Shown here piece by piece: positions 1-64,000 of a stretch of DNA of 64,000 nucleotides. The stretch lies in the sequence record MW822011; one strand, written 5' to 3'. The DNA comes from Shigella phage TB004. Below the pieces are notes generated by a model that saw nothing but the letters and a program-made list of their open reading frames with translations, searched no databases and had not been told where the DNA came from. Positions within the stretch are counted from its first letter, which is position 1. Each line of letters starts with the position of its first letter. Both the position numbers and the translations under genes were made by a program.

Positions 1-849
1 TTTCTGCGTAGCGATAACTTTAACTGCTGCTCTCATACCGACAGTTGAAGAACTTATAGTCGCCGTTACATAATTTTCTTTAATACTAAATGCAATATTA
101 GCGATTTCGTCTTCTTCGGTTTCATTCCCAACTCGCATGACAGCATATTCAGAAGAAATGACCTCTGAATTAACAGTATCCACAAGAATATTTATTTCTG
201 CTGTTTTAATTTTTCTTCCATCTACTGATTGGCACGTAACTAACAATTTAGCCATATTGTATTCAGTACGATGAAATAGTGGAATATCAACTGATCCAGA
301 TGTAGAAATATTCCATGTACCTTCAGCTGGTGATTCCTTTTGTCCAAACATGCTTTCAATAGAATAATTCCAAACCGATGTAGAATTATCAGATGAAATA
401 CAACGTAAAGTTACTTTACTATATGGGCTAGTTACTACTAAATTACCTGAAACACCTTTAATTGAATCAATGGCTTGAATTGTTAAAGGATTAGTAACTG
501 ATATTGATCCATTTGAGTTAATAAATTCAACACAGTCGCCAAGTTCGCCTCTTTCAATGATAACTTTAACACCTACAGTAGAAGTATCAATATCGTGCCT
601 AGTGCCAACTTTTACTGGAGTTGCGTACTCTGCAATAGAGTGTTTTTGATAATATCCAGTAGCATGGATAATTTGGCCATCTGCTCCAGTTCCATTTGCT
701 ACTGCCATTTTACGTTGATCGCCAAACGCATTATAAATTGCGTTAAAATCACTATTAATTTTATTACCACCGTCGAATAAGATATCACCAGTAGAAGCGT
801 TACCAATTTCGCCGGTATCAATCAATTTCTTTGGTTCTTGAATGAACAT
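1..849 (-). CDS. 9: baseplate wedge / long-tail-fiber socket protein gp9, 283 codons from the start; 3' end lies beyond the window
   Basis: Minus-strand translation from ATG at 849 reads MFIQEPKKLIDTGEIGNASTGDILFDGG..., recognisable as T4 gp9; TATAAATA late promoter about 25 nt upstream. Confidence 0.85.
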   Translation of the reverse strand, partial: MFIQEPKKLIDTGEIGNASTGDILFDGGNKINSDFNAIYNAFGDQRKMAVANGTGADGQIIHATGYYQKHSIAEYATPVKVGTRHDIDTSTVGVKVIIERGELGDCVEFINSNGSISVTNPLTIQAIDSIKGVSGNLVVTSPYSKVTLRCISSDNSTSVWNYSIESMFGQKESPAEGTWNISTSGSVDIPLFHRTEYNMAKLLVTCQSVDGRKIKTAEINILVDTVNSEVISSEYAVMRVGNETEEDEIANIAFSIKENYVTATISSSTVGMRAAVKVIATQK

Positions 850-873
850 AGCGGTTTCCTTATGAGTTTATAG

Positions 874-881
874 TATTTATA
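874..881 (-). promoter_or_regulatory. T4-type late promoter TATAAATA for gene 9
   Basis: Exact TATAAATA on the minus strand about 25 nt upstream of the gp9 ATG. Confidence 0.6.
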
Positions 882-889
882 AAGAAAAA

Positions 890-907
890 GGGAGCCCATG
901 GGCTCCC
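890..907 (-). terminator. stem-loop between gene 8 and gene 9 (GGGAGCCC-ATGG-GCTCCC)
   Basis: Perfect 7-bp inverted repeat directly downstream of the gp8 stop. Confidence 0.45.
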
Positions 908-912
908 TTAAG

Positions 913-1917
913 TTAAAATGTAAACAGAATATTGATTTCTTCTGTTTGATCCATTGCCATGATAATAGGTGGCCTATTTTCCATATAAATCATTTCGCCC
1001 GAATGCCTCATTAAATCTTCCGGATCATAATAATCCTTTTCAGCTTTAACGTTTGGGTCATTTGGATGAGCTTTAGCTTCAAGAGGATTCGTGATTATTG
1101 ATATTTGCCTAAATCCTTTATTTCCCGGCAGTGCAGCTTCAGGAAAATAAACTGAATCTAAATATGCTTTAAAACGGATAGTATTTGCCTTAACACGGTA
1201 AATTAATCCAAAATCATCTTGTTGCCAAGTGAGGTTATCTTCATACCCCCATCTAGTCGGGTCTTCTTTTAATTCTTCCGGCCAAGGAACCACGATATAT
1301 TCATTCGTACATCTATTTATAGATACATCAGGCGGAATCTCAAAAAGATATTCCCATACATACCCGTCTCCAGGTTCGATTGTTCCTTCCGCGTCTCCTC
1401 GACCTTCAGGAGGAGTCATTGACCTAGCAGAAGGAGTCCATTTTCCACCTAACTTAAGGCATTCATCCTTATTAGTTAAAGACTCAATTGAACACATTCC
1501 TGTGTCAGGAACATCTAAACAGCGATATACTAACCAGCCTGCGCCTGATTCGGTAGCATTGTAAGGAGCTGAGTTACATACTACAATATCGTTAATTCTA
1601 AATGTGTATGGATCCGGATATCTAGTATCTCCCCAATCTCTACGAGGAATAACTGCATCGAGCATAGATGGAAGAACCTTTACAGTTCCCATCATATGAG
1701 TCCACATGTCAGTTACACCTAATACAGAATCGGTGGGATAAGGTGGGGCAAATCCCACCTCATTTTCATTTGATGACCATGGTTCTGATCTTCCAAATGT
1801 GATAAAGATAGTGTTTTTATCCGGACCACTTCCAATTGAATTATAAAAATTCAACATTTTTTCTGTTCTAAATTTTGAAGTAACTATCGCACGATAGATA
1901 ACACTTGAATCATTCAT
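913..1917 (-). CDS. 8: baseplate wedge protein gp8
   Basis: 334-aa ORF; position and size match T4 gene 8 between genes 7 and 9. Confidence 0.8.
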   Translation of the reverse strand: MNDSSVIYRAIVTSKFRTEKMLNFYNSIGSGPDKNTIFITFGRSEPWSSNENEVGFAPPYPTDSVLGVTDMWTHMMGTVKVLPSMLDAVIPRRDWGDTRYPDPYTFRINDIVVCNSAPYNATESGAGWLVYRCLDVPDTGMCSIESLTNKDECLKLGGKWTPSARSMTPPEGRGDAEGTIEPGDGYVWEYLFEIPPDVSINRCTNEYIVVPWPEELKEDPTRWGYEDNLTWQQDDFGLIYRVKANTIRFKAYLDSVYFPEAALPGNKGFRQISIITNPLEAKAHPNDPNVKAEKDYYDPEDLMRHSGEMIYMENRPPIIMAMDQTEEINILFTF

Positions 1918-4900
1918 CTATTTTAACCTGTGTTGGATTTTCAGGGTCTCTTGGATTTCCTATATTATCTTTTAGACGTTTATTAACTAAATCTCTAAAT
2001 TGCGCAAATGTTGTTCCAGATGCATCAAATAAAGGACTCATTAATTTGCGTCGTTCAGATGGCAATTGACCTTGAAATATTGAATTATTATTTTCAGCAT
2101 TATAGTCATCAGGAAGAGGATATTTTACACCAGCCATTGGGCCAGGTTCATAAATTGCTTCGCCTGTTACCGAATCATGCTCAATTTCACCGGTTGGAGT
2201 TAATTTAGCTACTCTATCAGCATATTCAGTAGGCAATCCAGAATCCCATTTGTAGTTTTTGTATTTATTAATTATAGTCTCTGTGTGTTTAAGAGTTAAA
2301 CCAACATTAATAAACATTGTTAAAAGAGTAATTGCTATAAATCCAAATCCTACTGGATGAACAAAACGAATAACGTCAGATTTCCAGCGGGAAGAAGGTA
2401 AATTGGATTTAATTTTCATTACATAATATGATCTACTTCTATTAATATAGTCTATATTATTTTGAAGCAAATCCTTCCCTTTAACCCCGCGAATAATTTC
2501 GCCTTCAAAACTAGGGAGTCTTTCTGCTTTAACTTCTTGACCGGCAATTAATCTTCCCAAAAGATTATGAATAGTTACGGTCCATTGCAATTTACCGTTA
2601 GAATAACTTCTTTCTATATAAGTAACATTACATCTTCCTGTGGCTGTATAAATCGTTTGTCCTACTAAGTCTTCAGTCAAAGAATCAGATTGAACGATTA
2701 TATCATATTCAGTACCAGCCCCAGATTCAATTTCAATTTCAACCTCTTCATTATAAAGAACTTTAAAAAGAAATTTGTATGATGCTTCAATTCCTTTAGT
2801 AGAATAAAAATCATAGCTACGTGATTCAAAAAATCTTGCAACAGCATCACGTTTGTCAGCATTTAAATAAATGTTTCTTTTATATATCTCTGACCACAAA
2901 TATTCCCATGCATGCTCTTCTCGTGGATATTTGTTACGAATTAAATTTCGTAAATTGTTATACTGAGTTCCATATCCATCAGAAAGATATTGAATATATG
3001 CTTCGCAAAATGCTTCAAAATTCGAATCCTGTAACAAATAAGAATCAGGCATCATTGTGCCAATCAACGGTCTTAAATCAGGGTCAGCTAATCCACGCTC
3101 TTCTTCGGGCGACCAAGGAGTTTCATGCTCTTGGTTTTGTAAAAATGCTTTTAAAAATACTTCAGTTGGCTTCCAAATAATTTCGACAGTGTCTCTAACA
3201 CGATAGTTAAAATCATAGTAAGAAATTATTTCACCAGAGGCTTTATAGAAAAGCATCCCAGATGCATATTTTTTAAATCCAGTGAATTTAACATTTGGCA
3301 TTACTATAGTGCAATCGCCATCGTCCCAATATTCATGAACTAATCTATCTGGTGATGTTTCCGGAATATTTTCTATAACTTTAGTGTATTTTAAATCAGC
3401 ATAAACTACTACAACCCTATCAGAGTTGTTTATCCAACAACGTGTGTTAGATTTTTTAGACCAGTTAAAGAATGGTTCAGCGTAGTATTTCATCGGCTGA
3501 GGAGTAAAAGTTTCCCAATCAGACTTTTCATCTGCTATAAATGCCATCATATGATAATGCTTATCAGCTAGCCATTCACGAGGAAATTCATATTTAACGG
3601 CACCGATTAACTGATATTTTGCTGCAGTTTCAGGGTCATTAACAACATTATCACTTAAAAATTTAAAATTACTCGATGATAGAGAAACTAATTTACCATC
3701 AGTTGACATATTCGCATACCCTGGTTGAATACGTCTTCTTTCTTCTTCAGTGTTGCCAAAAACTCTTTTCCATGTTTTTGTGTCATGATTTAAAACATAT
3801 ATTCCTTTATCAGCAGAATCAATTATTTTTGATGTTCTAGGATTAGCATTTAATGTTTCAACTTCACCAATAATAAGAGCAAAAACTTTATCACCGACAG
3901 AATCCATTTTATAGCATACTGCTTTAGGATTTCCGGTTATAGTCATTGTATCAGGTTCAAAAAGTCTTTCCGAATATGTCGGAGATAATGGATCAGAATC
4001 TATAGGTGCATTACTAGTTTTTATGTATCTAACTTTGTCTCTGGCGACAACGTAAATGTAATCATCGGTGCAAGTAATAGCTTCTGCAATACGGTATACA
4101 TTCGCCGGTAAAGTCGCGTAAGTAGCAAAAATTTCTACATCAAATCCTAAATGTAATTGGTCGCCAAGTTTAGCGAATGTTATATCCTGAGAACTAAATC
4201 TGACATCATCAGCTGACCATCTAACATCAGTCGATTTGCGGCCATAGAAAATCTTGTCGTATCCTAGAACGTATGTTGTGTTCGCAGATTGGTAATATAC
4301 TGTCTTAGATAAAGGATATCCTACGCGGTCATTGAAGAGCTTTACAGCTTTCCAAGTTTGTCCTTTATCATTGGATACTTTAACTACAGGTTGATAACGC
4401 TCAAAAAGGTATAAAATCCCTTCTGATTCCATCAAATAAACTCGGTTAATATCCTTACATACTTGCTGAATAGAACCTTGTATTTCATGATACTCATTTT
4501 CACCAATAATAAAATTGCTTATTGATGAAACGTCAACATATGATGGGCTGAACTGAAATGATTCATTCATTAATGCAGCCATTATAGTGTCATTATTAAA
4601 ATTGACATAATCAGAATTATTAAGAGTAAATTTTTCCTGAATGAATTTATTAGCTAATTGCATTTCAATCATGTTTTGAAATGTATAAGCATTTGTAGCA
4701 AAAGTTTCAAACTCTTCGGTATAAATCCAATCAGACTGCTCAAAATCTTGTGCAGCTGTAGCTACTCTAATAACGTATGATGTCAATGGGTCAGCATCAT
4801 CAAAAAAGAAGCTGTTATTTGCAGTATATCCTAAGTTAATCCATCTGTATTGATTACTCGGGAGATTTTCCCCCGAGTTTGTTTTTGTCTCAGCGATTTC

Positions 4901-5008
4901 TACAAAATAGTAGAAATTAGCACCAACGTCATCCCAGCGTACTTGCACCTGATTTGCGGATAACTTGGAAATTCTGAGACTAGTGACTGAAGGTGCTTTT
5001 ACTGTCAT
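1910..5008 (-). CDS. 7: baseplate wedge protein gp7
   Basis: 1032-aa ORF; size and synteny match T4 gp7. Confidence 0.85.
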   Translation of the reverse strand: MTVKAPSVTSLRISKLSANQVQVRWDDVGANFYYFVEIAETKTNSGENLPSNQYRWINLGYTANNSFFFDDADPLTSYVIRVATAAQDFEQSDWIYTEEFETFATNAYTFQNMIEMQLANKFIQEKFTLNNSDYVNFNNDTIMAALMNESFQFSPSYVDVSSISNFIIGENEYHEIQGSIQQVCKDINRVYLMESEGILYLFERYQPVVKVSNDKGQTWKAVKLFNDRVGYPLSKTVYYQSANTTYVLGYDKIFYGRKSTDVRWSADDVRFSSQDITFAKLGDQLHLGFDVEIFATYATLPANVYRIAEAITCTDDYIYVVARDKVRYIKTSNAPIDSDPLSPTYSERLFEPDTMTITGNPKAVCYKMDSVGDKVFALIIGEVETLNANPRTSKIIDSADKGIYVLNHDTKTWKRVFGNTEEERRRIQPGYANMSTDGKLVSLSSSNFKFLSDNVVNDPETAAKYQLIGAVKYEFPREWLADKHYHMMAFIADEKSDWETFTPQPMKYYAEPFFNWSKKSNTRCWINNSDRVVVVYADLKYTKVIENIPETSPDRLVHEYWDDGDCTIVMPNVKFTGFKKYASGMLFYKASGEIISYYDFNYRVRDTVEIIWKPTEVFLKAFLQNQEHETPWSPEEERGLADPDLRPLIGTMMPDSYLLQDSNFEAFCEAYIQYLSDGYGTQYNNLRNLIRNKYPREEHAWEYLWSEIYKRNIYLNADKRDAVARFFESRSYDFYSTKGIEASYKFLFKVLYNEEVEIEIESGAGTEYDIIVQSDSLTEDLVGQTIYTATGRCNVTYIERSYSNGKLQWTVTIHNLLGRLIAGQEVKAERLPSFEGEIIRGVKGKDLLQNNIDYINRSRSYYVMKIKSNLPSSRWKSDVIRFVHPVGFGFIAITLLTMFINVGLTLKHTETIINKYKNYKWDSGLPTEYADRVAKLTPTGEIEHDSVTGEAIYEPGPMAGVKYPLPDDYNAENNNSIFQGQLPSERRKLMSPLFDASGTTFAQFRDLVNKRLKDNIGNPRDPENPTQVKIDE

Positions 5009-6987
5009 TGTGATATAGGCTCCAAATCGATAGTTAAGTATTGTGGACGTAAGTCATTTTCAAATACAATCAGTGAACCATCGCGAGTAAAGATAACATC
5101 ATCGGTTGGGTCAGAATATAATTCAATAGTCTGAACTTCAAATTTTTCAGATGTTAAATTAATTTTAGCGATATTCCAATAAATCACATCAGCTGGGTAA
5201 TTTATTTCACCGATAACATAGTATTTGTCGCGTCCATCAGAATTTGCTAATTTGTTAAAATCGTTGCCTGTATATGGCTGAATGTTTTCATTTTCTGTAA
5301 CATCGCCAGAAGCAAATGGACCAATAATAACTTTACCAATTCCTTTAGAATCTCGGTCTGTTGATACTATGCGAACGTCATATAATACATCTTCTTCTAA
5401 ACCAGTATCAGGATTCACAACCTTTCGTCCAGAATTAAATGAAAACGTATTAGATTCCATAGAACGATCTTTTATTTGATTATTGTATTTAATACCTGCT
5501 TCAGGCGTTTTATAGAAGTTTTGTACTTCACGAACAATTTGAATTGTCGCTGATGAACCAATGATAGAATGATCTGCATCATCTACATATGTCAACATCT
5601 TAGATTTAGCGAAAGATGAGTTAAAAATTTCTACGTCTTCGGTATAATAACGATCAATTTTATCAATTATTTGACCTTCAAGCCACTGTTCGGATTCTTG
5701 CAACTTATTTAAAGCATATGTGACTTTTAAATTAGTCTTAATAAAAAGATAATTAGGAGAAATAATTGATGGCGTAATAGGAGCTAAATTATAGTCTTTG
5801 AGATAATTTTTAATATCTTCGCGTTGTACAGTAGTTAAATACAACCCTGATTTAGGTTTAGCAGCAATAAATGCATAACCAGGTTTAGTAGAATCAGTGA
5901 AAGTCTGAACTGCTTGAATAATAGAACCAAATCTCTCTGAAACGAATGTATCATAGTCAGTCGCAGTTACGCAGCGTTGCTGGGTTTCGCGTTTAATAGT
6001 ACCCAATTCGCGAATACGCTCAATATCTTCTGGATCGCCGCCGCCATCTGCCCCAACAAAATCTGGGTCATCGTTTGGATTTTCATTAATGTTGATGACA
6101 GTTATATTTGTCAATGTATCTGCATATGAAAATCCGACAGCGCCATTCGCATCTGCGCCGTTAGTACTGATGTACTCAATAACAATCGTAGAGTTCTGGG
6201 TAGGTTTAAGACCCCCAATATAATTAGCAGTCAATGCTCCTTCTGCCGCATTAACAGAAATCTCACCTTCACCAAAATAAAACTCAGTATTTCCATCAAT
6301 AGTTTCACGCATGTAGTAAATTGTTGATGTAGAACCAGCATGAACCATTGACTTTCTTGTCCAGTTAATCCATTCTGCTCCATCAACGTATAGTTTAACT
6401 TGGTTTCTATCTATATTTTTGTCATAAATGATAATAGGTGTTAATTTATCATAAATGATTTCAGTTCTTACTATACGTCCCTGGGCCAATTTTAAACGCG
6501 GAAAATATTGGTTATTTTTATCGCGAATAGCAATAACATCTTCGGTAGAGACAAAGTTATAAGGATTAACTGAAGTATCTTTTGCATATGCTAAAAAGCG
6601 AGTACCACGAGGAATAGTAATGTAATTTCTATTCAATGCGTCTGTACAAGTTAGCATAATTTCAGTTTGAGCAGCTGATTTTGAAGTAGGTAAATATCCA
6701 TTATCTTGTGCAGCTTGAACTACTGAACTGCGCAAATTAGCAGTACGCATAAAGCTTTCATATACGGCAGCATTACCAAACTGCTGAATGTATAATGTAT
6801 TATAAGCCAAAAGGTCGCACAGAACGTTTAATCTTGAGCCTTCAAAATCATAATCCAAAAATTCATTTTGGCCATTAAGCCATTCAATGAGGTTTTGTTT
6901 TATTTCAGCAAATGTACCCCCGACGAATATCTCGGGAATAGCATTTGCTGTTCTTGTTAATTGATAATTTACAGGGGTATTTGCCAT
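5005..6987 (-). CDS. 6: baseplate wedge protein gp6
   Basis: 660-aa ORF; size and synteny match T4 gp6. Confidence 0.85.
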   Translation of the reverse strand: MANTPVNYQLTRTANAIPEIFVGGTFAEIKQNLIEWLNGQNEFLDYDFEGSRLNVLCDLLAYNTLYIQQFGNAAVYESFMRTANLRSSVVQAAQDNGYLPTSKSAAQTEIMLTCTDALNRNYITIPRGTRFLAYAKDTSVNPYNFVSTEDVIAIRDKNNQYFPRLKLAQGRIVRTEIIYDKLTPIIIYDKNIDRNQVKLYVDGAEWINWTRKSMVHAGSTSTIYYMRETIDGNTEFYFGEGEISVNAAEGALTANYIGGLKPTQNSTIVIEYISTNGADANGAVGFSYADTLTNITVININENPNDDPDFVGADGGGDPEDIERIRELGTIKRETQQRCVTATDYDTFVSERFGSIIQAVQTFTDSTKPGYAFIAAKPKSGLYLTTVQREDIKNYLKDYNLAPITPSIISPNYLFIKTNLKVTYALNKLQESEQWLEGQIIDKIDRYYTEDVEIFNSSFAKSKMLTYVDDADHSIIGSSATIQIVREVQNFYKTPEAGIKYNNQIKDRSMESNTFSFNSGRKVVNPDTGLEEDVLYDVRIVSTDRDSKGIGKVIIGPFASGDVTENENIQPYTGNDFNKLANSDGRDKYYVIGEINYPADVIYWNIAKINLTSEKFEVQTIELYSDPTDDVIFTRDGSLIVFENDLRPQYLTIDLEPISQ

Positions 6988-6995
6988 TTTAAATC

Positions 6996-7289
6996 CTATT
7001 TAATGAATACTTTAGATGATGCCTGAGCCACAGTATCACCGCATGATATTGGATCAGCCATTTGAACAGCTTTCTTTCCAGTGACATATACCTTAGAAGT
7101 TCTAGGTTGTGTCACTCCGCCATGTGTTTCATATGGCTTTTTAATTTCTGTATGTTCTGTAATTGGATCACCTGCCACGAGAACAGCAATTCCTCCAGTG
7201 AATACTTTACTTTGTGTGGCATTCACAACCGTTGGAGGCCACGCTTCATGGCCAGCAGTAACACACTTATCATAACTTAATCCTGACAT
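6996..7289 (-). CDS. 5.4: PAAR-like spike tip protein gp5.4
   Basis: 97-aa ORF immediately upstream of gene 6, as in T4. Confidence 0.7.
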
Positions 7290-7848
7290 TTATGGCCCTC
7301 TCATACACGTAGCTTCTCAATTTATTAGCCCAACGACTCCAATTTCCAACTATAGTTTTTGTGTAATTTTTAACAAGAGTTTTTCTTATTGGAGCTGGAG
7401 GATTCGTTGGTTCAGTAGTATCAGAAGATGACCTAGAATTACTGCCAGAACCTCCAGATTCACTTTGTTCTTGGTAGTCATATATTAATGTTACTTCGTA
7501 AGTGAATGTCTTCTGGAGGTTTTGAGGAGCTTTCCATAGATATAACTGAGTGTTAGAATCAGTTGGAAGGTCTTCCCATGAAGCAGCGGTTTTAAATTCA
7601 TTATCTAAACGATATTTCAACGCATCATTTCCAAATCCAAATACAGATTCATACGTTCCATATAAACGATTTTCTTCTACTAAAACCCCAGGAGTTTCTT
7701 CGTAACTAGTTATATTTATAGATACTAACGTTTCACCTGTTTCTAATTGAGCGGTAAAGGTGACGTCGATAGAAGAACCTTCCATGGATTCTCCTAAATC
7801 AGCGCTCATTGGAAGTATATTAGCCAATGTCAATCCTCGATCCATCAA
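7270..7848 (-). CDS. hypothetical protein in the gp5.1 position, Ser/Gly-rich linker
   Basis: 192-aa ORF between genes 5 and 5.4; start overlaps the gene 5 end (alternative start at internal Met possible). Confidence 0.5.
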
Positions 7849-9547
7849 TTGTGTATTGTCCAGATGAAATAGAACTCATAGATGCCATTTTTTCTGTCCA
7901 ATCACCACCAACGTCCCAATCAACTGTCCCAGCAACCTTCCAAGAAAGATTTCCATTTACTGTATTAGTCTGATTTCCTTCAACTAAAGTAGTAGCATCC
8001 CCTTTAACTGTAATGTCAGCATTACCTTCAACTACAATAGTAACATTACCTTTGACTAGGATAGTTCCATTACCTTCAACCGTCTTAGTTTCATCGCCAC
8101 GCACAAATATTGTATTGCTTCCATCTATTTGGTGGAGACGATTATCCATGTTGTAATAAATTTCTGATCCACCGACGTTAGTCTTTTTATCACCGGCTAC
8201 CAAAAAATTACCATCAGCATTTGTTATATCATACAAATTATCGACAGTTTTTCTTGTTCTTCTTCCTGATGGTGATACTTCTTCATAAGTTCCTGTCGGA
8301 TGAACTAATCTGTATCGTTCTTGTCCCGGGGTATCATCAAATTCTTGAATATGACCGCTTTCAGTTTCCATTGTATGCACATAAGGATATTCGCCTTTAT
8401 ATGAAGAAACTGGTTCTTTGAATAAAATTCTCGAGTCATTTGGAATAGGAGGGTCAGCAGGGTCAGAAGATTTAGCTACAGTAGCAGCCATTGCTGATAG
8501 AGACCTAGCTGGGGTTTTCACTTCAACACCGTATGATTCCAAATTTCCCGTAAGAATAATCATGGTAACACGGGATGCACGGCCTTTTGTTTGTTGATAC
8601 CACAATGAATCACGACCGGCTTTATATGCTTTTTCCCAATCTCCGGCTAACATAGCTGTTAACATTGTGTTAAATTTAGCTACACCGCCAACGCCCATCT
8701 GAAATGCCATATTTTCTAATGCCATTTGACGAGAACGATTAACTGCTTTCCAAACTGGGCCAACTTTAGAATGTGATTTAATGTCACGTTGCATATCAGC
8801 TAAATCACGTTCAAATAAAGTTACCGCTTCTTCCATTGTAATAGAACCCGGATTTCCGGTAATTTCACGACCAACTTGTTTTGATAAAACTTTATTAATT
8901 TGAGTCATATCACGAACTGGCTGCTTCATGATAAGATGACCAATACCAATTGTCGGATATCCTTCGGTATCCCAATAAACTTTTAGTCTTAATCCTTCAT
9001 CACGGCGAAGCATTTCAGCCATTGACATATTTGGATTATCATCAGTTGGAATCTCTGATAGTGGTCTATCATCGGGATTTATCGCAGTATCTAAATTACT
9101 ATCTTGGATAATATTAGAAGACGAATCATATCCTACTTCACCACCTTGGTTTAATACGTTCGTATCACTACCTAAACGTCGCGGATACTGGCCTGTCGGG
9201 TCTGAAAAACCTTCAAGTCTATTAGGCTTTTCACGTACTATTCCGCCATATGTACCAAGTACAATCCCGTTTGTTTTCCATTTGTCTAAAAAATGACCAT
9301 AAACTCTAGTTCCTTCTACCGGACCAGTAACGGAGCCTCCAATTCCAGACATTGCTGCAGAAGTTATAGGTTGAATAACTGACATCCATGGTAATTTATC
9401 GGTTGGAATACCCATTACGTCGCCTTGCGCTCTTTGAGGTGGATGCAGACCAACTACACGAACACGAACACGACCTAATTTTAATGGGTCCATTCTATCT
9501 TCAACAACACCAACAAACCAATTGAGGTTATTACTTATCATTTCCAT
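7820..9547 (-). CDS. 5: baseplate hub / cell-puncturing protein with lysozyme domain gp5
   Basis: 575-aa ORF MEMISNNLNWFVGVVEDRMDPLKLGRVRVRVVGLHP...; internal lysozyme-like segment (YWDTEGYPTIGIGHL). Confidence 0.9.
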   Translation of the reverse strand: MEMISNNLNWFVGVVEDRMDPLKLGRVRVRVVGLHPPQRAQGDVMGIPTDKLPWMSVIQPITSAAMSGIGGSVTGPVEGTRVYGHFLDKWKTNGIVLGTYGGIVREKPNRLEGFSDPTGQYPRRLGSDTNVLNQGGEVGYDSSSNIIQDSNLDTAINPDDRPLSEIPTDDNPNMSMAEMLRRDEGLRLKVYWDTEGYPTIGIGHLIMKQPVRDMTQINKVLSKQVGREITGNPGSITMEEAVTLFERDLADMQRDIKSHSKVGPVWKAVNRSRQMALENMAFQMGVGGVAKFNTMLTAMLAGDWEKAYKAGRDSLWYQQTKGRASRVTMIILTGNLESYGVEVKTPARSLSAMAATVAKSSDPADPPIPNDSRILFKEPVSSYKGEYPYVHTMETESGHIQEFDDTPGQERYRLVHPTGTYEEVSPSGRRTRKTVDNLYDITNADGNFLVAGDKKTNVGGSEIYYNMDNRLHQIDGSNTIFVRGDETKTVEGNGTILVKGNVTIVVEGNADITVKGDATTLVEGNQTNTVNGNLSWKVAGTVDWDVGGDWTEKMASMSSISSGQYTIDGSRIDIG

Positions 9548-10121
9548 AAGATTTCTCCATTATACGTATAAGGTCGTTCATAAATGAATTGATGTCTGAT
9601 TTTGCTATTATTTTTATTTGACGAAGTTTTTCATTTTCAAGAACAGCAGCTTCATACGTATCGACCGCAGCAAGTGCTCCTTCATATTGAGGATATTTTC
9701 TAGCTTTATCGCCTTTGTCATACCAAACATATGGATTATCATCGTATGATATTAAATTATAGAATTTTTCACCGTTCTCATTCACATGATATACTATTTG
9801 GTCTCCACCTACGTTTTTGTATTTTTGTATAGATGCTTGATAAGCAGCTTCTTGCGAAGTAATCCATCCATAATACGGATCATAATTATCGTTACACATC
9901 AATAAAACCCAATACAACTGCGGATTTCCATATATAGCATTTGCTAATTCTTCCGGTCGTGGTGAACCTTTAATATAATAAGTACGTAAGCGGTATCCCG
10001 CAAGAGCACGTTTGAAATAGTCTTTATAGTTTCTAAAAATATCTGTCATAGGAATAGTCGGCGCGTTTTTATTCACCGTTTTGGCCGCATATTCAATCGG
10101 ATCAAAAAATGTAAAGAGCAT
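9531..10121 (-). CDS. 53: baseplate wedge protein gp53
   Basis: 196-aa ORF upstream of gene 5; size and synteny. Confidence 0.75.
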   Translation of the reverse strand: MLFTFFDPIEYAAKTVNKNAPTIPMTDIFRNYKDYFKRALAGYRLRTYYIKGSPRPEELANAIYGNPQLYWVLLMCNDNYDPYYGWITSQEAAYQASIQKYKNVGGDQIVYHVNENGEKFYNLISYDDNPYVWYDKGDKARKYPQYEGALAAVDTYEAAVLENEKLRQIKIIAKSDINSFMNDLIRIMEKSYGNDK

Positions 10122-10134
10122 GGGCCCTCCTGTT

Positions 10135-10142
10135 TATAAATA
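10135..10142 (+). promoter_or_regulatory. late promoter TATAAATA for gene 4
   Basis: Exact TATAAATA about 27 nt upstream of the gp4 ATG. Confidence 0.55.
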
Positions 10143-10149
10143 TATTATC

Positions 10150-10157
10150 TATTTATA
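10150..10157 (-). promoter_or_regulatory. late promoter TATAAATA for gene 53 (divergent from the gene 4 promoter)
   Basis: Exact TATAAATA on the minus strand upstream of the gp53 ATG. Confidence 0.55.
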
Positions 10158-10168
10158 AGGAGAATCCA

Positions 10169-10621
10169 ATGGCATATTCTGGAAAATGGGTTCCTAAAAA
10201 TATATCAAAATATAGAGGTGACCCTAAAAAAATTATGTATAGATCAAATTGGGAAAAATTCTTTTTTGAATGGTTAGATAAAAATCCAGAAATTATTGCA
10301 TGGGGTAGTGAAACAGCAGTAATTCCTTATTTTTGTAATGCAGAAGGGAAAAAACGTAGATACTTCATGGATATTTGGATGAAAGATTCTTCTGGGCAAG
10401 AATTTTTTATTGAAATAAAACCTAAAAAAGAAACACAACCACCAGTTAAACCGGCACATCTAACAACCGCAGCGAAGAAAAGATTTATGAATGAAATTTA
10501 TACATATTCCGTTAATACTGATAAATGGAAAGCAGCGCAAGCTTTAGCTGAAAAGCGTGGAATAAAATTTAGAATTCTAACAGAAGATGGATTAAGAGCT
10601 CTTGGCTTTAAGGGGGCATAA
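10169..10621 (+). CDS. 4: head completion protein gp4
   Basis: 150-aa ORF; synteny 53/4/2/3/1. Confidence 0.7.
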
Positions 10622-11445
10622 TGGCTATTTTTCAAATAATTAATGAAAGCACTCCCCAAGTTCCAAAGGTTAAGCAATCATTAAACGAAAAGAAATGGAT
10701 TCAGATAGGTCTTGAATACAAAAAGGCCAAAGCAAAAGGAATGACAGGAAAGCAATTTGCTGAAGAAAGAGGAATCAAATATTCTACGTTTACTTCGGCA
10801 ATGTCAAAATATGCTTCAGGAATTAAAACTGCTGAAAAGATTCAAAAGCTTGAATCAAAACCAATGAATAAACTCAATAAGCAAGAAAGACAACTGCTTA
10901 TGATAAATTCATTCAGGCAAACGTTGCGTGATAAAATTCGTAATGAAGGTGCAGCAATTAATAATAAAACCAGAAAGTGGTTTGCTGAAACTATTAAGCA
11001 GGTAAAAGGACATAAAGTTGTTCGCCCGCAGCCGGGACGAATATATGCTTTTGCTTATGATGCTAAACACAAAGAAACTCTTCCTTATTGGGATAAATTT
11101 CCTTTGATAATTTACCTCGGTTTAGGTAAACATAATTTAATGTATGGATTGAACTTGCACTATATTCCACCTAAAGCTCGTCAACAGTTTCTAGAAGAGC
11201 TTTTAAAGCAATATTCAAATACACCTACTATTACTAATAAAACAAAATTAAAAATTGATTGGAGTCAAGTGAAAGGATTTAGGGGTGCAGACCAAATGAT
11301 TAAGGCATATATACCCGGTAATATTATGGGTAGCCTTGTTGAAATCGCCCCGAAAGACTGGGCGAACGTTGTGTTAATGCCACTTCAGCAGTTCGTTTCA
11401 AAAGGAAAACGTTTCTCTGCAAACAAAGTCTGGTCAAATATCTAA
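10621..11445 (+). CDS. 2: DNA end protector protein gp2
   Basis: 274-aa ORF; size and synteny. Confidence 0.7.
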
Positions 11446-11551
11446 TTCTATTATCTTCCATTCTTTTCTATTGTTTGTTCTAATTGGAATTGAATGGAAG
11501 GGACTTAGACCCATTATACCACCAACATTTATAAAGCATTATGAGGAATAT

Positions 11552-12082
11552 ATGTCGCAAGCACTGCAACAAATTTTTAACCAAGCAAATACAACTAACT
11601 TTGTAGTATCAATACCGCATAGTAATACTACATCTGCTTTTACTTTAAATGCTCAGTCAGTTCCTATTCCAGGAATTAGAATACCTGTTACTGATACCGT
11701 GACTGGGCCGTTTGGACTAGGCCGAGCACAGCGTCCAGGAGTTACATTTGAGTACGATCCACTCATCGTGAGATTTATAGTTGATGAAGAGCTTAAGTCG
11801 TGGATAGGAATGTATGAATGGATGCTAGGAACTAGTAACTATCTTACAGGCGAAAATACTGCCCAAAAAACAGGTCCTGAATACATTACTCTTTACATTT
11901 TAGATAATAGTAAAACTGAAATCGTGATGTCAATAAACTTTTATAAGCCTTGGGTTTCTGACCTGTCTGAAGTAGAATTTAGCTACACGGAAGATTCAGA
12001 CCCAGCCTTAGTATGCACAGCAACGATTCCTTATACGTATTTTCAAGTAGAAAAAGATGGTAAAATTATAGCAGAAGTTTAA
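11552..12082 (+). CDS. 3: tail completion / sheath stabiliser gp3
   Basis: 176 aa from internal ATG (MSQALQQIF...); ORF-track start is a TTG-extended artifact. Confidence 0.65.
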   Translation: MSQALQQIFNQANTTNFVVSIPHSNTTSAFTLNAQSVPIPGIRIPVTDTVTGPFGLGRAQRPGVTFEYDPLIVRFIVDEELKSWIGMYEWMLGTSNYLTGENTAQKTGPEYITLYILDNSKTEIVMSINFYKPWVSDLSEVEFSYTEDSDPALVCTATIPYTYFQVEKDGKIIAEV

Positions 12083-12131
12083 TGCTTAAGTTTCATGTGT
12101 TATAATCTTAACTAAATTTGAGGAGAAACAT

Positions 12132-12844
12132 ATGAAACTAATCTTTTTAAGTGGTGTAAAGCGTAGTGGAAAAGATACTACTGCAGATTTTATCATGAAT
12201 AATTATTCTGCAGTTAAATATCAACTTGCTGGTCCTATTAAAGATGCATTGGCTTATGCATGGGGTGTATTTGCAGCAAACACTGACTATCCTTGTTTAA
12301 CTCGTAAAGAGTTTGAAGGAATTGACTATGATCGTGAAACTAATTTAAATCTGACTAAATTAGAAGTAATTACGATTATGGAACAAGCATTTTGCTATCT
12401 TAATAGTAAAAGCCCAATTAAAGGTGTGTTTGTTTTTGATGACGCAGTTAATTTCGTAGCATTTAACAAGATTGCTGACGTTATAAATAATATTGAAGAT
12501 CAATGGTCAGTCCGTCGTCTGATGCAAGCCCTAGGTACGGATTTGATTGTTAATAACTTCGACCGCATGTATTGGGTAAAATTATTTGCTTTAGATTATC
12601 TTGATAAATTTAACTCAGGTTATGATTATTATATCGTTCCTGATACTCGTCAAGATCATGAAATGGATGCGGCTAGGGCGATGGGTGCTACAGTAATTCA
12701 TGTAGTTCGTCCTGGTCAAAAATCCAATGATACTCATATTACAGAAGCTGGATTGCCAATTCGTGATGGCGATTTAGTAATTACAAACGATGGTTCTCTT
12801 GAAGAACTTTTTTCTAAAATTAAAAATACACTAAAGGTACTATA

Positions 12845-12845
<1 letters not shown>
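12132..12845 (+). CDS. 1: deoxynucleoside monophosphate kinase gp1
   Basis: MKLIFLSGVKRSGKDTTADFIM... P-loop; recognisable as T4 dNMP kinase. Confidence 0.85.
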
Positions 12846-13542
<697 letters not shown>

Positions 13543-13549
13543 TTTCACA

Positions 13550-13585
13550 AAGTTATTTACACGGGGTTTTAGTTGTGATACTATT
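13550..13585 (+). promoter_or_regulatory. T4-type early promoter (TTTACA, 17 nt, TACTAT with TGTGA extension)
   Basis: sigma70-like -35/-10 with T4 early consensus GTTTAC...TGnTAtaAT upstream of ipI. Confidence 0.5.
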
Positions 13586-13620
13586 ACCCTATCAAAACAA
13601 ATGAGTGATTGGAGAATAAA

Positions 13621-13893
13621 ATGAAAACATTTAAAGAATTTATCAATGAAGCTACTTTTAACGAAAAAGTAAAAATTAGTAAAGCTGTCAAGACTTTGAT
13701 TGCTGACATCAATTACCTATATGATATTGATTTAACTGACTATGTAACAGTTGGTAACAAACGTAACTTTTTCGTGTTTGACATCTCTGAACTTGACCAG
13801 AATCAAATTAACAACATTGAGCGTTTTGCTAATGATAAGGGTCTTCGTCATGAGTCAGCGGGTTATAAAAAATACGCAATTTATTTAAAATGA
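13621..13893 (+). CDS. ipI: internal protein I-like, N-terminal capsid targeting sequence MKTFKEFINEA
   Basis: ATG with GGAG RBS; N-terminus matches the MKTYQEFIAE-type targeting sequence of T4 internal proteins; position after 57B. Confidence 0.6.
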   Translation: MKTFKEFINEATFNEKVKISKAVKTLIADINYLYDIDLTDYVTVGNKRNFFVFDISELDQNQINNIERFANDKGLRHESAGYKKYAIYLK

Positions 13894-13925
13894 GTTTACT
13901 TTTAAATAGGGTTGTGGTACTATTA
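13893..13925 (+). promoter_or_regulatory. T4-type early promoter
   Basis: GTTTAC ... TACTAT cassette. Confidence 0.45.
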
Positions 13926-13953
13926 TCTCATCAAAATTAATTAGGAAAATAAA

Positions 13954-14262
13954 ATGAAAACATTTAAAGAATTTATCAATGAAGCGGCTGCGCCAAAGAC
14001 ATTCGTTATTAATACTCAGGCGAGTCTTGATGATGAATACGCGGAGGCAATTCTGAAGTCACTTGCTAAGAACGGTGTTGAAGTAATTGCTTCGGACTTT
14101 AAGAAAGGGGCTTCCGAGATGTTTATTTCTATAACTAAAGGATCTAAAGCTAAGATTAAATCATCATTCGGAGTTGCTCGTACCGATCAAATCGACAATC
14201 ATGACTTTAAACAAACTGGTGCTAAACGGCAGAATACAATTGCATCACGCGGAATAAAATAG
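13954..14262 (+). CDS. second internal-protein-like gene with identical targeting sequence (MKTFKEFINEAAAP...) and different cargo
   Basis: 102-aa ORF with the same leader and first 11 codons as ipI. Confidence 0.55.
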   Translation: MKTFKEFINEAAAPKTFVINTQASLDDEYAEAILKSLAKNGVEVIASDFKKGASEMFISITKGSKAKIKSSFGVARTDQIDNHDFKQTGAKRQNTIASRGIK

Positions 14263-14272
14263 TTTATAAAAA

Positions 14273-14306
14273 CAGTTTACTTTTAGATAGGGTAGTGATA
14301 CTATTA
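14273..14306 (+). promoter_or_regulatory. T4-type early promoter, near-identical to the 13550 copy
   Basis: GTTTAC...GTGATACTATTACCCTATCAA. Confidence 0.5.
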
Positions 14307-14332
14307 CCCTATCAACTACAGAGGAGAATAAA

Positions 14333-14518
14333 ATGAAACGTTGTGAATTAATTCGAAATGTTGCTATTGCAATTTCTGCTTCCGCTTTTAGTTTTTCAAT
14401 GTTTGTTGGATTTATATGCGGATTATTAACTACAGCAGAAAATGTGTTTTCACTTGTAGTAGCATTTTTAATTGGTTTAATTGCTATCGTTATGGATAAA
14501 ATTTCTAAAGGTGAATAG
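14333..14518 (+). CDS. small predicted membrane protein (61 aa)
   Basis: ORF with hydrophobic segments behind the same GGAGAATAAAATG leader. Confidence 0.4.
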   Translation: MKRCELIRNVAIAISASAFSFSMFVGFICGLLTTAENVFSLVVAFLIGLIAIVMDKISKGE

Positions 14519-14519
14519 A

Positions 14520-14900
14520 ATGTATAAAGTGTATGCGGATTATCAGGCTAATCCATCTGAAAAGCCAGGTTGTCAAATTGGATGGGCTCATGATACTTTG
14601 CTTGAAGCAGTAGATGCTGCTCAAAAATTGGGATATAAATATGTAGAGATTGTTCAACCGTCAGGAAAAGTTATTACTCTTGAAGAGTTCAATAACATTA
14701 AACCAAACTTTTTACTTTTTGCAGGTGATAATTATTATCCTCGTGGTGGATATGCTGATTTAATCGCGAAAGCCGCCACTGAAGATGAACTCCGTGATAT
14801 TATCAAAGAAAATGAAAACAAACTGATGTATGGTTCTAATCGCTTTGATTGGTGGCAAATTGTAAATGCCCATACTCATACTATTGTTGATGAAGGCTGA
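14520..14900 (+). CDS. hypothetical protein (126 aa)
   Basis: ATG-initiated ORF MYKVYADYQ... Confidence 0.45.
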   Translation: MYKVYADYQANPSEKPGCQIGWAHDTLLEAVDAAQKLGYKYVEIVQPSGKVITLEEFNNIKPNFLLFAGDNYYPRGGYADLIAKAATEDELRDIIKENENKLMYGSNRFDWWQIVNAHTHTIVDEG

Positions 14901-14902
14901 TA

Positions 14903-15190
14903 ATGATTCTTTATGCGAAAGTATCGTCCGTTGAAAATGGATATAAATATGATCAAGATGCGGCTAAAGCCTTGATTGATGATTATGGCATTTTAACATG
15001 TTTTGAAGTTGAAAAGGTTTACATTGACCGTTCATCTTCTCAAGTTAAATTAGTAAAGGAAGACCGTAAATTTAATACAGTAAATTTTGATTTCTTTATT
15101 GAAACAGAAAAAGGTCCTCTTGAATATGATATTTTCAAGAATCCTTTGGGTCTTGAATGCATCGTAAATATGTATTATCATAAATGGTAA
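14903..15190 (+). CDS. hypothetical protein (95 aa)
   Basis: ORF packed against the upstream gene. Confidence 0.45.
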   Translation: MILYAKVSSVENGYKYDQDAAKALIDDYGILTCFEVEKVYIDRSSSQVKLVKEDRKFNTVNFDFFIETEKGPLEYDIFKNPLGLECIVNMYYHKW

Positions 15191-15219
15191 ATATGCTTTA
15201 AGAAATATTTGTTATTATT
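15190..15219 (+). promoter_or_regulatory. candidate middle promoter (MotA-box-like ATGCTTTA, 15 nt, TATTAT) upstream of the tRNA cluster
   Basis: TGCTT motif and -10-like hexamer at appropriate spacing. Confidence 0.35.
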
Positions 15220-15287
15220 AACTCATATCGCACTGATTAATACCCTCTATCATCAAGGGTTCTTGCTTGAGAGCCTTTGTTAATAAT

Positions 15288-15360
15288 TGGGAATTAGCCA
15301 AGTTGGTAAGGCACTGGATTTTGATTCCAGGATGCAAAGGTTCGAGTCCTTTATTCCCAG
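15288..15360 (+). tRNA. tRNA-Gln (anticodon TTG)
   Basis: Hand-folded cloverleaf, GGTTCGAGTCC T-arm; no encoded CCA. Confidence 0.8.
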
Positions 15361-15361
15361 C

Positions 15362-15448
15362 GCGAGAATGGTCAAATTGGTAAAGGCACAGCACTTAAAA
15401 TGCTGCGGAATGATTTCCTTGTGGGTTCGAGTCCCACTTCTCGCACCA
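15362..15448 (+). tRNA. tRNA-Leu (anticodon TAA), long variable arm
   Basis: Acceptor GCGAGAA/TTCTCGC, anticodon loop CTTAAAA, CCA encoded. Confidence 0.8.
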
Positions 15449-15453
15449 AATTT

Positions 15454-15527
<74 letters not shown>

Positions 15528-15537
15528 ATTTAATTTA

Positions 15538-15611
15538 CTCCGTGTAGCTCAGTTTGGTAGAGCGTCTGCTTTGGGAGCAGAATGTCGCAGGTTCAAATCC
15601 TGCCGCGGAGA
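15538..15611 (+). tRNA. tRNA-Pro (anticodon TGG)
   Basis: D-stem GCTC/GAGC, anticodon loop TTTGGGA, GGTTCAAATCC T-arm. Confidence 0.8.
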
Positions 15612-15613
15612 CT

Positions 15614-15703
15614 GGAGGCGTGGCAGAGTGGTTTAATGCACCGGTCTTGAAAACCGGCAGTCGCTCCGGCGACTCATAGGTTCAAATCCTATCGCCTCCG
15701 CCA
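15614..15703 (+). tRNA. tRNA-Ser (anticodon TGA), class II
   Basis: Long variable arm, anticodon loop CTTGAAA, CCA encoded. Confidence 0.8.
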
Positions 15704-15708
15704 GTTTT

Positions 15709-15784
15709 GCTGATTTAGCTCAGTAGGTAGAGCAACTCACTTGTAATGAGAAGGTCGGCGGTTCGATTCCGTCAATCAGCACCA
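15709..15784 (+). tRNA. tRNA-Thr (anticodon TGT)
   Basis: Anticodon loop CTTGTAA, GGTTCGATTCC T-arm, CCA encoded. Confidence 0.8.
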
Positions 15785-15785
15785 A

Positions 15786-15860
15786 GGCCCTGTAGCTGGA
15801 AGGTTCAAGCAAGCGACTCATAATCGCCAGATGGTGGTTCAATTCCACCCAGGGCCACCA
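15786..15860 (+). tRNA. tRNA-Ile/Met-type (anticodon CAT; the T4 homologue is the AUA-reading tRNA-Ile)
   Basis: Acceptor GGCCCTG/CAGGGCC, anticodon loop CTCATAA. Confidence 0.7.
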
Positions 15861-15873
15861 AATTAAGAATTAA

Positions 15874-15960
15874 GGGGAGTTATCCCGTAGAGGTAGCGGT
15901 GTGGACTGTAAATCCATTGTCATTGCGACTCGGGTGGTTCGACTCCATCACTCCCCACCA
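15874..15960 (+). tRNA. tRNA-Tyr (anticodon GTA), class II; not in the T4 set
   Basis: Anticodon loop CTGTAAA, long variable arm resembling E. coli tRNA-Tyr, GGTTCGACTCC T-arm; D-arm atypical. Confidence 0.6.
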
Positions 15961-15964
15961 ATTT

Positions 15965-16038
15965 GGATGTGTAGCTCAGTGGTAGAGCAGTTGACTGTTA
16001 ATCAATTGGTCCATGGTTCGAATCCATGCATGTCCGCC
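15965..16038 (+). tRNA. tRNA-Asn (anticodon GTT); not in the T4 set
   Basis: D-stem GCTC/GAGC, anticodon loop CTGTTAA, T-stem CATGG/CCATG. Confidence 0.7.
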
Positions 16039-16164
16039 AAATTTGTGACAACTGTCACATTAATATCTACTTGACGCGATTATAGGGTTGAACTGATCAC
16101 TCTTCTCTTAATTTCGTGTGAAGACATCTTGATTGTTGGAGTAGGTATTAATGTGAACTAATTA

Positions 16165-16241
16165 CGGGGTGTAACTCAATTGTATAGAGTAGCGGTCCTC
16201 TAAACCGCAGGTTAAAGGTTAGAATCCTTTCACCCTGGCCA
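16165..16241 (+). tRNA. tRNA-Arg (anticodon TCT)
   Basis: Anticodon stem GCGGT/ACCGC, loop CCTCTAA, CCA encoded. Confidence 0.7.
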
Positions 16242-16262
16242 AATTATTGAGAGAATAATATT

Positions 16263-16817
16263 ATGAGAAGTGATGTAGACTGGGACCAAATTAATTTGGC
16301 TATAAAAGCTGGATTAATATACCGTGGTAATTTTGAAATAACACAAGAACTAATTGAAAATGTTGCTTTTCTTAAAATAACAGACAAGAAAAAATTCTTT
16401 TCTATGACTAAAGCCAAACGCTTGTCAATATGGAAAGTATTTTGTAGGACTGCCGCCCTAAATCTTTTGAAATTTAAAGATGAATTTGATATAGAAAAAA
16501 GCTATCGGCAAGCTTTCGTATACATAATGGTAGATACTACAAATCCTAATTATTATAAAATAGGAAGAAGTATAGAACCCGATGTTAGAGTTATAACAGC
16601 AAATACATTTTCACCGTTTAAAAGTTTTAAAATAGTATCATTTAGATATTCCCAGGATGCAGTAGAACTTGAAAAATATATGCACAGCATTTATAATCAG
16701 GACCATATAAATGGCGAATGGTTTTTCTTTCATGACATAAGTTCCATAGTTAAAAAATTAGATACTAAATCTACACAATTTGAAATACCAAATGAGAAGC
16801 CGGGTCGCTACCGGTAA
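16263..16817 (+). CDS. T5orf172/MUG113-like (GIY-YIG superfamily) domain protein, possible homing-endonuclease relative
   Basis: 184-aa ORF with FVYIMVDTTNPNYYKIGRS motif, directly after tRNA-Arg. Confidence 0.5.
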   Translation: MRSDVDWDQINLAIKAGLIYRGNFEITQELIENVAFLKITDKKKFFSMTKAKRLSIWKVFCRTAALNLLKFKDEFDIEKSYRQAFVYIMVDTTNPNYYKIGRSIEPDVRVITANTFSPFKSFKIVSFRYSQDAVELEKYMHSIYNQDHINGEWFFFHDISSIVKKLDTKSTQFEIPNEKPGRYR

Positions 16818-16889
16818 GTCGTCGGACTGATGTTCCCTGCGTAAGGACTGGTCTTAATAAATCTTTACGATTTGTTAATATCCCCTTAC

Positions 16890-17065
16890 ATCACAGCAGA
16901 AACGGCGCACCGAATTATCGATTCGAGGAAATATCTTTGCCGTAAGCCGAGTAGCGTTTTTGACGGAACGTTCGGATATGGTCGAGATATGGCCTTTTAA
17001 AAATATTGAGTAGCGTCAACTACTTAATAACCGGGTTCGAATCCCGGCGTTTCGTACAAACACTT
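16890..17065 (+). ncRNA. candidate small stable RNA with tRNA-like T-arm, in the position of the T4 tRNA-cluster stable RNAs
   Basis: About 350 nt without a credible ORF; CCGGGTTCGAATCCCGG T-arm-like hairpin; terminator follows. Confidence 0.3.
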
Positions 17066-17097
17066 GCCTTAGCAGGTGGAACCCCGACAAGGTATAT

Positions 17098-17127
17098 AGC
17101 CCCTTCCGAAAGGTTGGGGCTTTTTTG
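17098..17127 (+). terminator. rho-independent terminator (AGCCCC...GGGGCT + T6)
   Basis: 6-bp GC stem followed by TTTTTT. Confidence 0.6.
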
Positions 17128-17135
17128 TATAAATA
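17128..17135 (+). promoter_or_regulatory. late promoter TATAAATA
   Basis: Exact TATAAATA 35 nt upstream of the ATG at 17171. Confidence 0.5.
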
Positions 17136-17170
17136 TAGTAAACAATAAACCTACTTTCTAAGGACCATCA

Positions 17171-17551
17171 ATGTATACTTTTAATGAATTTTTAGCCGAA
17201 ACGGAAGTAATCACCGAAGCCGGCGTACGTATGACAAAAGAGAAATGGCAAGCTGCTTACGATGCTATTTCTGGTACAAAAACTAGTACAGAGTTTTTCA
17301 AAAACGTTCAAGCCATGTACGGTATCGACACTTCTAGCCAAAAAGAATATTACAGAGCTTCTAAAGCATTCAAAGATATTGTTAGTGGTGGTGTTTCTGC
17401 TAAATCGGGTTCGCCTAAAGTAAAACCTGCTCCTACCATTCCTAAACCTGCGACCCCTAAAGCAAAACCTGAGCCTAAGCCGGAAGTAAAAGCACCTCCT
17501 AAAGCTCCTGCTCTTAAGTTTGATACTTCTAGCCTGGAAAAAAAAATATAA
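17171..17551 (+). CDS. hypothetical protein with internal-protein-like N-terminus (MYTFNEFLAE) and Pro/Lys-rich tail; ends inside an A9 tract
   Basis: 126-aa ORF; N-terminus resembles the targeting sequence of the ip genes; stop is 2 nt after a run of nine A. Confidence 0.5.
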   Translation: MYTFNEFLAETEVITEAGVRMTKEKWQAAYDAISGTKTSTEFFKNVQAMYGIDTSSQKEYYRASKAFKDIVSGGVSAKSGSPKVKPAPTIPKPATPKAKPEPKPEVKAPPKAPALKFDTSSLEKKI

Positions 17552-17792
17552 ACAACTATCTTCGCTTGTTCGTGATATTGAATCCGATACATCTTCACTC
17601 GTTCGTGAATTCAATAGTCTTCGCAATGGCCAACATATCAACAACCTTGATACCCCAGACCTTTATCGTCTTTATTTGACTATCGAAGGTTTGAAGTATA
17701 CTCAACCACTTCACGATGCGATTAAAGAAAAACTTCGTCAGGCAGGTCGTTTGGCTGCTGACGCTGCTCAGTATGCAAAAACCCGTAAATAA
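17520..17792 (+). CDS. reading frame continuing the upstream gene after the A9 tract (no ATG of its own)
   Basis: Open frame with no in-frame ATG; one fewer A would fuse it to 17171-17551. Confidence 0.35.
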   Translation: MILLAWKKKYKQLSSLVRDIESDTSSLVREFNSLRNGQHINNLDTPDLYRLYLTIEGLKYTQPLHDAIKEKLRQAGRLAADAAQYAKTRK

Positions 17793-17867
17793 TTAAGTTA
17801 CAATCACTTAAGCCCCTTCCTATGGTTGGGGCTTTCGGGCATCTAGGGCAGATAAATTTTTCACAAA

Positions 17868-17900
17868 GTTGTTTACTTCTCCTTGAGGTATGATACTATA
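17868..17900 (+). promoter_or_regulatory. T4-type early promoter
   Basis: GTTTAC ... TATGATACTAT. Confidence 0.5.
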
Positions 17901-17929
17901 GACCTATCAAAACAAATGAGGAAAACATT

Positions 17930-18433
17930 ATGAGTCTTTATACTGAACTGAATAAAAAATCTGAAGAATCGCGTGACGTTGTTTTTAAAAATGTACAAAA
18001 GCGTATTTTGGAAAAGATGTATGATGCTGCATCTAAAGGTGAAAAATCATGCCGCTTTCCGATGAGATGTTCTACAGATTTATGCTCAAATACTATTGAA
18101 TGGTTAGAAAGCGAAGGTCTTACTGTAGAGAAAAACCCGGCGACTTCTATTGACGGTGAATCATATATTAGTATTTCTTGGGATAAACCACAGGTTAATG
18201 AGAAAGACGGTGATTGGGTTGTGGATGTTAAGACTTCTGATGGTGGACGTTCTGTTGAAGTTTCAGCCGTAGTTAAAGGTACACATGGGCAAAATAGCTG
18301 GGGATGTGGTGGTGAAGAAAAAGAAATTGTTCTTAGTGTGATTGCAAGGTCCACTAGCAATAAAATTGCCCAGAGCATCATCTATGCTGCGTGCATTGAA
18401 GCTGGAAAAATTTGCAAAATTAAAAATAAATGA
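17930..18433 (+). CDS. hypothetical protein (167 aa)
   Basis: ATG-initiated ORF behind an early promoter. Confidence 0.45.
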   Translation: MSLYTELNKKSEESRDVVFKNVQKRILEKMYDAASKGEKSCRFPMRCSTDLCSNTIEWLESEGLTVEKNPATSIDGESYISISWDKPQVNEKDGDWVVDVKTSDGGRSVEVSAVVKGTHGQNSWGCGGEEKEIVLSVIARSTSNKIAQSIIYAACIEAGKICKIKNK

Positions 18434-18494
18434 TGTACAAACACCAAGGACGGTGTTACTATAGACCTATCAAATCAAATGAGAGGAAAATAAA

Positions 18495-18722
18495 ATGGCT
18501 AAAGTTAGTATTGATGTCGTTGATTATGAATACACAGAAGAAGTTATTCGCAACCGCCACCCTGAAGTTCGTATCGATTCAGTCCAAGATTCCAAGTTCT
18601 GGACAACTGAGCTTAATCTGAGTGGTTCTTATGAAGCCGTTAAGAAGTTCATGGTTGAAGAATACTGCGAAGGCATGCACCCGGAAGACGCCGAGTTTTA
18701 TGTCAATTTGATTAAAAAATAA
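18495..18722 (+). CDS. hypothetical protein (75 aa)
   Basis: ORF behind a promoter-like cassette at about 18434-18462. Confidence 0.45.
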   Translation: MAKVSIDVVDYEYTEEVIRNRHPEVRIDSVQDSKFWTTELNLSGSYEAVKKFMVEEYCEGMHPEDAEFYVNLIKK

Positions 18723-18792
18723 TTTACAAACTCTTGAGAGCAGAGTATAATGCTCTCATTGGATAATAAACCACCAATTGAAAGGTAATAAT

Positions 18793-19386
18793 ATGAACAC
18801 ACTGAAGAAACTTGTTGAATTCATCCGCACTAAACTGGGTACTGCTATGGCTAAAAATCTGACTGTCGAAGAACAGTATAACGCAGCTGCAGATAAGTTG
18901 ATTACCCAGATCAAAGAACTAAAAATGGCTTCTGTTAAATCTATTAATGAAGAAAAACGTATTCGCGAACTTGTTATTGAAAAGAATAAGCAAGCCGCTT
19001 CTAAGGAACGTGAAATTCGTAAGCTCCTGGCTGAAGGACAAGATGTTACCATGCATGCCAAGCTTGGTCTTCTGTATCGTCGAACTGCCGAACAACTTAA
19101 TACAAAAGCTGACGGGTATGCCGCTATGCGAATTGAAATTGCTCGTAAGGTTGTTGAACTTGACGATGCTCGTCAGAATCTGGCAATCAAACTCGAATAC
19201 ATTCGTGAAACTCGAGCAGCTAATGCCCTTGGTATCTCTACGGCTGATGATGTAATTGAAATCGCTGCACTGACTAAGGTTGATATCGAAGACACTCTGA
19301 CTCGTGTTGAAACGTTCAATGGTAATATTTCTGGGGTTGAAACTACCTCTGCCGATGTTCAGGAATATATTAATTCTCTGAAATAA
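18793..19386 (+). CDS. coiled-coil protein, possibly PspA/IM30-like
   Basis: About 198 aa, heptad-rich, from ATG 18793; terminator hairpin follows. Confidence 0.45.
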
Positions 19387-19390
19387 TGAT

Positions 19391-19407
19391 AAGGGGCTTC
19401 GGCCCTT
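19391..19407 (+). terminator. GGGGCTTCGGCCC-type UUCG hairpin
   Basis: AAGGGGC-TTCG-GCCCTT. Confidence 0.5.
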
Positions 19408-19427
19408 ATTACTTGGAGTAAATAGGA

Positions 19428-20042
19428 ATGAAAATGAAAATGCAAAGTGATTTCAATTCAATGTTTGAAGAGTTCCAAAGACAGGTTGATGTTCCAGACC
19501 AATTACTAAATGCTCTTAAACGTATGGCAGAAGGACGTAATTATTATTGGGGTTCTTCATATGAAACTGATGAAAGTCTTTCTGGAAGATTTTCCAGAGG
19601 TAAAAAGTCTTTAATACGTCCTGGAATACTTATTAACAATATTGAATCAATTCATTTATTGACATGTGATTTTGATGTTGAATTTACTGATTTCATTTCT
19701 CCTGAATGGACAGTTTGTTATTTAAACGACGATTTTGATTATCTCGGTGTTTATAGTTTAAGTGACGCATGGTTTAAACGTAACTTACAAAAGTCAAATT
19801 TATTCTATATTGATACTACAGTAAAATTTCAGGGAAAGAAATATTTCTTTACTCTTATAGTTGATTCTGAAACGAAGCATGAAAATAAACGTATTCTTAG
19901 TAAAAGAAATATCTTGAATATTGTTGATGATCTTTTTGATAAATTAGTGGAAAATCCTAATTTTGAAAGTGATTTATTACTAGAAAAATTTGTTAAGGAA
20001 TGTAGAGAATATGTCAAAGCCATCACTATACCTTCCAAGTAA
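19428..20042 (+). CDS. hypothetical protein (204 aa), C-terminal KFVKECREYVK
   Basis: ATG with GGAG RBS. Confidence 0.5.
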   Translation: MKMKMQSDFNSMFEEFQRQVDVPDQLLNALKRMAEGRNYYWGSSYETDESLSGRFSRGKKSLIRPGILINNIESIHLLTCDFDVEFTDFISPEWTVCYLNDDFDYLGVYSLSDAWFKRNLQKSNLFYIDTTVKFQGKKYFFTLIVDSETKHENKRILSKRNILNIVDDLFDKLVENPNFESDLLLEKFVKECREYVKAITIPSK

Positions 20043-20403
20043 ACCTGTGAAGTATGAACTAAAGCGTCAGCTAATTCCTACTGATGTATTAATAGGTCCT
20101 GTGACAGCTATATCATTTGTAATTCTATTGATTGTTGGAATGGTTATAGACTTTATGACTGATATTGAATCTGGCGTAATATTTTTGTTAGTATTAATTC
20201 TTCCATTAGTAGTTCCATTTTTATTGGTACCTGTAAATTGGGTAGGATATTGGTATCAAGGAAGGCATTATCGTAAACGTGTACGTGAATGGAAAGCTCA
20301 GTGTAAAAAGATTGAAAAGGAACACCGGCTTAAACTCGCTGCGTATGAATTTGACGAAATTATGAAATTTGTTAAGGAATCACGATGCAAAAGCCAAAAC
20401 TAA
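20011..20403 (+). CDS. small two-TM membrane protein, paralog 1
   Basis: Two hydrophobic helices; C-terminal KFVKESRCK. Confidence 0.5.
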   Translation: MSKPSLYLPSKPVKYELKRQLIPTDVLIGPVTAISFVILLIVGMVIDFMTDIESGVIFLLVLILPLVVPFLLVPVNWVGYWYQGRHYRKRVREWKAQCKKIEKEHRLKLAAYEFDEIMKFVKESRCKSQN

Positions 20404-20759
20404 ATAAAGTCAAATATTCGCTTCCTGAGTCATTTTTAATTTTTGCTGTGGCGTTGGCTGCAGCTCTTGCCGGTAGTCTTATTGGATTAATGATTGACTG
20501 TATTATTTTAAACATCCGCAGTAACGTCAGCGGTATAGTAGATATAATAGAAGTTTGGAGTGAACTTCATTATACTATAGCAATTTCATTATTTTCATTC
20601 TTTAGCATCATTTTATATTTTCATTATGATAATTTTAAAATAAATTGGCAAAGAAAAAAGGATTACAAAATACAATTAAAAGAATATAATAACTACATGT
20701 CTTATATTGAAAATGAATCAATGAAAGAGTTTGTGAGTGATTGTAGGAAAATCAAATGA
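20385..20759 (+). CDS. small two-TM membrane protein, paralog 2
   Basis: Two hydrophobic helices; C-terminal EFVSDCRKIK. Confidence 0.5.
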   Translation: MQKPKLNKVKYSLPESFLIFAVALAAALAGSLIGLMIDCIILNIRSNVSGIVDIIEVWSELHYTIAISLFSFFSIILYFHYDNFKINWQRKKDYKIQLKEYNNYMSYIENESMKEFVSDCRKIK

Positions 20760-20874
20760 TTTTAAAAACTCGCTGGTATGATTTAGATGATGGGGACGAT
20801 GGCATTTCAGTCGATAGAGTTGACTGGAGCGGCTGTTCCGAAGATATGAAAATTTGCTGATTAGGGAGTTTAGA

Positions 20875-21239
20875 ATGGGATATCAACCAGTTAAGCCATC
20901 TACTGCAACAGATGATAAATTCGTGTGTATTCGAAACGGCCGCGCTAAATTAACGAACGCTGATTGGTTTACAGGCAAGAATATGCTTCTATGGTATATC
21001 ATTAGTCTTCCTGTGTCATCATTCGTATTTTATTTCTTTGGAAAAAATCCAATGGATAGAATAGGAGATTGGGCTCTTTTTACTCTGCTTGTTAATATTT
21101 TTATAACAGCAATACTATCAGGAATATGGTGCGTGTTCATTGAAATGCCATGGCGGTTACGTAGACAGCAAAAGATTTTTGATGAAAAGAAATATACTCA
21201 AAATTTAAATAATTTTATCACCGAATGCAGGAAATTAAA

Positions 21240-21243
<4 letters not shown>
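20875..21243 (+). CDS. small two-TM membrane protein, paralog 3
   Basis: Two hydrophobic helices; C-terminal NFITECRKLK. Confidence 0.5.
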
Positions 21244-22210
<967 letters not shown>

Positions 22211-22212
22211 AG

Positions 22213-22246
22213 TTGTTTACTTTCTCCTAAAACTGTGATAGTATAT
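22213..22246 (+). promoter_or_regulatory. T4-type early promoter
   Basis: GTTTAC ... TGTGATAGTAT. Confidence 0.5.
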
Positions 22247-22281
22247 TCACAGTTACTAATTAAAATATTTAAAGGAAACAC

Positions 22282-22849
22282 ATGAAAACCTATAAAGAAT
22301 TTATCGCTGGAAAAGGCCAAAGGCATTAATAAAGATGAGTGGACTTACCGAGGAAACGGCTTTGACCCTAAAACAGCCCCTATTGAACGATACTTAGCTA
22401 CAAAAGCTTCCGACTTTAAAGCTTTCGCTTGGGAAGGACTTCGCTGGCGTACCGATCTAAATATTGAAGTTGATGGGCTTAAATTTGGCCATATTCAAGA
22501 TGTTGTTGCTAGTAACTTGGATGCAGCTTTTGTTAAAGCTGACGGTGACCTTCGTCGCTGGAATTTAAAACTATTCTCTAAACAGAAAGGCCCGGTGTTT
22601 GTGCCTAAAGCTGGTAAATGGGTTATTGATAATAAATTAGCTAAGGCTGTCAACTACGCTGGTCTTGAATTCGCCAAGCATAAATCATCATGGAAAGGTC
22701 TTGATGCAATGGCCTTCCGTAAAGAATTTGCTGATGTTATGGCTAAAGGCGGCTTTAAGGCAGAAATAGATACCTCTAAAGGTACGTTTAAAGACGCTAA
22801 TGTTCAGTACGCTTACGCTGTTGCTAATGCAGCCCGTGGTAATTCTTAA
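22282..22849 (+). pseudogene. ipIII: internal protein III-like gene interrupted by a +1 frameshift after codon 13
   Basis: MKTYKEFIAGKGQRH-stop, then an open shifted frame (KGINKDEWTYRGNGFDPKTAPIERYL...) to 22849; removing one C near 22317 restores a single ORF of about 189 aa. Confidence 0.65.
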
Positions 22850-22957
22850 TAAAGCCGAGTTCGAACCCGGTAATAGATAAATATAGAAACAGACAATTCG
22901 CACGCATGAATTGTCCCAAACTTAAAGAATAAAACTATTTACATTTAAAGGAAACAC

Positions 22958-23260
22958 ATGAAAACATATCAAGAATTTATTACTGAAGCGCGAGTGAGTG
23001 CAGGTAAATTAGAAGCCGCTATAAATAAAAAGGCCCATTCATTTCACGATTTGTCCGATAAAGACCGTAAGAAACTTGTAAGCCTTTATATTGACAAAGA
23101 GCGTATTCTCGCTCTTCCTGGCGCTAATGAAGGTAAACAGGCCAAGCCTTTGAATGCTGTCGAAAAGAAAATTGATAACTTTGCTTCTAAATTCGGTATG
23201 TCTATGGATGACCTTCAGCAAGCGGCTATCGAAGCAGCTAAAGTAATTAAAGGTAAATAA
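22958..23260 (+). CDS. ipII: internal protein II-like (100 aa) with MKTYQEFITEA targeting sequence
   Basis: Targeting-sequence N-terminus; size and position between ipIII and denV. Confidence 0.65.
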   Translation: MKTYQEFITEARVSAGKLEAAINKKAHSFHDLSDKDRKKLVSLYIDKERILALPGANEGKQAKPLNAVEKKIDNFASKFGMSMDDLQQAAIEAAKVIKGK

Positions 23261-23261
23261 C

Positions 23262-23294
23262 AGTTTACTTTCTCCTAGAATTGTGATAGTATAT
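23262..23294 (+). promoter_or_regulatory. T4-type early promoter, near-duplicate of the 22213 copy
   Basis: GTTTACTTTCTCCT...TGTGATAGTATATTCA. Confidence 0.5.
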
Positions 23295-23317
23295 TCATAA
23301 TTACTTGGAGGGGTAAA

Positions 23318-23682
23318 ATGACTCGTATTAATTTGACTTTAGTATCTGAACTTGCTGATCAACATTTAATCGCGGAATACCATGAATTGCCGCGTGTTTT
23401 TGATATAATTCGTAAACACGCGGCAAATGGAAAAATGATTATAATCCATGCAAATCAGCTATTAAGTTGAGTCAACAACGACTCGATGAAAAAATTTTAA
23501 TGAAGCCGCATTGGTATAAGTATTACGGCAAAAATATTTACATTCAAATAACATGGGAACAAGCTGGACCTCATGATTCTGTGAGGGATTCCCGCCAACC
23601 TGTAATAAGGTCGAGCCCAAGTGCGGTAATGGGTAAATACAGAAATGGACAATTCATGCGCCACGGAATGGCCCAAATTTAG
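23318..23682 (+). pseudogene. denV: denV (endonuclease V, pyrimidine-dimer glycosylase) with internal deletion and frame change
   Basis: N-terminal 46 aa [17 protein letters not shown]... then stop at 23470; C-terminal remnant SQQRLDEKI..KPHWYKYYGK in another frame. Confidence 0.65.
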
Positions 23683-23692
23683 AGATAACAAA

Positions 23693-24232
23693 ATGAGAAC
23701 ATTTTTAACTGGTCCTTATCTATCCCTGATGAATGCTTTTACACACCATTCTGATGCTAGAGTAGAAGAAATTTGTAAAAATGATTATATCCCACCATTC
23801 GAAGACTTACTCAAACAGTATTGCACACTTCGACTAGATGGTGGACGTCAATCCGGTAAATCAACTGCAGTAACTAATTTTGCCGCTAATTGGTTGTATG
23901 ACGGTGGAACAGTTATTGTTCTTTCTAATACTTCAGCTTATGCTAAAATTTCTGCGGGCCACATTAAAAAAGAGTTTTCTCGTTATTCTAGCGATGATAT
24001 TCGATTCCGCTTATTTACCGATTCTGTCCGTAGTTTTATCGGTAATAAAGGAAGCAAGTTCAGAGGTTTATCGCTTTCGCGGATTTTGTATATAATCGAT
24101 GAGCCTGTTAAATCTCCTGATATGGATAAAATTTACGATATTCATATTGAAACTGTGCACCACTGTTGCAATAGTAAATGCTGCATTGGTGGTATTACTC
24201 GTCCACAGTTTTTCATAATCGGAATGCAATGA
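23693..24232 (+). CDS. small P-loop NTPase
   Basis: Walker A GGRQSGKST, Walker B ILYIIDEP. Confidence 0.5.
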   Translation: MRTFLTGPYLSLMNAFTHHSDARVEEICKNDYIPPFEDLLKQYCTLRLDGGRQSGKSTAVTNFAANWLYDGGTVIVLSNTSAYAKISAGHIKKEFSRYSSDDIRFRLFTDSVRSFIGNKGSKFRGLSLSRILYIIDEPVKSPDMDKIYDIHIETVHHCCNSKCCIGGITRPQFFIIGMQ

Positions 24233-24558
24233 TGACAGACACGCAACTTTTCGAATATCTTTATTTTTCGCCAAAAACTATTAAAAATAAATTGGTGAAT
24301 CATTTTGAAATTTTGGCAAATAACAACGTCTTGAGCGAATTTTATCCTAAGCAATACAAATTACAAAAAGGTGTATTCAAAGGATGCAGAGTTTTGTGCA
24401 CTGCTCCTAATGCAAGATTAATGAATAAAATTCCATATTTTACCATGGAATTTATTGATGGGCCTTTTAAAGGACTAATTACCCAAAGTTTAATGGCATA
24501 TGATTCTGAGCCATTTTTAATTAAAGAGCAATCTTGGATAAATTTATTTTCTAATTGA
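24229..24558 (+). CDS. hypothetical protein (109 aa)
   Basis: ATG-initiated ORF overlapping the upstream stop. Confidence 0.4.
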
Positions 24559-24566
24559 GAGGTTAT

Positions 24567-24929
24567 ATGAAAGCATATCAAATTCTTGAAGGCACGCATA
24601 AAGGTACTATTTATTTTGAAGACGGTATTCAAGCACGAATTATTGTCTCTAAAACTTTTAAAGAGGACTCTTTTGTAGACCCAGAAATTTTCTATGGTTT
24701 GCATGCCCGTGAAATTGAAATTGAAACACAACCTACAGTTAAAATTGAGGGTGGTCAACACCTGAACGTTAACGTTCTGCGTCGTGAAACTCTGGAAGAT
24801 GCAGTTAAGCATCCGGAAAAATATCCACAGCTGACCATCCGTGTATCCGGTTATGCAGTTCGCTTTAACTCTCTGACTCCGGAACAACAGCGCGATGTTA
24901 TCGCTCGTACCTTTACTGAGAGCCTGTAA
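24567..24929 (+). CDS. autonomous glycyl radical cofactor (GrcA/YfiD-like)
   Basis: C-terminal [55 protein letters not shown], essentially the E. coli GrcA glycyl-radical domain. Confidence 0.85.
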
Positions 24930-25150
24930 TGGCAAAGATAATTATTGAAGGTTCTGAAGATGTGTTAAATGCTTTCGCCGAGTGGTTTAGTAATTCAGGC
25001 GAACAGCAATTTAATGAAGCGTGGAATATGGGTGATATTGATGGAATTTATCCTACGACAGAAATTTCTGTTCAAGGATATGGAATTCATGAGCCTATTC
25101 GTTTAGTTGAATATGATTTAGGTACTGGTGAGGAAGTAAAATATGATTGA
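24929..25150 (+). CDS. hypothetical protein (73 aa)
   Basis: ORF in the denV-regB interval. Confidence 0.4.
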   Translation: MAKIIIEGSEDVLNAFAEWFSNSGEQQFNEAWNMGDIDGIYPTTEISVQGYGIHEPIRLVEYDLGTGEEVKYD

Positions 25151-25409
25151 AGATATTAAGGGTTATAAGCCACATACTGAAGAGAAAATCGGTAAAGTGA
25201 ATGCTATTAAAGACGCTGAAGTTCGTTTAGGACTTATCTTTGATGCTTTATACGACGAATTCTGGGAAGTGCTAAATAATTGTGAAGACTATGAATTCGC
25301 GAAGAATTATGCTGAAAGCATCGATCAGTTAACTATTGCTAAAACGAAACTCAAAGAAGCCAGTATGTGGGCTTGTCGTGCTGTGTTCCAACCAGAGGAA
25401 AAATATTAA
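25143..25409 (+). CDS. hypothetical small helical protein (88 aa), syntenic with the T4 vs.3-vs.5 interval
   Basis: ORF; position only. Confidence 0.4.
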
Positions 25410-25687
25410 TGGCTCAATTAAGCGCAGGGTTTGGTTATGAGTATTATACTGCCCCTCGTCGTGTATCTGTTGCTCCTAAGAAAATTCAAAGTCTTGATGA
25501 CTTCCAGGAAGTAGTCCGTAAAGCTTTCCAGGACTATGCGCGTTATCTTAAAGAAGATTCACAGGACTGTCTCGAAGAAGATGAAATTGCTTACTATGAG
25601 CAGCGTCTTGAACAGCTTAAAAACCTACATGAGGTTCGTGCAGAAGTTTCAAAGTCTATGAATAAATTGATTAGATTTAAAGAATAA
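25409..25687 (+). CDS. hypothetical small protein (92 aa)
   Basis: ATG overlapping the upstream stop. Confidence 0.4.
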
Positions 25688-25721
25688 CTGTTTACTTTTC
25701 CTCTTGACTGTGGTATAATTT
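25687..25721 (+). promoter_or_regulatory. T4-type early promoter
   Basis: GTTTAC ... TGTGGTATAAT. Confidence 0.55.
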
Positions 25722-25746
25722 TTCTATCAGTTAAGAGGAGAATAAC

Positions 25747-26208
25747 ATGACTATCAACACAGAAGTTTTTATCCGTCGAAATAAGCTCCGTCGTCACTTT
25801 GAGTCGGAGTTTCGTCAAATTAACAATGAGATTCGTGAGGCATCAAAAGCAGCAGGGGTCTCATCGTTTCATCTAAAATATTCTCAACATCTTCTTGATC
25901 GTGCAATTCAACGGGAGATTGATGAGACATATGTTTTTGAATTATTCCACAAAATAAAAGACCATGTTTTAGAAGTTAATGAATTCCTGAGTATGCCTCC
26001 ACGCCCTGATATTGACGAAGATTTTATTGATGGTGTTGAATATCGTCCTGGGCGTTTAGAAATCACAGATGGAAATCTTTGGCTTGGATTTACAGTTTGT
26101 AAACCTAATGCGAAGTTCAAAGACCCGTCGCTTCAATGCAGGATGGCAATTATCAATAGTCGTCGTTTACCGGGAAAGGCTTCTAAAGCAGTAATTAAAA
26201 CTCAATGA
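25747..26208 (+). CDS. regB: RegB endoribonuclease
   Basis: 153-aa ORF MTINTEVFIRRNKLRRHFESEF...; size and position. Confidence 0.7.
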   Translation: MTINTEVFIRRNKLRRHFESEFRQINNEIREASKAAGVSSFHLKYSQHLLDRAIQREIDETYVFELFHKIKDHVLEVNEFLSMPPRPDIDEDFIDGVEYRPGRLEITDGNLWLGFTVCKPNAKFKDPSLQCRMAIINSRRLPGKASKAVIKTQ

Positions 26209-26215
26209 GGTAAGC

Positions 26216-26761
26216 ATGAGAAAAGCACTACTCGCTGGTCTATTGGCCATTTCAATGATGGCACATAGCTCCGAGCATACTTTCAGTAATGTCCAACTCG
26301 ATAACATGCGTTACGCGTATCAATTCGGGGAACAATTTTCTAAGGATGGAAAATATAAAACACATAAAAATATCCACAAGAGCGGATTAGGTCATATAAT
26401 GGCTGCTATTTTATGGCAAGAAAGCTCCGGCGGAGTTAATTTAAAATCTAAACCAAAGCATCACGCCTATGGAATGTTCCAAAATTATTTGCCGACCATG
26501 CGAGCAAGAGTTAAGGAACTTGGTTATAATATGACCGATGCCGAAATAAAAAGAATGTTGAATAAACGGTCCAATTCAGCTTCCTGGGCGTACATTGAAC
26601 TTTCTTATTGGTTAAATATACATAAGGGCGATATAAGAAAAGCAATATCCTCTTATAATTCGGGATGGAATGTTAAAGCAGGTTCTAAATATGCTTCTGA
26701 AGTCCTAGAAAAGGCTAACTACCTTAAAAATAATAAACTACTGGAAATAGTAAATGACTAA
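26216..26761 (+). CDS. secreted lytic-transglycosylase-like protein
   Basis: Signal peptide plus SLT-like motif AAILWQESSGG...YGMFQ. Confidence 0.55.
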   Translation: MRKALLAGLLAISMMAHSSEHTFSNVQLDNMRYAYQFGEQFSKDGKYKTHKNIHKSGLGHIMAAILWQESSGGVNLKSKPKHHAYGMFQNYLPTMRARVKELGYNMTDAEIKRMLNKRSNSASWAYIELSYWLNIHKGDIRKAISSYNSGWNVKAGSKYASEVLEKANYLKNNKLLEIVND

Positions 26762-27101
26762 AATTTTGGTTTTATGTATAGGATTAATTTCATTTTCTGC
26801 TTCTGCGTCAGCAGATACATCATATACTGAAATTAGAGAATATGTAAACCGTACTGCCGCGGATTATTGTGGGAAAAATAAAGCATGCCAAGCTGAATTT
26901 GCGCAGAAATTAATATATGCATATAAAGACGGAGAAAGAGATAAAACAAGTAGATACAAGAACGATACTTTATTAAAACGATATGCTAAAAAGTGGAATA
27001 CCTTAGAATGTTCAGTTGCGGAGGAGAAAGATAAAGCCGCTTGTCATTCAATGGTTGACCGTTTGGTAGATTCTTATAATCGAGGATTGAGTACTAGATG
27101 A
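26754..27101 (+). CDS. secreted small protein (115 aa)
   Basis: N-terminal signal peptide MTKILVLCIGLISFSASASA. Confidence 0.45.
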   Translation: MTKILVLCIGLISFSASASADTSYTEIREYVNRTAADYCGKNKACQAEFAQKLIYAYKDGERDKTSRYKNDTLLKRYAKKWNTLECSVAEEKDKAACHSMVDRLVDSYNRGLSTR

Positions 27102-27577
27102 TTGTAAAATATATCAAGGGCGATATTGTCGCCCTATTTCTTCAAGGTAATATTATTGCGCACGGGTGCAATTGTTTTCATACTATGGGTTCAGGTGTAG
27201 CGGGTCAATTAGCAAGGGCCTATCCTAAAATTTTAGAAATAGATAAAACCACTACTGAGTACGGTTCTCGCGATAAATTAGGCGATATGTCTATTGTTTT
27301 TAAACATAGTCCTACGGGATTTGGCATATGCTATAACCTGTATACGCAATACGAACCGGGTCCTAATCTTGATTATGGTGCTTTAGTAAACTGCATGATA
27401 GAATTAAATCTACAGGCAGAAACCCTTTTGTTTAAACCAGTAATTTACATTCCACGCATAGGTTGTGGTATTGCTGGCGGCGATTGGGATAAGGTTTCTA
27501 AATTAATCGACATGTTTACTCCTGATATTGATTTAATAGTGGTGGATTATGAAAGCACATTACCCGCATCCGTTTGA
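27098..27577 (+). CDS. macro-domain protein (ADP-ribose binding/processing fold)
   Basis: HGCNCFHTMGSGVAGQL and IPRIGCGIAGG motifs resembling macro-domain glycine loops. Confidence 0.55.
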   Translation: MIVKYIKGDIVALFLQGNIIAHGCNCFHTMGSGVAGQLARAYPKILEIDKTTTEYGSRDKLGDMSIVFKHSPTGFGICYNLYTQYEPGPNLDYGALVNCMIELNLQAETLLFKPVIYIPRIGCGIAGGDWDKVSKLIDMFTPDIDLIVVDYESTLPASV

Positions 27578-27761
27578 CCCTAAAAACAAAGCAGAAATTA
27601 TTCGTCAATGGGAACGCATTTGCCGTACTAAATGCCCAATTAATAGTCCACATGATGTAGATAAAGACTATATTGGAACATTCGTTGAATATACCTTTAT
27701 TGATAAGAAAGGTCGTAAACAGCACGTAGAAGAATATTGCTTAAAGGTTACATGGTTATGA
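27549..27761 (+). CDS. hypothetical protein (70 aa)
   Basis: ORF. Confidence 0.35.
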   Translation: MKAHYPHPFDPKNKAEIIRQWERICRTKCPINSPHDVDKDYIGTFVEYTFIDKKGRKQHVEEYCLKVTWL

Positions 27762-27964
27762 GCCAAACTAGTATTCTTAAAAATGCGCATTGTGAAAAGT
27801 GTAAATGGCCTGTTGTTTTTGCTTTATGCAATGATGAAATGGCTTGTGATTTCGATTATTGGTGCTATTGTTCTAATAAAGGATGCATAAATCATAAAGG
27901 CGAAGGATTTTATTCGGGATTTTATCCTTATCCCGATTTCATTAAAGAAGGTAAACCAAAATGA
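27737..27964 (+). CDS. Cys-rich small protein (75 aa)
   Basis: CEKCKW...CDFDYWCYCSNKGC. Confidence 0.4.
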   Translation: MLKGYMVMSQTSILKNAHCEKCKWPVVFALCNDEMACDFDYWCYCSNKGCINHKGEGFYSGFYPYPDFIKEGKPK

Positions 27965-28130
27965 ATAATTTTGAGTTACAATATGAAGTGTTACGTGAGC
28001 TTGATAATTTAATTGAACTCGCTGTTAATAAAGGTTTTGCCATTGGAATTGGTCAAAAAGATACTGATCATTTAACTATGGAAATATTTAAGCAAAAGCG
28101 AATTATTTTAAAACTTCTGGAAATTAATAT

Positions 28131-28316
28131 ATGAGTCTAAGCATTAGTCAGAAAAGTAGATTATTTGAGCTTATTCATGAACTTCTAGATGAGCATGCAG
28201 AAGCAAACACCTTTTATGATGAATACGGCCCGCTATCTCCCGAACAACAGGAAGAATTTGCTGACCGGTTTGATAAGAAAGAAAACGAATTAATAGCTTA
28301 TGTGAATACGCTTTAA
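28131..28316 (+). CDS. hypothetical small acidic protein (61 aa)
   Basis: ORF. Confidence 0.35.
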   Translation: MSLSISQKSRLFELIHELLDEHAEANTFYDEYGPLSPEQQEEFADRFDKKENELIAYVNTL

Positions 28317-28325
28317 GAAGGTGAT

Positions 28326-28907
28326 ATGGCTAGTTTAATTTTTACTTATGCAGCAATGAATGCTGGAAAATCTGCTTCTCTTTTGACTGCTGCACATAAT
28401 TATAAAGAACGCGGAATGAGTGTATTAGTTCTTAAGCCTGCTATTGATACTCGCGATTCTGTTTGTGAAGTCGTTTCTCGCATTGGAATTAAACAGGAAG
28501 CGAATATTATTACGGATGATATGGATATTTTTGAGTTCTATAAATGGGCTGAAGCACAAAAAGATATTCATTGTGTATTTGTAGATGAAGCCCAGTTTTT
28601 AAAAACTGAACAAGTGCATCAATTAAGTCGAATTGTTGATACATATAATGTTCCTGTTATGGCTTATGGTCTAAGGACTGATTTCGCTGGAAAATTATTT
28701 GAAGGTTCTAAAGAACTTTTGGCGATTGCAGATAAACTTATTGAACTAAAGGCAGTTTGTCATTGCGGTAAAAAAGCGATTATGACGGCTCGATTAATGG
28801 AAGATGGAACACCAGTTAAAGAAGGTAATCAAATCTGTATTGGTGATGAAATTTATGTTTCTTTGTGCAGAAAACATTGGAATGAATTAACTAAAAAGCT
28901 CGGTTAG
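28326..28907 (+). CDS. tk: thymidine kinase
   Basis: 193 aa; P-loop AAMNAGKS; recognisable Tk. Confidence 0.9.
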   Translation: MASLIFTYAAMNAGKSASLLTAAHNYKERGMSVLVLKPAIDTRDSVCEVVSRIGIKQEANIITDDMDIFEFYKWAEAQKDIHCVFVDEAQFLKTEQVHQLSRIVDTYNVPVMAYGLRTDFAGKLFEGSKELLAIADKLIELKAVCHCGKKAIMTARLMEDGTPVKEGNQICIGDEIYVSLCRKHWNELTKKLG

Positions 28908-28916
28908 TGCAAAAGT

Positions 28917-28924
28917 TATAAATA
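28917..28924 (+). promoter_or_regulatory. late promoter TATAAATA
   Basis: Exact TATAAATA 25 nt upstream of the ATG at 28950. Confidence 0.45.
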
Positions 28925-28949
28925 GGTTTATCTAACTAAAGGGGTATAT

Positions 28950-29162
28950 ATGCTACAATTAACTGAAAAGCAACTTCGCAATCTTACTGTTCTTCAATTA
29001 GATGAAATTCGTAGGGAAGTTGGAAATATCATTTCAGCTTTGCGTCGAGAAGTATCACTCAACCAATCTCCGGCAGACTATACTAGATTGCGAAATTTTG
29101 AAAAATACCTTGATAAAGTTAAGGCCGTGCATCGGCATAAAGTAAATACAGGACAAAAATGA
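28950..29162 (+). CDS. hypothetical protein (70 aa, rI.1 position)
   Basis: ORF. Confidence 0.45.
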
Positions 29163-29174
29163 TAGGAGGCCTTT

Positions 29175-29468
29175 ATGGACTTAAAAGCAACGGCATTATT
29201 CGCCATGCTAGGATTGTCATTTGTTTTATCTCCATCGATTGAAGCGAATGTCGATCCTCATTTTGATAAATTTATGGAATCTGGTATTAGGCACGTTTAT
29301 ACACTTTTTGAAAATAAAAGCGTAGAATCGTCTGAACAATTCTATAGTTTTATGAGAACGACCTATAAAAATGACCCGTGCTCTTCTGATTTTGAATGTA
29401 TAGAGCGAGGCGCGGAGATGGCACAATCATACGCTAGAATTATGAACATTAAATTGGAGACTGAATGA
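29175..29468 (+). CDS. rI: lysis inhibition regulator rI-like (97 aa, signal-anchor)
   Basis: Size and position next to tk; N-terminal hydrophobic segment. Confidence 0.65.
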   Translation: MDLKATALFAMLGLSFVLSPSIEANVDPHFDKFMESGIRHVYTLFENKSVESSEQFYSFMRTTYKNDPCSSDFECIERGAEMAQSYARIMNIKLETE

Positions 29469-29851
29469 AATTCAGCGACTTTTCACAAAGTGGAAAACCT
29501 TCAAAGGCAGATGAATACTTAGGTTTATTAATGGCTGCACAAGCTTATTTTCATTCTGCGCATTTTGAAACTAAAAGTTATGCTAGACACAAAGCATACG
29601 ATTTTATTTTTTCCGAGTTGCCAGATTTGATTGATAAATTTGGCGAGCAATATTTGGGGTATTCTGGTAGAAAATACACACCTTCAATTCCAGATGCCAG
29701 TAAACTTCCTACCGACACAATTAAAATGATTGATCGCATATTAGACCAATCTAACAGCATTTACAAAGAAATGCCTCCAGCCATTCAAAGCACGATAGAT
29801 GATATTACTGGAATGTTTTACCAGAGTAAGTATCTTCTTTCCCTCGAATAA
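29465..29851 (+). CDS. hypothetical protein (128 aa)
   Basis: ORF. Confidence 0.45.
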   Translation: MKFSDFSQSGKPSKADEYLGLLMAAQAYFHSAHFETKSYARHKAYDFIFSELPDLIDKFGEQYLGYSGRKYTPSIPDASKLPTDTIKMIDRILDQSNSIYKEMPPAIQSTIDDITGMFYQSKYLLSLE

Positions 29852-29858
29852 CATTAGT

Positions 29859-30008
29859 CTCCTTCGGGAGTCCTTTTTTCATTTTGCCAGTTTACTTTCC
29901 AAAATGAGTATGGTATAATAAAACTATCTTATAGATCGGGAGTCCTTTTTTCATTTTGCCAGTTTACTTTCCAAAATGAGTATGGTATAATAAAACTATC
30001 TTATAGAG
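29859..30008 (+). repeat. tandem direct duplication (2 x 72 bp) of a terminator-hairpin + early-promoter cassette
   Basis: GGGAGTCCTTTTTTCATTTTGCCAGTTTACTTTCCAAAATGAGTATGGTATAATAAAACTATCTTATAG occurs twice in tandem; first copy preceded by CTCCTTCGGGAG hairpin. Confidence 0.8.
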
Positions 30009-30017
30009 GAGAACATC

Positions 30018-30206
30018 ATGAAAATTGAAGCACTTAATCAAGAAGGAAATATCTACGTTATCATTAATGGTGATTTTTTCGTCGACATGGATGAAGTTAC
30101 TAGTGAAGAACTTGTAGAACTTCTTAAGAAACGTTATGATATGTGTGATGAAGCTGCAACTCATATGGCGTGTGCAATATTCTCTCTTTCATATGTGGTG
30201 GAATAA
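30018..30206 (+). CDS. hypothetical small acidic protein (62 aa)
   Basis: ORF behind the duplicated promoter. Confidence 0.4.
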
Positions 30207-30409
30207 TGATTAGTATCGAACAAGCAGATAAAATTAAAGAATTGGTAGCTTTAATTCGCAAAGCAGACGAGGAACTTAGTGACTTTGCTTGGTTTTCGTC
30301 AGGCATTGCAAATAAAGGTGCTGAAGAACTTGAAGCTAAGGTTGATAATGCCGTAGAAGCTTTAGATATGTTTCTTGATGAAATTATCGATCATAATACG
30401 AGAGTTTAA
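30206..30409 (+). CDS. small helical protein, member of a 4-member paralog set
   Basis: [23 protein letters not shown]... Confidence 0.4.
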   Translation: MISIEQADKIKELVALIRKADEELSDFAWFSSGIANKGAEELEAKVDNAVEALDMFLDEIIDHNTRV

Positions 30410-30411
30410 GT

Positions 30412-30606
30412 ATGCTAACACGTGAACAGTTTGAAAAAATCATTAAATTAGCACGTGATGTTGAAATAGATTCATACCAATTGGCAGTTGAGCATTGTGA
30501 AGGATATTCATACGATGGTATAGAAGCGGCTAAAAAGGATTTGGATAAATCCAAAGCTAAGTTAGTTCAATATCTTGAAATGATTAGGTGGAATAATGAA
30601 AACTGA
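30412..30606 (+). CDS. small helical protein, paralog
   Basis: MLTREQFEKIIKLARDVE... Confidence 0.4.
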   Translation: MLTREQFEKIIKLARDVEIDSYQLAVEHCEGYSYDGIEAAKKDLDKSKAKLVQYLEMIRWNNEN

Positions 30607-30769
30607 AAAGCAGATGTTTTTAATGAAGCTAATTGAAGAATATGCTAATGCAGTTTCTGACTATGAGTATTCTTCTCGTGAAAGAGGTACAGCTTTCGCA
30701 AAGGAAGAAATGAAAATCATGGTTGATGCTCACACAAAGCTTCAGAATTTTATTGAAAACGTCATTTAA
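30596..30769 (+). CDS. small helical protein, paralog (57 aa, below ORF-track cutoff)
   Basis: MKTEKQMFLMKLIEEYANAV... read manually. Confidence 0.35.
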   Translation: MKTEKQMFLMKLIEEYANAVSDYEYSSRERGTAFAKEEMKIMVDAHTKLQNFIENVI

Positions 30770-30770
30770 T

Positions 30771-30802
30771 GGTTTACAAGTTGGCAAGGTTATGGTATAG
30801 TA
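30771..30802 (+). promoter_or_regulatory. T4-type early promoter
   Basis: GTTTAC ... TATGGTATAGT. Confidence 0.45.
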
Positions 30803-30933
30803 ATCTTGTCAACTGCCAAGGAGAAGAGAATGAAAATTTTGTTTGTTGTGTATGTGATGATTCAATATAATTACCCAATGTTTACTTATAATCTAGTGAA
30901 CAACATTATTGATATTATTCAAAGGAGTATGTA

Positions 30934-31119
30934 ATGACAAGTGAGCAGGCTTTTAAATTAAGAGAATTAATTGAGATGTATAGTAAAGCTGTTCATACAT
31001 CAACAGTTATTGATGAATCAGCTTTCTCTGGATATGCTAACAAGATTAAATACAAAACTCTTATGGAAGAAGCTAAAGTAAATCTTGATTCTTATATTGA
31101 AACTTTAACTGGTGAATAA
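30934..31119 (+). CDS. small helical protein, paralog
   Basis: MTSEQAFKLRELIEMYSKAV... Confidence 0.4.
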   Translation: MTSEQAFKLRELIEMYSKAVHTSTVIDESAFSGYANKIKYKTLMEEAKVNLDSYIETLTGE

Positions 31120-31120
31120 C

Positions 31121-31387
31121 ATGAGCTTTCCTAAATTAGAAGTAGGCGATTTAGTTTTAACAAAATTATGGAATGGTGTTCAATCAGTAGAAATCTGCCA
31201 ATATCGTGGAGCAACAGGTAATTTGATGTACACGATTTATAATCCAGAAATTTTGTTAGAGTGTCATTTGGAACGCTTTATAAAAGACACCGATAGTATG
31301 CCTTATAGTGTATCAATTGTACGTAAATCTGATACAAAGGAATATTCTAAAATTTTAGAACAAATTCGTGCCAATAAAAAGGATTAA
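31121..31387 (+). CDS. hypothetical protein (88 aa)
   Basis: ATG-initiated ORF. Confidence 0.4.
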   Translation: MSFPKLEVGDLVLTKLWNGVQSVEICQYRGATGNLMYTIYNPEILLECHLERFIKDTDSMPYSVSIVRKSDTKEYSKILEQIRANKKD

Positions 31388-31388
31388 T

Positions 31389-31922
31389 ATGAAACGATTA
31401 GTATTAGAAGTTAGTCCGCTTTTTGGTGAATTGGCTATAGAAAAAGTAAATAACATGTATCGTTTGACGCAAGAAGACGATATGCTATATTTTACGCCTA
31501 GTGAAATCATTCATTTAACCCAAATTGAATATCCTTATACTGATAAAATAGTAAGCATCAATGATGAGCACAAAATTCATTTTTATTCTTCATGCCCAGG
31601 ATTTAATATTAAAAGTGAGTCAATGTGTTTATCAGTTATCCATTGGGATAGTTTTATAGATAAGATTAAATATTTTTATTATTCTAATGAAAGAAAACAT
31701 AGTTTAAAATGGCTCAAAAATTGCAATGCTATTATTACTAACGCTTGCAATCAGAATGATGAAACTCTTTTAAATGTATCAAAATGTTATGAAGAAGGAG
31801 ATGTCTTAACTATTCGTCAAATTGACGATTTTCGATCACATATTGTCACATTTACCAAAGACGAAGCTATTGCGCTAAAGACTTATCTTGATTCTGTCAT
31901 TCCAACTATGATTTCAAAGTGA
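31389..31922 (+). CDS. hypothetical protein (177 aa), tandem paralog A
   Basis: C-terminus ...EAIALKTYLDSVIPTMISK. Confidence 0.45.
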   Translation: MKRLVLEVSPLFGELAIEKVNNMYRLTQEDDMLYFTPSEIIHLTQIEYPYTDKIVSINDEHKIHFYSSCPGFNIKSESMCLSVIHWDSFIDKIKYFYYSNERKHSLKWLKNCNAIITNACNQNDETLLNVSKCYEEGDVLTIRQIDDFRSHIVTFTKDEAIALKTYLDSVIPTMISK

Positions 31923-31928
31923 GGAAAT

Positions 31929-32450
31929 ATGTTTATTTCAAGTGAAAGTGGTTTAATTCGTGTTGAATTTAAAAATGACATCTTCCTTATTCAAGGAGAT
32001 GATATTATTAAAATGAGTTATGATGAAATCAAGAAAATTTGTCATGCTCTTGAAAGTCATGGAAAAGTAAATGCTACTATCAATATAGGTGATTTATGGG
32101 TGACACTTTATGAAGTATCCGAAGGATTTAACATTGAAGATGAAAACAACATCTTAGCTATTGATAAAAGAAGTGATTTGTTTGATGTATTAAAAGTTTA
32201 TGAACAGTCAAACGGTGGAAGAAAAGCTGTATTGATTTATCAAAAACCACATTCATGTGGAACTGCTTCAATCATTTCAAATATTGAAGATGAAACTGAT
32301 ACTTATATGTGTGTTTTAAAAGCTGGTGGTGACCATCATCCAGATTTTATTTCTATTCGTCAAAACAATGGAGAAATTTCATTATCAAAATCAGAAGCTG
32401 AAGCTATGATTAAGTATTTAACAACTGTTACACCTTCAATGAAAGGATAA
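31929..32450 (+). CDS. hypothetical protein (173 aa), tandem paralog B
   Basis: C-terminus ...EAEAMIKYLTTVTPSMKG. Confidence 0.45.
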   Translation: MFISSESGLIRVEFKNDIFLIQGDDIIKMSYDEIKKICHALESHGKVNATINIGDLWVTLYEVSEGFNIEDENNILAIDKRSDLFDVLKVYEQSNGGRKAVLIYQKPHSCGTASIISNIEDETDTYMCVLKAGGDHHPDFISIRQNNGEISLSKSEAEAMIKYLTTVTPSMKG

Positions 32451-32452
32451 TT

Positions 32453-32914
32453 ATGATTATTAATGAAAGCTCTTGGCACTATAAATTATTCAAAATGTTT
32501 AATGATGAATGGAAACGACCTAAGACATTGTGCGCGTATTTTTGGTCTATTGTCATTCCTACATTCTTCGCTTCTTTTTTCGGATGTACTATACTCGCAG
32601 GTCTAACTATCATCTGCGCAGAAATCATGCAGAAATGGCTTATTTTTGGTAGTTTATGGACTCTTATTCCATCAGCATTTATACTTGCTATTTTGCTTGT
32701 TTTACTTATTATTGGTTCATTTGTTATTCCTGCACAACTGCGTGAAAAATATAAAGATTATAAATGGAAAAAGGATTATGCTTTACATGTAGAAAATATT
32801 GATAGGGCGTATAAAGGTTTACCTCCTATTCAACCCAAGAAATCTATTATCGTCGAATTTTTAAAAACGCGTAAAGCTAAAGTATGTCCTGTTATTGAAT
32901 ATAAGGTTGAATAA
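32453..32914 (+). CDS. predicted membrane protein (153 aa)
   Basis: Several hydrophobic helices. Confidence 0.45.
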   Translation: MIINESSWHYKLFKMFNDEWKRPKTLCAYFWSIVIPTFFASFFGCTILAGLTIICAEIMQKWLIFGSLWTLIPSAFILAILLVLLIIGSFVIPAQLREKYKDYKWKKDYALHVENIDRAYKGLPPIQPKKSIIVEFLKTRKAKVCPVIEYKVE

Positions 32915-33924
32915 TGAAAACTGTAGTTAAGTCTTATTTTGGTAGTCATCTTTATGGAACTTCTACTCCAGAATCTGATGTAGATTTTAAAGAAATCTTT
33001 GTTCCTCCTGCTCGTGATATTCTTATTGGAAATGTTAAAGAGCATATGAGCAAAAACACTAACAACACATCATCTAAAAATACTAAAGATGATATTGACC
33101 ATGAACTATACAGTCTTAAGTATTTCTTTAAATTAGCAGAAGATGGTGAAACCGTAGCATTGGATATGCTCCACACTCCACCTGAACTGGTAGTTAAATC
33201 TGATTTGCCTGATGTATGGAAGTTTATTCAAGACAATCGTTCTCGTTTTTATACGACTAACATGAAATCCTATTTAGGATATGTCCGCAAGCAAGCTTCT
33301 AAATATGGTGTTAAGGGTTCTCGTTTGGCCGCATTGCGTGATGTATTGAAAGTAGTTAATCAAATCCCCGATCAGTGGGTTGATTACCGAGAAGACGGTT
33401 CCATTAAGCAGCGCCGCACTAAAGTTGAAGATATTAAGCATCGTCTTCCAGAAAACGAGTTCTGTGAATGGGTGTTTCATAATCATGAGAAAACAGGCCC
33501 GCAAACGTTCTACACTGTGTTGGGTCGTAAATATCAGACAACACTTTCTCTTATTGAGCTTAAGCAGTCTTTGAATAAACTTGATGCCGAATACGGTGAA
33601 CGTGCTCGTAAGGCTGAAGCGAATGAGGGCATTGACTGGAAAGCTCTGAGTCATGCTTGTCGTGGTGGACTCCAATTGTTGGAAATTTACAAAACTGGTG
33701 ACTTGGTCTATCCACTTCAAGATGCTCCATTTATTCTCGACGTGAAGCTGGGTAAGCATCCATTTAAAACTGTTCAAGAGTTTTTGGAAGATGTGGTCGA
33801 TCAAGTAGAAGCAGCATCCATTGAAGCTTCTAAGAACGGTATGCAGCAAAAAGTAGACATGGGTTTCTGGGATGACTTCCTTGAGAGGGTTTATCTTGAA
33901 AACCATCGAAGTTATTATAAATGA
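32914..33924 (+). CDS. predicted polymerase-beta-superfamily nucleotidyltransferase (336 aa)
   Basis: N-terminal GSHLYGTSTPESDVDF (G-S-x9-D-x-D) and downstream acidic VALDML, the minimal NTase signature. Confidence 0.55.
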   Translation: MKTVVKSYFGSHLYGTSTPESDVDFKEIFVPPARDILIGNVKEHMSKNTNNTSSKNTKDDIDHELYSLKYFFKLAEDGETVALDMLHTPPELVVKSDLPDVWKFIQDNRSRFYTTNMKSYLGYVRKQASKYGVKGSRLAALRDVLKVVNQIPDQWVDYREDGSIKQRRTKVEDIKHRLPENEFCEWVFHNHEKTGPQTFYTVLGRKYQTTLSLIELKQSLNKLDAEYGERARKAEANEGIDWKALSHACRGGLQLLEIYKTGDLVYPLQDAPFILDVKLGKHPFKTVQEFLEDVVDQVEAASIEASKNGMQQKVDMGFWDDFLERVYLENHRSYYK

Positions 33925-33926
33925 TA

Positions 33927-33951
33927 GGGAGCCTTCGGGCTCCCTTTTTTT
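33927..33951 (+). terminator. rho-independent terminator (GGGAGCC-TTCG-GGCTCCC + T7)
   Basis: 7-bp GC-rich stem, UUCG loop, T-run. Confidence 0.65.
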
Positions 33952-34005
33952 ATTTCTTATGGTACTATACAACTATCAACTACTGATACAGATTTGGAGA
34001 ATAAA

Positions 34006-34974
34006 ATGAAAACTGTAACTATCAATAAGGGTATCTACTTCGGTAAAGAAATCTCTGGAACTTTTGAGCTCTTAGGCGAATGGTTCCCAGATAATGCTCC
34101 GGTAGATGCACAAGGAGATGGTAAAGTTTTTGTTGAAATTGACGGTAAACGTCGCGGTGTTTGGGTTTACAAATCAGATATTTCATATGATGGTGTAAAA
34201 GTTGAAGAAGTTAAAGAATCGTATGAAGATATGAAAATCCGCATTAATAAAAGATTTAATGTTATGGGAATGATGACGAATGGTATTATTAACGGAAATA
34301 TTCGTTCATTAATTATCTCTGGCGCAGCAGGTATTGGTAAAACGTATTCTTTAGATAAAGCTTTAAATAAAGCAAATGATAATGAATACATTGAATATAA
34401 AAGCATTAATGGTAAAATCTCTGGTATTGGTCTTTATGAGCAGCTTTGGAATAATCGTGAAGAGAATTCTGTCCTTTTGATTGATGATGTGGATGTTTTC
34501 TCTGATATGGACATTCTTAATCTTCTAAAAGCTGCTCTGGACACTGGAGAGACCCGTAAAGTCTGCTGGAGCACTGCATCTTCTTACTTAGAAGAAAAAG
34601 GCATTGACCGTGAGTTTGAATTTAAAGGAACGATTGTTTTTATCACAAACGTTGACATTGACCGCGAATTAGACCGTGGTACTAAACTTGCCCCACACTT
34701 ACAAGCATTAGTGTCCCGCTCGGTTTATTTGGATTTGGGTGTTCACACTAATGAAGAAATTATGGTCAGGGTTGAAGATGTTATTCTTTCAACTGACATG
34801 ATGCAAAAGCGCGGTCTTTCTGATGAAGAAACTTATAAAGCATTATCATGGATGAAAGTTAATGTTAATCGTTTACGTAATGTTTCACTGCGTACTGCAC
34901 TTTATCTTGCTGACTTTATTATGACCGACAAAAACCATTGGGAAGAAATTGCTGAAACGGTATTATTAAAATGA
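34006..34974 (+). CDS. P-loop ATPase (322 aa)
   Basis: Walker A SGAAGIGKT, Walker B VLLIDDVD; same GGAGAATAAAATG leader as the ip cassettes. Confidence 0.55.
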   Translation: MKTVTINKGIYFGKEISGTFELLGEWFPDNAPVDAQGDGKVFVEIDGKRRGVWVYKSDISYDGVKVEEVKESYEDMKIRINKRFNVMGMMTNGIINGNIRSLIISGAAGIGKTYSLDKALNKANDNEYIEYKSINGKISGIGLYEQLWNNREENSVLLIDDVDVFSDMDILNLLKAALDTGETRKVCWSTASSYLEEKGIDREFEFKGTIVFITNVDIDRELDRGTKLAPHLQALVSRSVYLDLGVHTNEEIMVRVEDVILSTDMMQKRGLSDEETYKALSWMKVNVNRLRNVSLRTALYLADFIMTDKNHWEEIAETVLLK

Positions 34975-35690
34975 AAAAATATTTTACTATCTATAAAACT
35001 GAAATATTAAATTTAAAGACAGGTATTAAGAAATACTATTATGGTCGACATATAACTAATAACATCAATGATTCGTATGTTGGTAGTGGAAATTATATAG
35101 AACGTGTAAAAGTGTCAAATAACCACATATTATCAAAAACGGTTTTAGAAGTTTTTGATAATTATGATAAAATGGTACAAGCTGAAATATTATATATCAT
35201 GGCAGGTAAATTGAAATATGGAAAAAACTGTGTTAACCTGTCATACGGGGGTGAAGGAGGAAAGGTTGCAGATGAAACTAGGATAAAATGCAAAAAGCAT
35301 TCTATAAATTTATGGAAAAATCCTAATCATATACAGCATATGAAGAAAAAGATGAAAGAGGTCACATCCACGCCGGAAGCTAAATTAAACACTTCAATAA
35401 AAACTTCGCAACGATATAAGGACCCAGTTTTTGTTAGAAAAGTTAGTAATATTATTAAAAAGAAACTAAGCAATCCTGTAGTAAAAGAAAAGCATATTAA
35501 TGGAATTAAAGCTGCAAAGCGTTCTCATTTAACTATATGGCAGTATGAAGATGAATTATTCGAGCTTTGGAAAGAAACTAAATATGGATGGAGAAAATTT
35601 ACAAAGGAAGCTATAAAACACGGGTATCCAAATGAACCGTATCGTAGTATGGTATCAACTTTTCAGAAAAGACATTTAGAAGAATCCTAA
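34971..35690 (+). CDS. GIY-YIG-type (Seg-like) homing endonuclease candidate
   Basis: N-terminal TIYKTEILNLKTGIKKYYYGRH...YVGSGNY resembling the GIY...YIG motif; basic C-terminal region. Confidence 0.55.
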   Translation: MKKYFTIYKTEILNLKTGIKKYYYGRHITNNINDSYVGSGNYIERVKVSNNHILSKTVLEVFDNYDKMVQAEILYIMAGKLKYGKNCVNLSYGGEGGKVADETRIKCKKHSINLWKNPNHIQHMKKKMKEVTSTPEAKLNTSIKTSQRYKDPVFVRKVSNIIKKKLSNPVVKEKHINGIKAAKRSHLTIWQYEDELFELWKETKYGWRKFTKEAIKHGYPNEPYRSMVSTFQKRHLEES

Positions 35691-35769
35691 GACAAAAAGG
35701 CAGTTCAGAAATAGATTATATGGACTGCCATCAAAAAGATGACTAGAATTAAACTGGTAAACGGAGGTA

Positions 35770-36075
35770 GTGATGTTATACTCAAAGGCTCGTGAAATTT
35801 ACGAAACTAAGATTAAAGAAGCTGTATTTCAGTTCGCAACGACAATGCGATGGACAAATGATTGGGAGTATTCAAAAAATCATAAGAAGCCCATGGTGAC
35901 AAGAAAGGCTCATATGTTAGTGTTAATAGACCGTGAGCAGATTAAAGCCCGAGAAGCCCTCCAGAATCATAAAAAGGCTGCCTTTGAATGGTTTATGGAT
36001 AACACTGCTCCTAAGACTAAGAAAGCAGTGAGCGCATGGTTCAGTGGAAAAAATTGTGAAAGAAGTTTCTTTTAG
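35770..36075 (+). CDS. hypothetical protein (101 aa)
   Basis: ORF. Confidence 0.4.
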   Translation: MMLYSKAREIYETKIKEAVFQFATTMRWTNDWEYSKNHKKPMVTRKAHMLVLIDREQIKAREALQNHKKAAFEWFMDNTAPKTKKAVSAWFSGKNCERSFF

Positions 36076-36110
36076 TGGTTTACAAGACTGTTCCTCTGTG
36101 GTACTATACA
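36076..36110 (+). promoter_or_regulatory. T4-type early promoter with conserved leader GGTACTATACAACTATCAACTAC
   Basis: GTTTAC ... TGTGGTACTAT; leader shared with copies near 33958 and 62436. Confidence 0.5.
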
Positions 36111-36135
36111 ACTATCAACTACGGAGGAACAGAAA

Positions 36136-36663
36136 ATGAACGCTAAAGATATTTTCAACTTGGTAAATTACAACGATGGTAAATTTAAATCTGAAGCACA
36201 AAGCAAGTTCTTTAACGACATCTCAATCGGAGGTGAAATCACTGTTGATGGAGGACAAATTTACAAATCCCGTTGGAATTGGATCGTTATTATTGATGAG
36301 ATTGGTATTGTAGAAATTTACAAAAATACGAATAAAAATCGTACATTACACTGGTCTCGTGATACTAACGAACAGTACAAAAAGAATAAAGCATCTAAAT
36401 TATCTCGTGTAACTCAAGAAGATATTGAGTTCATCAAGAAAGATATTTTAATGTATGATAACTTAATTGCTGAAGAGCAAGCTGTTATTGATAAATTTGA
36501 TGAGATTAAAGCTTCTCGTGAAATTCCTGATTTTATGAAAGAATCAGTAAATGAACGATACACTCTCATTTCAGAGCGTATTGAAACTTACAAAAAGCAA
36601 AGAGCTGAACGCCAAAATACTCTTCGGAAGTTTGAAGAACGGTTAAAGACGGTACTCGCATAA
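36136..36663 (+). CDS. hypothetical protein (175 aa)
   Basis: ATG-initiated ORF. Confidence 0.45.
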   Translation: MNAKDIFNLVNYNDGKFKSEAQSKFFNDISIGGEITVDGGQIYKSRWNWIVIIDEIGIVEIYKNTNKNRTLHWSRDTNEQYKKNKASKLSRVTQEDIEFIKKDILMYDNLIAEEQAVIDKFDEIKASREIPDFMKESVNERYTLISERIETYKKQRAERQNTLRKFEERLKTVLA

Positions 36664-36718
36664 CCGCTTTATACCAAGGATGGTATAATGGTTCTAAGCC
36701 CTTTTAATTGAGATTATT

Positions 36719-37126
36719 ATGAAACAGTTGATAATTAAAAGATTGAATTTATTGATATGTTGTTTATGTGTAGTAGTTGCATACGGTTATTACGCAATTA
36801 ATGATTATATGCATTATAAAGATTATGATGTTACTGTAGTTAATACCATTACAGGAACACAAGGAAAAGGGTCTAGTTTATCGTTTATTGCCGTATATGA
36901 ACTCAAAGACGGTTATAGATTTAGTGAATATATTTCCCCAGAGATGTATTCTTCAATAGAAAAAGGTGATAATATTACTGTAAGTTTACGTCCTTTCGAC
37001 GTAAAACAGACACTGTTTGATAATATTGTTTGGTTCTTTGGAATGGTATTAGTTCAATCTGTGCGTGGTGCTTATGTAGTCTGTTCAATCATATTCTGTG
37101 TATTTAGCAAAATTGAAATTGAGTGA
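36719..37126 (+). CDS. predicted membrane protein (135 aa)
   Basis: N- and C-terminal hydrophobic helices. Confidence 0.45.
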   Translation: MKQLIIKRLNLLICCLCVVVAYGYYAINDYMHYKDYDVTVVNTITGTQGKGSSLSFIAVYELKDGYRFSEYISPEMYSSIEKGDNITVSLRPFDVKQTLFDNIVWFFGMVLVQSVRGAYVVCSIIFCVFSKIEIE

Positions 37127-37133
37127 GGAAAAT

Positions 37134-38024
37134 ATGTCAGTAGTAATTAATAATGTCAATGCAGTAATTAAATCTTTAGTTAATAAAAAAATGATGAATG
37201 AATGGACTGTATTTCGCAGTGCAGAGCCAGATAAATTTTTTCATAGATTTAACCCAACTTTGGATTTGAATGTTATCGACAAAGATGTTCATGCAGAAAT
37301 TTTAGATAAGTTTAAAGTTGATATTGGATTTGGATTAGAAAAACATCTACAGCGAACAAATGGGTCTGGAATGAGTTTATCTAATCGCATTATGAAAGCC
37401 CTTAATAAAATTGGAGCGTTGTCTCGTATTAATGCGAGTGAAATTCTTCGTAATTATAATAAAGGATATGACCTTTATGGTCGACTAATGCCAAAATTAT
37501 CATTCGATCAAATGATTGCGGATTTGTGGGAAAATCAACGACGATTATTAGCATTGGGCGCTCGATTAGCTAAAGGTCTAGATAAACAAATGATTTTTAA
37601 GACCAATAACACAGAAGACCTTAAATGCTTTAAATTTAGTATTCGTGGAGATGATTATTACATCAGAGCTCACTCTACAGATTATGTTAATATGGGGCAT
37701 CATCTCTGTTTAGCTTTTGAAGTTTTAAAAGAAGCTGGAACATTAGAATATTCATCTGGTGCAAAATGCCCTATTGGTTCAAGTTGTATTTTAATTTATC
37801 GCCCGAATGAATCCAGTTCAACTACATTGCCTACAAAACCTGTACCAGTTCGTAGTAACGAAAAACATTCTGAACAAATTGATTATTTTAATAAACAGAT
37901 TGAAGAGCTGAATATTTCTATTCAACAATATGATGATGAAATTTTCAGACTATCTGGATTGAGTAGTAAAGCTAAATCTGAGCGTGAAAAGTTAATTAAA
38001 ATTGTTGATTTACTTAAATCTTAA
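37134..38024 (+). CDS. coiled-coil-tailed protein, paralog 1 of 4 (296 aa)
   Basis: Internal ALGARLAKGLD motif and C-terminal heptad-rich tail. Confidence 0.5.
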   Translation: MSVVINNVNAVIKSLVNKKMMNEWTVFRSAEPDKFFHRFNPTLDLNVIDKDVHAEILDKFKVDIGFGLEKHLQRTNGSGMSLSNRIMKALNKIGALSRINASEILRNYNKGYDLYGRLMPKLSFDQMIADLWENQRRLLALGARLAKGLDKQMIFKTNNTEDLKCFKFSIRGDDYYIRAHSTDYVNMGHHLCLAFEVLKEAGTLEYSSGAKCPIGSSCILIYRPNESSSTTLPTKPVPVRSNEKHSEQIDYFNKQIEELNISIQQYDDEIFRLSGLSSKAKSEREKLIKIVDLLKS

Positions 38025-38032
38025 GGAACACC

Positions 38033-39061
38033 ATGAAAACTCGTTCTCAAATTGAAGATATGGTTCGTAATGCCAGCTATACTCGTGATGTTATGACATT
38101 TTTATGTGAAAATAATTTAGACCCTGATAAAGTTAATCGTGTTATTCATCACTTTAAGTATACGAATAGCAGTGAATGGATGCGTAATTTTAGTAAAGCG
38201 GGGTATATTACACAAATGACTGCTCGTGAGCAGCTCACCGATTTCTGTAAAACTATTGATTATAAAAATCCTCTATTTGTTCAAGGCGTTGGTCAAAGTA
38301 AGGTCGATTTATCATCTGGATTTTTCAATCCAAATCATTATCGTATTGAATGGAGATTTATTGCTCTGTTCCGTAGACAATTAAAGCAAATTTTATCAAC
38401 TGCGAGTCGATTAAAAGGTTCTGATATTAACTTAAAGAATCTGAAATTTGATGGTTATACTCTTCAGATGGAAGTAAGACCATTAAAAGAAAATAATAGA
38501 ACTGCACGAATTAGCTTTAAACCTAACACAAAAAATTCTCTTTCAATTTGCGAGTGCCTTAAATCGCAGTTGACAGAAGCATTTAAGTATATGGACGTTG
38601 TTGCCGCTGTTCAGTCTAAGATTTTACCTCGTTTTGAGCGATTTAAATTAGACACAACAACATATGAACTTGATATGATCGTTTCATTTAAATACGATTT
38701 TTTGAGAAAGGACGAAGTCCCACAAGAGAAAAAGCAAGAAGTACAAGATAACTTAAATTTAAATTTATCCAATTACTCATCAAACGATCCTAAATTTTGG
38801 ATGTATAGGTCAAGCAATATAGATGCATGTAAACTTAATAAAGTGAGTTTTCTTCCTACTGAAAATTCAAATTTTAAACCTGTAGAAAAATGGCACGCTG
38901 ACGCGATTGAGAAGTCTCTTAAGGCAGTAGATGATGAACTCGTTAAAGCGACCAATGAAGTGCTAGAAGCTGAAAAGGTGTTAGAACAAGCTCAGTCAAG
39001 GGTTCAAAATCTGACAAAGCAACGTTCTAAACTGAACAATGCACTAAATGCACTGAACTAG
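38033..39061 (+). CDS. coiled-coil-tailed protein, paralog 2 of 4 (342 aa)
   Basis: Internal STASRLKGSD motif and C-terminal coiled coil. Confidence 0.5.
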   Translation: MKTRSQIEDMVRNASYTRDVMTFLCENNLDPDKVNRVIHHFKYTNSSEWMRNFSKAGYITQMTAREQLTDFCKTIDYKNPLFVQGVGQSKVDLSSGFFNPNHYRIEWRFIALFRRQLKQILSTASRLKGSDINLKNLKFDGYTLQMEVRPLKENNRTARISFKPNTKNSLSICECLKSQLTEAFKYMDVVAAVQSKILPRFERFKLDTTTYELDMIVSFKYDFLRKDEVPQEKKQEVQDNLNLNLSNYSSNDPKFWMYRSSNIDACKLNKVSFLPTENSNFKPVEKWHADAIEKSLKAVDDELVKATNEVLEAEKVLEQAQSRVQNLTKQRSKLNNALNALN

Positions 39062-39090
39062 TTTACTTTGCCACAAGGATGTGGTATAAT
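39061..39090 (+). promoter_or_regulatory. T4-type early promoter
   Basis: GTTTAC ... TGTGGTATAAT. Confidence 0.5.
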
Positions 39091-39118
39091 GTTCTTACTT
39101 TCTACTGAGGAGATTAAT

Positions 39119-40120
39119 ATGACTCGTAACGAATATATCAAATCATTCAATAGTGTTATTGATGATAAAGCTATACCGATGTTTGGTCAAAATAGCGTTA
39201 TTTCTATTATCAATCAATGGCTCAATAGTGTTGATGCAGGTATTGTTTCTTCTACTAAATTTATTCATGAAATTCGTAAAATTTCTAGTCGTGTAGATAA
39301 AGATGTTATCAAGAAAACCTTTAAAGAGTCTCGTCTTCTTTCATATTTGGTTAATCGTGATATTCTTGGTAATTTTGGGAAAGAAATTAAACGAACCAAA
39401 GATGTAGTAGGATATAATTGGTTCGGTGATGTTAATTCTTATCATCTTAATAATAAAGAAGACCCTGAGAATATTTTTACTCGTCGTTGGATTAGTAATT
39501 TCAGACTTTTCAAAGGACAGATTCTAAAATCAGCTTCTAAATTATGTTATGGCGATTATCGTCAAATTCATCCCTTAGCTGATGATATGATTATCATAAA
39601 AGAATATGAACTTGATAAAAATAAAGTATCTATTTTTGTGAATTATGGATTTTTTACACCAGAAACTAACCAAAAGAACATTAATAAATTTTTCTCAATT
39701 GCTAGCACTATAACTCGTCAATTAGAAACCGCATTACTTTGTATGGAAACAGTAGAAAATATTCATACGTATCCTTTTAAGAATATATGCGGTTGGGAAG
39801 GATATAAAATTGTAGTTAGTCTTCGTGAAGTGAAATGTGCGTACTCACCGACTGATAAAGAAATTTACCAACAAAAATGTGATGAAATTGTGAATACTCC
39901 TAAAGAAGAAATTACACTTGAGGAACTAATGGATAATCTTGATGATTCGCCTGAACCTGTAGAAATTCGTCCAGAAGTTATTGCACTAGAAAAGGCTTAT
40001 AAAGAAGTTCTAGAAATTTCTAATAAAGCGCAGAAAGAATATGAGCAGGCTAAAAGGATTTGGGAAGAATCTGTTAATCGCCTGGATCGTCTTGAACAAG
40101 CTTTACAGTTAATTAAGTAA
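39119..40120 (+). CDS. coiled-coil-tailed protein, paralog 3 of 4 (333 aa)
   Basis: Internal SASKLCYGD motif and C-terminal coiled coil. Confidence 0.5.
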   Translation: MTRNEYIKSFNSVIDDKAIPMFGQNSVISIINQWLNSVDAGIVSSTKFIHEIRKISSRVDKDVIKKTFKESRLLSYLVNRDILGNFGKEIKRTKDVVGYNWFGDVNSYHLNNKEDPENIFTRRWISNFRLFKGQILKSASKLCYGDYRQIHPLADDMIIIKEYELDKNKVSIFVNYGFFTPETNQKNINKFFSIASTITRQLETALLCMETVENIHTYPFKNICGWEGYKIVVSLREVKCAYSPTDKEIYQQKCDEIVNTPKEEITLEELMDNLDDSPEPVEIRPEVIALEKAYKEVLEISNKAQKEYEQAKRIWEESVNRLDRLEQALQLIK

Positions 40121-40172
40121 TTTAAAGCCAAGGATGGCTCGGAGTATAAATCATTAACCAAGTGAGAAGAAC

Positions 40173-41102
40173 ATGAAAACTCGTAAACATTATATTGATT
40201 ATTTTGACAGTCTTATTACTAAACACCGCAATTATCAGATCGGACACAGAGCAGTAATCAATAATATTCTTCGTGATTTCCTTCAATATGTTGGCCAGGA
40301 AAATCATATCTGTAAAGATACTCAAAACGCTTATTCTCATTCGTTAGGTAATTTGCTCGAATGGTTTAAACGTTCTCGTTTATTATCTTCTACTGTGGCT
40401 CGCGATAACATTAAAAACTTTATGAAGCCAAGCTTCATTAAAACTACGACATCTATAACCGATTTGGTTGAATTTACTATTGTTAACGATGTTAAAAAGA
40501 CCCATTTGGCTGATTGGTTATCTACCATTCCTGAAACTAAATTTGCTGATAAATTTGCTTGTCAATTCAATACCCAAGTGAATATGCTTTTTAAGCATGC
40601 TCGCAAACTATTTACCGCGGGCGATGACCGTACAAATACAGTTCATGTTAAGGATTGGGTTATTGCTGATGAAGTAACACACAAGCCAGGTGGTTCATCA
40701 GTGTTAATTAATATCCAGGTTCCTTATTATTACTCACGTAATCTCGGCACCATGACAGCTAAAGAAATTAATAAGCACAACAAAACTATTCGTTCGTTGT
40801 CTTATAAACTTCGCATGATGTTAAAAATTATGGACGTAGTGGAAATGTATGACGAAATCGAAGATAATGGTTCAATGTTATACAGTTCACGCATTCTAAT
40901 CAAACTGAAGAACCTTAATGCATATAAGACAGTTGTAAAAGAGCCTAAAGTAGAAAAGGTTGATAACCTGAGCGAAGAACGTGAATATCTCAATGCTCGC
41001 TTAATTGAAGTTGAAGCTCAGATTGCCGAACACACTAAATTGTTAAAAGCTCTTAATGCAAAAGCAAATGGTTTACGTAATGCTATTGAGGTATTGAAAT
41101 GA
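40173..41102 (+). CDS. coiled-coil-tailed protein, paralog 4 of 4 (309 aa)
   Basis: Internal HARKLFTAGDD motif and C-terminal coiled coil. Confidence 0.5.
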   Translation: MKTRKHYIDYFDSLITKHRNYQIGHRAVINNILRDFLQYVGQENHICKDTQNAYSHSLGNLLEWFKRSRLLSSTVARDNIKNFMKPSFIKTTTSITDLVEFTIVNDVKKTHLADWLSTIPETKFADKFACQFNTQVNMLFKHARKLFTAGDDRTNTVHVKDWVIADEVTHKPGGSSVLINIQVPYYYSRNLGTMTAKEINKHNKTIRSLSYKLRMMLKIMDVVEMYDEIEDNGSMLYSSRILIKLKNLNAYKTVVKEPKVEKVDNLSEEREYLNARLIEVEAQIAEHTKLLKALNAKANGLRNAIEVLK

Positions 41103-41416
41103 AAAAGCGTCTATTAGAAGATATTGCAGCTTCAAGTAATTCCAGTCTAATTAAAATTATTATGGCTGGTGAAGAAGACGATCTGGAAATGCGTGGAAAG
41201 ATTCATGGTTGTGACGATTTAGATTTTAAACCTCCAGCTTGGGATGCCATTATGGCTATGGTTGAACGCCGCGAAAGGGCTTCTAAAAACGTTCCTAATT
41301 GTCCTGAATGCGGTACTGAACAGGTTCAATTGGTCCATTGGCAGACTAGTATTCTTCGTTATAAATGTCGTCATTGCAAACACCGATTTGAGAGAGAAGA
41401 AAATGTCCAAGCGTAA
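41099..41416 (+). CDS. small zinc-ribbon protein (105 aa)
   Basis: C-terminal CPECG...CRHCKH. Confidence 0.45.
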
Positions 41417-41654
41417 AGAATATATGAAGACTGCTGAAATGGCAGTCCGCGAATTAGCAATAGCTTATTATTATGAACATGGTAAATTTCCTGATAGATA
41501 CAGCGTGCTTAAATCTGCTTTAACTCGTTCATATAAAAATATGCTATCGGAAGTAAGTGATATTATATACAAACATAAAGAACAAACGGGCCAAAGTCTT
41601 GATTACGACGAGACTTTTAAACAAGTACTAGGAATTAAGGAATATTATGTTTAA
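41402..41654 (+). CDS. hypothetical protein (about 84 aa)
   Basis: ATG within the longer ORF-track frame. Confidence 0.4.
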
Positions 41655-41910
41655 AGTATATGGTTATGATAGCAACATCCATAAATGTGTGTATTGCGAT
41701 AATGCAAAACGTCTTTTGACTGTGAAGAAACAGCCGTTTGAATTTATCAATATTATGCCGGAAAAAGGTGTTTTTGATGATGAGAAAATCGCTGAGCTTC
41801 TGACGAAACTAGGTCGTGATACTCAAATTGGTTTGACAATGCCACAAGTATTTGCTCCTGATGGAAGTCATATTGGTGGATTTGACCAATTGCGGGAATA
41901 CTTTAAATGA
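41647..41910 (+). CDS. nrdC: glutaredoxin/thioredoxin NrdC
   Basis: 87 aa, CVYC active site. Confidence 0.8.
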
Positions 41911-42122
41911 TGCTCGAAGGAACTGATTATATCCATGACTACCGCGGAAGCGCGGTATATGTAGGTGATGAGGTTGCAGTTTATTACGGGTATGGAACTT
42001 TGATGACAGCAAAGGTTATTCAAATTAAAAATAATCGTGCTAAACTCGAAGTTTACTATTCTAATGGTGAAAAGTCTATTTCTAAATGGAAATACGGCGA
42101 TTGTATGGTCAAACTGGGATAA
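41907..42122 (+). CDS. hypothetical protein (71 aa)
   Basis: ORF. Confidence 0.4.
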   Translation: MMLEGTDYIHDYRGSAVYVGDEVAVYYGYGTLMTAKVIQIKNNRAKLEVYYSNGEKSISKWKYGDCMVKLG

Positions 42123-42399
42123 ATATGATTTACGATATTAGTGTATCAAGAACTCCGTCAATGGTTACTATTCCTGCTGAAGAATTAGATCGTCTTCAGA
42201 AAATTGAAGAACTTCTTTGGGAAATTGAATCTGATTTGCCATCAGGACTAGAATCCTGGATTGATTATGAAGAACTTAATAAGCTTCGGGGTTAAACCTT
42301 GGTGGGCGGCTAGATGGGAAACAGTAGAGCCAGAGCCGGAAGAACCGGTTTACACTGATGAAGAAACAGTATATAATGAACCTACAATAAATGACATAA

Positions 42400-42864
42400 T
42401 TGATATGGAGATGGGACATGATTACAGTAGATAAGTGGTTTAGAATTAATCGTGCTGATAAAGGGCTGTGTAATTATTGGCCGGAACTTAGTGCAGGTAC
42501 TGTCTTTAAAGTTCGTGAACTTGCAAAAGAATGTGAAGATGATATAGAACCTGATACTGGAATTATTGAAATTGAACTTTCTGACGGAAAGATTATTAAC
42601 ATCTACGATAAACCAATTACATATTGGTGCTTGTGGAATACTGAATCAGTAGAAAACGGCGAAATTGAAGAAGTCGTAGAACGAGTTGATCAAGCTCTTC
42701 ATAAACCTAAAGCTGGATTTCAAGGTGAACGCATTTCATATGCATTAGCTAAATTAGCTGCACAAGAAAATAACGATGGCTATGAAGGAAATTTGATGCA
42801 AGCTGCAGCAGAATATATTGAATGGCTTGAAACTCAAATTTCTTTTTCTGAACGAGCATTTTAA
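42400..42864 (+). CDS. hypothetical acidic protein (154 aa)
   Basis: ORF upstream of gene 49. Confidence 0.45.
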   Translation: MIWRWDMITVDKWFRINRADKGLCNYWPELSAGTVFKVRELAKECEDDIEPDTGIIEIELSDGKIINIYDKPITYWCLWNTESVENGEIEEVVERVDQALHKPKAGFQGERISYALAKLAAQENNDGYEGNLMQAAAEYIEWLETQISFSERAF

Positions 42865-42912
42865 TACTTGAAAATAATAAATACCCTTATCTATTTAAGG
42901 TAAGGGTTTATT

Positions 42913-43386
42913 ATGTTATTGACTGGCAAATTATACAAAGAAGAAAAACAGAAATTTTATGATGCACAAAACGGTAAATGCTTAATTTGCCAACGAGAAC
43001 TAAATCCTGATGTTCAAGCTAATCACCTTGACCATGACCATGAATTAAATGGACCAAAAGCAGGAAAGGTACGTGGGTTGCTATGTAATCTCTGCAATGC
43101 TGCAGAAGGTCAAATGAAACATAAATTTAATCGTTCTGGCTTAAAGGGACAAGGTGTTGATTATCTTGAATGGTTAGAAAATTTACTTACTTATTTAAAA
43201 TCCGATTACACCCAAAATAATATTCACCCTAACTTTGTTGGAGATAAATCAAAGGAATTTTCTCGTTTAGGAAAAGAGGAAATGATGGCTGAGATGCTTC
43301 AAAGAGGATTTGAATATAATGAATTTGACACTAAAACACAATTAATAGCTTCATTTAAGAAGCAGCTTAGAAAGAGTTTAAAATGA
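42913..43386 (+). CDS. 49: recombination endonuclease VII (gp49)
   Basis: 157 aa with CLICQ...H-D-H-E...CNLCN zinc motif. Confidence 0.85.
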   Translation: MLLTGKLYKEEKQKFYDAQNGKCLICQRELNPDVQANHLDHDHELNGPKAGKVRGLLCNLCNAAEGQMKHKFNRSGLKGQGVDYLEWLENLLTYLKSDYTQNNIHPNFVGDKSKEFSRLGKEEMMAEMLQRGFEYNEFDTKTQLIASFKKQLRKSLK

Positions 43387-45200
43387 CAATTGAAAAAGAA
43401 ATTGAAGGATTGATTCATAAAACTAATAAAGACCTTTTAAACGAGAATGCTAATAAAGATTCTCGTGTTTTTCCAACTCAACGGGACCTTATGGCTGGTA
43501 TTGTGTCTAAGCACATTGCCAAAAATATGGTCCCGTCTTTTATTATGAAAGCACATGAAAGCGGAATCATTCACGTGCATGATATTGATTATTCTCCTGC
43601 TCTTCCGTTTACTAATTGCTGTTTAGTAGATTTAAAAGGAATGCTTGAAAACGGATTTAAATTAGGCAATGCACAGATTGAAACTCCTAAATCAATCGGT
43701 GTTGCTACTGCAATTATGGCACAAATTACTGCACAGGTTGCTTCCCATCAATACGGCGGAACGACTTTTGCGAATGTAGACAAAGTACTTTCTCCTTATG
43801 TTAAACGCACCTATGCAAAACATATTGAAGATGCAGAAAAATGGCAAATCGCTGATGCGTTGAATTATGCCCAATCTAAAACAGAAAAAGACGTATACGA
43901 TGCGTTCCAAGCTTATGAATATGAAGTAAATACTCTCTTTAGTTCAAACGGACAAACTCCTTTTGTAACAATTACATTTGGTACGGGAACTGACTGGACT
44001 GAACGAATGATTCAGAAAGCAATTCTGAAAAATCGCATTAAAGGTCTTGGCCGCGACGGGATAACTCCTATTTTCCCTAAACTTGTTATGTTTGTTGAAG
44101 AAGGTGTTAATCTTTATAAAGACGATCCGAACTATGATATTAAGCAGCTTGCTCTAGAGTGTGCAAGCAAAAGAATGTATCCTGATATTATTTCAGCTAA
44201 GAACAATAAAGCTATCACCGGTTCATCTATTCCTGTTTCTCCAATGGGTTGCCGTAGTTTCTTGAGCGTATGGAAAGATTCGACTGGTAATGAAATTCTT
44301 GATGGACGTAATAATCTTGGCGTTGTAACACTGAATCTTCCTCGTATTGCATTAGATTCTTATATTGGAACACAGTTCAATGAACAGAAATTTGCCGAAT
44401 TGTTCAATGAACGAATGGATTTGTGTTTTGAAGCATTGATGTGTAGAATTAGTTCATTAAAAGGAGTTAAATCTACTGTTGCTCCTATTCTTTACCAAGA
44501 AGGTGCATTCGGGGTTCGTCTTAAACCCGATGATGATATAATTGAGTTATTTAAAAACGGTAGAAGTTCAGTATCCCTAGGATACATTGGTATTCACGAA
44601 TTGAATATTCTTGTCGGTCGTGATATTGGTCAGGAAATTTTAACTAAAATGAATGCACATCTTAAGCAGTGGACTGAAAGAACTGGTTTTGCTTTTAGCT
44701 TGTATTCTACACCTGCTGAAAACCTGTGTTATCGCTTCTGTAAACTCGATACCGAAAAATATGGAAGTGTAAAGGATGTTACTGATAAAGGCTGGTACAC
44801 TAACAGTTTCCATGTTTCAGTAGAAGAAAATATCACTCCGTTTGAAAAGATTTCTCGCGAAGCGCCATATCATTTCATTGCGACAGGTGGTCACATTTCT
44901 TATGTTGAACTTCCTGATATGAAAAATAACCTAAAGGGTCTTGAGGCTGTATGGGATTATGCTGCACAACATTTAGATTATTTTGGTGTTAATATGCCAG
45001 TAGATAAATGTTTTACATGTGGAAGTACCCATGAAATGACTCCTACTGAAAACGGATTTGTTTGTTCTATTTGTGGAGAAACTGATCCTAAAAAGATGAA
45101 CACAATAAGAAGAACATGCGGATATTTGGGAAACCCGAACGAACGCGGATTTAATCTTGGTAAAAATAAAGAAATCATGCATAGGGTTAAACACCAATGA
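43383..45200 (+). CDS. nrdD: anaerobic ribonucleoside-triphosphate reductase NrdD (uninterrupted)
   Basis: 605-aa continuous ORF ending in glycyl-radical motif RRTCGYLGNP and Cys cluster. Confidence 0.9.
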   Translation: MTIEKEIEGLIHKTNKDLLNENANKDSRVFPTQRDLMAGIVSKHIAKNMVPSFIMKAHESGIIHVHDIDYSPALPFTNCCLVDLKGMLENGFKLGNAQIETPKSIGVATAIMAQITAQVASHQYGGTTFANVDKVLSPYVKRTYAKHIEDAEKWQIADALNYAQSKTEKDVYDAFQAYEYEVNTLFSSNGQTPFVTITFGTGTDWTERMIQKAILKNRIKGLGRDGITPIFPKLVMFVEEGVNLYKDDPNYDIKQLALECASKRMYPDIISAKNNKAITGSSIPVSPMGCRSFLSVWKDSTGNEILDGRNNLGVVTLNLPRIALDSYIGTQFNEQKFAELFNERMDLCFEALMCRISSLKGVKSTVAPILYQEGAFGVRLKPDDDIIELFKNGRSSVSLGYIGIHELNILVGRDIGQEILTKMNAHLKQWTERTGFAFSLYSTPAENLCYRFCKLDTEKYGSVKDVTDKGWYTNSFHVSVEENITPFEKISREAPYHFIATGGHISYVELPDMKNNLKGLEAVWDYAAQHLDYFGVNMPVDKCFTCGSTHEMTPTENGFVCSICGETDPKKMNTIRRTCGYLGNPNERGFNLGKNKEIMHRVKHQ

Positions 45201-46036
45201 ATTACGATAGATTTTATCCCTGTGATTTTGTGAATGATAAATTAACTTTAATATTTGAAGAAAATAATGATTTATTATTGTCATATGTTGATTTGATAAT
45301 AAAAAATTATAATAATCCTAAAATAAAGGGGAAAACGGAAGCACATCACGTGCTTCCCAAATCTATATTTCCTGAATATAAAACAGATAAATGGAATATT
45401 GTTAATTTGTCATATTATGACCATGCATTGGCTCATTACTATTTAGCTAAAACAAGTAATAGTAAAATGTGTTATGCCTTTCATAGAATGATAAACTCGA
45501 ATACTGATAGATTTAATACTGATGAATTGGATGAAATTTTTAAATTGTATTCCAAAGAAAGGGAATTATTTCACCGCTCTATGTCAAAATTATCGAAAAA
45601 TATATGGAAAGATGACGATTTTAGAAAAAGACATAGCGAACTAACTAAGTTAGCAATGCAAAAACCTGAAGTTAGAAATAAAACTTTATTAAATTTGTCA
45701 AATGCAATGAAAACTGATAAAGTTAGAAATAAAATTTCAAGGCTAACTAAGTTAGCAATGCAAAAACCTGAAGTAAAAGAAAAACATAGAAATTCATTAA
45801 AGCTGGCGTATGCAAATCCTGAGGTTATGAAAAGGAAACATCAGCGTCTTCGAGAAAAATATACTCTTAATTTATTTGGCGCATATAAAGATGGTGTTCT
45901 TTTAAAAACATTTAATTATATACCAGACGCAGCAAAATATTTTAATATTTCTAGCAAAGGAAATATTTTAAAATGTTTAAATGGCGAACGTAAAAGTGTT
46001 GAAGGCTATAATTGGAAATATATAAATGAATTATGA
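45197..46036 (+). CDS. HNH homing endonuclease (Mob-like) between nrdD and nrdG
   Basis: HNH motif EAHHVLPKS...NIVNLSYYDHALAH; N-terminal 14 codons mimic nrdG; C-terminal DNA-binding module. Confidence 0.7.
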   Translation: MNYDRFYPCDFVNDKLTLIFEENNDLLLSYVDLIIKNYNNPKIKGKTEAHHVLPKSIFPEYKTDKWNIVNLSYYDHALAHYYLAKTSNSKMCYAFHRMINSNTDRFNTDELDEIFKLYSKERELFHRSMSKLSKNIWKDDDFRKRHSELTKLAMQKPEVRNKTLLNLSNAMKTDKVRNKISRLTKLAMQKPEVKEKHRNSLKLAYANPEVMKRKHQRLREKYTLNLFGAYKDGVLLKTFNYIPDAAKYFNISSKGNILKCLNGERKSVEGYNWKYINEL

Positions 46037-46496
46037 CAGAATATATCCGTGTTGCTTTGTTAATGGTCCTGGGTGCCGAACTGTTCTTTTCGTTACGGGG
46101 TGTTTGCATAAATGTGAAGGATGTTATAATAAATCAACATGGAATGCTAGAAATGGCGTTCCATTCACTGGTGAAACACTGGAACAATTAATTGAATGTT
46201 TGAATAATGATTATATAGAAGGATTAACTATAACTGGAGGAGACCCTCTCTATCCTGATAACCGAGATGTTATTCATTGCATCGTTCAAACAGTAAAAAA
46301 TCTTTATCCCAATAAAAGCATTTGGTTGTGGACAGGATACAAGTTTGAAGATATTAAACAACTAGAAATGCTTAAATATGTTGATGTTATTATTGATGGG
46401 AAGTATGAGAAAAATCTTCCGACCAAAAAGCTGTGGCGAGGTTCAGATAATCAGCGACTTTGGTCAAATACCGATGGGGTGTGGAAACATGATTAA
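46026..46496 (+). CDS. nrdG: anaerobic RNR activating protein NrdG (radical SAM)
   Basis: Cys motifs CRTVLFVTGCLHKCEGC. Confidence 0.85.
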   Translation: MNYDRIYPCCFVNGPGCRTVLFVTGCLHKCEGCYNKSTWNARNGVPFTGETLEQLIECLNNDYIEGLTITGGDPLYPDNRDVIHCIVQTVKNLYPNKSIWLWTGYKFEDIKQLEMLKYVDVIIDGKYEKNLPTKKLWRGSDNQRLWSNTDGVWKHD

Positions 46497-46610
46497 ATTG
46501 AATTATATTATGGACACTATAAATGATATGATTTTTCATTTTGGTCCAGAATTTTATTCGCAGTATAGTTTAGTACTTATCAATGCTTGGTTAATCAATT
46601 AAGGGTAAAT

Positions 46611-46826
46611 ATGTATAAATTTCGTAAAGGTTTAGCTGATTTTCTTACAACCGTAACGTTCTTTTTGTTTATGGCAGTTGGTGCTATTTTTCTTATTCCT
46701 TTTATTGCTATATTTTTCGTGATTAGCTTAATTTCTCCAGAAAAAGGCTTATCTTCTAGCGAATTCAATGAGCGTCTGGATAAAATTACTAACAAGCTGA
46801 ATTCTGTTCTTGATAAAAAGGCTTAA
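46611..46826 (+). CDS. small membrane protein (71 aa)
   Basis: MYKFRKGLADFLTTVTFFLFMAVGAIFLIPFIAIFFVISLI... Confidence 0.4.
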   Translation: MYKFRKGLADFLTTVTFFLFMAVGAIFLIPFIAIFFVISLISPEKGLSSSEFNERLDKITNKLNSVLDKKA

Positions 46827-46828
46827 TT

Positions 46829-47140
46829 ATGATTAGTTTTGAGCAGTATGTGGTAGAGAGTTGGAAAGGTTTTGATATGTTCGGTAATGACTATTATTTC
46901 TATGAATGTAGTCTAAATCCTAGTTTTTGGGCTGGACGTGAACGAGAACTCGAAGAAATTAATAACCGTGCTGAATTGTTAGGTGAATTACCTACGGTTT
47001 ATTTTACCTTTGATGCATCTGGATTTGTTATCCAGGTTTATTTTCCTGAAGAAAATTCTGGCGATGATTCTGTTAACCCGCCATACTGGGCTTATCAAGG
47101 AATTATTTCTCGTGGAACAAAACTCGAACTTAAAGAATAA
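46829..47140 (+). CDS. hypothetical protein (103 aa)
   Basis: ATG-initiated ORF. Confidence 0.45.
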   Translation: MISFEQYVVESWKGFDMFGNDYYFYECSLNPSFWAGRERELEEINNRAELLGELPTVYFTFDASGFVIQVYFPEENSGDDSVNPPYWAYQGIISRGTKLELKE

Positions 47141-47141
47141 G

Positions 47142-47435
47142 ATTGAAGTCTATGGAATTCCAGATGAAGTAGGTCGTTGTCCTGGATGTCAATCAGTTAC
47201 AAAACTTCTAAAGGAGCTCAATGCTCCTTTTACTTTCTATAAAGTTCTTACAAATAATGGTAAGATTGAGTATGATCGTCCACTGATTGTATCTCTTGCT
47301 AAACGAGCTGGATTCACATCTCTTAACATTCGTTATCCAGTCATTTTCATCAATGATTCTAGACAAAAGAACATTAAACACTTCAAAGAAACTCTCATTT
47401 CACTTGGATATGATAGAGATATCATAGAAGACTAA
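47142..47435 (+). CDS. glutaredoxin-like NrdH-type protein; start codon uncertain
   Basis: KIEVYGIPDEVGRCPGCQ thioredoxin-fold motif; no in-frame ATG at the conserved N-terminus. Confidence 0.45.
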   Translation: MEVYGIPDEVGRCPGCQSVTKLLKELNAPFTFYKVLTNNGKIEYDRPLIVSLAKRAGFTSLNIRYPVIFINDSRQKNIKHFKETLISLGYDRDIIED

Positions 47436-47438
47436 GAC

Positions 47439-47453
47439 AGGCCCTCTGGGCCT
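47439..47453 (+). terminator. hairpin AGGCCC-TCT-GGGCCT followed by T-rich run
   Basis: 6-bp GC stem after the stop. Confidence 0.45.
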
Positions 47454-47531
47454 TTCTTTCTCACATTCTGTATATTACCATTCTAAGCTATCGTTCCCTT
47501 CTTATCATTCCCTAAAATAATTTTCACAAAG

Positions 47532-47565
47532 TTGTTTACAAGAAGTTCAAACTATGGTATTATTG
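47532..47565 (+). promoter_or_regulatory. T4-type early promoter
   Basis: GTTTAC ... TATGGTATTAT. Confidence 0.5.
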
Positions 47566-47762
47566 ACATATGAATTGCCTTTGAGGATTTGATATGGTTG
47601 ATAAAGAGATTAAAAGGGACCAGTATTATCGTGTTAACGGACATATTGTTATTGTTACAGCAGTAGATGATCTAGATGTTCATTATACTGTACTTAAATG
47701 GAACAAACACATGATTTGTGACCGTGCTGTATTTAGTTCAGTTGCTAAGGAAATTAAACTCC

Positions 47763-48056
47763 ATGGGTAAAACGTATCGTCGTAAAGATTTAAAAGTACG
47801 TGATTATGACTATTTCGGAAAGCGTAAAGCTCCTGATGGTGTAAGTCATAAAGATATGGTTGAAAACATTTTTCGCTCAGATAAATGGCGTAGAATGAAA
47901 GGCATTGATTCAGAAGTTAAAGATGAGCTAAACCGTCAATTGCGTAGTGAAGTAAGAAAGTTGAAAAAATCAGTTTACATTGACGATGATTTTGATTACA
48001 ATACTTCTCAACGAGTTGCTAAGCGTAAATCAAACGAGTGCTATCGTTACAGCTGA
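47763..48056 (+). CDS. hypothetical basic protein (97 aa)
   Basis: MGKTYRRKDLKVRDYDYFGKRK... Confidence 0.4.
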   Translation: MGKTYRRKDLKVRDYDYFGKRKAPDGVSHKDMVENIFRSDKWRRMKGIDSEVKDELNRQLRSEVRKLKKSVYIDDDFDYNTSQRVAKRKSNECYRYS

Positions 48057-48195
48057 GGAAAATATGAATATCAAACGAATGCTTTTTAAACAAGGATTAT
48101 ACACTTTAAATGTTGCTCCAAAAGGCGATACGACCAAGTGGTCAGTAAATGACTGGATTAAATTCATTGATGAAAACGGTAACTGGAAAATTTAA

Positions 48196-48396
48196 ATGAA
48201 TCCTGAATCTAAATTATCACAACGAATTGCTGAAGAACGTGCCAAATTTTTCCAGAACATGAAACACAATGGTATTGAGGATGAAGTTTTTCTAAATTGG
48301 TTCTGGAATAATAAGTATGCAGCATGTGAAGGAGCTTTGTCATTGTCAGTCGCAATGATGTACGAAGGCTGGAAAGGTGCCAAACGGTTTAGCTAA
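48196..48396 (+). CDS. hypothetical protein (66 aa)
   Basis: ORF followed by terminator. Confidence 0.4.
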   Translation: MNPESKLSQRIAEERAKFFQNMKHNGIEDEVFLNWFWNNKYAACEGALSLSVAMMYEGWKGAKRFS

Positions 48397-48416
48397 GGGC
48401 TTCGGCCCTTTTTTGG
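48394..48416 (+). terminator. rho-independent terminator (AAGGGC-TTCG-GCCCTT + T-run)
   Basis: UUCG hairpin plus TTTTTT. Confidence 0.65.
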
Positions 48417-48449
48417 ATAATAAAATTTTAACGTAATTGAGGATAATGT

Positions 48450-48776
48450 ATGACTATTCAAATTAAAAACGCCATCAATTCTTACGCATATGATAAAGTA
48501 GTTTCTTTGCTAGAAAAAGGCGATATTGTAACTCCTCAAATTTTGGATAAATGGGAAAAAGAGCTTCATCAGACGATGAAACAGAATGATCAGAAAATTG
48601 GGCGCAATACTGTCCGTGAATTGTTGGTTCAATATATCTTGTCAGAATTTGATGTTAAAGCTTTTGGTGTAGAATCTAAAGCTTATCAAAAGCGTGAAAT
48701 TTCTGATAAAACTATTCGTCGTATGAAAAATCAACGCAAGAAAAAATTTGCTGATCTGAAAATTACTAAGGCATAA
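48450..48776 (+). CDS. hypothetical protein (108 aa)
   Basis: ORF. Confidence 0.45.
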   Translation: MTIQIKNAINSYAYDKVVSLLEKGDIVTPQILDKWEKELHQTMKQNDQKIGRNTVRELLVQYILSEFDVKAFGVESKAYQKREISDKTIRRMKNQRKKKFADLKITKA

Positions 48777-48778
48777 TT

Positions 48779-48994
48779 ATGAACGAAGCTCTTATTAACG
48801 ATTTGCGTCTTGCTGGATATGAAGTAAATACAAACGGCATTGGTTTAACTCAAATTGAAGGAAATGGATTCATCCTTGAGTATGAATTTAGCCAATGGTG
48901 GTTATACGCTAATTACGGCGAATTGATTGAATACGTTGACCAATTTGATTCACTAGATGCAGCTCTTGAAGCGGCTAAGTTGATGAATGCATGA
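48779..48994 (+). CDS. hypothetical protein (71 aa)
   Basis: ORF. Confidence 0.4.
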   Translation: MNEALINDLRLAGYEVNTNGIGLTQIEGNGFILEYEFSQWWLYANYGELIEYVDQFDSLDAALEAAKLMNA

Positions 48995-49260
48995 AATTTA
49001 TTAATATTTCTATTACTATTGAAAATTATGGAATTTTCTATGTTGACCAATATATGAAAATTTCATTTTTCCCAAATAAGACTGGTGTTGGATATTGGGA
49101 AAGCCATGTTTCTGAATTAAATGAAAGCGAATATGTTAGCACACATGAAAAGTTTTTAGACTTTTTATATCATGCTGATTTAACTAGTCATTACATAGAT
49201 ATTCATGAATTTAAAAAGATGATGGAGAAAGTGTTCCAAGCATACTGTTTACTTAGATAA
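48991..49260 (+). CDS. hypothetical protein (89 aa)
   Basis: ORF. Confidence 0.4.
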   Translation: MKFINISITIENYGIFYVDQYMKISFFPNKTGVGYWESHVSELNESEYVSTHEKFLDFLYHADLTSHYIDIHEFKKMMEKVFQAYCLLR

Positions 49261-49332
49261 CTGATATCCTCTATGCTTTAAGATAGATCTTCAAATATTA
49301 TGATATAATAGATCTATGAATTGAGCTAAGAG

Positions 49333-49896
49333 GTGAAAATGTCAGAAACTAAGCCTAAATATAATTACGTAAACAATAAAGAGCTTTTACAAGCTATTAT
49401 TGATTGGAAAACAGAATTAGCAAATAATAAAGACCCAAATAAAGTAGTTCGTCAGAATGATACTATCGGATTAGCCATTATGCTTATTGCAGAAGGCTTA
49501 TCTAAACGTTTCAACTTTTCAGGATACACCCAATCTTGGAAACAAGAAATGATTGCAGATGGTATAGAAGCTTCTATTAAGGGGCTTCATAATTTTGATG
49601 AAACGAAATATAAAAACCCACATGCATATATAACTCAAGCTTGTTTTAATGCATTCGTCCAACGTATTAAAAAAGAACGTAAGGAAGTTGCAAAGAAATA
49701 TAGTTACTTCGTTCACAATGTCTATGACAGTCGTGACGACGATATGGTTGCGTTAGTAGATGAAACTTTTATTCAAGACATCTACGATAAAATGACGCAT
49801 TACGAAGAATCAACCTATAGAACACCAGGGGCTGAAAAGAAAAGTGTTGTAGACGATTCTCCTAGTTTGGATTTTTTATATGAGGCTAACGATTAA
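49333..49896 (+). CDS. 55: late-transcription sigma factor gp55
   Basis: 187 aa; size and position, [24 protein letters not shown]... Confidence 0.8.
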
Positions 49897-50098
49897 CCTC
49901 TCCGGATTCTTGGAAGAAATACCTGAAGTTGAAGCTATTCCCTATTTACTTAAAATGTATCTCAGGGAAGTTTTAGCTCTTGACATTGATATTGATCCAG
50001 AAAATCCGTATGATACCGCTTTTAAATCTAATGGTGTAGAATTAAACTATCGGTATCATTTAACAGATGATGATTTTTATTTTATATTAGAGAAATAA
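49880..50098 (+). CDS. hypothetical protein (72 aa)
   Basis: ORF overlapping the gene 55 end. Confidence 0.35.
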
Positions 50099-50099
50099 T

Positions 50100-50417
50100 A
50101 TGACTGATAAACCCGAAATTAATGATGAAGTGGAAAAGCTTATTTCTTCTATTGAAGAAAAGAACCGTCTTGAAGCAGAAAGAAAAGCAAATAAGTTATT
50201 GTCTAAAAACAAACGCGAACTGAACCGTCTTTATAAACACGCTCAGATTGCAGCTGAAAACAATAATTTTGCTCAATACGAATATGCTATCAAGAAAAGT
50301 CGGGATATTCTAAAACAGCCATATAACGATGAACTTATTAGTATTCTTTGGAAGACTACTAGATCGCAGATTGAGGATATGATTGATGCTTACACACGTA
50401 AAATTCAAGCGTCTTAA
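50100..50417 (+). CDS. hypothetical protein (105 aa)
   Basis: ORF. Confidence 0.4.
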   Translation: MTDKPEINDEVEKLISSIEEKNRLEAERKANKLLSKNKRELNRLYKHAQIAAENNNFAQYEYAIKKSRDILKQPYNDELISILWKTTRSQIEDMIDAYTRKIQAS

Positions 50418-50589
50418 AATTAATGCAGGATTTACTGAATCTTTGAATGGTCATCTTTGCGTGAAAATTTCTGAAAAAGAATACCATGATAGTTCAATCA
50501 AAGAAGTTAATCCTCCTATTGTAAGAGCAGACCCTAATATGAAAGTGTGGGTTGATTCTTATCAAGTCAAAAAATGGTGGCAACTGTGA
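50383..50589 (+). CDS. hypothetical protein (68 aa)
   Basis: ORF. Confidence 0.3.
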   Translation: MMLTHVKFKRLKINAGFTESLNGHLCVKISEKEYHDSSIKEVNPPIVRADPNMKVWVDSYQVKKWWQL

Positions 50590-50765
50590 AAGATGAACGC
50601 CAGACTTGTGAAATAGATTATAATAAAATTCGTTCCTCTAAAGTAGAAATGATGAGACGCTTTAAAGAGGCTCATGATAAAGCTAAAGCAGAAGGAACTA
50701 TAACATATAAACCCATTAAATTTAGAAGCTCTAATGAGCCTCTGTATGGTGTATTATGTGGATAG
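50574..50765 (+). CDS. hypothetical protein (63 aa)
   Basis: ORF followed by hairpin AGGAGC-TTCG-GCTCCT. Confidence 0.3.
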   Translation: MVATVKDERQTCEIDYNKIRSSKVEMMRRFKEAHDKAKAEGTITYKPIKFRSSNEPLYGVLCG

Positions 50766-50814
50766 GAGCTTCGGCTCCTATATTGCTTTATAAATTTTTG
50801 GTAAAATAATTAAA

Positions 50815-51609
50815 ATGAATTATTTAAATATATATAATTTACTGATAGAAAAAGGACTAAACAGAGGCAATGATAAAAGTCTTTTGACATACTATACTGA
50901 AACTCATCATATAATTCCTAGATGTATGGGTGGTACAGATGATAAAACTAATTTAGTTCTTTTGACACCAGAAGAACATTTTACCGCGCATTTATTATTA
51001 TTTAAAATTTATAGACTTCCTAAATTGGCTTTAGCTATTCGTATGATGTGTTATAGTTCTGACGGAACAAGACTAAATAATAAAATGTATGGATGGATTA
51101 AAACAGCTGTATCTTCCTCAATATCGGAAGGCATGAAAGAGTTCTGGAAAGATGATGATAATAAAAAATACATGTCTAACGCTAGACGAAATGCTGGAAA
51201 ACCAATTTATCAATATGATTTAAATGGAAATTTTATTCGCAAATATAGATGTATTACAGATGCTGCAGAAGATATGTCATATAGCTGTTCAAGTTCAATT
51301 AAACAATGTGTAGATGGGAAAAGGAAAACCGCTGGAGGATTTCAATGGAAATATTATTATTCTGATAACATAGGAAAGCCCTCTAGGATGTCTAATGCAA
51401 CTAAACAAAAAATGTCTAAATCTAAACGTGGGATAACTCAGAAAAGAAATGTGCCAGTATTTCAATATGATACTACTGGAAAATTATTACGAGTATTTCC
51501 TAAAATTAAAGACGCAGCTGTATCCGTTAAAGGATGCATGTCTAATATTAAAAAGTGCATATCTGGAAAAAGCAAAATTGCTTATGGATATGTTTGGGCC
51601 TATTCGTAG
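50815..51609 (+). CDS. HNH homing endonuclease (Mob-like) with two tandem C-terminal DNA-binding repeats
   Basis: HNH motif ETHHIIPRCMGG...NLVLLTPEEH; two repeats of P(I/V)xQYD..G...DAA...IKxC..GK...GxxW. Confidence 0.7.
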   Translation: MNYLNIYNLLIEKGLNRGNDKSLLTYYTETHHIIPRCMGGTDDKTNLVLLTPEEHFTAHLLLFKIYRLPKLALAIRMMCYSSDGTRLNNKMYGWIKTAVSSSISEGMKEFWKDDDNKKYMSNARRNAGKPIYQYDLNGNFIRKYRCITDAAEDMSYSCSSSIKQCVDGKRKTAGGFQWKYYYSDNIGKPSRMSNATKQKMSKSKRGITQKRNVPVFQYDTTGKLLRVFPKIKDAAVSVKGCMSNIKKCISGKSKIAYGYVWAYS

Positions 51610-51667
51610 TGTTTTATAGAAAATAAAATATTATTTACATGATTTATTGAATGAAAAGAGGAAAACT

Positions 51668-52870
51668 ATGCGTATTTGCATTTTTATGGCTCGGGGTCTT
51701 GAAGGTTGCGGTGTAACTAAATTTTCTCTTGAGCAACGTGATTGGTTCATTAAAAATGGCCATGAAGTAACTCTGGTTTATGCTAAAGATAAATCATTTA
51801 CTCGTACAAGTTCTCATGACCACAAATCATTTTCAATTCCAGTTATTTTAGCTAAAGAATACGATAAAGCACTTAAACTGATTAATGATTGTGATATTCT
51901 AATTATTAATTCTGTTCCTGCTAATTCCGTTCAAGAAGCTACGATTAATAACTATAAAAAACTTTTAGATAATATTAAACCTTCTATTCGTGTTGTAGTT
52001 TATCAGCATGATCATTCTGTTCTTTCTTTGCGTCGAAATTCGGGATTAGAAGAAACTGTTCGTCGAGCTGATGTTATTTTTAGCCATTCTGATAATGGTG
52101 ATTTTAATAAAGTTCTGATGAAAGAGTGGTATCCAGAAACTGTTTCTCTGTTTGATGATATTGAAGAAGCACCGACAGTATATAACTTTCAGCCTCCTAT
52201 GGATATTGCGAAGGTTCGGTCAACTTATTGGAAAGATGTTTCTGAAATTAACATGAATATCAACCGTTGGATTGGTCGTACTACTACATGGAAAGGATTT
52301 TATCAGATGTTTGATTTTCACGAAAAACATCTTAAACCTGCTGGTAGATCCACTGTAATGGAAGGTCTTGAACGTTCCCCTGCTTTTATTGCAATTAAGG
52401 AAAAAGGTATTCCGTATGAATATTACGGTAATCGTGAGATTGATAAAATGAATCTCACGCCGAATCAACCGGCACAAATCCTAGATTGTTATATTAATAG
52501 CGAAATGCTTGAACGAATGAGTAAATCTGGCTTTGGATATCAGTTGAGTAAACTTAACCAGAAATACTTACAACGCTCACTCGAATATACTCATCTTGAA
52601 TTAGGCGCTTGTGGTACAATTCCTGTTTTCTGGAAATCTACTGGCGAAAATTTAAAATTCCGTGTTGATAATACTCCTTTGACCTCGCATGATAGCGGTA
52701 TCATTTGGTTTGATGAAAATGACATGGAATCAACATTTGAACGTATTAAAGAATTGTCATCTGACCGAGCTCTTTATGACCGTGAGCGAGAAAAAGCGTA
52801 TGAATTTTTGTATCAGCATCAAGATTCAAGCTTCTGCTTTAAAGAACAGTTTGACATTATTACAAAATAA
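51668..52870 (+). CDS. a-gt: DNA alpha-glucosyltransferase
   Basis: 400 aa from MRICIFMARGLEGCGVTKF...; position between 55 and 47. Confidence 0.8.
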   Translation: MRICIFMARGLEGCGVTKFSLEQRDWFIKNGHEVTLVYAKDKSFTRTSSHDHKSFSIPVILAKEYDKALKLINDCDILIINSVPANSVQEATINNYKKLLDNIKPSIRVVVYQHDHSVLSLRRNSGLEETVRRADVIFSHSDNGDFNKVLMKEWYPETVSLFDDIEEAPTVYNFQPPMDIAKVRSTYWKDVSEINMNINRWIGRTTTWKGFYQMFDFHEKHLKPAGRSTVMEGLERSPAFIAIKEKGIPYEYYGNREIDKMNLTPNQPAQILDCYINSEMLERMSKSGFGYQLSKLNQKYLQRSLEYTHLELGACGTIPVFWKSTGENLKFRVDNTPLTSHDSGIIWFDENDMESTFERIKELSSDRALYDREREKAYEFLYQHQDSSFCFKEQFDIITK

Positions 52871-52885
52871 AGGGCTTCGGCCCTT
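52869..52885 (+). terminator. AAGGGC-TTCG-GCCCTT hairpin
   Basis: UUCG hairpin at the a-gt stop. Confidence 0.5.
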
Positions 52886-53046
52886 TAGCTTTATACGGAG
52901 TTTGATATAATGATATTTCTTGGATATGTGATACTTTTTCTAGCGTTTTATTTGTTCACTAGAGCATGTTGGATTGGGTTCTTTAGCACTCCAGATGGAT
53001 TTATTTCAATAATTTTATTTTGCATTTCAATGACGGTTCTTGATAT

Positions 53047-54066
53047 ATGAAAATTTTAAATTTAGGTGATTGGCATTTAGGTGTTAAAGCCGATGATGAG
53101 TGGATTCGCGGTATTCAAATTGATGGAATTAAACAAGCAATAGAATATTCTAAGAAAAATGGAATTACTACCTGGATTCAATACGGTGATATTTTTGATG
53201 TGCGAAAAGCGATCACGCATAAAACTATGGAGTTTGCCCGTGAAATAGTTCAAATGCTTGATGGTGCTGGAATCACATTACATACTATTGTAGGAAATCA
53301 CGATCTCCACTATAAAAATGTAATGCATCCAAATGCTTCTACTGAGCTTTTGGCTAAATATCCTAATGTTAAAGTATATGATAAGCCTACTACAGTAGAT
53401 TTTGACGGATGTTTGATTGATTTAATTCCTTGGATGTGTGAAGAAAATACTGGTGAAATTCTTGAACACATCAAAACTTCATCTGCTTCTTTTTGTGTTG
53501 GTCACTGGGAACTGAATGGATTTTATTTTTATAAAGGAATGAAATCTCACGGTCTTGAACCTGATTTCCTTAAGACTTATAAAGAGGTGTGGTCTGGTCA
53601 CTTCCATACTATCTCTGAGGCTGCTAACGTCAGATATATTGGGACACCATGGACACTAACTGCAGGTGACGAGAATGACCCTCGCGGGTTCTGGATGTTT
53701 GATACAGAAACAGAACGAATGGAATTTATTCCAAACAACACTACCTGGCATCGTCGAATTCAATATCCGTTTAAGGGAAAAATTGACTATAAAGATTTTA
53801 CAAATCTATCAGTACGTGTTATAGTAACTGAGGTAGACAAAAATCTGACGAAGTTCGAATCTGAACTAGAAAAAGTTGTGCATTCATTACGAGTTGTGTC
53901 AAAGATTGATAACTCTGTCGAGTCAGATGATAGTGAAGAAGTTGAAGTTCAATCTCTTCAGACGTTGATGGAAGAATACATTAATGCAATTCCAGACATC
54001 ACTGATTCTGACCGTGAAGCACTTATTCAATATGCAAATCAGTTATATGTAGAGGCAACACAATGA
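53047..54066 (+). CDS. 47: recombination nuclease subunit gp47 (Mre11/SbcD-like)
   Basis: 339 aa, phosphoesterase motifs (LGDWHLG, GNHD). Confidence 0.85.
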   Translation: MKILNLGDWHLGVKADDEWIRGIQIDGIKQAIEYSKKNGITTWIQYGDIFDVRKAITHKTMEFAREIVQMLDGAGITLHTIVGNHDLHYKNVMHPNASTELLAKYPNVKVYDKPTTVDFDGCLIDLIPWMCEENTGEILEHIKTSSASFCVGHWELNGFYFYKGMKSHGLEPDFLKTYKEVWSGHFHTISEAANVRYIGTPWTLTAGDENDPRGFWMFDTETERMEFIPNNTTWHRRIQYPFKGKIDYKDFTNLSVRVIVTEVDKNLTKFESELEKVVHSLRVVSKIDNSVESDDSEEVEVQSLQTLMEEYINAIPDITDSDREALIQYANQLYVEATQ

Positions 54067-54326
54067 CTTTTGATGAATTTAAAAATGTTATGATGAGTCA
54101 GCATTTTGAATGCGAAGTAAAAGATGATATTGGGCATAAAGAAATTATTGAATATTGGTTTGAACCGCTAGAAGTTGAAGATAATTGTATTAAAAAGGTC
54201 ACGGTCTGCACTGACTGGGCTGTATCTTTTAACTTCAACATTTTAGATAATGACACACCTAAATCATTACAAGATATGGCTGTATCTTGTATTAAGGATG
54301 CATACTGTGAAGTTTTCGACATTTGA
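54063..54326 (+). CDS. hypothetical protein (87 aa)
   Basis: ORF between 47 and 46. Confidence 0.4.
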   Translation: MTFDEFKNVMMSQHFECEVKDDIGHKEIIEYWFEPLEVEDNCIKKVTVCTDWAVSFNFNILDNDTPKSLQDMAVSCIKDAYCEVFDI

Positions 54327-54513
54327 CATTAATGATGAATTCATAGCAAATATTGATTACACCGAAGAAGATTCTAGATATGTTGGAATAATTTATATCA
54401 CATCAAAAGCAGCACAAGGTGTTGTTTGCATGGCTGAATTTGATGAATACTTTTTAGATTATGATGATATGATAGAATGGTCTAAAAGATACATTAAAAG
54501 GAATCTTTTGTGA
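54250..54513 (+). CDS. hypothetical protein (87 aa)
   Basis: ORF overlapping its neighbours. Confidence 0.35.
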   Translation: MTHLNHYKIWLYLVLRMHTVKFSTFDINDEFIANIDYTEEDSRYVGIIYITSKAAQGVVCMAEFDEYFLDYDDMIEWSKRYIKRNLL

Positions 54514-56192
54514 AGAATTTTAAACTAAACCGAGTTAGGTATCAAAATATAATGTCAGTAGGTGGAAATCCTATTGACATTCAATTAGATAAGGTTCAAA
54601 AAACTCTTATTACTGGACGAAATGGCGGTGGTAAGTCTACTATGTTAGAAGCCATCACGTTTGGGCTTTTCGGCAAGCCATTCCGTGATGTAAAGAAAGG
54701 TCAATTAATAAACAGCACAAATAAGAAAGAACTTTTAGTTGAATTGTGGATGGAATATGATGAGAAAAAGTACTATATCAAAAGAGGACAAAAACCAAAC
54801 GTTTTCGAAATCACCGTTAACGGTACACGTCTTAATGAATCTGCCAGCAGTAAAGATTTCCAAGCAGAATTTGAACAGCTTATCGGAATGTCATATGCCA
54901 GTTTCAAACAGATCGTCGTACTCGGCACGGCTGGATATACCCCTTTCATGGGCCTATCCACTCCTGCAAGAAGAAAACTCGTCGAAGACCTGCTCGAAGT
55001 AGGAACATTAGCTGAAATGGATAAGCTTAATAAAGCACTAATACGTGAATTAAATTCACAAAACCAAGTGCTTGATGTTAAAAAAGATAGTATTATCCAA
55101 CAAATTAAAATATATAATGATAACGTTGAACGCCAGAAAAAATTAACTGGTGATAACCTTACTCGTCTGCAGAATATGTATGATGATTTGGCGAAAGAAG
55201 CTAGAACGTTAAAATCGGAAATAGAAGAAGCTAATGAAAGATTAGTTAATATTGTTTTAGATGAAGACCCGACTGATGCATTTAATAAAATCGGTCAAGA
55301 AGCATTTTTAATTAAATCAAAAATTGATTCGTATAATAAAGTCATTAATATGTATCACGAAGGTGGATTATGTCCAACCTGTTTGTCACAATTAAGTTCC
55401 GGTGATAAAGTTGTTTCTAAAATTAAAGATAAAGTTTCTGAATGCACGCATTCGTTTGAACAGCTTTCAACACATCGTGATAATTTAAAAGTTCTTGTTG
55501 ATGAATACCGAGATAATATTAAAACCCAGCAGACGTTGGCGAATGATATTCGCAATAAAAAGCAATCTCTAATCACGACGGTAGATAAAGCTAAAAAGGT
55601 TAAAGCGGCTATAGAAAAAGCATCATCTGAGTTTATTGACCATGCTGATGAAATAGCACTGCTTCAAGAAGAACTTGATAAAATTGTTAAGACAAAAACT
55701 AATTTAGTAATGGAAAAATACCATAGAGGAATTTTGACTGATATGCTCAAAGATTCTGGTATTAAAGGTGCTATTATTAAAAAGTACATTCCATTATTTA
55801 ATAAGCAGATTAACCATTATCTTAAAATAATGGAAGCGGATTATGTGTTTACATTAGATGAAGAATTTAATGAGACAATTAAATCCCGTGGTCGTGAAGA
55901 TTTTAGTTATGCTTCATTTAGTGAAGGTGAAAAAGCACGAATCGATATTGCCCTTTTATTTACTTGGCGTGATATTGCTTCTATCGTATCTGGTGTTAGT
56001 ATTAGTACATTAATTCTTGATGAAGTGTTTGATGGGTCATTTGATGCCGAAGGTATTAAAGGCGTAGCTAATATTATAAATTCAATGAAAAATACTAATG
56101 TTTTTATAATTTCGCATAAAGACCATGACCCGCAAGAATATGGTCAGCATCTTCAAATGAAGAAAGTTGGTCGATTTACTGTAATGGTTTAA
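54510..56192 (+). CDS. 46: recombination ATPase subunit gp46 (Rad50/SbcC-like)
   Basis: 560 aa, Walker A GRNGGGKST, long coiled-coil, C-terminal signature region. Confidence 0.85.
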   Translation: MKNFKLNRVRYQNIMSVGGNPIDIQLDKVQKTLITGRNGGGKSTMLEAITFGLFGKPFRDVKKGQLINSTNKKELLVELWMEYDEKKYYIKRGQKPNVFEITVNGTRLNESASSKDFQAEFEQLIGMSYASFKQIVVLGTAGYTPFMGLSTPARRKLVEDLLEVGTLAEMDKLNKALIRELNSQNQVLDVKKDSIIQQIKIYNDNVERQKKLTGDNLTRLQNMYDDLAKEARTLKSEIEEANERLVNIVLDEDPTDAFNKIGQEAFLIKSKIDSYNKVINMYHEGGLCPTCLSQLSSGDKVVSKIKDKVSECTHSFEQLSTHRDNLKVLVDEYRDNIKTQQTLANDIRNKKQSLITTVDKAKKVKAAIEKASSEFIDHADEIALLQEELDKIVKTKTNLVMEKYHRGILTDMLKDSGIKGAIIKKYIPLFNKQINHYLKIMEADYVFTLDEEFNETIKSRGREDFSYASFSEGEKARIDIALLFTWRDIASIVSGVSISTLILDEVFDGSFDAEGIKGVANIINSMKNTNVFIISHKDHDPQEYGQHLQMKKVGRFTVMV

Positions 56193-56202
56193 TTTATAAG
56201 AG

Positions 56203-56230
56203 ATTATGCTTTAATTTATTAGAGTATAAT
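56203..56230 (+). promoter_or_regulatory. candidate middle promoter (MotA box ATGCTTTA + TATAAT)
   Basis: TGCTT motif about 13 nt upstream of TATAAT, before 45.2-rpbA-45. Confidence 0.4.
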
Positions 56231-56247
56231 CTCTATGGAGGAAAAAC

Positions 56248-56436
56248 ATGGAATATTCAACTGGACAGCATCTATTAACTATTCCTGAAATAAAACGATA
56301 TATTCTGAGAAATAATTTTTCTAATGAAGAGCATATAGTTACTGAATCTATGCTTAAGAATGCATTTAAATCAGAATATACGAAAATAATGTCCAACAGA
56401 AATGAAGCTTGGACTGTTACTGATTATTATGACTAA
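56248..56436 (+). CDS. small protein (62 aa, 45.2 position)
   Basis: ORF. Confidence 0.45.
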   Translation: MEYSTGQHLLTIPEIKRYILRNNFSNEEHIVTESMLKNAFKSEYTKIMSNRNEAWTVTDYYD

Positions 56437-56445
56437 AGGTGTATT

Positions 56446-56835
56446 ATGACTAAAATTACCGTGAATTATACTGTTGATGTAAAAGATATTCAGCCAAAAC
56501 ACGTGCGTTCTGAATCAAATCCGCAAAACCAAAATAAAATTCGTCGAGCATGGGTTTTGTCTCTTTCTGATAACGCGATGGAAGTTATTCAGAATAAAAT
56601 TAAATCTGCACCTGCTCGTCATGCGTATTATGAAGCTATCGATCGTGAAGTAAGTAATAAATGGATTGAATTAATGCGCAAACATACGACAGAATCTTTA
56701 AATGCTGGTGCTAAATTTATTATGACTTCATGTGGTGAACGCCTTGAAGATGATTATTGCGGCAATGCAGATGAACGTCTGATTGTTGCTGCTCAAATTG
56801 TTGCCGAAACAATCGCAACTGATTTTAATCGTTAA
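56446..56835 (+). CDS. rpbA: RNA polymerase-binding protein RpbA
   Basis: 129-aa ORF immediately upstream of gene 45. Confidence 0.6.
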
Positions 56836-56890
56836 TTGCTTTATTAAATTAGTTATAAAATTAAATCTCATTTGAATTGAAGGAAATTAC

Positions 56891-57577
56891 ATGAAACTGT
56901 CTAAAGATACACTGAATATTTTGAAAAATTTCGCTACTATTAACTCTGGTATTATGCTTAAATCTGGTCAATTTATTATGACTCGCGCGGTTAATGGTAC
57001 AACTTATGCGGAAGCAAATATTTCTGACACTATTGATTTTGATGTAGCAATTTACGATTTGAACGGTTTTCTCGGTATTCTGTCTCTAGTTAATGATGAT
57101 GCAGAAATTTCCCAGTCAGAAGATGGTAATATTAAAATTGCTGATGCTCGTTCAACAATTTTTTGGCCAGCAGCCGATCCAAGTACAGTAGTTGCTCCTA
57201 ATAAACCAATTCCATTCCCGGTAGCATCTGTTGTTACTGAAATTAAAGCTGAAGACCTTCAACAGCTATTGCGTGTATCTCGCGGTCTGCAGATTGATAC
57301 AATTGCTATCACAGTAAAAGAAGGTAAAATCGTAATTAACGGTTTTAATAAAGTAGAAGATTCTGCTTTAACCCGTGTTAAATATTCTTTGACTCTTGGT
57401 GATTATGATGGTGAAAATACATTTAATTTCATTATCAATATGGCAAATATGAAAATGCAACCAGGAAATTATAAACTTCTGCTCTGGGCAAAAGGTAAAC
57501 AAGGTGCTGCTAAATTTGAAGGTGAACACGCGAATTATGTAGTAGCTCTTGAAGCTGATTCTACCCACGATTTTTAA
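56891..57577 (+). CDS. 45: sliding clamp gp45
   Basis: 228 aa MKLSKDTLNILKNFATINSGIMLKSGQFIM..., recognisable as T4 gp45. Confidence 0.9.
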   Translation: MKLSKDTLNILKNFATINSGIMLKSGQFIMTRAVNGTTYAEANISDTIDFDVAIYDLNGFLGILSLVNDDAEISQSEDGNIKIADARSTIFWPAADPSTVVAPNKPIPFPVASVVTEIKAEDLQQLLRVSRGLQIDTIAITVKEGKIVINGFNKVEDSALTRVKYSLTLGDYDGENTFNFIINMANMKMQPGNYKLLLWAKGKQGAAKFEGEHANYVVALEADSTHDF

Positions 57578-57581
57578 TAGA

Positions 57582-57595
57582 GGGCTTCGGCCCTT
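57582..57595 (+). terminator. GGGCTTCGGCCC hairpin
   Basis: UUCG hairpin after gene 45. Confidence 0.5.
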
Positions 57596-57628
57596 TATAA
57601 TTTACACTAAAACTTGAATGAGGAAATT

Positions 57629-58588
57629 ATGATTACTGTAAATGAAAAAGAACACATTCTTGAACAGAAATATCGTCCATCTACTATCGATGAATGTATT
57701 CTTCCCGCCTTTGATAAAGAAACCTTTAAATCTATTACAAGTAAAGGTAAGATTCCACATATTATTCTTCATTCTCCTTCTCCAGGAACAGGTAAAACAA
57801 CCGTAGCAAAAGCATTGTGTCATGATGTAAATGCTGATATGATGTTTGTGAATGGGTCAGATTGTAAAATTGATTTCGTTCGCGGTCCTTTGACTAATTT
57901 TGCTAGTGCAGCTTCATTTGATGGTCGTCAAAAAGTAATCGTTATTGATGAATTTGACCGTTCAGGGTTAGCAGAGTCTCAGCGACATCTTCGTTCCTTT
58001 ATGGAAGCTTATAGTTCAAACTGTAGTATTATTATTACTGCTAACAATATTGATGGTATTATTAAACCGCTTCAGTCACGCTGCCGAGTTATTACGTTCG
58101 GTCAACCGACCGATGAAGATAAAATTGAAATGATGAAGCAGATGATTCGTCGATTGACTGAAATCTGTAAGCATGAAGGAATTGCTATAGCTGATATGAA
58201 AGTTGTAGCAGCTTTAGTTAAAAAGAATTTTCCTGATTTTCGTAAAACTATTGGCGAGCTCGATAGTTATTCATCTAAAGGTGTTTTGGATGCTGGTATT
58301 TTATCACTGGTTACTAACGATCGTGGTGCTATTGATGATGTTCTTGAGTCTCTCAAAAATAAAGATGTTAAACAGCTCAGAGCTTTAGCGCCAAAATATG
58401 CAGCTGATTATTCGTGGTTCGTAGGTAAACTTGCCGAAGAAATCTATACACGCGTAACTCCGCAAAGTATTATTCGTATGTATGAAATTGTTGGTGAAAA
58501 TAACCAGTATCATGGAATTGCAGCTAATACGGAATTACATTTAGCATATCTTTTCATTCAATTGGCATGCGAAATGCAGTGGAAGTGA
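57629..58588 (+). CDS. 44: clamp loader large subunit gp44 (AAA+)
   Basis: Walker [11 protein letters not shown]; about 319 aa. Confidence 0.9.
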
Positions 58589-58589
58589 T

Positions 58590-59153
58590 ATGAGCTTATT
58601 TGAAGATGATATTCAATTAAACGAGCATCAAGTTGCTTGGTATTCAAAAGATTGGACAGCTGTCCAATCTGCTGCTGATTCTTTTAAAGAAAAAGCTGAA
58701 AATGAGTTTTTTGAAATAATTGGAGCTATTAATAATAAAACTAAATGCTCTATTGCTCAAAAAGATTATTCAAAATACATGGTTGAGAATGCATTATCAC
58801 AATTTCCTGAATGCATGCCAGCTGTATATGCTATGAATTTAATTGGATCAGGTTTAAGCGATGAAGCCCATTTTAATTATCTGATGGCTGCTGTTCCTCG
58901 GGGTAAAAGATATGGTAAATGGGCAAAACTGGTTGAAGATTCTACCGAAGTATTGATTATTAAGTTACTTGCTAAGCGGTATCAAGTTAATACAAATGAT
59001 GCAATTAACTATAAATCAATTCTTACTAAAAATGGAAAACTTCCTTTAGTATTAAAAGAACTAAAAGGTTTAGTCACGGATGATTTTTTGAAAGAAGTGA
59101 CTAAGAACGTAAAAGAACAGAAACAACTCAAAAAACTAGCATTGGAATGGTAA
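58590..59153 (+). CDS. 62: clamp loader small subunit gp62
   Basis: 187 aa; synteny 44-62-regA-43. Confidence 0.8.
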
Positions 59154-59154
59154 A

Positions 59155-59523
59155 ATGATTGAAATTACTCTTAAAAAACCTGAAGATTTTCTGAAAGTAA
59201 AAGAAACCTTGACTCGTATGGGAATTGCTAATAATAAAGATAAAGTTCTGTATCAGTCCTGCCACATTCTTCAGAAAAAAGGACTATACTATATCGTTCA
59301 TTTTAAAGAAATGCTTCGTATGGATGGCCGTCAGGTTGAAATGACAGAAGAAGATGAAGTTCGTCGTGATTCGATTGCATGGCTGTTAGAAGATTGGGGG
59401 CTGATTGAAATCGTTCCTGGTCAAAGAACTTTTATGAAAGATTTAACTAATAACTTCCGAGTTATTTCTTTTAAGCAAAAACATGAATGGAAACTCGTTC
59501 CTAAATATACGATTGGTAATTAA
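59155..59523 (+). CDS. regA: translational repressor RegA
   Basis: 122 aa; synteny. Confidence 0.8.
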   Translation: MIEITLKKPEDFLKVKETLTRMGIANNKDKVLYQSCHILQKKGLYYIVHFKEMLRMDGRQVEMTEEDEVRRDSIAWLLEDWGLIEIVPGQRTFMKDLTNNFRVISFKQKHEWKLVPKYTIGN

Positions 59524-59525
59524 GC

Positions 59526-59543
59526 AAGGGGCTTCGGCCCCTT
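59526..59543 (+). terminator. AAGGGGC-TTCG-GCCCCTT hairpin
   Basis: UUCG hairpin between regA and 43. Confidence 0.5.
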
Positions 59544-59601
59544 ATTTGGAGTATAATATATCAAGAGCCTAATAACTCGGGCTATAAACTAAGGAATATC
59601 T

Positions 59602-62298
59602 ATGAAAGAATTTTATATCTCTATCGAAACAGTCGGAAATAACATTGTTGAACGTTATATTGATGAAAATGGAAAGGAACGTACTCGTGAAGTAGAATAT
59701 CTTCCGACTATGTTTAGACACTGTAAGGAAGAATCAAAATACAAAGACATTTACGGTAAAAACTGTGCTCCTCAAAAATTTCCATCAATGAAAGATGCAC
59801 GAGATTGGATGAAACGAATGGAAGACATCGGTCTCGAAGCTCTCGGTATGAACGATTTTAAACTCGCTTATATCAGTGATACATATGGTTCAGAAATTGT
59901 TTATGACCGAAAATTTGTTCGTGTAGCTAACTGTGACATTGAGGTTACTGGCGATAAATTTCCTGACCCAATGAAAGCAGAATATGAAATTGATGCTATC
60001 ACTCATTATGATTCAATTGACGACCGTTTTTACGTCTTTGATTTGTTGAATTCAATGTACGGTTCAGTATCAAAATGGGATGCAAAGTTAGCTGCTAAGC
60101 TTGACTGTGAAGGTGGTGATGAAGTTCCTCAAGAAATTCTTGACCGAGTAATTTATATGCCATTCGATAATGAGCGTGATATGCTCATGGAATATATTAA
60201 TCTCTGGGAACAGAAACGACCGGCTATTTTTACCGGTTGGAATATTGAGGGATTTGACGTTCCGTATATCATGAATCGTGTTAAAATGGTTCTGGGCGAA
60301 CGCAGTATGAAACGCTTCTCCCCAATCGGTCGAGTAAAATCTAAATTAATTCAAAATATGTACGGTAGCAAAGAAATTTATTCTATTGATGGCGTATCTA
60401 TTCTTGATTATTTAGATTTGTATAAGAAATTCGCATTTACTAATTTGCCGTCATTTTCTTTGGAATCAGTTGCTCAGCACGAAACCAAAAAAGGTAAATT
60501 GCCGTACGATGGTCCTATTAATAAACTTCGTGAGACTAATCATCAACGATACATTAGTTATAACATCATTGACGTAGAATCAGTTCAAGCAATTGATAAA
60601 ATTCGTGGGTTTATCGATCTAGTTTTAAGTATGTCTTATTATGCTAAAATGCCTTTTTCTGGTGTAATGAGTCCTATTAAAACTTGGGATGCTATTATTT
60701 TTAACTCACTGAAAGGTGAACACAAGGTTATTCCTCAACAAGGTTCGCACGTTAAACAAAGTTTTCCAGGTGCATTTGTATTTGAACCTAAAGCGATTGC
60801 TCGTCGATACATTATGAGTTTTGACTTGACGTCTCTGTATCCTAGCATTATTCGTCAGGTTAACATTAGTCCTGAGACTATTCGCGGGCAGTTTAAAGTT
60901 CATCCAATTCATGAATATATCGCAGGAACAGCTCCTAAGCCAAGTGATGAATATTCTTGCTCTCCGAATGGATGGATGTATGATAAGCACCAAGAAGGTA
61001 TCATTCCAAAGGAAATCGCTAAAGTATTTTTCCAGCGTAAAGATTGGAAAAAGAAAATGTTCGCTGAAGAAATGAATGCCGAAGCTATTAAAAAGATTAT
61101 TATGAAAGGTGCAGGGTCTTGTTCAACTAAACCAGAAGTTGAACGATATGTTAAGTTCAATGATGATTTCTTAAATGAACTATCAAATTACACTGAATCT
61201 GTTCTTAATAGTCTGATCGAAGAATGTGAAAAAGCAGCTACACTTGCTAACACAAATCAGCTGAACCGTAAAATTCTTATTAACAGTCTTTATGGTGCTC
61301 TTGGTAACATTCATTTCCGTTACTATGATTTGCGAAATGCTACTGCTATCACAATTTTTGGTCAAGTTGGTATTCAGTGGATTGCTCGTAAAATTAATGA
61401 ATATCTGAATAAAGTATGTGGAACTGATGGTGAAGATTTCATCGCAGCAGGTGATACTGATTCGGTATATGTTTGTGTAGATAAAGTAATTGAAAAAGTA
61501 GGTCTTGACCGCTTTAAAGAACAAAATGATTTAGTTGAATTCATGAATCAGTTTGGTAAGAAAAAGATGGAACCTATGATTGATGTTGCATATCGTGAGT
61601 TATGTGATTATATGAATAACCGCGAGCATCTAATGCATATGGACCGTGAAGCTATTTCTTGTCCTCCACTTGGTTCAAAGGGCGTTGGTGGATTTTGGAA
61701 AGCGAAAAAACGCTATGCTCTGAACGTTTATGATATGGAAGATAAGCGATTTGCTGAACCACATCTAAAAATCATGGGTATGGAAACTCAACAGAGTTCA
61801 ACACCAAAAGCAGTACAAGAAGCTCTCGAAGAAAGTATTCGTCGCATTCTTCAGGAAGGCGAAGAGTCTGTCCAAGAATACTATAAGAACTTTGAGAAAG
61901 AATATCGTCAACTTGACTATAAAGTTATTGCTGAAGTAAAAACCGCGAACGATATAGCGAAATATGATGATAAAGGTTGGCCAGGATTTAAATGTCCGTT
62001 CCATATTCGTGGTGTGCTAACTTATCGTCGAGCTGTTAGCGGTTTAGGTGTAGCTCCAATTTTGGATGGAAATAAGGTAATGGTTCTTCCATTACGTGAA
62101 GGAAATCCATTTGGTGACAAGTGCATTGCTTGGCCATCAGGCACAGAACTTCCAAAAGAAATTCGTTCTGACGTACTATCTTGGATTGACTACTCAACTT
62201 TGTTCCAAAAATCGTTTGTTAAACCGCTTGCGGGCATGTGTGAATCAGCAGGTATGGACTATGAGGAAAAAGCTTCGTTAGACTTCCTGTTTGGCTGA
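59602..62298 (+). CDS. 43: DNA polymerase gp43 (family B)
   Basis: 898 aa with exonuclease and polymerase motifs (YGDTDS); recognisable T4 gp43. Confidence 0.95.
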   Translation: MKEFYISIETVGNNIVERYIDENGKERTREVEYLPTMFRHCKEESKYKDIYGKNCAPQKFPSMKDARDWMKRMEDIGLEALGMNDFKLAYISDTYGSEIVYDRKFVRVANCDIEVTGDKFPDPMKAEYEIDAITHYDSIDDRFYVFDLLNSMYGSVSKWDAKLAAKLDCEGGDEVPQEILDRVIYMPFDNERDMLMEYINLWEQKRPAIFTGWNIEGFDVPYIMNRVKMVLGERSMKRFSPIGRVKSKLIQNMYGSKEIYSIDGVSILDYLDLYKKFAFTNLPSFSLESVAQHETKKGKLPYDGPINKLRETNHQRYISYNIIDVESVQAIDKIRGFIDLVLSMSYYAKMPFSGVMSPIKTWDAIIFNSLKGEHKVIPQQGSHVKQSFPGAFVFEPKAIARRYIMSFDLTSLYPSIIRQVNISPETIRGQFKVHPIHEYIAGTAPKPSDEYSCSPNGWMYDKHQEGIIPKEIAKVFFQRKDWKKKMFAEEMNAEAIKKIIMKGAGSCSTKPEVERYVKFNDDFLNELSNYTESVLNSLIEECEKAATLANTNQLNRKILINSLYGALGNIHFRYYDLRNATAITIFGQVGIQWIARKINEYLNKVCGTDGEDFIAAGDTDSVYVCVDKVIEKVGLDRFKEQNDLVEFMNQFGKKKMEPMIDVAYRELCDYMNNREHLMHMDREAISCPPLGSKGVGGFWKAKKRYALNVYDMEDKRFAEPHLKIMGMETQQSSTPKAVQEALEESIRRILQEGEESVQEYYKNFEKEYRQLDYKVIAEVKTANDIAKYDDKGWPGFKCPFHIRGVLTYRRAVSGLGVAPILDGNKVMVLPLREGNPFGDKCIAWPSGTELPKEIRSDVLSWIDYSTLFQKSFVKPLAGMCESAGMDYEEKASLDFLFG

Positions 62299-62310
62299 TA
62301 GAATAAATCT

Positions 62311-62332
62311 AGGGACCTCCGGGTCCCTTTTT
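62311..62332 (+). terminator. rho-independent terminator (AGGGACC-TCC-GGGTCCCT + T-run)
   Basis: GC stem plus TTTTT after gene 43. Confidence 0.6.
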
Positions 62333-62413
62333 CATACAAGTAATATAAATCTATACTTAGGAAAAATAGATGATTCTGGACCTCTGGAATTCATTAAAAA
62401 TTTTTTCACAAAA

Positions 62414-62447
62414 CTGTTTACATCTCTGTTCTTCCGTGGTACTATAC
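62414..62447 (+). promoter_or_regulatory. T4-type early promoter with conserved leader GGTACTATACAACTATCAACT
   Basis: GTTTAC ... CGTGGTACTAT. Confidence 0.5.
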
Positions 62448-62479
62448 AACTATCAACTGATACGGATTTGGAGAATGAA

Positions 62480-62860
62480 ATGAAAATCGCTATTTTGGTT
62501 ATTGCATTGGGTCTTACTGGTTGTGTAGCTCAAGGACCAGTAGTAAATCAATCTGATGTAGGAAAAATTGTAAACTGTTCAAGCAAATTTTATAATCCTA
62601 ACGTCAAGTGTTATAAAGAAGCTCCAAAACAGACAGTAGAACAGATGCAGGCAAATTTTGACGAAGCGATTCGTCCAGATGAATCTGCTCAAGCATATCG
62701 TAATTCAGATGTAATTACACGCGAAGAAAAAATTGAAAACTACTGCGCTGAGCTTTGGGCTAATTGGGCTAATAATTACCAATGGCGTACTGGTAAAAAT
62801 GCTCCGATGGAGTATGTAGTGAATTCTTATAATTCATGTGTAAAAAATTTGACTAAGTGA
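62480..62860 (+). CDS. predicted lipoprotein (126 aa) upstream of imm
   Basis: Signal peptide with lipobox LTGC (MKIAILVIALGLTGC). Confidence 0.5.
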   Translation: MKIAILVIALGLTGCVAQGPVVNQSDVGKIVNCSSKFYNPNVKCYKEAPKQTVEQMQANFDEAIRPDESAQAYRNSDVITREEKIENYCAELWANWANNYQWRTGKNAPMEYVVNSYNSCVKNLTK

Positions 62861-62867
62861 GGAAAAC

Positions 62868-63119
62868 ATGGAAACTTTAGTAGCAGGTTCAATTTTTATG
62901 GTTTTAGTTTCAGGTGTGTTGGCTATTATTATATACATGCTTCCGTGGTTCATCGCCTTGATGCGTGGGTCAAAATCGACAGTAGGAATCTTTTTCACAT
63001 CTTTACTGTTTAACTGGTCAATCATTGGTTGGTTTATTACTTTTATTTGGTCAATTGCAGGTGAAACTAAAAAATCTGTACAGCAAAATCAAGTAATTAT
63101 CATCAGAGAGAAGGAATGA
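62868..63119 (+). CDS. imm: superinfection immunity membrane protein Imm
   Basis: 83-aa two-TM protein between 43 and 42. Confidence 0.65.
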   Translation: METLVAGSIFMVLVSGVLAIIIYMLPWFIALMRGSKSTVGIFFTSLLFNWSIIGWFITFIWSIAGETKKSVQQNQVIIIREKE

Positions 63120-63267
63120 AAAGCAAAATTTTAGCAGTATTGCTTTTAATCTTGATGATTATAATAAGTATATACTATAGCGTAGCAGTTCCTTGTATGA
63201 TTCCAACCCTTATTATAGGGTGGAGTTTATTACTGTTACAAGTTAAATATGAATGCATCAATTGAGG
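63118..63267 (+). CDS. small hydrophobic protein (49 aa)
   Basis: MKSKILAVLLLILMIIISIYYSVAVPCMIPTLIIGWSLLLLQVKYECIN read manually. Confidence 0.3.
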
Positions 63268-63271
63268 TTTA

Positions 63272-64000
63272 AATGATTAACGATTATATGACAGTTGAAG
63301 AAATCCGTCTTGATTTGGGTCTTGCATTAAAGGAAAAAGATTTCGTAATTGATAAAACCGGGGTTAAAACTATTGAAATTATTGGTGCATCATTTGTAGC
63401 AGATGAACCTTTTATTTTTGGCGCTCTTAATGATGAATACATTCAGCGTGAACTTGAATGGTATAAGTCTCAAAGTTTGTTTGTTAAAGATATTCCAGGT
63501 GAAACACCAAAGATTTGGCAGCAGGTAGCATCTTCTAAAGGTGAAATTAACTCGAATTATGGTTGGGCCATCTGGTCAGAAGATAACTATGCCCAATATG
63601 ATATGTGTTTAGCTGAACTTGGTCAAAATCCTGATTCTCGCCGCGGTATCATGATTTATACTCGTCCATCCATGCAGTTTGACTACAATAAAGATGGTAT
63701 GTCAGATTTCATGTGTACGAATACAGTACAGTATCTGATTCGTGATAAGAAAGTCAATGCAGTGGTTAGCATGAGAAGCAATGATTGCTGGGCAGGCTAT
63801 CGTAATGATTATGCATGGCAAAAATACGTACTAGATAAATTAGTATCTGATTTGAATGCAGGCGACCCATCGCGGCAATATAAAGCAGGTTCTATTATAT
63901 GGAACGTTGGAAGTCTTCATGTGTACGAAAAACAGTTTTATTTAGTTGACCATTGGTGGAACACTGGTGAAACTCATATTGCTAAAAAGGATTATACTGG
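63272..64000 (+). CDS. 42: dCMP hydroxymethylase gp42, about 243 codons from the start; 3' end beyond window
   Basis: MINDYMTVEEIRLDLGLALKEKDFVIDKTGVKTIEIIGASF..., recognisable as T4 gp42. Confidence 0.9.

Follow-up and report, generated by a model that had tools for sequence, protein, structure and literature searches.

The region from 17171 to 17792 on the plus strand of the window, as we call the whole 64-kb stretch of DNA that was analysed, forms one gene, putatively late, of a T4-like coliphage. The product, which is basic (pI 9.5) and has a size of about 23 kDa, belongs to the unannotated family phrog_2280, and the reading frame of the gene is interrupted at a run of nine A. The lesion is an ordinary, non-programmed hot-spot frameshift at an A-run that is prone both to mutation and to error. 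We give a probability of roughly 55% to the reading that it is a genuine frameshift allele of the replication-slippage (Streisinger) type, in which an extra A was added to an A8 run in a conditionally dispensable gene. The A9 allele would yield a 126-aa product that keeps the targeting sequence and is without the conserved C-terminal domain. The G+C content of the window was 34.9%, and the phage is a member of the Tevenvirinae.

Two segments make up the gene. The 5' segment (17171-17551, plus strand) is an open reading frame of 126 aa, which begins with a putative capsid-targeting sequence (CTS), continues with a small helical domain and a linker rich in Pro and Lys, and ends in ...SSLEKKI. 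The A9 tract (17538-17546, plus strand) encodes the E-K-K of an invariant K-K-Y motif and is A8 in almost all relatives. The TAA stop of the 126-aa frame lies at 17549-17551, 2 nt past the tract. The 3' segment (17547-17792, plus strand) has 81 codons and a stop and no start codon, and it encodes the conserved, predicted three-helix C-terminal domain (YKQLSSLVRDIE...AKTRK). Without a single ATG, the +1 frame stays open between 17490 and 17792, and the first in-frame alternative start past the stop is a TTG about 130 nt further on. When one A was removed, the two segments were joined into 206 aa and a stop, with the junction SSLEKKYKQLSSL, exactly as the relatives encode it. No other A/T run in the 64 kb is as long as 8 nt (runs of 5, 6 and 7 number 339, 68 and 3), and the A9 tract is also the only homopolymer of the window where a change of one nucleotide in either direction joins two long frames without a downstream start codon. 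The sequence-only reading had placed the open reading frame, the A9 run, the stop 2 nt beyond it and the promoter motif where we found them, and our scan of 17490-17792 bore out its claim that the downstream frame has no ATG. Its claim that one fewer A fuses the frames also held; the size of the fused protein is 206 aa and not the approximately 207 aa that it gave.

The fused protein matched the phrog_2280 profile over its whole length (positions 1-178 of 178, E = 1e-58) and was 93-99% identical to intact proteins of 206-210 aa in related phages. All of the first nine relatives fetched (9/9) had A8 and one CDS of 206-210 aa, and the cluster of full-length proteins contained 112 distinct members in a database of 5.8 billion proteins. 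Homologues in Dhakavirus (JS98), Winklervirus (CHI14), Tegunavirus (fHe-Yen9-01), Karamvirus and other genera were always encoded by a single ORF of 189-218 aa. Both parts were contiguous in one frame in nearly all relatives, across at least five genera. A Pfam scan of the fused protein gave nothing above threshold. Since the fused protein spans the whole profile and the relatives have one ORF, the two ORFs are one gene, as had been proposed from the sequence, and by this comparison the fused form is the normal state of ORF 17171-17551 and the downstream frame.

The gene is located between the tRNA cluster and the e.x genes. Upstream of it, a stem-loop (AGCCCC...GGGGCU) followed by U6 (17098-17127, plus strand) resembles an intrinsic terminator that would end the upstream tRNA/ORF unit. 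Folding of this hairpin gave -17.1 kcal/mol (z = -3.07), and the record of phage G53 annotates the same element as a terminator; our consensus terminator scan missed it owing to the loop size. The hairpin and U6 are adjoined by TATAAATA, a T4-type late promoter motif (17128-17135, plus strand) that lies 35 nt 5' of the ATG. The motif occurred 13 times in the window against 11.1 +/- 3.4 expected, so that the motif alone is not enriched. It was kept 5' of the homologues in JS98/IME281-type phages and fHe-Yen9-01, which belong to two other genera, and what credibility it has as a putative late promoter comes from its position and its conservation upstream of homologues. The late promoter motif named in the sequence-only reading was present where it was expected. 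A Shine-Dalgarno sequence, AAGGA, can be read at 17160-17164 (plus strand), 6 nt 5' of the ATG at 17171. Downstream of the gene there is a second copy of the stem-loop (AGCCCCTTCCTATGGTTGGGGCTTT; 17811-17835, plus strand), which is followed by an early-promoter-like sequence, GTTTAC...TATGAT, for the next gene. The two copies (17101-17123 and 17813-17835) are 78% alike (repeat family D3) and bracket the gene. A search of Rfam with 16800-17900 gave no match. The tRNA-like sequence 5' of the promoter was not called by ARAGORN; a 94-nt tRNA-Lys is annotated in one relative.

The gene was common to 71 GenBank records at 96-99% identity, and those with taxonomy shown were Mosigvirus. Among the best 60 of the 71, the tract was A8 in 57, A9 in 1 and A7 in 2. 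The A9 record was that of PNJ-6, where the gene is annotated as a truncated CDS of 128 aa, and of the two A7 records, CEV1 is a contig marked UNVERIFIED and ECCR664 shows indels at other homopolymers too. Outside GenBank, two contigs carried A9, one from the IMG/VR metagenomes (L010) and one from Logan (L015), and three further contigs carried A8. Scans of the IMG/VR and JGI metagenomes with a length-tolerant pattern gave one locus each. Truncated forms ending in ...EKKI were present in the protein database as P0013, P0020 (9 contigs, possibly non-independent samples), P0021 (2 contigs) and P0033. P0021 differs from P0020 by one residue (F4V), and a distinctive background is common to both; this pair suggests that A9 was inherited in the P0020/P0021 lineage. 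Two 'partial' entries of 124 aa in the database derive from NCBI bacterial assemblies, and the downstream piece is entered there as a separate call of 90 aa. An exact look-up showed that the 126-aa product of the window is not on record elsewhere.

When the tract was masked, each of the four A9 alleles was nearest to an A8 allele, with 5-9 differences per 613 nt, and the A9 alleles differed from each other at 8-18 positions per 613 nt. Because the nearest neighbours of the A9 alleles were all A8, the change arose, or was miscalled, at least four times. In all shifted alleles the downstream frame was intact, with the same reading as in the A8 alleles. In the other genera the corresponding V-K-K-Y was encoded by GTT AAA AAA TAT (A6) or GTT AAA AAG TAT (A5), and their ORFs had no run of 7 or more anywhere. 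The long A run was found only where the Val had changed to Glu (GAA). Since the other genera have A5 or A6 at this place, the long tract is specific to its lineage and does not represent a conserved slippery signal.

To judge between a genuine allele and a miscall, the rest of the window was compared with its relatives. None of the other 410 homopolymers of at least 5 nt in the window splits a gene, and the eleven other candidate junctions were normal gene junctions, each with its own Shine-Dalgarno sequence and ATG. With probe proteins from two relatives, 117 of 125 mapped at full length in one frame; seven corresponded to absent genes and one to a real deletion. This tblastn audit is blind to lesions in the first ~7% of a protein, and the ipIII lesion described here was found by DNA alignment alone. 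In alignments of 8000-32000 to L016, in which the A9 gene has no counterpart, the uncompensated indels that disrupted a CDS were deletions in ipIII and denV. The true ipIII gene (ATG at 22282) has an 11-nt deletion just past the CTS, which gives MKTYKEFIAGKGQRH and a stop; its 178-codon body is intact in another frame. The deletion was private to the window genome among the best matches listed (268 matching records). In denV an internal deletion of ~187 nt left a stub of 50 codons. The lesions in ipIII and denV are not at homopolymers and cannot be homopolymer artefacts.

Genes for internal proteins are dispensable on laboratory hosts and are lost on permissive hosts (PMC9026906, PMC9391042). 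The ipIII gene was lost repeatedly in experimental evolution, yet it is required on strain ECOR17 (PMC9026906, PMC9391042). Taken together, the lack of any other split at a homopolymer, the real lesions in ipIII and denV and the dispensability of such genes favour a genuine allele. The A9 state was also seen in independent assemblies, namely PNJ-6, the IMG/VR contig and the Logan contig. The perfectly intact downstream frame means that the lesion is either very recent or not real. In T4, A-runs in the rII and e genes are Streisinger-type frameshift hot spots. The tract described here resembles them in that recurrent, independent changes of one nucleotide in either direction occur at the longest A-run of a T-even-type phage, and differs from them in that its changes are known as database states alone.

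A sequencing or assembly artefact is the strongest competitor. According to this account the gene is intact in the phage, with A8 and a product of 206 aa, and the ninth A entered the sequence by error. The tract is the longest homopolymer of the 64 kb and so the likeliest site of error for any platform, A8 was present in 57 of the 60 best-ranked GenBank relatives (of 71), and the A7 alleles came from visibly poor records (CEV1 and ECCR664), which shows that the tract is miscalled in practice. An undecayed downstream frame and a nearest neighbour with A8, as found for every shifted allele, is moreover the pattern expected of errors. However, no other homopolymer-linked frameshift was found in the 71 runs of 6-7 nt and the 339 runs of 5 nt, and the large majority of the probe proteins (117 of 125) were intact; the assembly is therefore accurate. 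In addition, A9 was present in several independent assemblies and was repeated in one lineage (9 and 2 contigs), and other lesions that are certainly real lie nearby in dispensable genes. We therefore regard a miscall as possible, with about a one-in-three share of our belief, and the genuine allele as the likelier of the two. Both the sequencing error and the genuine frameshift allele that the sequence-only reading had offered as options stay in play; its third option, slippage that yields both products, was not supported as a designed mechanism.

The tract might also serve as a contingency locus, in which A8 is kept because switching between A8 and A9 or A7 at a high rate turns an injected effector ON and OFF and so hedges between hosts. 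At least four independent origins of A9 and two A7 alleles are consistent with such a role, as is the share of length variants, which made up several percent of the assemblies. The tract lies at the start of the conserved domain, where a shift would be a clean OFF switch, and internal proteins are host-specific anti-defence factors (PMC9391042, PMC3012670). If this account were true, phage populations would hedge between hosts where the effector neutralises defence and hosts that detect the effector. On the other hand, the tract is absent in the other genera (A5/A6), the OFF state is rare, descendants with signatures of decay or reversion were missing except in one lineage, and nothing indicates that the OFF state is ever advantageous. 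The tract has no synonymous interruptions; with 14.4% of third positions variable, the probability of no change at its 3 sites is ~0.63, and the absence of an interruption is thus uninformative on selection. We consider a contingency locus improbable, and we hold the same slim expectation for a reversible switch in which the OFF allele still gives a low 'trickle' of full-length protein by transcriptional or +1 translational slippage.

Programmed recoding would mean that slippage on the A-run, transcriptional or ribosomal, sets a defined ratio of the 126-aa to the 206-aa product. To restore the frame of the A9 allele, either the mRNA must lose one A or gain two (A8 or A11) or the ribosome must shift by +1. 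Runs of 9 A/T are sites of efficient slippage in vivo for bacterial RNA polymerase (PMC5009743), and precedents exist in T. thermophilus dnaX and Citrobacter tssM (PMC4256274). Slippage of the polymerase on A9 could give A8 or A11 mRNAs and a small full-length fraction, and if tRNA-Lys slipped by +1 on the last AAA, the wild-type ...EKKYKQL... would be restored exactly. A -1 slip on A_AAA_AAA leads into a junk frame, the one that is read in the A7 record CEV1. The RNA polymerase of E. coli needs at least 8 A and is biased towards insertion, with no deletions of A on the poly(A) runs tested (PMC6260861), and this bias opposes the direction that rescue would have to take here. The 94 nt past the tract folded no better than shuffled sequences (z = -0.10), so that there is no stimulatory structure 3' of the tract. 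In the A8 relatives the long product is normally made in frame and no recoding is needed, homologues outside this allele type do not keep the tract (the other genera have A5 or A6), and the short product is without the most conserved domain. The option of slippage that yields both short and long products by design is accordingly largely refuted by the comparative data, and we judge it very improbable.

Within the favoured reading of a genuine allele, incidental rescue at a low level on A9, by either of the two kinds of slip just named, is plausible (PMC5009743). It would resemble the non-programmed transcriptional rescue of the Citrobacter tssM type (PMC4256274, PMC6260861, PMC5009743). In both cases a gene is interrupted at a long A-run and some full-length product is possible. 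The present case differs in that A9 is at the lower limit for the E. coli RNA polymerase and that a change of -1 or +2 is needed against the +1 insertion bias of the enzyme. Finally, the locus could be read as a pair of genes, one for a 126-aa CTS protein and another for a 90-aa protein that starts on its own at the TTG at 17520. The mechanical ORF call (17520-17792 with a TTG start) and one database entry of such a 90-aa call (P0031) agree with this account. Against it, the second frame lacks an ATG, the TTG is not preceded by a Shine-Dalgarno sequence, and in nearly all relatives, which cover at least five genera, the parts form one continuous frame; this leaves the account with a negligible chance.

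The protein of the gene is probably an internal protein that is targeted to the prohead and processed by gp21, as judged by analogy with T4. Codons 1-10 (17171-17200, plus strand) encode MYTFNEFLAE, a CTS-like propeptide with a gp21-type L-x-E motif, and there is a second conserved I/L-x-E site at residues 14-16 (I-T-E/A, which ends at codon 16). In T4 IPIII the first ten residues suffice, with positions 4 and 7 setting targeting and positions 8 and 10 setting processing by gp21 (PMC9026906). At positions 4, 7, 8 and 10 the protein has F, F, L and E, compared with Y, F, I and E in T4, which agrees with the targeting sequence that had been suggested for this N-terminus. The determinants of gp21 cleavage, Ile or Leu at 8 and Glu rather than Asp at 10, were found as L8 and E10. 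The decapeptide was identical to MKTYQEFIAE of T4 at 6 of 10 residues, and the MKTYNEFLNE of homologues in other genera at 7 of 10; [LI]-x-E was present in 11 of the 12 complete N-termini aligned. The mature form was computed to be small and basic, with 21.7 kDa and a pI of 9.7. Three other ORFs of the window begin with a CTS-type decapeptide, at 13621, 13954 and 22958, the last of which is IPII-like.

If the protein behaves like IPI, IPII and IPIII of T4, its propeptide would dock it onto the scaffolding core of the prohead, and the gp21 protease would then cleave behind Glu10, Glu16 or both. The mature form would enter the head together with the DNA and pass into the next host on injection, probably as a host-specific anti-defence cargo. 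The T4 internal proteins (Mullaney & Black 1996, via PMC9026906 and PMC3012670) share with the present protein a decapeptide of the MKTYQEFIAE type with an aromatic residue 4 and Phe7, the Ile/Leu8-x-Glu10 for gp21 cleavage, a small and basic nature, a putative late promoter and a site in the plastic region from the tRNA genes to e. Dispensability is a further likeness, which is suggested here by frequent inactivation. Unlike them, the protein shows no similarity past about residue 26, is not encoded in the ipIII/ipII position and has a predicted two-domain architecture with a Pro/Lys-rich linker. Orthology with IPIII was rejected, since BLASTP showed similarity to an annotated IPIII over residues 1-26 and no further (E = 0.011), the true ipIII occupies 22282-22849 and the gene is not located between e and ipII/denV. 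T-even internal proteins have only the CTS in common (PMC3012670), and the end of the similarity to IPIII after ~26 residues agrees with this. Our literature search found no virion proteomic report or capsid-targeting experiment for the phrog_2280 family. The family carries the annotation "hypothetical protein" everywhere.

An AlphaFold model was made for the natural orthologue P0001, which is 98% identical. Residues 1-18 were predicted to be disordered and were followed by a helical domain (~20-72), the linker and a three-helix C-terminal domain (122-206), with a pLDDT of ~85-89. The Pro/Lys-rich linker (residues 76-115; 17396-17515, plus strand; residues 74-112 in the model) is predicted to be disordered and contains imperfect repeats of 24 and 42 nt (families D1 and D2), and the length variants of 206, 208 and 210 aa among the relatives are due to these linker repeats. 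Most of the invariant columns of the family alignment fell within F117-K206 and included K124-K125-Y126, which is encoded by the A tract itself. The alignment thus indicates that the C-terminal three-helix domain, which is missing from the product here, is the most conserved part of the family. Fold searches with the model gave no significant match in the PDB (best E ~2, generic helical hairpins), and a BFVD fold search returned the own family alone, with no functional clue.

The flanks of the gene were closest to Tequatrovirus records. In several respects the locus is like the PeSL cassettes of T4-type phages (Arbiol et al. 2010, PMC2839356): the gene lies between two similar G/C-rich stem-loops, an early-type promoter is located 3' of the downstream stem-loop, and among genomes that are otherwise alike the gene is present in some and absent from others. 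It differs from them in that the upstream stem-loop is followed by a late promoter motif and not by an early one. PeSL cassettes were proposed to shuffle accessory genes in T4-type phages (PMC2839356). By analogy, PeSL-like shuffling could explain how a gene that is otherwise found in Mosigvirus records came to lie within a Tequatrovirus-like backbone.

For annotation, the 126-aa and 90-aa calls belong merged and flagged as one frameshifted gene. A genome with lesions in two genes for CTS proteins and in denV fits the loss of accessory genes on permissive hosts, and such loss is relevant where a phage is used for host-range work or therapy. The novelty is modest: judged by sequence, a family so far without annotation resembles the CTS-bearing internal proteins and would be a new one among them, and none of this would surprise a specialist. 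Among the injected internal proteins, the target is known for IPI alone, and for IPIII a host-range phenotype is on record (PMC9391042). The family phrog_2280, with members in Mosigvirus, Dhakavirus, Winklervirus, Tegunavirus and Karamvirus, is a candidate addition to these few injected, probably anti-defence proteins.

The Pro/Lys-rich linker encoded by the candidate internal-protein gene (window 17400-17501) consisted of imperfect direct repeats with a spacing of 24 and 42 nt. Among the relatives, the length of this linker varied in steps of 6 nt, giving proteins of 206, 208 and 210 aa. The homologue in Shigella phage SSE1 (MK639187) had the A8 tract, but near the start of the gene its T-run at codons 7-8 was longer by one T (GAATTTTTTAGCC). 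Because of this extra T, the SSE1 CDS was annotated from a later start, with 202 aa. The extra T is a further homopolymer lesion or miscall within the same gene.

One of the A9 lineages, found on the IMG/VR contig UViG_3300030021_000002, displayed a change of F to V at residue 4 of the capsid-targeting sequence (MYTVNEF..., contig positions 12437-12448), a key targeting position. The truncated database protein P0020 had a background identical to that of this lineage but retained F4. The F4V change possibly reflects a constraint that was relaxed once the frameshift had arisen.

The CTS-type decapeptide was also present at the start of three further ORFs in the window. Two were located at the IPI locus and started with MKTFKEFINE (13621-13893, 90 aa, and 13954-14262, 102 aa), and one was IPII-like and started with MKTYQEFITE (22958-23260, 100 aa). 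A second disrupted gene in the window was the true ipIII orthologue (22282-22849), in which 11 nt were deleted immediately 3' of the CTS, where the relatives have TGAAGCTTCTG. The resulting product reads MKTYKEFIAGKGQRH followed by a stop, and the IPIII body of about 178 codons is still open in a different frame. Every best-matching GenBank record retained the 11 nt, so the lesion is private to the TB004 genome among the best matches listed, out of 268 matching records. The endonuclease V gene denV was a remnant (23318-23541), having lost about 187 nt internally, not a multiple of 3, with an ORF of 50 codons remaining.

Upstream of the candidate gene, a tRNA-like sequence (16963-17090) was located between a GIY-YIG/T5orf172-like ORF of 184 aa (16263-16817) and the terminator. 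It was annotated as a 94-nt tRNA-Lys in one relative, and neither ARAGORN nor Rfam made a call for it in the window. This sequence may represent either a tRNA that has degenerated or a small RNA like T4 rnaC/rnaD.

The candidate gene was flanked on both sides by near-identical G/C-rich stem-loops (17101-17123 and 17813-17835), which were 78% identical across 23 nt. An early-promoter-like motif, GTTTAC-N17-TATGAT, followed the downstream stem-loop. Paired stem-loops around a gene, with such a motif after the downstream copy, resemble PeSL cassettes, by which modules are shuffled among T4-type phages (PMC2839356). The gene was common to the window and Mosigvirus records, and its flanks were nearest to Tequatrovirus. 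The PeSL-like bracketing is consistent with a mosaic in which a Mosigvirus-shared gene lies between Tequatrovirus-like flanks.

Follow-up and report, generated by a model that had tools for sequence, protein, structure and literature searches.

The closest described system is ipIII of phage T4. The first ten residues of T4 IPIII constitute a capsid-targeting sequence (CTS), the prohead protease gp21 cuts after Glu10, and residues 8 and 10 are required for gp21 processing (PMC9026906). IPIII is non-essential in T4, and mutants exhibit slower head maturation and a burst of ~40% (PMC9026906). The protein is required by T4 for infection of E. coli ECOR17, and ipIII has been lost repeatedly in laboratory evolution (PMC9391042). 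As IPIII is non-essential and its gene is repeatedly lost in the laboratory, its loss is tolerated on permissive hosts. The ipIII region is also a documented site of minihomology deletions in T4 (PMC8262927).

We analysed a 64,000-nt stretch of DNA from Shigella phage TB004 (sequence record MW822011), referred to below as the window, in which the ipIII reading frame is broken directly after the CTS-coding segment. From sequence comparisons we conclude, with a probability of about 0.85, that ipIII of this phage is a pseudogene produced by a genuine, recent and private 11-nt deletion in a non-essential, host-range-related gene.

The ipIII locus and its reading frames

Judged from its similarity to sequence records, the window belongs to a Tequatrovirus closely related to T4. 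The nearest record was Escherichia phage vB_VIPECOOM01 (VIPECOOM01), with an identity of at most ~95.6% over a 24-kb stretch. Within the e-to-denV locus the best record identity was at most ~97%, T2 (AP018813) being among the collection compared. T2, historically a v-minus phage, was therefore rejected as the identity of the window, the more so as neither the ipIII nor the denV junction was shared by any record. The lysozyme gene e is followed by the ipIII-like region (22282-22849), ipII and denV, and the order e, ipIII remnant, ipII, denV remnant is the same in T4, JE01 and VIPECOOM01 (Table 1). The promoter/stem-loop module upstream of ipIII is conserved in these three phages, and the equivalent site in SA21RB carries the annotation T4 early promoter.

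Table 1. Coordinates of features at the ipIII locus and of related genes in the window
Feature	Position	Strand	Basis
Split gene for an e.2-like membrane protein of the Y06M family; A5 to A4 at 20849-20852	20756..21243	+	
e (lysozyme)	21716..22210		
T4-type early promoter and stem-loop module (GTTTAC...TAGTATATT, CACAG..), 5' of ipIII, intact	22215..22257	+	
Shine-Dalgarno AAGGA (22272-22276) and ipIII ATG (22282-22284), intact	22272..22284	+	identical in intact homologues
Shortened frame, 15 codons + TAA, peptide MKTYKEFIAGKGQRH	22282..22329	+	sequence, translation, homologue alignment
Deletion junction, wild type ATCGC[YGAAGCTTCTG]TGGAA	22308..22309	+	alignments with 12 intact homologues
ipIII remnant, +1 frame, 179 codons + TAA	22310..22849	+	translation, PHROG 5341, T4 alignment
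ipII, intact, 100 aa, CTS MKTYQEFITE/A	22958..23260	+	PHROG 7857 E=4.5e-55
denV remnant, frameshifted by loss of an internal 187 bp, junction at AATGG 23426-23430	23318..23544	+	
ipI-locus ORFs, intact, 90 and 102 aa, start MKTFKEFINE/A (CTS-like propeptide)	13621-13893, 13954-14262		

The frame that begins at the ipIII start codon ends after 15 codons at a TAA (22327-22329), which is followed immediately by a second TAA (22330-22332). Residues 1-9 of the encoded peptide (MKTYKEFIA) correspond to the CTS, and residues 10-15 (GKGQRH) are out-of-frame. The frame read from 22283 contains a TGA at 22283-22285 and is then open from 22286 to the TAA at 22847-22849. From GAA 22310 onwards this frame encodes mature IPIII without its first three residues. 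The remnant is identical to T4 IPIII at 168 of 179 residues (94%; T4 residues 15-193), and it matched the PHROG 5341 profile 'internal virion protein' with E=1.8e-108 over profile positions 15-192 of 192. On the strength of these matches the resemblance to IPIII is homology and not chance. Thus residues 1-9 of the CTS, MKTY(K/Q)EFIAE, are kept, Glu10 is gone, and the mature domain is not in frame with the CTS. An earlier sequence-only reading had described an ipIII-like gene broken just past the targeting peptide and had named an alignment to T4 ipIII as a check. That alignment, together with the profile match, bore out the identity of the gene, and the sequence and its translations bore out the position of the break.

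The 11-nt lesion and its age

Alignment with 12 intact homologues, including JE01, VIPECOOM01 and T4, revealed that 11 nt are missing from ipIII of the window. The junction can be placed from 22307^22308 to 22309^22310, with TG 22308-22309 assignable to both sides. Codons 8-14 read ATC GCY GAA/GAG GCY TYT RYN G(A/G/T)A in 12 of 12 intact relatives. The closest alleles (JE01, SCS4 and VIPECOOM01) have ATC GCY GAA GCT TCT GTG GAA AAG, compared to ATC GCT GGA AAA G in the window. The deletion removes the codons for Glu10-Ala11-Ser12-Val13 and also shifts the frame. As a result the gp21 cleavage site after residue 10 (I/L-x-E followed by A) is absent, whereas E10-A11 is present in all 12 intact relatives. 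The sequence-only reading had placed an extra C near 22317. Removal of one C at that position does restore an ORF of ~188 aa, as does removal of any single base within 22286-22326, but the lesion is the 11-nt deletion; an extra C is ruled out by the homologue alignments, which place the deletion at 22307-22310. As codons 10-13, and with them the gp21 site, are lost, a single-base 'repair' would still yield a protein that is targetable but non-processable.

The most likely origin is a spontaneous small deletion at a short palindrome, for which slippage during replication and end-joining are candidate mechanisms. An 8-bp palindrome, GAAGCTTC, lies inside the lost segment, and the flanking homology is 2 nt (TG) if parental codon 9 was GCT and 0 nt if it was GCC.

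A 100-nt probe spanning the deletion matched ~565 phage records, and the junction was found in none of them. The best full-length match was Shfl2, with 88.3% identity and an 11-nt gap. The exact junction pattern gave 0 matches in IMG/VR, JGI metagenomes and GTDB genomes. Control patterns (wild-type or downstream) gave 0, 0 and 1 match in the same three collections, which hold almost no Tequatrovirus ipIII, so their junction negatives weigh little. In a codon alignment with the 12 intact homologues, 0 of 565 sites of the window ipIII carried a private nucleotide state, compared to 0-11 in the other sequences. This absence of private substitutions indicates that the deletion is very recent. The differences from relatives are mainly synonymous, e.g. 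8 synonymous to 3 non-synonymous against one relative (L013). Taken together with the lack of private states, this pattern indicates that the ipIII ORF was under selection until very recently. Recent inactivation had been one of three options offered from the sequence alone, and it is the best supported of them: the lesion is private, no site in the gene is, and no damage is seen in the promoter, the Shine-Dalgarno sequence or the start codon.

With these signals intact, translation from ATG 22282 would be expected to yield the 15-residue peptide only, and the 179-codon ipIII body would be left untranslated in the +1 frame. IPIII would then be absent from heads. Going by T4 genetics, the phage should be able to grow, although its heads would mature more slowly, its burst would be reduced and its host range would be narrowed. 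The deletion was presumably tolerated since the host used for propagation does not require ipIII.

Neighbouring lesions and internal-protein cassettes

As an indirect test of whether the deletion is real, the integrity of other genes was surveyed with 118 annotated proteins of VIPECOOM01 as tblastn queries on the window. Matches were obtained for 101 proteins, and only three genes were interrupted (e.2-like, ipIII and denV), the other 98 being intact. The window contains 403 A/T runs of at least 5 nt; with so many runs and so few broken genes, its sequence is not generally prone to indel or homopolymer errors. All three broken genes lie within 3 kb (20756-23690) in a series of six consecutive genes, e.2-like, nudE, e, ipIII, ipII and denV. 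Our own combinatorial estimate from the survey counts gave p ~0.006 for random placement of three lesions in six consecutive genes. The ipIII deletion is one of three lesions, all of them private, in a 3-kb accessory, hyperplastic region. This clustering suggests relaxed selection on the accessory block or a history specific to the block.

The loss of one A from the e.2-like gene was not shared by any of 480 matching records, and it may reflect either a true mutation or a sequencing error in the homopolymer. In denV (endonuclease V; region 23318-23690) the AATGG repeat is present at both ends of the deleted segment in relatives, and the window junction was shared by no record in the collection compared. 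The frame shifts after ~36 native residues, and the normal stop position has CAA in place of TAA. With denV truncated after ~36 native residues, UV sensitivity similar to that of T4 v-minus is predicted. Shortened denV calls were also observed in two relatives, at 3361-3729 of L011 (122 aa) and 3555-3863 of L023 (102 aa), compared to 138 aa; hence denV truncation is not unique to the window genome.

The CTS system itself is, as read from the gene sequences, still used by this phage: ipII and the two ipI-locus genes are intact, and each CTS ends in E/A. Neither of the two VIPECOOM01 internal-protein genes at the ipI locus has a counterpart in the window, indicating that the two phages carry different internal-protein cassettes there. 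An identical copy of the IPII protein was found in 449 blocks of public assemblies. The interval from e to denV is known to vary. Two look-ups of loci that have either IPII or the lysozyme protein in common with the window returned 20 loci, and only 4 of these contain ipIII. In the remaining loci e is directly followed by denV, e is followed by ipII, or other small CTS-type genes are present. Two direct repeats of 43 nt, each 91% identical, occur at the locus. One is the promoter/stem-loop (PeSL-like) module, found before ipIII (22215-22257) and before denV (23263-23305); the other comprises the Shine-Dalgarno sequence and CTS of ipIII (22267-22309) and of ipII (22943-22985). Relatives without ipIII or ipII show that cassettes are gained and lost here, and both repeat pairs are plausible substrates for such events.

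We also observed a perfect 14-nt inverted repeat, CGCATGAATTGTCC / GGACAATTCATGCG, at 22903-22916 and 23647-23660 around the ipII-denV segment. Its first arm (22903-22916) belongs to a hairpin, GACAATTC...GAATTGTC. In one public 353-kb contig (L010; ENA ERZ724095 NODE_1, 5216-6303), bacterial genes of the LysE and LysR types come directly after a T4-like segment comprising e, ipII, denV and the genes next to them. The contig has the look of a chimeric metagenome assembly and not of a T4-like phage integrated in a chromosome.

Alternative explanations

The deletion is very likely real. It is unlikely that ipIII is intact in the phage and that the 11 nt were lost in the consensus, or that the record captured a minority deletion variant. 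Exact look-ups of the 50-aa denV and 110-aa ipIII fragment proteins returned nothing on record, i.e. no second copy of the genome from an independent assembly, and the lost segment holds the palindrome described above. Three lesions in 3 kb could mean that the assembly is locally poor, and the 1-nt homopolymer change in the neighbouring e.2-like gene has the form typical of a sequencing error. In addition, the glucosyl-hydroxymethylcytosine of T-even DNA impairs native nanopore base-calling. However, loss of 11 nt is an unusual type of read error, all but 3 of the 101 syntenic genes are unbroken even though the window has 403 A/T runs, and the nearby 187-bp denV deletion is bordered by clean repeats (AATGG) of the kind that marks real T4 deletions. 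It is very improbable that inactivation of ipIII was itself favoured, be it as escape from a nuclease (CRISPR/restriction) at the CTS-coding site, as escape from an IPIII-triggered defence, or through relaxed/positive selection on a permissive laboratory host. Deletions allow T4 to evade Cas cleavage in the ipII/ipIII region (PMC8262927), ipIII was lost again and again in experimental evolution (PMC9391042), and three accessory genes are broken in six consecutive genes (p ~0.006). Nevertheless, no selective agent is directly evidenced, neutral loss of dispensable genes accounts for the same data, and the reported escape deletions are mostly larger, with at least 3 nt of flanking homology. Also very improbable is a wider reading in which the deletion, instead of being neutral decay, was selected either as escape from a nuclease or defence directed at the ipIII CTS-coding DNA or at IPIII, or because head loading is altered by the abundantly made free CTS peptide MKTYKEFIA-GKGQRH or by an uncleavable CTS-IPIII from rare +1 shifts. 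If the deletion was selected in this way, the three-lesion cluster among six accessory genes would mark a recent host shift.

Recoding, which the sequence-only reading had also offered, is highly improbable. IPIII could in principle be expressed by a +1 shift within 22286-22326, by a hop from GGA 22309 to GGA 22352, or by reinitiation at AUU 22325, giving an IPIII whose CTS is either uncleavable or missing. Nothing interrupts the downstream frame, the sequence offers both an A-AAG context and a matching pair of GGA codons, and a T4 CTS with a residue other than Glu at position 10 still targets, unprocessed (PMC9026906). Inspection of the sequence nevertheless supported none of the three routes. 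A slip of tRNA-Lys is conceivable at AAA-G (22312-22315), but the next codon is the common GGC and not a hungry or stop codon. The codon preceding the stop is CAU, for which re-pairing on AUU is impossible, and the SD-like AAAGG adjoins this P-site (last sense) codon without the 3-nt spacer of the prfB type. GGA 22309 has an in-frame partner at 22352, but it is followed by AAA and not by a stop codon as in gene 60, and no hairpin is predicted. The fold of 22270-22400 had an MFE of -15 kcal/mol (z=+1.13), and 176 of 200 shuffles were at least as stable. The ipIII frame is free of ATG, GTG and TTG codons from 22286 until 22517. Close to the site of termination there is a single start-like codon, AUU 22325-22327, overlapping the UAA; its product would lack the CTS and so would not be packageable. 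The closest ATG, at 22335, belongs to the third frame and opens a 20-aa peptide. The shifted arrangement was found in none of ~565 related records, and ipIII is a single ORF in 12 of 12 aligned homologues. Thus a +1 frameshift, a gene-60-like hop and AUU reinitiation were each rejected as candidates, as none was backed by sequence inspection or folding. As the frameshift is not conserved and neither a slippery or stimulatory element nor a stable RNA structure was found, the recoding option is unsupported.

Comparison with known T-even systems

Pseudogenisation of ipIII is already a known phenomenon, and only the allele in the window is new. The appropriate annotation is an ipIII pseudogene resulting from loss of 11 nt, in place of a short hypothetical ORF with a separate orphan ORF, and no recoding site should be entered; beyond annotation the lesion matters little. 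The genotype predicts an IPIII-less head, a probable modest burst defect and no growth on IPIII-requiring hosts, following the T4/ECOR17 precedent, as well as UV sensitivity via the broken denV.

The window gene resembles T4 ipIII (NP_049735; PHROG 5341 / Pfam PF26861) in its position between e and ipII/denV, its early promoter, its Shine-Dalgarno sequence and its start codon. CTS residues 1-9 are near-identical, and the body is 94% identical over residues 15-193. T4 ipIII differs in having codons 9/10-13 and the Ile-x-Glu/Ala site, whereas the window gene lacks the 11 nt and its body is out of frame. Neither described class of translational recoding provides a match. Programmed +1 frameshifting of the prfB type is conserved and depends on a slippery P-site codon ahead of a stop or hungry codon, together with an SD-like stimulator at the right spacing upstream or a structure downstream, an arrangement that is absent from the window ipIII. 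In the gene 60 bypass the take-off codon directly precedes a stop codon within a hairpin, and GGA 22309 has neither.

The closest functional parallels are the laboratory T4 ipIII-minus phages, i.e. Black's amber IPIII- and IP0 strains and T4 delta-e/IPIII/IPII, in which a non-essential injected head protein is lost as in the window, and the ipIII deletions of Srikant et al. 2022, which likewise cause loss of function. T4 ipIII-minus mutants are viable, with a reduced burst and no growth on hosts such as ECOR17, and the same phenotype would be expected for the window phage. However, those mutants are ambers or large deletions in T4, whereas the window contains a natural-looking 11-nt frameshift in another Tequatrovirus background. 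With respect to mechanism, the 187-bp denV deletion between AATGG repeats (5 nt) fits the T4 minihomology deletions of Wu et al. 2021 (PMC8262927). The homology in that class is 3-13 nt, so the ipIII deletion, with 0-2 nt, is an imperfect fit; it resembles instead the small homology-independent deletions of 1 and 13 bp (PMC8262927). The repeated flanking modules of the window are also a feature of T-even internal-protein cassette polymorphism, in which hyperplastic regions are rearranged by PeSL shuffling (PMC2839356, PMC4122927). Whereas that polymorphism consists of excision or swapping of whole genes, the window ipIII carries a small internal deletion, an earlier stage of loss. It therefore provides a small, clean case of accessory-gene loss at its first step in a T-even hyperplastic region.

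Follow-up and report, generated by a model that had tools for sequence, protein, structure and literature searches.

The denV gene encodes T4 endonuclease V, a pyrimidine-dimer DNA glycosylase/AP lyase. The nucleophile of this enzyme is the alpha-amino group of Thr2, after removal of Met, and catalysis involves Glu23 with a basic cluster made up of Arg3, Arg22, and Arg26. Not all T-even phages have the activity: work by Streisinger in 1956 and by Harm in 1963 is said to have found T2 about twice as UV-sensitive as T4, lacking the v function. We searched the whole T2 record (AP018813.1) by tblastn with the DenV proteins of T4 and JE01 and found no DenV homologue at E ≤ 1. The place that denV occupies in T4 is taken by ip4 in T2 (L005, AP018813.1 45,000-85,000) and in RB32 (L010), where this gene replaces both ipII and denV between an early promoter and a conserved downstream element and no denV remnant is left. 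The product names near this slot in the T2 record are largely mis-assigned, with an ip4-sized CDS (474 bp) called ‘valyl tRNA synthetase modifier’ and a vs.7-sized CDS (330 bp) called ‘baseplate tail tube initiator’.

Across phages, the slot contains denV, ip4, denV with extra genes, or nothing. PeSL-mediated modular shuffling has been described in the hyperplastic regions of T4-like genomes (Arbiol et al. 2010, PMC2839356; Comeau et al. 2014, PMC4122927). The denV slot is a region of this kind, with a repeated early promoter on its upstream side and a conserved element on its downstream side. An intact gene is the norm for denV, since the match covers at least 80% of the protein in 1062 of the 1106 phage records with a tblastn hit.

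Some Tequatroviruses have two slots for denV, one between e and ipIII with a T4-type gene and one after ipII with a JE01-type gene. SP1, W143, and Pu-Krd-SF2 each carry an intact T4-type denV in the former (137 aa, 91% identity to T4 DenV), which lies 1.3-1.7 kb upstream of a deleted copy in the latter. The intact e-ipIII copies are found at the following positions:

SP1 (L044), 10313-10726
W143 (L045), 9902-10315
Pu-Krd-SF2 (L046), 10939-11352

The deleted copies are JE01-type genes that have lost sequence at short direct repeats. SP1 and W143 have a 347-bp deletion at a GACTCG repeat, with a junction that is present in 18 phage records, and Pu-Krd-SF2 has a deletion of ~504 bp at a GGGTAAA repeat, with a junction present in 52. 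Because the e-ipIII denV is intact in these three phages, their deletions are losses of a redundant copy. We considered describing these cases as recurrent denV loss in T4-like phages and dropped the idea, as all three keep an intact e-ipIII copy within a 24-kb view.

The sequence analysed here is a stretch of 64,000 nucleotides from Shigella phage TB004 (MW822011), referred to below as the window or the 64-kb window. It is a segment of a Tequatrovirus (T4-like) genome, and its nearest records in the phage collection are ~95-96% identical to it over 20 kb. Its genes run on the plus strand in the same order as in T4 (tRNA cluster, e, ipIII, ipII, denV remnant, vs.8, vs.7, and vs.6/grcA). The features around the denV slot are as follows:

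15288-16241, plus strand, tRNA cluster
Ending at 22210, plus strand, lysozyme gene e
22283-22849, plus strand, ipIII
22958-23260, plus strand, ipII, the upstream neighbour of denV, intact and encoding 100 aa
23263-23305, plus strand, T4-type early promoter before the denV remnant (TTTACT, 17 nt, TAGTAT)
23307-23320, plus strand, Shine-Dalgarno sequence GGAGGGG and ATG start of denV, both intact and in a context identical to that in JE01
23553-23690, plus strand, conserved non-coding element that is not part of denV, near-identical in T4, JE01, SP1, W143, and RB32
23693-24232, plus strand, intact vs.8 homologue of 179 aa with its ATG at 23693

The genes on either side are undamaged. The exact IpII protein is found in 224 contigs, where it carries that name, and the exact product of the vs.8 homologue is found in six contigs, with a vs.8 annotation in T4 and its relatives. 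The damage is confined to denV, as the vs.8 homologue is intact. The promoter at 23263-23305 fits the PST/T4 early-promoter consensus, TTTACW-N17-TAYWAT (PMC4122927), at 11 of 12 positions, and an early promoter before the slot is kept in T4, JE01, SP1, W143, and RB32. This promoter is a direct repeat (91% identity) of the ipIII promoter at 22215-22257. There is also a second direct repeat in the region, 91% identical between 22267-22309 and 22943-22985, which consists of the ribosome-binding site and first codons (MKTY.EFI) of ipIII and ipII and thus encodes an N-terminal leader common to these two internal proteins. Both repeat pairs are 43 nt long.

The initial annotation had described the denV gene of TB004 as carrying an internal deletion, with both ends of the gene present in different frames. 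Our tblastn searches, translations, and alignments bear this out. With T4 and JE01 DenV as queries, residues 1-41 match at 23318-23440 (E = 5e-19 with JE01 DenV) and residues 99-138 match at 23425-23544 (E = 2.5e-23); neither match is due to chance. We placed the limits of the deletion using a multiple alignment with T4, JE01, SP1, and W143 and by scanning all possible breakpoints against JE01 and ZCEC14; together these gave a single clear solution. Compared with the intact genes of JE01 and ZCEC14, exactly 187 bp are missing, corresponding to nt 114-300 of the 417-bp gene. Given this deletion, the retained sequence differs from ZCEC14 at 7 of 300 nt and from JE01 at 11 of 230 nt. The intact gene contains the 5-nt direct repeat AATGG twice, at nt 109-113 and nt 296-300, while a single copy remains in the window. 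The parts of the remnant are as follows:

23318-23430, plus strand, 5′ fragment of denV (nt 1-113, codons 1-38) in its native frame
23426-23430, plus strand, deletion junction with the one AATGG copy left, anywhere within which the breakpoint can be placed
23431-23547, plus strand, 3′ fragment of denV (nt 301-417, codons 101-138) in the -1 frame relative to the start
23318-23470, plus strand, truncated ORF of 50 aa (MTRINL...ANGK followed by 11 out-of-frame residues), ending at a TGA at 23468-23470

These limits change several details of the first description. The loss amounts to 62 1/3 codons (residues 39-99 and parts of codons 38 and 100) rather than the roughly 70 that had been estimated, and the 46 N-terminal residues that had been counted shrink to 38-39 native ones, as the last 11 residues of the 50-aa ORF are out-of-frame read-through. 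The fragments are not separated by about 30 nt, as had been thought; they are contiguous, and homology to DenV in the -1 frame begins already at 23428, abutting the junction. The apparent gap arose because a TTG at 23467 had been taken as the start of the C-terminal piece. From 23428 the -1 frame runs on to a TAG at 23680-23682. The former denV stop codon, TAA, is now CAA (23545-23547), a change common to the TB004 window, SP1, and W143, and because of it a 71-aa ORF within the stretch first described reads into a non-coding stretch. Its tail (23548-23682) is therefore conserved non-coding sequence read through a lost stop, not denV.

The ancestral state would have been a JE01/ZCEC14-type denV in the same place as in T4, between ipII and vs.8, from which the 187 bp (nt 114-300) between the two AATGG copies would have been lost. 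Judging from the short direct repeat left at the junction, the likely mechanism is slippage during replication or illegitimate recombination at microhomology. In this the TB004 lesion, an intragenic deletion at microhomology, is unlike a PeSL cassette swap, which takes place at the boundaries of a slot. As the 187 missing bp do not make up a whole number of codons, the reading frame is shifted, and the denV ATG, behind its intact promoter and ribosome-binding site, yields a 50-aa peptide, the sole product expected from this start codon.

The locus can be compared directly with T4 denV (endonuclease V; PF03013, 2END, 1VAS). Position (ipII, denV, vs.8), early promoter, and start are the same in both phages, and residues 1-38 are 80-85% identical. 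Residues 101-138 are 56% identical to T4 and 95% identical to JE01, and the identity to JE01 is likewise 95% over its residues 99-138. TB004 differs from T4 in lacking the 187 bp, in the shifted frame, in a product of 50 rather than 138 aa, in the substitutions R22H and G29D, and in the lost stop codon. Aligned to both the T4-type and the JE01-type gene, the locus shows an internal deletion that breaks the frame, and no other reading is intact.

The truncated product keeps part of the active site. M1, T2, R3, I4, N5, and L6 do not vary among 120 homologues and are all present in the remnant (MTRINL), which therefore retains Thr2 and R3; it also retains E23 and R26. Position 22 is a His, so the combination of Glu23 with the full basic cluster is absent. 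The larger damage is to the fold. An intact homologue aligns over its full length (residues 1-137) with the solved structures of T4 endonuclease V, 2END and 1VAS, and the intact fold modelled with AlphaFold from a homologue (pLDDT 90.8) has helices at 14-36, 56-59, 64-80, and 108-124. The deletion of residues 39-99 takes out two of these four helices (56-59 and 64-80), and the frameshift leaves helix 108-124 and the C-terminal aromatic segment (W128-Y-K-Y-Y) out of frame with the N-terminus, although the HWYKYYGK segment is still encoded within 23431-23547 in the -1 frame. A 50-aa peptide without residues 39-99 cannot supply the complete fold of ~138 aa with its helices 14-36, 64-80, and 108-124. 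Among 120 diverse homologues there are thirty-five invariant columns, of which twelve are in the deleted stretch and five in the out-of-frame part. The Pfam profile PF03013 (Pyr_excise) still matches residues 1-33 (24.4 bits against a cut-off of 23), at profile positions 1-36 of 81; this partial match shows the descent of the remnant, not its integrity.

Taken on its sequence, with syntenic homology to T4 and JE01 (ipII, denV, vs.8) and a disabling 187-bp frameshift, the denV locus of TB004 is a pseudogene. The suspicion that the gene is nonfunctional, already voiced in the initial annotation, is supported by the loss of residues 39-99, by the C-terminal third being out of frame, and by R22H, and the truncated product would have lost endonuclease V activity. 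The TB004 gene is a new allele of a known pseudogene type, and the case is one of ordinary decay of a dispensable accessory gene.

The 5′ fragment also carries three private substitutions, R22H, G29D, and V35A. Of the 120 homologues, 105 have R and fifteen have Q at position 22, and none has H; at position 29, 114 have G, five have S, and one has N, and none has D. Compared with ZCEC14, the closest intact allele, the seventy-six retained codons contain four non-synonymous changes (including the stop loss) and two synonymous ones. Together with the change of the stop codon from TAA to CAA, the three substitutions fit relaxed constraint or drift after inactivation, and they may have arisen later than the deletion or alongside it. 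This argument is no more than suggestive, because the counts are small and the remnant has diverged from ZCEC14 about as much as its flanks have (~2.6% and ~2.1%, respectively).

A denV remnant alone does not predict UV sensitivity, because the gene has two alternative slots. TB004 could have a pseudogene after ipII and not be UV-sensitive if a second, intact denV lay elsewhere in its ~170-kb genome, outside the 64-kb window. SP1, W143, and Pu-Krd-SF2 pair a deleted post-ipII copy with an intact e-ipIII gene in just this way, and TB004 resembles one of them closely, with flanks that are 98.5% identical to SP1, its best match, and the TAA to CAA change shared with SP1 and W143. The TB004 window, however, lacks the e-ipIII copy that these phages keep. 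In the window the ipIII promoter repeat begins at 22215, directly after the end of the lysozyme gene e at 22210, which leaves no e-ipIII denV slot, and tblastn with T4 and JE01 DenV found no DenV-like sequence at E < 0.1 besides the two fragments in the 64 kb, which extend 23 kb upstream and 40 kb downstream of the remnant. (A weak match at 22137-22214, with E between 0.5 and 2.4, is inside the lysozyme gene and is noise.) Moreover, denV was located within the e-to-vs.8 neighbourhood in every T4-like genome we inspected. We therefore regard an intact copy outside the window as unlikely, and, judging from these 64 kb, TB004 is most likely DenV-null. Such a phage would repair UV dimers by recombination pathways only and would probably be UV-sensitive, roughly like T2 or a T4 v-minus mutant.

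The exact 50-aa product is found in only one NCBI contig, from a single assembly, and the 187-bp junction is absent from the best 60 of 292 matching phage records, all 60 of which carry the extra 187 bp. The junction was not found in GTDB genomes, nor in IMG/VR, where the search had low power (just one contig there has the intact JE01-type junction). Two metagenome matches to the junction were rejected as chance matches of 22-24 nt in unrelated DNA. Absent from the other collections searched, the allele is private to one genome, as would also be the case if the deletion had arisen as an artefact of assembly or sequencing, or if it marked a minority variant or one from laboratory passage, the natural phage having an intact denV. 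We think this very improbable. A clean loss of 187 bp between 5-nt repeats in non-repetitive sequence is not typical of assembly errors, the neighbouring genes are perfect, and an artefact would leave unexplained the extra private substitutions at conserved positions and the lost stop codon. A real deletion could be of natural or of laboratory origin, with the same appearance in these data, and they speak neither for nor against the domestication of the strain that the initial annotation suggested. Still less credible, to the point that we give it almost no weight, is an alternative reading that restores function, either by a -1 ribosomal slip (at GGA-AAA-A) or by separate fragments that complement each other. 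The 3′ fragment is indeed in the -1 frame, and there is a run of five A at the junction (23430-23434), but T-GGA-AAA is not a canonical X-XXY-YYZ slippery heptamer. A slip would not help in any case, because the protein core would still be missing: the fusion would be without residues 39-99, two helices, and twelve invariant positions, and with the stop lost it would bear a 45-aa tail. As for a separate C-terminal fragment, the sole start in the 3′ frame is the TTG at 23467, which has no ribosome-binding site, and the -1 frame has no Pfam match, nor does the protein collection contain an exact copy of its product. All in all, a denV pseudogene formed by a 187-bp deletion at microhomology, in a phage that most likely has no endonuclease V, is very probably the right explanation.

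While the denV results will not surprise specialists, the conserved RNA-like element downstream of the remnant (23553-23690) is a more interesting by-product of the analysis. It is conserved in T4, JE01, SP1, W143, and RB32 whatever gene is upstream of it in the slot; in T4 it corresponds to NC_000866.4 ~64,799-64,938 (minus strand). A 40-nt core of the element (23595-23634) is present at 90% identity or more in ~1050 phage records, and its carriers belong to unrelated groups of enterobacterial phages: Tevenvirinae (other genera among them), rV5-like Vequintavirinae, and the N4-like Pylasvirus, with a jumbo Klebsiella phage as a further carrier. Most copies of the core lack an annotation, and outside the T4-like phages they are found in gaps, often beside tRNA clusters. 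In Klebsiella phage Pylas (L015, 972-1979), there is a 1-kb unannotated gap downstream of the tRNA cluster with the core at 1201-1238; this gap also contains a tRNA-like acceptor/T-arm sequence (~1275-1345) and weak tmRNA-like Rfam matches at 1617-1752 that are below the gathering score.

We rejected a known RNA, a host sequence, and a peptide as identities for the element. Rfam (4227 covariance models) gave no match at E ≤ 1 in window positions 22000-25000 and none at the core motif in six other phage loci, there is no match in the E. coli genome, and no ORF in 23553-23690 is conserved on either strand. The single-sequence fold of the element is no better than that of shuffles (z = +0.5), and the evidence for structure comes from thirty-seven distinct copies of the element. 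A helix of 4-6 bp, whose 3′ strand ends 4-6 nt before the core, varies in sequence by lineage (GGGAA/UUCCC, GGGAG/CUCCC, AAAGC/GCUUU, AAAGG/CCUUU, GGAAC/GUUCC, UGAGUG/CACUCA, and UGAAUG/CAUUCA); the null expectation for a helix of at least 5 bp is 18% per sequence. The core is enclosed by an outer helix in which compensatory changes are seen, with CG in fourteen and GC in five copies at one pair, and CG in eleven, GC in five, and UA in two at another. The covariation score of the outer helix, which is not phylogeny-aware, is 0.213, compared with 0.075 for shuffles (0 of 500 reach 0.213) and at most 0.091 for slid controls. A covariance model (R1) finds one copy in the window, at 23591-23640 with 69.9 bits. 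Read from the opposite strand, the G-U pairs would no longer pair, and this speaks for an RNA made in the same direction as the genes. We regard the element as a candidate for a new structured RNA; with odds a little below even, it may be one copy of an RNA family not described before. On that reading, the slot would be a swappable cassette before a fixed functional RNA.

Two further observations concern the surroundings of the element. A diverged paralogue (~65% identity) follows ipIII at 22840-22930, starting at the double stop codon of that gene (TAATAA), and is not recovered by the covariance model. Within the paralogue there is a perfect hairpin of 8 bp, GACAATTC...GAATTGTC (22889-22916), and one of its arms is the exact reverse complement of 23647-23660. 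In addition, the T4 annotation of vs.8 includes an extension of 40 aa at the N-terminus (MRDSRQPVIRSS...YREE), which is inside the conserved element (L001:1137-1262; NC_000866.4 ~64,787-64,912). The same frame is closed in the window by the TAG at 23680-23682 and is closed in JE01-type phages as well, and the common start of vs.8 is the ATG of MRTFLTGPY (23693). Going by this comparison of frames, the extension in T4 may be an over-long gene call.

For TB004 itself, the predicted consequence of the deletion is the loss of dark repair of UV dimers, which would be relevant for any use of the phage in therapy or biocontrol under sunlight or UV, and the 187-bp size difference offers a simple PCR marker for the allele. 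More generally, the cassette slot to which denV belongs can occupy two or more alternative positions in these genomes, and a remnant at one of them does not by itself mean that the function is lost. Like T2, TB004 would be a T-even phage without a functional endonuclease V gene. The slot in T2 and RB32 contains ip4 and no remnant, whereas the TB004 gene is still recognizable, so the loss occurred by a different route. TB004 would thus add one more way in which T-even phages lose the v function, with no gene at all in T2 and a decayed gene in TB004.

What the first reader, a model, noticed from the sequence alone, without database searches (positions are those of the whole stretch)
24567..24929. 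Phage-encoded GrcA-like glycyl radical cofactor
The C-terminal 60 residues are essentially identical to the E. coli GrcA/YfiD glycyl-radical domain (…RVSGYAVRF…). T4 carries the same kind of spare part for oxygen-damaged pyruvate formate-lyase. Together with nrdD/nrdG it points to an anaerobic-metabolism support module.
Basis: partly seen in the sequence, partly recalled or inferred. Interest (0 to 1): 0.35.

Follow-up and report, generated by a model that had tools for sequence, protein, structure and literature searches.

The report
T4 vs.6: phage GrcA spare part
This is the well-known T4-type phage gene vs.6 (Y06I), a small "spare part" that can repair the host's oxygen-damaged pyruvate formate-lyase; the gene is ordinary, but its 3' half is almost base-for-base a copy of the E. 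coli host gene.

Summary
Window 24567..24929 (+) is an intact 120-codon ORF, and its last 60 residues are 60/60 identical to E. coli GrcA/YfiD, including the radical glycine (G95, RVSGYAV). The window is a Tequatrovirus. The ORF is the ortholog of T4 vs.6/Y06I (one amino-acid difference), which was shown in 2001 to be activated by PFL activase and to restore activity to oxygen-cleaved PFL. The gene and its function are therefore already known.

The new detail is that the gene is a sharp mosaic:
- Nucleotides 1-178 are phage-like: 47% identical to E. coli grcA, GC3 0.18.
- Nucleotides 179-363 are 97.3% identical to E. coli grcA DNA, GC3 0.42. T4 itself is identical at 171/171 positions.
- This is the only stretch of the 64 kb window that matches the E. 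coli chromosome.
- Klebsiella-infecting relatives (Jiaodavirus) carry a Klebsiella-type tract (94-98%) with the same 5' junction.
- T4 and a Mosigvirus share a 100% identical tract, while the flanking DNA is only about 70% identical.

This indicates repeated host-to-phage gene conversion. nrdD and nrdG lie 18.5 kb away, so they do not form a contiguous module here, although grcA is adjacent to them in some other phages.

The parts
24567..24929 (+). vs.6 / Y06I / phage grcA coding sequence (120 aa plus stop)
   Evidence: ORF listing and sequence. 96.7-98.6% nucleotide identity to T4 and REP4 vs.6. Pfam, NCBIfam, PHROG and PDB matches.
24559..24562 (+). Shine-Dalgarno GAGG, 4 nt upstream of the ATG; it lies just after the TGA stop (24556-24558) of the upstream gene vs.7
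   Evidence: Read directly from the sequence.
24567..24744 (+). Phage-type 5' half, encoding the N-terminal half of the protein (aa 1-59). [quoted passage not shown]
   Evidence: 47.2% nucleotide identity to E. coli grcA (84/178). GC3 0.18 with phage codon usage. hhalign of N-terminal halves alone gives 93.8% probability, E=1.7e-7. dN/dS is 0.06-0.32 among phages.
24745..24929 (+). Host-derived tract, encoding the structured glycyl-radical domain (aa 60/61-120). It is nearly identical in DNA to E. coli grcA.
   Evidence: 180/185 identical to E. coli grcA. The maximum chi-square breakpoint falls at 24745 (chi2 114.8; 0 of 5000 permutations reach it). GC3 0.42, Leu CTG 6/6, Arg CGT/CGC 6/6. It is the only match of the 64 kb window to E. 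coli chromosomes.
24849..24851 (+). Codon of Gly95, the predicted radical-bearing glycine (equivalent to GrcA G102 and PFL G734)
   Evidence: Alignment to 6owr and 1h16 and the sequence itself.
43383..45200 (+). nrdD (class III ribonucleotide reductase). Functionally related but not contiguous with vs.6.
   Evidence: Pfam NRDD 3.5e-171 and Gly_radical 1.2e-25. No significant similarity to the vs.6 product (BLASTP E=6.3).
46026..46496 (+). nrdG (radical-SAM activase of NrdD). Functionally related but not contiguous with vs.6.
   Evidence: Pfam Fer4_12 2.9e-48 and Radical_SAM.

Best explanation
The ORF is the vs.6 (Y06I) gene of a T4-like phage (Tequatrovirus). It is a phage-encoded autonomous glycyl radical cofactor of the GrcA/YfiD type.

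Proposed mechanism:
1. In an infected E. coli growing with little oxygen, the host's pyruvate formate-lyase (PflB) is cut at its radical glycine (G734) whenever oxygen reaches it.
2. The 120-aa phage protein binds the cleaved enzyme, using its N-terminal half for binding.
3. Its C-terminal 60 residues are identical to host GrcA and have the fold of PFL 693-759. They insert into the active site.
4. The host activase PflA installs a new radical on G95, and PFL activity is restored.
5. This keeps acetyl-CoA/ATP and formate flowing after the phage has shut off host gene expression. Formate is also the reductant for the phage's own anaerobic ribonucleotide reductase NrdD.

What is shown and what is inferred:
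- Activation by PFL activase and reconstitution of cleaved PFL were shown in vitro for T4 Y06I, which differs by one residue.
- The benefit during infection and the formate link to NrdD are inferred.

Evolution: the gene is a mosaic. An old phage-resident grcA homolog has had its 3' half (from codon 60/61 to within a few codons of the stop) overwritten by the host's grcA through homologous recombination. This has happened more than once, each time from the host genus that the phage lineage infects.
For: Identity and function:
- The ORF and its motif are confirmed.
- It is the ortholog of T4 vs.6 by sequence and synteny. KP15 and G5211 annotations and Nolan 2006 (PMC1524935) name it vs.6 and show it is conserved in all T4-like genomes examined.
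- Published biochemistry covers Y06I and YfiD, including domain roles (YfiD 1-60 disordered and needed for binding and activation; 61-127 with the fold of PFL 693-759): PMC8683613.
- The gene is intact in about 1465 phage records.
- The 5' half is under purifying selection (dN/dS 0.06-0.32) and is homologous to the GrcA N-terminal half (hhalign 93.8%).

Mosaic:
- The breakpoint is at 24745, with 47% identity to its left and 97.3% to its right.
- Codon usage switches at the same point.
- E. coli is the closest of 81 host species: 97-99%, against at most 92% for the next genus.
- T4 is 171/171 identical to E. coli over the tract.

Independent events:
- Jiaodavirus Klebsiella phages are 94-96% identical to Klebsiella grcA against 87% to E. 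coli; E. coli phages show the reverse.
- 79 phage records match the K. pneumoniae tract at 95-99%.
- The 5' junction is the same in both groups.
- T4 versus Mosigvirus RPN187: tract 172/172 identical, 5' half 88.8%, flanking DNA 68-72%; dS is 0 in the tract and 0.35 in the 5' half.

Link to NrdD:
- Formate is the NrdD reductant (PMC4493059).
- grcA is adjacent to nrdD/nrdG in other phages.
Against: - No in vivo phenotype for vs.6 during infection was found in the searchable literature. T4 ORFs of this kind are non-essential in the laboratory (PMC1524935).
- The protein scores below the curated NCBIfam GrcA equivalog cut-off (154.6 against 170 bits) because its N-terminal half is only about 30% identical to GrcA and lacks about 7 residues. 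Since that half matters for binding and activation in YfiD, quantitative behaviour may differ from the host protein.
- The phage encodes no PflA in this window, so function depends entirely on host PflA and PflB being present.
- For the conversion model, spread of one converted allele between phage genera by phage-phage recombination cannot be separated from independent Tequatrovirus and Mosigvirus events.
Confidence: 0.82

Rival explanations
1. The protein is a spare glycyl-radical domain for the phage's own anaerobic ribonucleotide reductase NrdD, activated by NrdG, rather than for host PFL.
For: NrdD is also a glycyl radical enzyme that oxygen cleaves at its glycine. In jumbo Salmonella phages the grcA homolog lies between nrdD and nrdG, and in Aeromonas phages directly after nrdD or nrdG. 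Nolan 2006 speculated about a role in nucleotide metabolism.
Against: The vs.6 product has no significant similarity to the window's NrdD (BLASTP E=6.3). Its C-terminal 60 aa are identical to GrcA and 81% identical to PFL 697-759. Published assays used PFL and PFL activase. The adjacency is equally well explained by formate supply to NrdD.
Confidence: 0.03
2. The gene is a functionless passenger. On this view the host-like tract is a neutral by-product of T4's very active recombination machinery acting on degraded host DNA, and the ORF gives the phage no benefit.
For: The gene is non-essential in laboratory T4. The tract is identical at synonymous sites, so it reflects recombination rather than selection on the protein.
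Against: The ORF is intact in about 1465 phage genomes across Straboviridae, T5-like, jumbo and Aeromonas phages. The phage-specific 5' half shows purifying selection (dN/dS 0.06-0.32). In lineages with no recent conversion the C-terminal domain still has dN about 0 against saturated dS (KP15 versus K. pneumoniae). The T4 protein is active in vitro.
Confidence: 0.07
3. The protein acts as a decoy or modulator. With a host-identical radical domain but a divergent N-terminal half, it would compete with host GrcA or titrate PflA, redirecting pyruvate flux or radical budget instead of simply repairing PFL.
For: The N-terminal half, which in YfiD governs binding to cleaved PFL and the efficiency of activation, is only about 30% identical in the phage protein and has conserved phage-specific features.
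Against: Y06I reconstituted the activity of oxygen-fragmented PFL in vitro, as YfiD does. Nothing in the sequence indicates loss of the radical site.
Confidence: 0.06

Closest known systems
Bacteriophage T4 Y06I (gene vs.6), autonomous glycyl radical cofactor
   Same: Same gene: 96.7% nucleotide identity, 119/120 amino acids, and the same neighbours (vs.8, vs.7 | vs.6 | vs.5, vs.4/Acb2, vs.3, regB). It has the same mosaic structure, with an E. coli-identical 3' tract.
   Different: One residue differs (T54 here, P54 in T4). There are five synonymous differences from E. coli grcA in the 185-nt tract, against two in T4. In the last three codons this phage is E. coli-like (AGC CTG) where T4 is not (AGT TTG).
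E. coli GrcA (YfiD), PDB 6owr
   Same: It is a small standalone protein. The C-terminal 60 residues are identical, including the radical glycine loop and C-terminal helix. The N-terminal half is homologous (hhalign 93.8%). It presumably depends on PflA in the same way and targets the same cleaved PFL.
   Different: It is 120 aa rather than 127 aa. The N-terminal half is only about 30% identical and lacks the segment around NSFWLLDSEKG. It scores below the TIGR04365 cut-off. It is expressed from a phage early/middle gene cluster instead of the host's FNR- and acid-regulated promoter (that regulation is from established knowledge, not tested here).
C-terminal glycyl radical domain of pyruvate formate-lyase PflB (PDB 1h16, 2pfl)
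   Same: Residues 58-120 align to PFL 697-759 with E=4.8e-26, with the same [13 protein letters not shown] radical loop.
   Different: It is a free-standing domain rather than part of the 759-aa enzyme. At the DNA level the donor of the tract is grcA (97%), not pflB or tdcE, which fall in the 60-80% band.
Cyanophage psbA and other phage auxiliary metabolic genes that exchange segments with the host copy (recalled from the literature, not checked here)
   Same: A host-derived metabolic gene is carried by a lytic phage and shows intragenic patches of host sequence acquired by homologous recombination.
   Different: Here the exchanged patch is one sharply bounded domain of about 175-185 nt. It is up to 100% identical to the host and has been replaced independently from E. 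coli and from Klebsiella in sister phage genera.

Membership tests
GrcA/YfiD autonomous glycyl radical cofactor (spare part for PFL) | Small standalone protein (about 120-130 aa) consisting essentially of a glycyl radical domain | tested here: met
   120-aa ORF. Pfam Gly_radical is the only domain found, at residues 60-101.
GrcA/YfiD autonomous glycyl radical cofactor (spare part for PFL) | Conserved radical glycine in the PFL-type loop RVSGYAV(R/N)F | tested here: met
   G95 lies in RVSGYAVRF. Residues 61-120 are 60/60 identical to GrcA 68-127.
GrcA/YfiD autonomous glycyl radical cofactor (spare part for PFL) | Closer to the PFL C-terminus than to other glycyl radical enzymes | tested here: met
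   PFL scores 94.3 bits. YbiW, CutC, glycerol dehydratase and others score 50 bits or less. There is no similarity to NrdD.
GrcA/YfiD autonomous glycyl radical cofactor (spare part for PFL) | Passes the curated equivalog model (NCBIfam TIGR04365, cut-off 170 bits) | tested here: not met
   154.6 bits over residues 20-120. The shortfall comes from the divergent, shorter N-terminal half. That half alone is still detectably homologous to the GrcA N-terminal half (hhalign 93.8%, E=1.7e-7).
GrcA/YfiD autonomous glycyl radical cofactor (spare part for PFL) | Radical installed by PFL activase (PflA) | not testable with these tools
   Reported for T4 Y06I, which differs by one residue from this protein (Wagner 2001, as cited in PMC8683613).
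GrcA/YfiD autonomous glycyl radical cofactor (spare part for PFL) | Restores activity to oxygen-cleaved PFL | not testable with these tools
   Reported in vitro for T4 Y06I and YfiD. No in vivo phage data were found.
T4 vs.6 ortholog group (phrog_1209) | Full-length match and conserved position in the denV-regB early/middle gene cluster | tested here: met
   phrog_1209 at 5.4e-63 over residues 1-120. The gene order matches T4.
Contiguous anaerobic module with nrdD/nrdG | Physical adjacency or co-transcription with nrdD/nrdG | tested here: not met
   nrdD lies at 43383..45200 and nrdG at 46026..46496, 18.5 kb from vs.6. Adjacency exists only in other phage lineages.

The most novel reading that the evidence does not exclude
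The 3' half of vs.6 may be repeatedly re-copied from the grcA gene of whichever enterobacterial host the phage lineage is replicating in. This would be host-templated gene conversion, bounded on the 5' side by the point where phage-host homology ends. The phage spare part would then stay base-for-base matched to the host, and the tract would serve as a record of a phage lineage's recent host genus. At least three lineages show it: Tequatrovirus and Mosigvirus from E. coli, and Jiaodavirus from Klebsiella. I found no description of this in the searchable literature.
Probability: 0.7. Interest if true: 0.45.

Novelty: already known. Interest (0 to 1): 0.3.

Why it matters
The gene itself adds nothing new. 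It is the T4 vs.6/Y06I spare part, characterised in vitro in 2001 and routinely annotated as GrcA in phage genomes.

The DNA-level mosaic is of modest interest for three reasons:
- It is a clean, quantifiable example of a lytic phage's auxiliary metabolic gene being overwritten by the host's own allele, in a host-genus-specific way.
- It offers a possible marker of recent host history. For example, "Yersinia" and "Salmonella" T4-like phages carry E. coli-type or Klebsiella-type tracts.
- It is an experimentally tractable system for measuring host-to-phage gene conversion in T4.

The recurrent adjacency of grcA to nrdD/nrdG in unrelated phages also supports the idea that phages protect formate supply for anaerobic dNTP synthesis. 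That idea has not been tested in vivo.

Tried and rejected
- Antisense ORF 24342..24935 (-), 197 aa with a TTG start: no PHROG family. It runs opposite a well-supported gene, so I treat it as a chance ORF.
- RNA element: no Rfam match in 23500..26000 at E<=0.1.
- Own promoter or terminator: consensus scans found no more promoter-like sites than in shuffles and none directly upstream of vs.6. The gene is tightly packed, with a TGA/SD overlap upstream and a TAATG overlap downstream, so it is probably co-transcribed with its neighbours.
- Longer host tract in some Mosigviruses: BLAST reported E. coli query 255-491 for RPN187 and HX01. Alignment showed this was only an extension through weakly similar sequence, and the junction is the same as in T4.
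- Host-specific tracts from Salmonella or Enterobacter: none found. The best phage matches are 83.6% and below 95% respectively. T5-like, Karamvirus, Slopekvirus, Pseudotevenvirus, Krischvirus and jumbo-phage copies are 72-86% identical to any host in my set.
- NrdD spare part: rejected, because there is no sequence similarity.
- Literature searches for a prior description of the mosaic found nothing. Miller 2003 and Bowman 2019 are not held, so prior mention cannot be excluded.
- Structure prediction was not run. The C-terminal half is identical to a solved structure, so a model would add little.

Full report
**1. The observation**

Window 24567..24929 (+) is an intact ORF of 120 codons plus a TAA stop. 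It has a GAGG Shine-Dalgarno 4 nt upstream, and its stop overlaps the start of the next gene (TAATG). The product carries a single Pfam domain, Gly_radical (E=2.2e-18, residues 60-101). It matches the NMR structure of E. coli GrcA/YfiD (6owr) at E=4.6e-42 over residues 22-120. Residues 61-120 are identical to GrcA 68-127 at 60 of 60 positions. The radical glycine is G95 in RVSGYAVRF. The next-best solved relatives are PFL chains (697-759, E=4.8e-26), and all other glycyl radical enzymes score far lower.

**2. What the window is and which gene this is**

The ORF is 98.6% identical in DNA to Escherichia phage REP4 and 96.7% to T4, and 922 phage records cover at least 80% of it. In T4 the same position, between vs.7 and vs.5 and upstream of Acb2/vs.4 and regB, holds the gene annotated "autonomous glycyl radical cofactor". 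Other T4-like records label it Vs.6. Nolan et al. 2006 list vs.6 as a Gly_radical ORF conserved in 6/6 T4-like genomes (PMC1524935). The window protein differs from T4 Y06I at one residue (T54 versus P54).

Y06I and YfiD are the only two spare-part proteins validated biochemically. PFL activase installs a radical on them, and they reconstitute oxygen-cleaved PFL (Wagner et al. 2001, as described in PMC8683613; also the review PMC13450708). The gene and its in vitro function are therefore already known.

**3. The mosaic**

Aligning the gene with E. coli grcA shows a very sharp break.
- A maximum chi-square scan places the break at gene position 179, which is window 24745. Identity is 84/178 (47.2%) to the left and 180/185 (97.3%) to the right. 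The chi2 is 114.8, no permutation out of 5000 reaches it, and the largest permuted value is 26.2.
- Composition and codon usage switch at the same place. The 5' half has GC 0.33, GC3 0.18 and Ile ATT 9/9. The 3' half has GC 0.49, GC3 0.42, Leu CTG 6/6 and Arg CGT/CGC 6/6. Both neighbouring genes are phage-like.
- All 5426 complete E. coli genomes hold the tract in grcA, in the 95-99% identity band.
- A megablast of the whole 64 kb against those genomes finds this tract as the only match to any E. coli chromosome.
- T4 itself is 171/171 identical to E. coli over the tract.
- Among grcA genes of 81 host species, E. coli is the closest (97-99%). A cryptic Escherichia clade comes next, and then Citrobacter at 90-92%.
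- The direction is host to phage. The tract has host codon usage and sits in a phage of 35% GC, and the host gene is universal in E. coli and its relatives.

**4. The 5' half is an old homolog, not an unrelated fusion partner**

TIGR04365 (GrcA) aligns residues 20-120, although at 154.6 bits it falls below its 170-bit cut-off. A profile of T4-type N-terminal halves alone aligns to a profile of host GrcA N-terminal halves with 93.8% probability (E=1.7e-7, 32% identity, phage 14-60 to GrcA 18-67). Metagenomic phage forms bridge the two sequence types. Among phages the 5' half evolves under purifying selection (dN/dS 0.06-0.32).

In YfiD, residues 1-60 are disordered but are needed for binding cleaved PFL and for efficient activation. 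Residues 61-127 have the fold of PFL 693-759 (PMC8683613). The recombination junction (phage codon 60/61, GrcA 67/68) therefore lies a few residues inside the structured domain, exactly where phage-host sequence similarity begins.

**5. It has happened more than once**

Comparison with Klebsiella phages:
- Jiaodavirus Klebsiella phages (Phi_KR8, 15882-6) are 94-96% identical to Klebsiella grcA over the tract and 87% to E. coli.
- The E. coli phages are 96-100% identical to E. coli and 84-88% to K. pneumoniae.
- The two host genes are 87% identical to each other.
- The Klebsiella-specific third-position states are visible in the alignment, and the 5' junction is the same.
- In the phage collection, 79 records match the K. 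pneumoniae tract at 95-99% and 60 at 90-95%. About 500 records match the E. coli tract at 95% or more.

Comparison between the two E. coli phage genera:
- T4 and Mosigvirus RPN187 share a 172/172 identical tract, with dS = 0.
- Their 5' halves are 88.8% identical (dS 0.35), and the flanking 220-300 nt only 68-72%.
- The differences of individual phages from the E. coli sequence within the tract are mostly private, scattered synonymous changes.
- The last about 10 nt before the stop show mixed phage-like and host-like states in different phages. This hints at different 3' end-points.

Other lineages (Karamvirus, Slopekvirus, Pseudotevenvirus, Krischvirus, T5-like, jumbo and Aeromonas phages) have tracts 72-86% identical to any host tested. 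Their amino-acid conservation is nevertheless very strong; for example, KP15 versus K. pneumoniae has dN 0 and saturated dS. No Salmonella-type or Enterobacter-type tracts were found.

The simplest reading is repeated homologous gene conversion from host DNA. This is plausible for T4-type phages, which degrade host DNA and recombine very actively (established knowledge, not tested here). One conversion spreading between genera by phage-phage recombination cannot be excluded for Tequatrovirus and Mosigvirus. The E. coli and Klebsiella tracts must come from separate events.

**6. How it most likely works**

1. Host PFL is cleaved at G734 by oxygen.
2. The phage protein binds the cleaved enzyme.
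3. Host PflA generates the radical on G95, and activity resumes.
4. Because T4-type phages stop host gene expression, a phage-encoded copy guarantees a supply of the spare part.

Formate from PFL is the reductant of class III ribonucleotide reductases (PMC4493059). This gives a rationale for a link with the phage's NrdD and NrdG. In this window they lie 18.5 kb away, so "module" is true only in a functional sense. However, the grcA homolog lies between nrdD and nrdG in jumbo Salmonella phages (Munch, L122, L124, L125). It lies after nrdD-nrdG in L145 and directly after nrdD in Aeromonas phage BUCT695.

The in vitro steps are published for the T4 protein. The in vivo benefit and the formate link are inference.

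**7. Rivals**

- A spare part for NrdD is very unlikely, because there is no similarity to NrdD and the domain is identical to GrcA.
- A functionless passenger is unlikely, given conservation across about 1465 phage genomes and purifying selection.
- A decoy or modulator role cannot be excluded, because the N-terminal half differs. It runs against the published reconstitution.

**8. Verdict**

The gene is already known. The host-specific, repeatedly renewed 3' tract is a neat evolutionary detail that I could not find described in the searchable literature. It is analogous to host-phage exchange in other auxiliary metabolic genes. Overall interest is modest.

Noticed in passing
window 23318..23700: denV (endonuclease V) appears broken. 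A 50-aa N-terminal ORF (23318..23470) is followed by the C-terminal remnant in another frame. Close relatives align to this 421-nt stretch in two pieces spanning about 607 nt, which implies an internal deletion of about 186 nt here.
   Followed up: partly
window 25143..25409: The vs.4 ortholog carries the Acb2/Tad1 hairpin domain (PF24729, E=1e-19). This is the anti-CBASS cyclic-nucleotide sponge, and it lies two genes downstream of vs.6.
   Followed up: no
window 45197..46036: A 279-aa ORF inserted between nrdD and nrdG has weak NUMOD1 and I-HmuI NUMOD-like hits. It is probably a mobE-type homing endonuclease.
   Followed up: no
window 15288..16241: A cluster of 10 tRNA genes: Gln, Leu, Gly, Pro, Ser, Thr, Met(CAT), Tyr, Asn, Arg. 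The Tyr-Asn part (15868..16025) matches tRNA clusters on E. coli plasmids at 83-90% and does not match any E. coli chromosome.
   Followed up: partly
L091 621-983 (Salmonella phage Munch); L122, L124, L125, L145; L097 612-986 (Aeromonas phage BUCT695): In jumbo phages and in Aeromonas phages the grcA homolog is immediately adjacent to nrdD and/or nrdG (orders nrdD-grcA-nrdG, nrdD-nrdG-grcA, nrdD-grcA). This differs from T4-type genomes.
   Followed up: partly
phage records (e.g. Yersinia phages phiD1 and fPS-2; Salmonella phage PSE-D1): Some phages named for Yersinia carry the E. coli-type grcA tract (about 98%). A phage named for Salmonella carries the Klebsiella-type tract (97.1%). The tract may therefore report a different recent host from the isolation host.
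   Followed up: no
L126 2845-3297 (IMG/VR contig, 19 kb): One 'viral' contig carries a full-length host-type grcA (MITGIQITKA..., 91% identical in the tract to a Yersinia gene). It is probably a prophage flank or host DNA rather than a phage vs.6-type gene.
   Followed up: no

Follow-up and report, generated by a model that had tools for sequence, protein, structure and literature searches.

The window analysed here, a stretch of 64,000 nt from Shigella phage TB004 (sequence record MW822011), is a T4-like (Tequatrovirus) early region whose orientation is reversed relative to T4, and its segment 26000-29000 matches 827 phage records by megablast, the best of them Tequatrovirus genomes at ~97% identity. 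In this region the genes regB, vs.1, vs, tk.4, tk.3, three small ORFs, tk, rI.1, rI and rI.-1 follow one another on one strand, and the protein identity to T4 is 99% for regB, 100% for vs.1, 99% for vs, 94% for tk.3 and 99% for tk, against 57-58% for tk.4. Since tk.4 lies between vs and tk.3, as it does in T4, it is the positional ortholog of T4 tk.4. The first-pass annotation of this DNA had delimited an ORF at 27098-27577 and had assigned it to an early region; the ORF list returns exactly these limits on the + strand (ATG start, 159 codons, TGA stop), and the setting is borne out by the T4 regB, vs.1, vs, tk.3, tk, rI.1 and rI flanks, all on the same strand, together with a match to a T4 early-type promoter (Table 1). 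As far as its sequence goes, this promoter match is the likely start of a co-directional regB-vs.1-vs-tk.4 transcript; no match to a MotA box of middle promoters was found in 25000-28400, and a generic sigma-70 scan gave 14 sites versus 16.8 expected, with no enrichment. The vs stop codon and the tk.4 start codon overlap as ATGA (27098-27101), vs ending at 27101 and tk.4 starting at 27098, an arrangement that suggests coupled translation of the two genes. Matches to the tk.4 protein were found in 2,789 phage records by tblastn, 312 of them at an identity of at least 90%, and a protein search returned 794 homologs, so that the TB004 gene is no chance ORF.

Table 1. Coordinates of tk.4 and associated features in the 64,000-nt window of Shigella phage TB004
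Feature	Position	Strand	Description
T4 early-type promoter match	25690..25719	+	GTTTAC..TGgTATAAT, upstream of regB; 10/12 consensus positions, extended -10
Shine-Dalgarno-like GAGGA	27082..27086	+	12 nt 5' of the tk.4 ATG; read from sequence
tk.4/adfM-type gene	27098..27577	+	159-aa stand-alone macrodomain protein; stop codon within coordinates
Divergent module, tk.4 body	27137..27575		Nucleotide identity to T4 33-85% (sliding window)
Loop 1 motif HGCNCFHTMGSGVAGQL	27161..27211	+	aa 22-38; His22, Asn25, first Gly-rich (predicted ADP-ribose-binding) loop
NLYTQ	27335..27349	+	aa 80-84; Gln84 at the catalytic Lys position of TARG1 K84, DarG K80 and PhiKZ AdfM K78
Loop 2 motif IPRIGCGIAGGDW, phosphate-binding loop	27449..27487	+	aa 118-130; Ala126 at the TARG1 Asp125 position
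tk.3 ortholog	27549..27761	+	94% to T4; overlaps the tk.4 3' end

At its 3' end tk.4 overlaps tk.3 by 29 nt (27549-27577) in a different frame, compared with 4 nt in T4, because the TB004 allele lacks the T4 stop codon and is four codons longer; the identical tk.4/tk.3 layout is annotated in phage HY01 and in Dhakavirus IME281. The interval from tk.3 to tk (27737-28316) contains a Cys-rich ORF additional to the T4 set, 68-75 aa long (CEKCKW...CYCSNKGC; 27737 or 27758 to 27964), a 57-aa ORF with no T4 counterpart (27961-28134) and a 61-aa ORF with 49% identity to T4 tk.2 (28131-28316), and no ortholog of T4 tk.1 was found in it. This layout is common to HY01; IME281 has the first two ORFs and not the tk.2-like one. 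Elsewhere in the window, homing-endonuclease-like ORFs at 34971-35690 and 50815-51609 match T4 segA/segB/segC at just 26-33% and mobC at 29%, and these weak matches indicate that the mobile endonucleases of the window differ from those of T4.

The tk.4 product is a stand-alone macrodomain of the ALC1/TARG1-like class. A macro domain had been called beforehand from two glycine-rich motifs, and this call holds on both profile and predicted structure: the Pfam Macro profile PF01661 matches with 32 bits (gathering cut-off 22, E 1.3e-7) over profile positions 2-117 of 118, and an AlphaFold2 model, built with an alignment of 57 database homologs, has the macrodomain alpha/beta/alpha fold with a pLDDT of 94.3 and a pTM of 0.89. 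Both motifs are present as described, HGCNCFHTMGSGVAGQL at aa 22-38 and IPRIGCGIAGG at aa 118-128 (nt 27449-27481), and both Gly-rich loops, for which a role in ADP-ribose binding is predicted, are invariant in the 57 homologs. When the model was searched with Foldseek, the best PDB structure match was TARG1 (E 6.5e-10), with BT1257, Poa1p, DarG and SCO6735 also among the best; a search of the PDB with the family profile gave BT1257 (6e-20), TARG1 (4e-17), SCO6735 (1e-15), Poa1p (3e-14) and DarG (1e-11 and 6e-10). The closest structural neighbours are therefore members of the ALC1/TARG1-like class, clearly apart from the MacroD, viral and PARG classes. Other substrates accepted within this class are protein-Glu-ADPr, O-acetyl-ADP-ribose and ADP-ribose-1''-phosphate, and hence the substrate cannot be read from the fold.

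We then compared the active site with those of characterized macrodomains, the sequences of SCO6735, BT1257, TARG1, ALC1 and DarG being taken from PDB alignments and that of gp104 from the PhiKZ paper (Table 2). An L-INS-i alignment with family anchors places K78, K80 and K84 in the column of Gln84, in agreement with published structural equivalences, and this placement was used; an automatic nine-sequence MAFFT alignment had put PhiKZ K78 two columns off. The ALC1 macrodomain has Gln in the catalytic column as well. Across the 57 homologs, down to 38% identity, residues H22, G23, N25, C26, G33, A35, N80, Y82, Q84, P119, G122, G124 and W130 are invariant. Loop 2 aligns with LPRIGCGLAGGTW of SCO6735 and MPRIGCGLAGGKW of BT1257, and TB004 H22, N25, Q84, G122 and G124 correspond in the alignment to SCO6735 H24, N27, Q85, G126 and G128. 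SCO6735 removes thymidine-linked ADP-ribose (dT-ADPr) from ssDNA and is protective against DarT. Activity is abolished in its Q85A and Q85E mutants, nearly abolished in N27S and lost in G128E, and a water-mediated mechanism has been proposed for the enzyme (PMC9411070). Judged by the aligned residues, the active site of the T4-type AdfM proteins, the TB004 allele included, is of the SCO6735 type and not of the DarG type. Two lysines that position DNA in SCO6735, K34 and K89, are not conserved, Ser32 and Gly88 standing in their place in TB004 tk.4. The product is acidic, with a pI of 5.0, as is PhiKZ AdfM (5.05), compared with 8.4 for BT1257 and 9.5 for SCO6735; this acidity is no objection to action on DNA, since PhiKZ AdfM de-ADP-ribosylates ssDNA in vitro.

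Table 2. Active-site residues of TB004 tk.4 and related macrodomains at equivalent positions
Protein	His position	Asn position	Catalytic column	TARG1 D125 position	Phosphate loop
TB004 tk.4	H22	N25	Q84	A126	GCGIAGG
SCO6735	H24	N27	Q85	A130	GCGLAGG
BT1257	H23	N26	Q82	A128	GCGLAGG
TARG1	H32	S35	K84	D125	GCGLDRL
Taq DarG	Asn	N22	K80	Gly	GAGNGGL
PhiKZ gp104	Ile	N23	K78	G128	GCANGGL

The same comparison bears on whether the macrodomain might remove ADP-ribose from protein or RNA, either the phage's own Alt, ModA and ModB marks or those of host defences such as CmdTAC-like mRNA ADP-ribosylation. T-even phages encode ADP-ribosyltransferases of their own, TARG1 is the top structural match, and Glu-linked ADP-ribose on proteins is a substrate of TARG1 as well as of SCO6735; however, the Lys84/Asp125 dyad of TARG1 is absent, with Gln84 and Ala126 instead. 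Moreover, Alt and Mod modify arginine, and we know of no cleavage of this linkage by ALC1/TARG1-like macrodomains. As to host defences, CmdTAC is robust against T-even phages, which carry tk.4 (PMC11618068), and this means that the tk.4 macrodomain, at least the T4 allele, does not neutralise it. We therefore hold a role in protein or RNA de-ADP-ribosylation to be very unlikely.

Genetic evidence on the function of tk.4 comes from T4. In a 2025 preprint, T4 tk.4 was the single hit of the transposon-based HIDEN-SEQ screen under DarTG2, a clean tk.4 knockout was sensitised to DarTG2, and the gene was named adfM, for anti-DarT factor Macrodomain; removal of ADP-ribose from DNA by T4 AdfM is put forward there by the authors on evidence that is genetic only (bioRxiv 10.1101/2025.11.20.689424). 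A further factor of this kind had been predicted, because DarTG2 resistance persisted in T2 and T4 after loss of adfN, and in T4 even after the loss of adfA as well (PMC11825919). The anti-DarT idea for tk.4 is thus already published for the T4 ortholog, and the TB004 gene is an ordinary one for a T-even phage. We consider it probable, at roughly 0.7, that TB004 tk.4 is a divergent allele of T4 tk.4 (AdfM) encoding an early-made dT-ADPr DNA glycohydrolase that counters DarTG2, with Gln84 and Asn25 acting as their counterparts do in SCO6735. For TB004 itself, the observations comprise the gene, the predicted fold, orthology, synteny and the residues of the active site; the DarTG2 phenotype is that of the T4 allele and dT-ADPr hydrolysis that of SCO6735 and PhiKZ AdfM, and by analogy the TB004 allele would share both. 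In such a mechanism, the tk.4 product would bind the ADP-ribose that host DarT2 puts on thymidine of single-stranded phage DNA and would then hydrolyse the thymine-ribose bond, releasing free ADP-ribose and restoring replicable DNA, so that the DarTG2 defence would fail; Gln84, fixed by Asn25, would orient the distal ribose for attack by water, with no nucleophilic Lys involved. Against this anti-DarT reading, the identity to the tested T4 protein is just 58%, the C-terminal two thirds are heavily substituted relative to T4 (in the phosphate-loop region, aa 119-129, 4 of 11 residues differ), Ser32 and Gly88 stand at the DNA-positioning K34 and K89 of SCO6735, the T4 evidence is genetic, and the macrodomain class accepts the other substrates named above.

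The first-pass annotation had offered two roles for the macrodomain. Its first, reversal of DarT-like ADP-ribosylation, is supported by the DarTG2 genetics of T4 tk.4 and the SCO6735-matching active site, and would extend to the TB004 allele by orthology. Its second, processing of NAD-derived signals, finds no support: binding or degradation of Thoeris gcADPR, other cyclic ADPR isomers or similar immune signals appears highly improbable, as every one of the closest relatives hydrolyses ADPr on macromolecules and, in the published T4 screens consulted, tk.4 is reported as a hit only under DarTG2.

Small-molecule activity, as an ADP-ribose-1''-phosphate phosphatase or an O-acetyl-ADP-ribose deacetylase of the Poa1p/YmdB type, is implied by legacy labels: the protein matches PHROG 335 (E 1e-71), which is labelled 'phosphatase', the T4 record annotates tk.4 as 'phosphatase' and 'contains A1pp phosphatase motif', and 'RNase III inhibitor' and 'Poa1p-like' are also in use. 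The H-x-C-N-C motif of Poa1p, a yeast protein of the same ALC1-like class, aligns with H22-G-C-N-C of TB004 tk.4, His22 and Thr29 falling at Poa1p His23 and Ser30, both of which were picked for mutant structures. The confident part of this alignment, however, is limited to the N-terminal half (residues 3-79), with a weak second stretch at 116-148, and the match to the NCBIfam deacetylase model, at 15.7 bits, is far below its cut-off of 291. In addition, the DarTG2 phenotype of the T4 ortholog is specific. To our knowledge, there is no source of Appr-1''-p in T4 infection, and T4 RNA repair uses Pnk and Rnl and not the Tpt1 pathway. A metabolite enzyme at this locus is in our judgement quite unlikely.

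What sets the TB004 gene apart is the divergence of the allele. In a sliding window, 95-100% of nucleotides match T4 up to 27136; the identity is low across the tk.4 body (Table 1), stands at 95-98% in tk.3, collapses a second time at tk.2/tk.1 and recovers at tk. Among ~145 window/T4 ORF pairs, for which the median identity is 96.8%, tk.4 belongs to the four most divergent true orthologs, together with tk.2, trna.3 and nrdC.3; trna.3 (57% to T4) and nrdC.3 (61%), at 14520-14900 and 40173-41102 of the window, may likewise be cassettes or loci caught up in an arms race. Dhakavirus IME281 matches the segment 27048-27918 at 83.5% identity, against only ~69% in the flanks, which argues that the module was exchanged between genera. 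Within the protein, the N-terminal 48 residues, with the first ligand loop, are nearly identical in the TB004 and T4 alleles, whereas the C-terminal two thirds diverge, part of the phosphate loop included. Both alleles are widespread: the 312 phage records noted above carry the TB004 allele, and the T4 allele is found in 224 records at an identity of at least 90% and in 159 more at 80-90%, the database holding at least three tk.4 allele classes in T4-like phages. A GC-rich hairpin, AGGGCGATATTGTCGCCCT, at 27117-27135 (8 pairs, followed by a T-rich run; tk.4 codons 7-13) was flagged as terminator-like and directly precedes 27137, where the identity to T4 collapses; a 'terminator' is annotated under tk.4 in the GenBank record of one T4-type phage. 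This hairpin might act in attenuation or in the control of translation, or it might mark a recombination boundary.

This pattern of divergence would also fit a protein that neutralises DarT2 or another ADP-ribosyltransferase mainly by stoichiometric binding, with the alleles tracking toxin variants. Such a role would accommodate the place of tk.4 among the most divergent orthologs and the concentration of the divergence outside the N-terminal ligand-binding loop, and the catalytically dead Q85A mutant of SCO6735 retains an inhibitory effect on DarT in vitro that exceeds that of mutants of DarG or TARG1 (PMC9411070). By contrast, DarG K80A is inactive and the DarG macrodomain alone with K80A gives no DarT inhibition, the C-terminal domain being required, and TB004 tk.4 has no such domain; the invariance of the catalytic-site residues in homologs down to 38% identity likewise argues for selection on catalysis. 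We regard inhibition mainly by binding as unlikely, and each of the four roles weighed against the anti-DarT hydrolase (metabolite enzyme, toxin binding, protein or RNA reversal, NAD-derived signals) is much less likely than it.

For the anti-DarT hydrolase, the sharply bounded replacement of tk.4 could have been driven by selection for an altered range of targets, the GCGIAGG and GAGIGKG alleles differing in the DarT2 variants, or in the chemistry of nucleic-acid ADP-ribosylation, that they counter; we put this forward as a speculation, and a doubtful one. If true, tk.4 would serve in an arms race as an exchangeable cassette that sets specificity, with a Lys-independent, SCO6735-like mechanism, which the available text of the two published AdfM reports does not mention. 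It is in this allele cassette and the Lys-independent active site that the remaining interest of TB004 tk.4 lies, and the mosaicism of tk.4 alleles is of modest interest for the prediction of phage host range. More generally, T-even phages stack anti-DarT factors, namely AdfA, AdfN (gene 30.3) and AdfM (tk.4), to which the TB004 allele would add one case. The database labels of tk.4 as 'phosphatase', 'RNase III inhibitor' or 'hypothetical protein', and that of a more distant Acinetobacter-phage homolog as 'leucine aminopeptidase', can be corrected.

Comparison with named systems places TB004 tk.4 closest to T4 Tk.4/AdfM, with which it shares the locus between vs and tk.3, 58% identity over all 155 T4 residues without gaps (E 1e-70), a similar length (159 versus 155 aa) and H22, N25 and Q84. 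The two differ in 42% of residues, against 98-100% identity in the surrounding backbone, and in the phosphate loop, where TB004 GCGIAGGDW is the family consensus and SCO6735-like, whereas T4 GAGIGKGNW is an atypical outlier. SCO6735 of Streptomyces coelicolor (PDB 5E3B) and BT1257 of Bacteroides (2AFC/2FG1) are also stand-alone ALC1-like orphans of ~155 aa with no toxin partner, and they resemble TB004 tk.4 in the His, the Asn, the Gln in place of the catalytic Lys and the GCG[IL]AGG loop; they differ in being chromosomal and not phage-encoded, in their basic pI and in their sequence, which is only 25-29% identical. A chromosomal homolog in Pelagimonas phthalicica (6001-6459; 40% identity), the one such homolog examined, is an orphan among housekeeping-type genes with no DarT neighbour. 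This points to a reservoir in cells of orphan hydrolases that resemble SCO6735 and are akin to the phage family. TARG1/OARD1 of human and Poa1p are members of the same class at 20-24% identity, the Lys84/Asp125 dyad of TARG1 being replaced as described above. Assignment as an O-acetyl-ADP-ribose deacetylase of the YmdB type was rejected on the score of the NCBIfam equivalog model (15.7 bits, cut-off 291).

DarG (PDB 5M31, 5M3E, 5M3I) is the sole PADLOC match (model positions 3-144 of 329) and also the top NCBIfam match (antitoxin_DarG, 27.7 bits versus a cut-off of 250, positions 2-142 of 338), both covering its N-terminal macrodomain alone. It differs in having Lys80, Asn at the His22 position and a GxGNGGL loop, where TB004 tk.4 has Gln84, His22 and GCGIAGG. 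Identity as a DarG antitoxin (~330 aa) was rejected: TB004 tk.4 has neither a C-terminal DarT-binding domain nor a catalytic Lys, and its neighbours are vs and tk.3, with no adjacent darT. PhiKZ gp104, independently named 'AdfM', has a proven anti-DarT2 function, exerted by removal of T-ADPr from ssDNA (Cell Rep 2026, PMC13309987). Like TB004 tk.4, gp104 is a phage-encoded stand-alone macrodomain of ~160 aa with an acidic pI, but it is DarG-like, with N23, K78 and a DarG match at E 9e-25. Membership of TB004 tk.4 in the PhiKZ type was rejected, as the catalytic Lys is absent and BLASTP between the two gives just a 23-residue match (E 0.001). The single name AdfM, covering two unrelated phage macrodomain lineages (the Gln-type T4 Tk.4 and the Lys-type PhiKZ gp104), could mislead annotation transfer. 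The T4-type and PhiKZ-type AdfM proteins, whose catalytic residues differ, appear to be independent acquisitions, and the mechanistic expectation for the T4-type family is Gln-based, SCO6735-like catalysis and not the Lys-based catalysis of the DarG/PhiKZ type.
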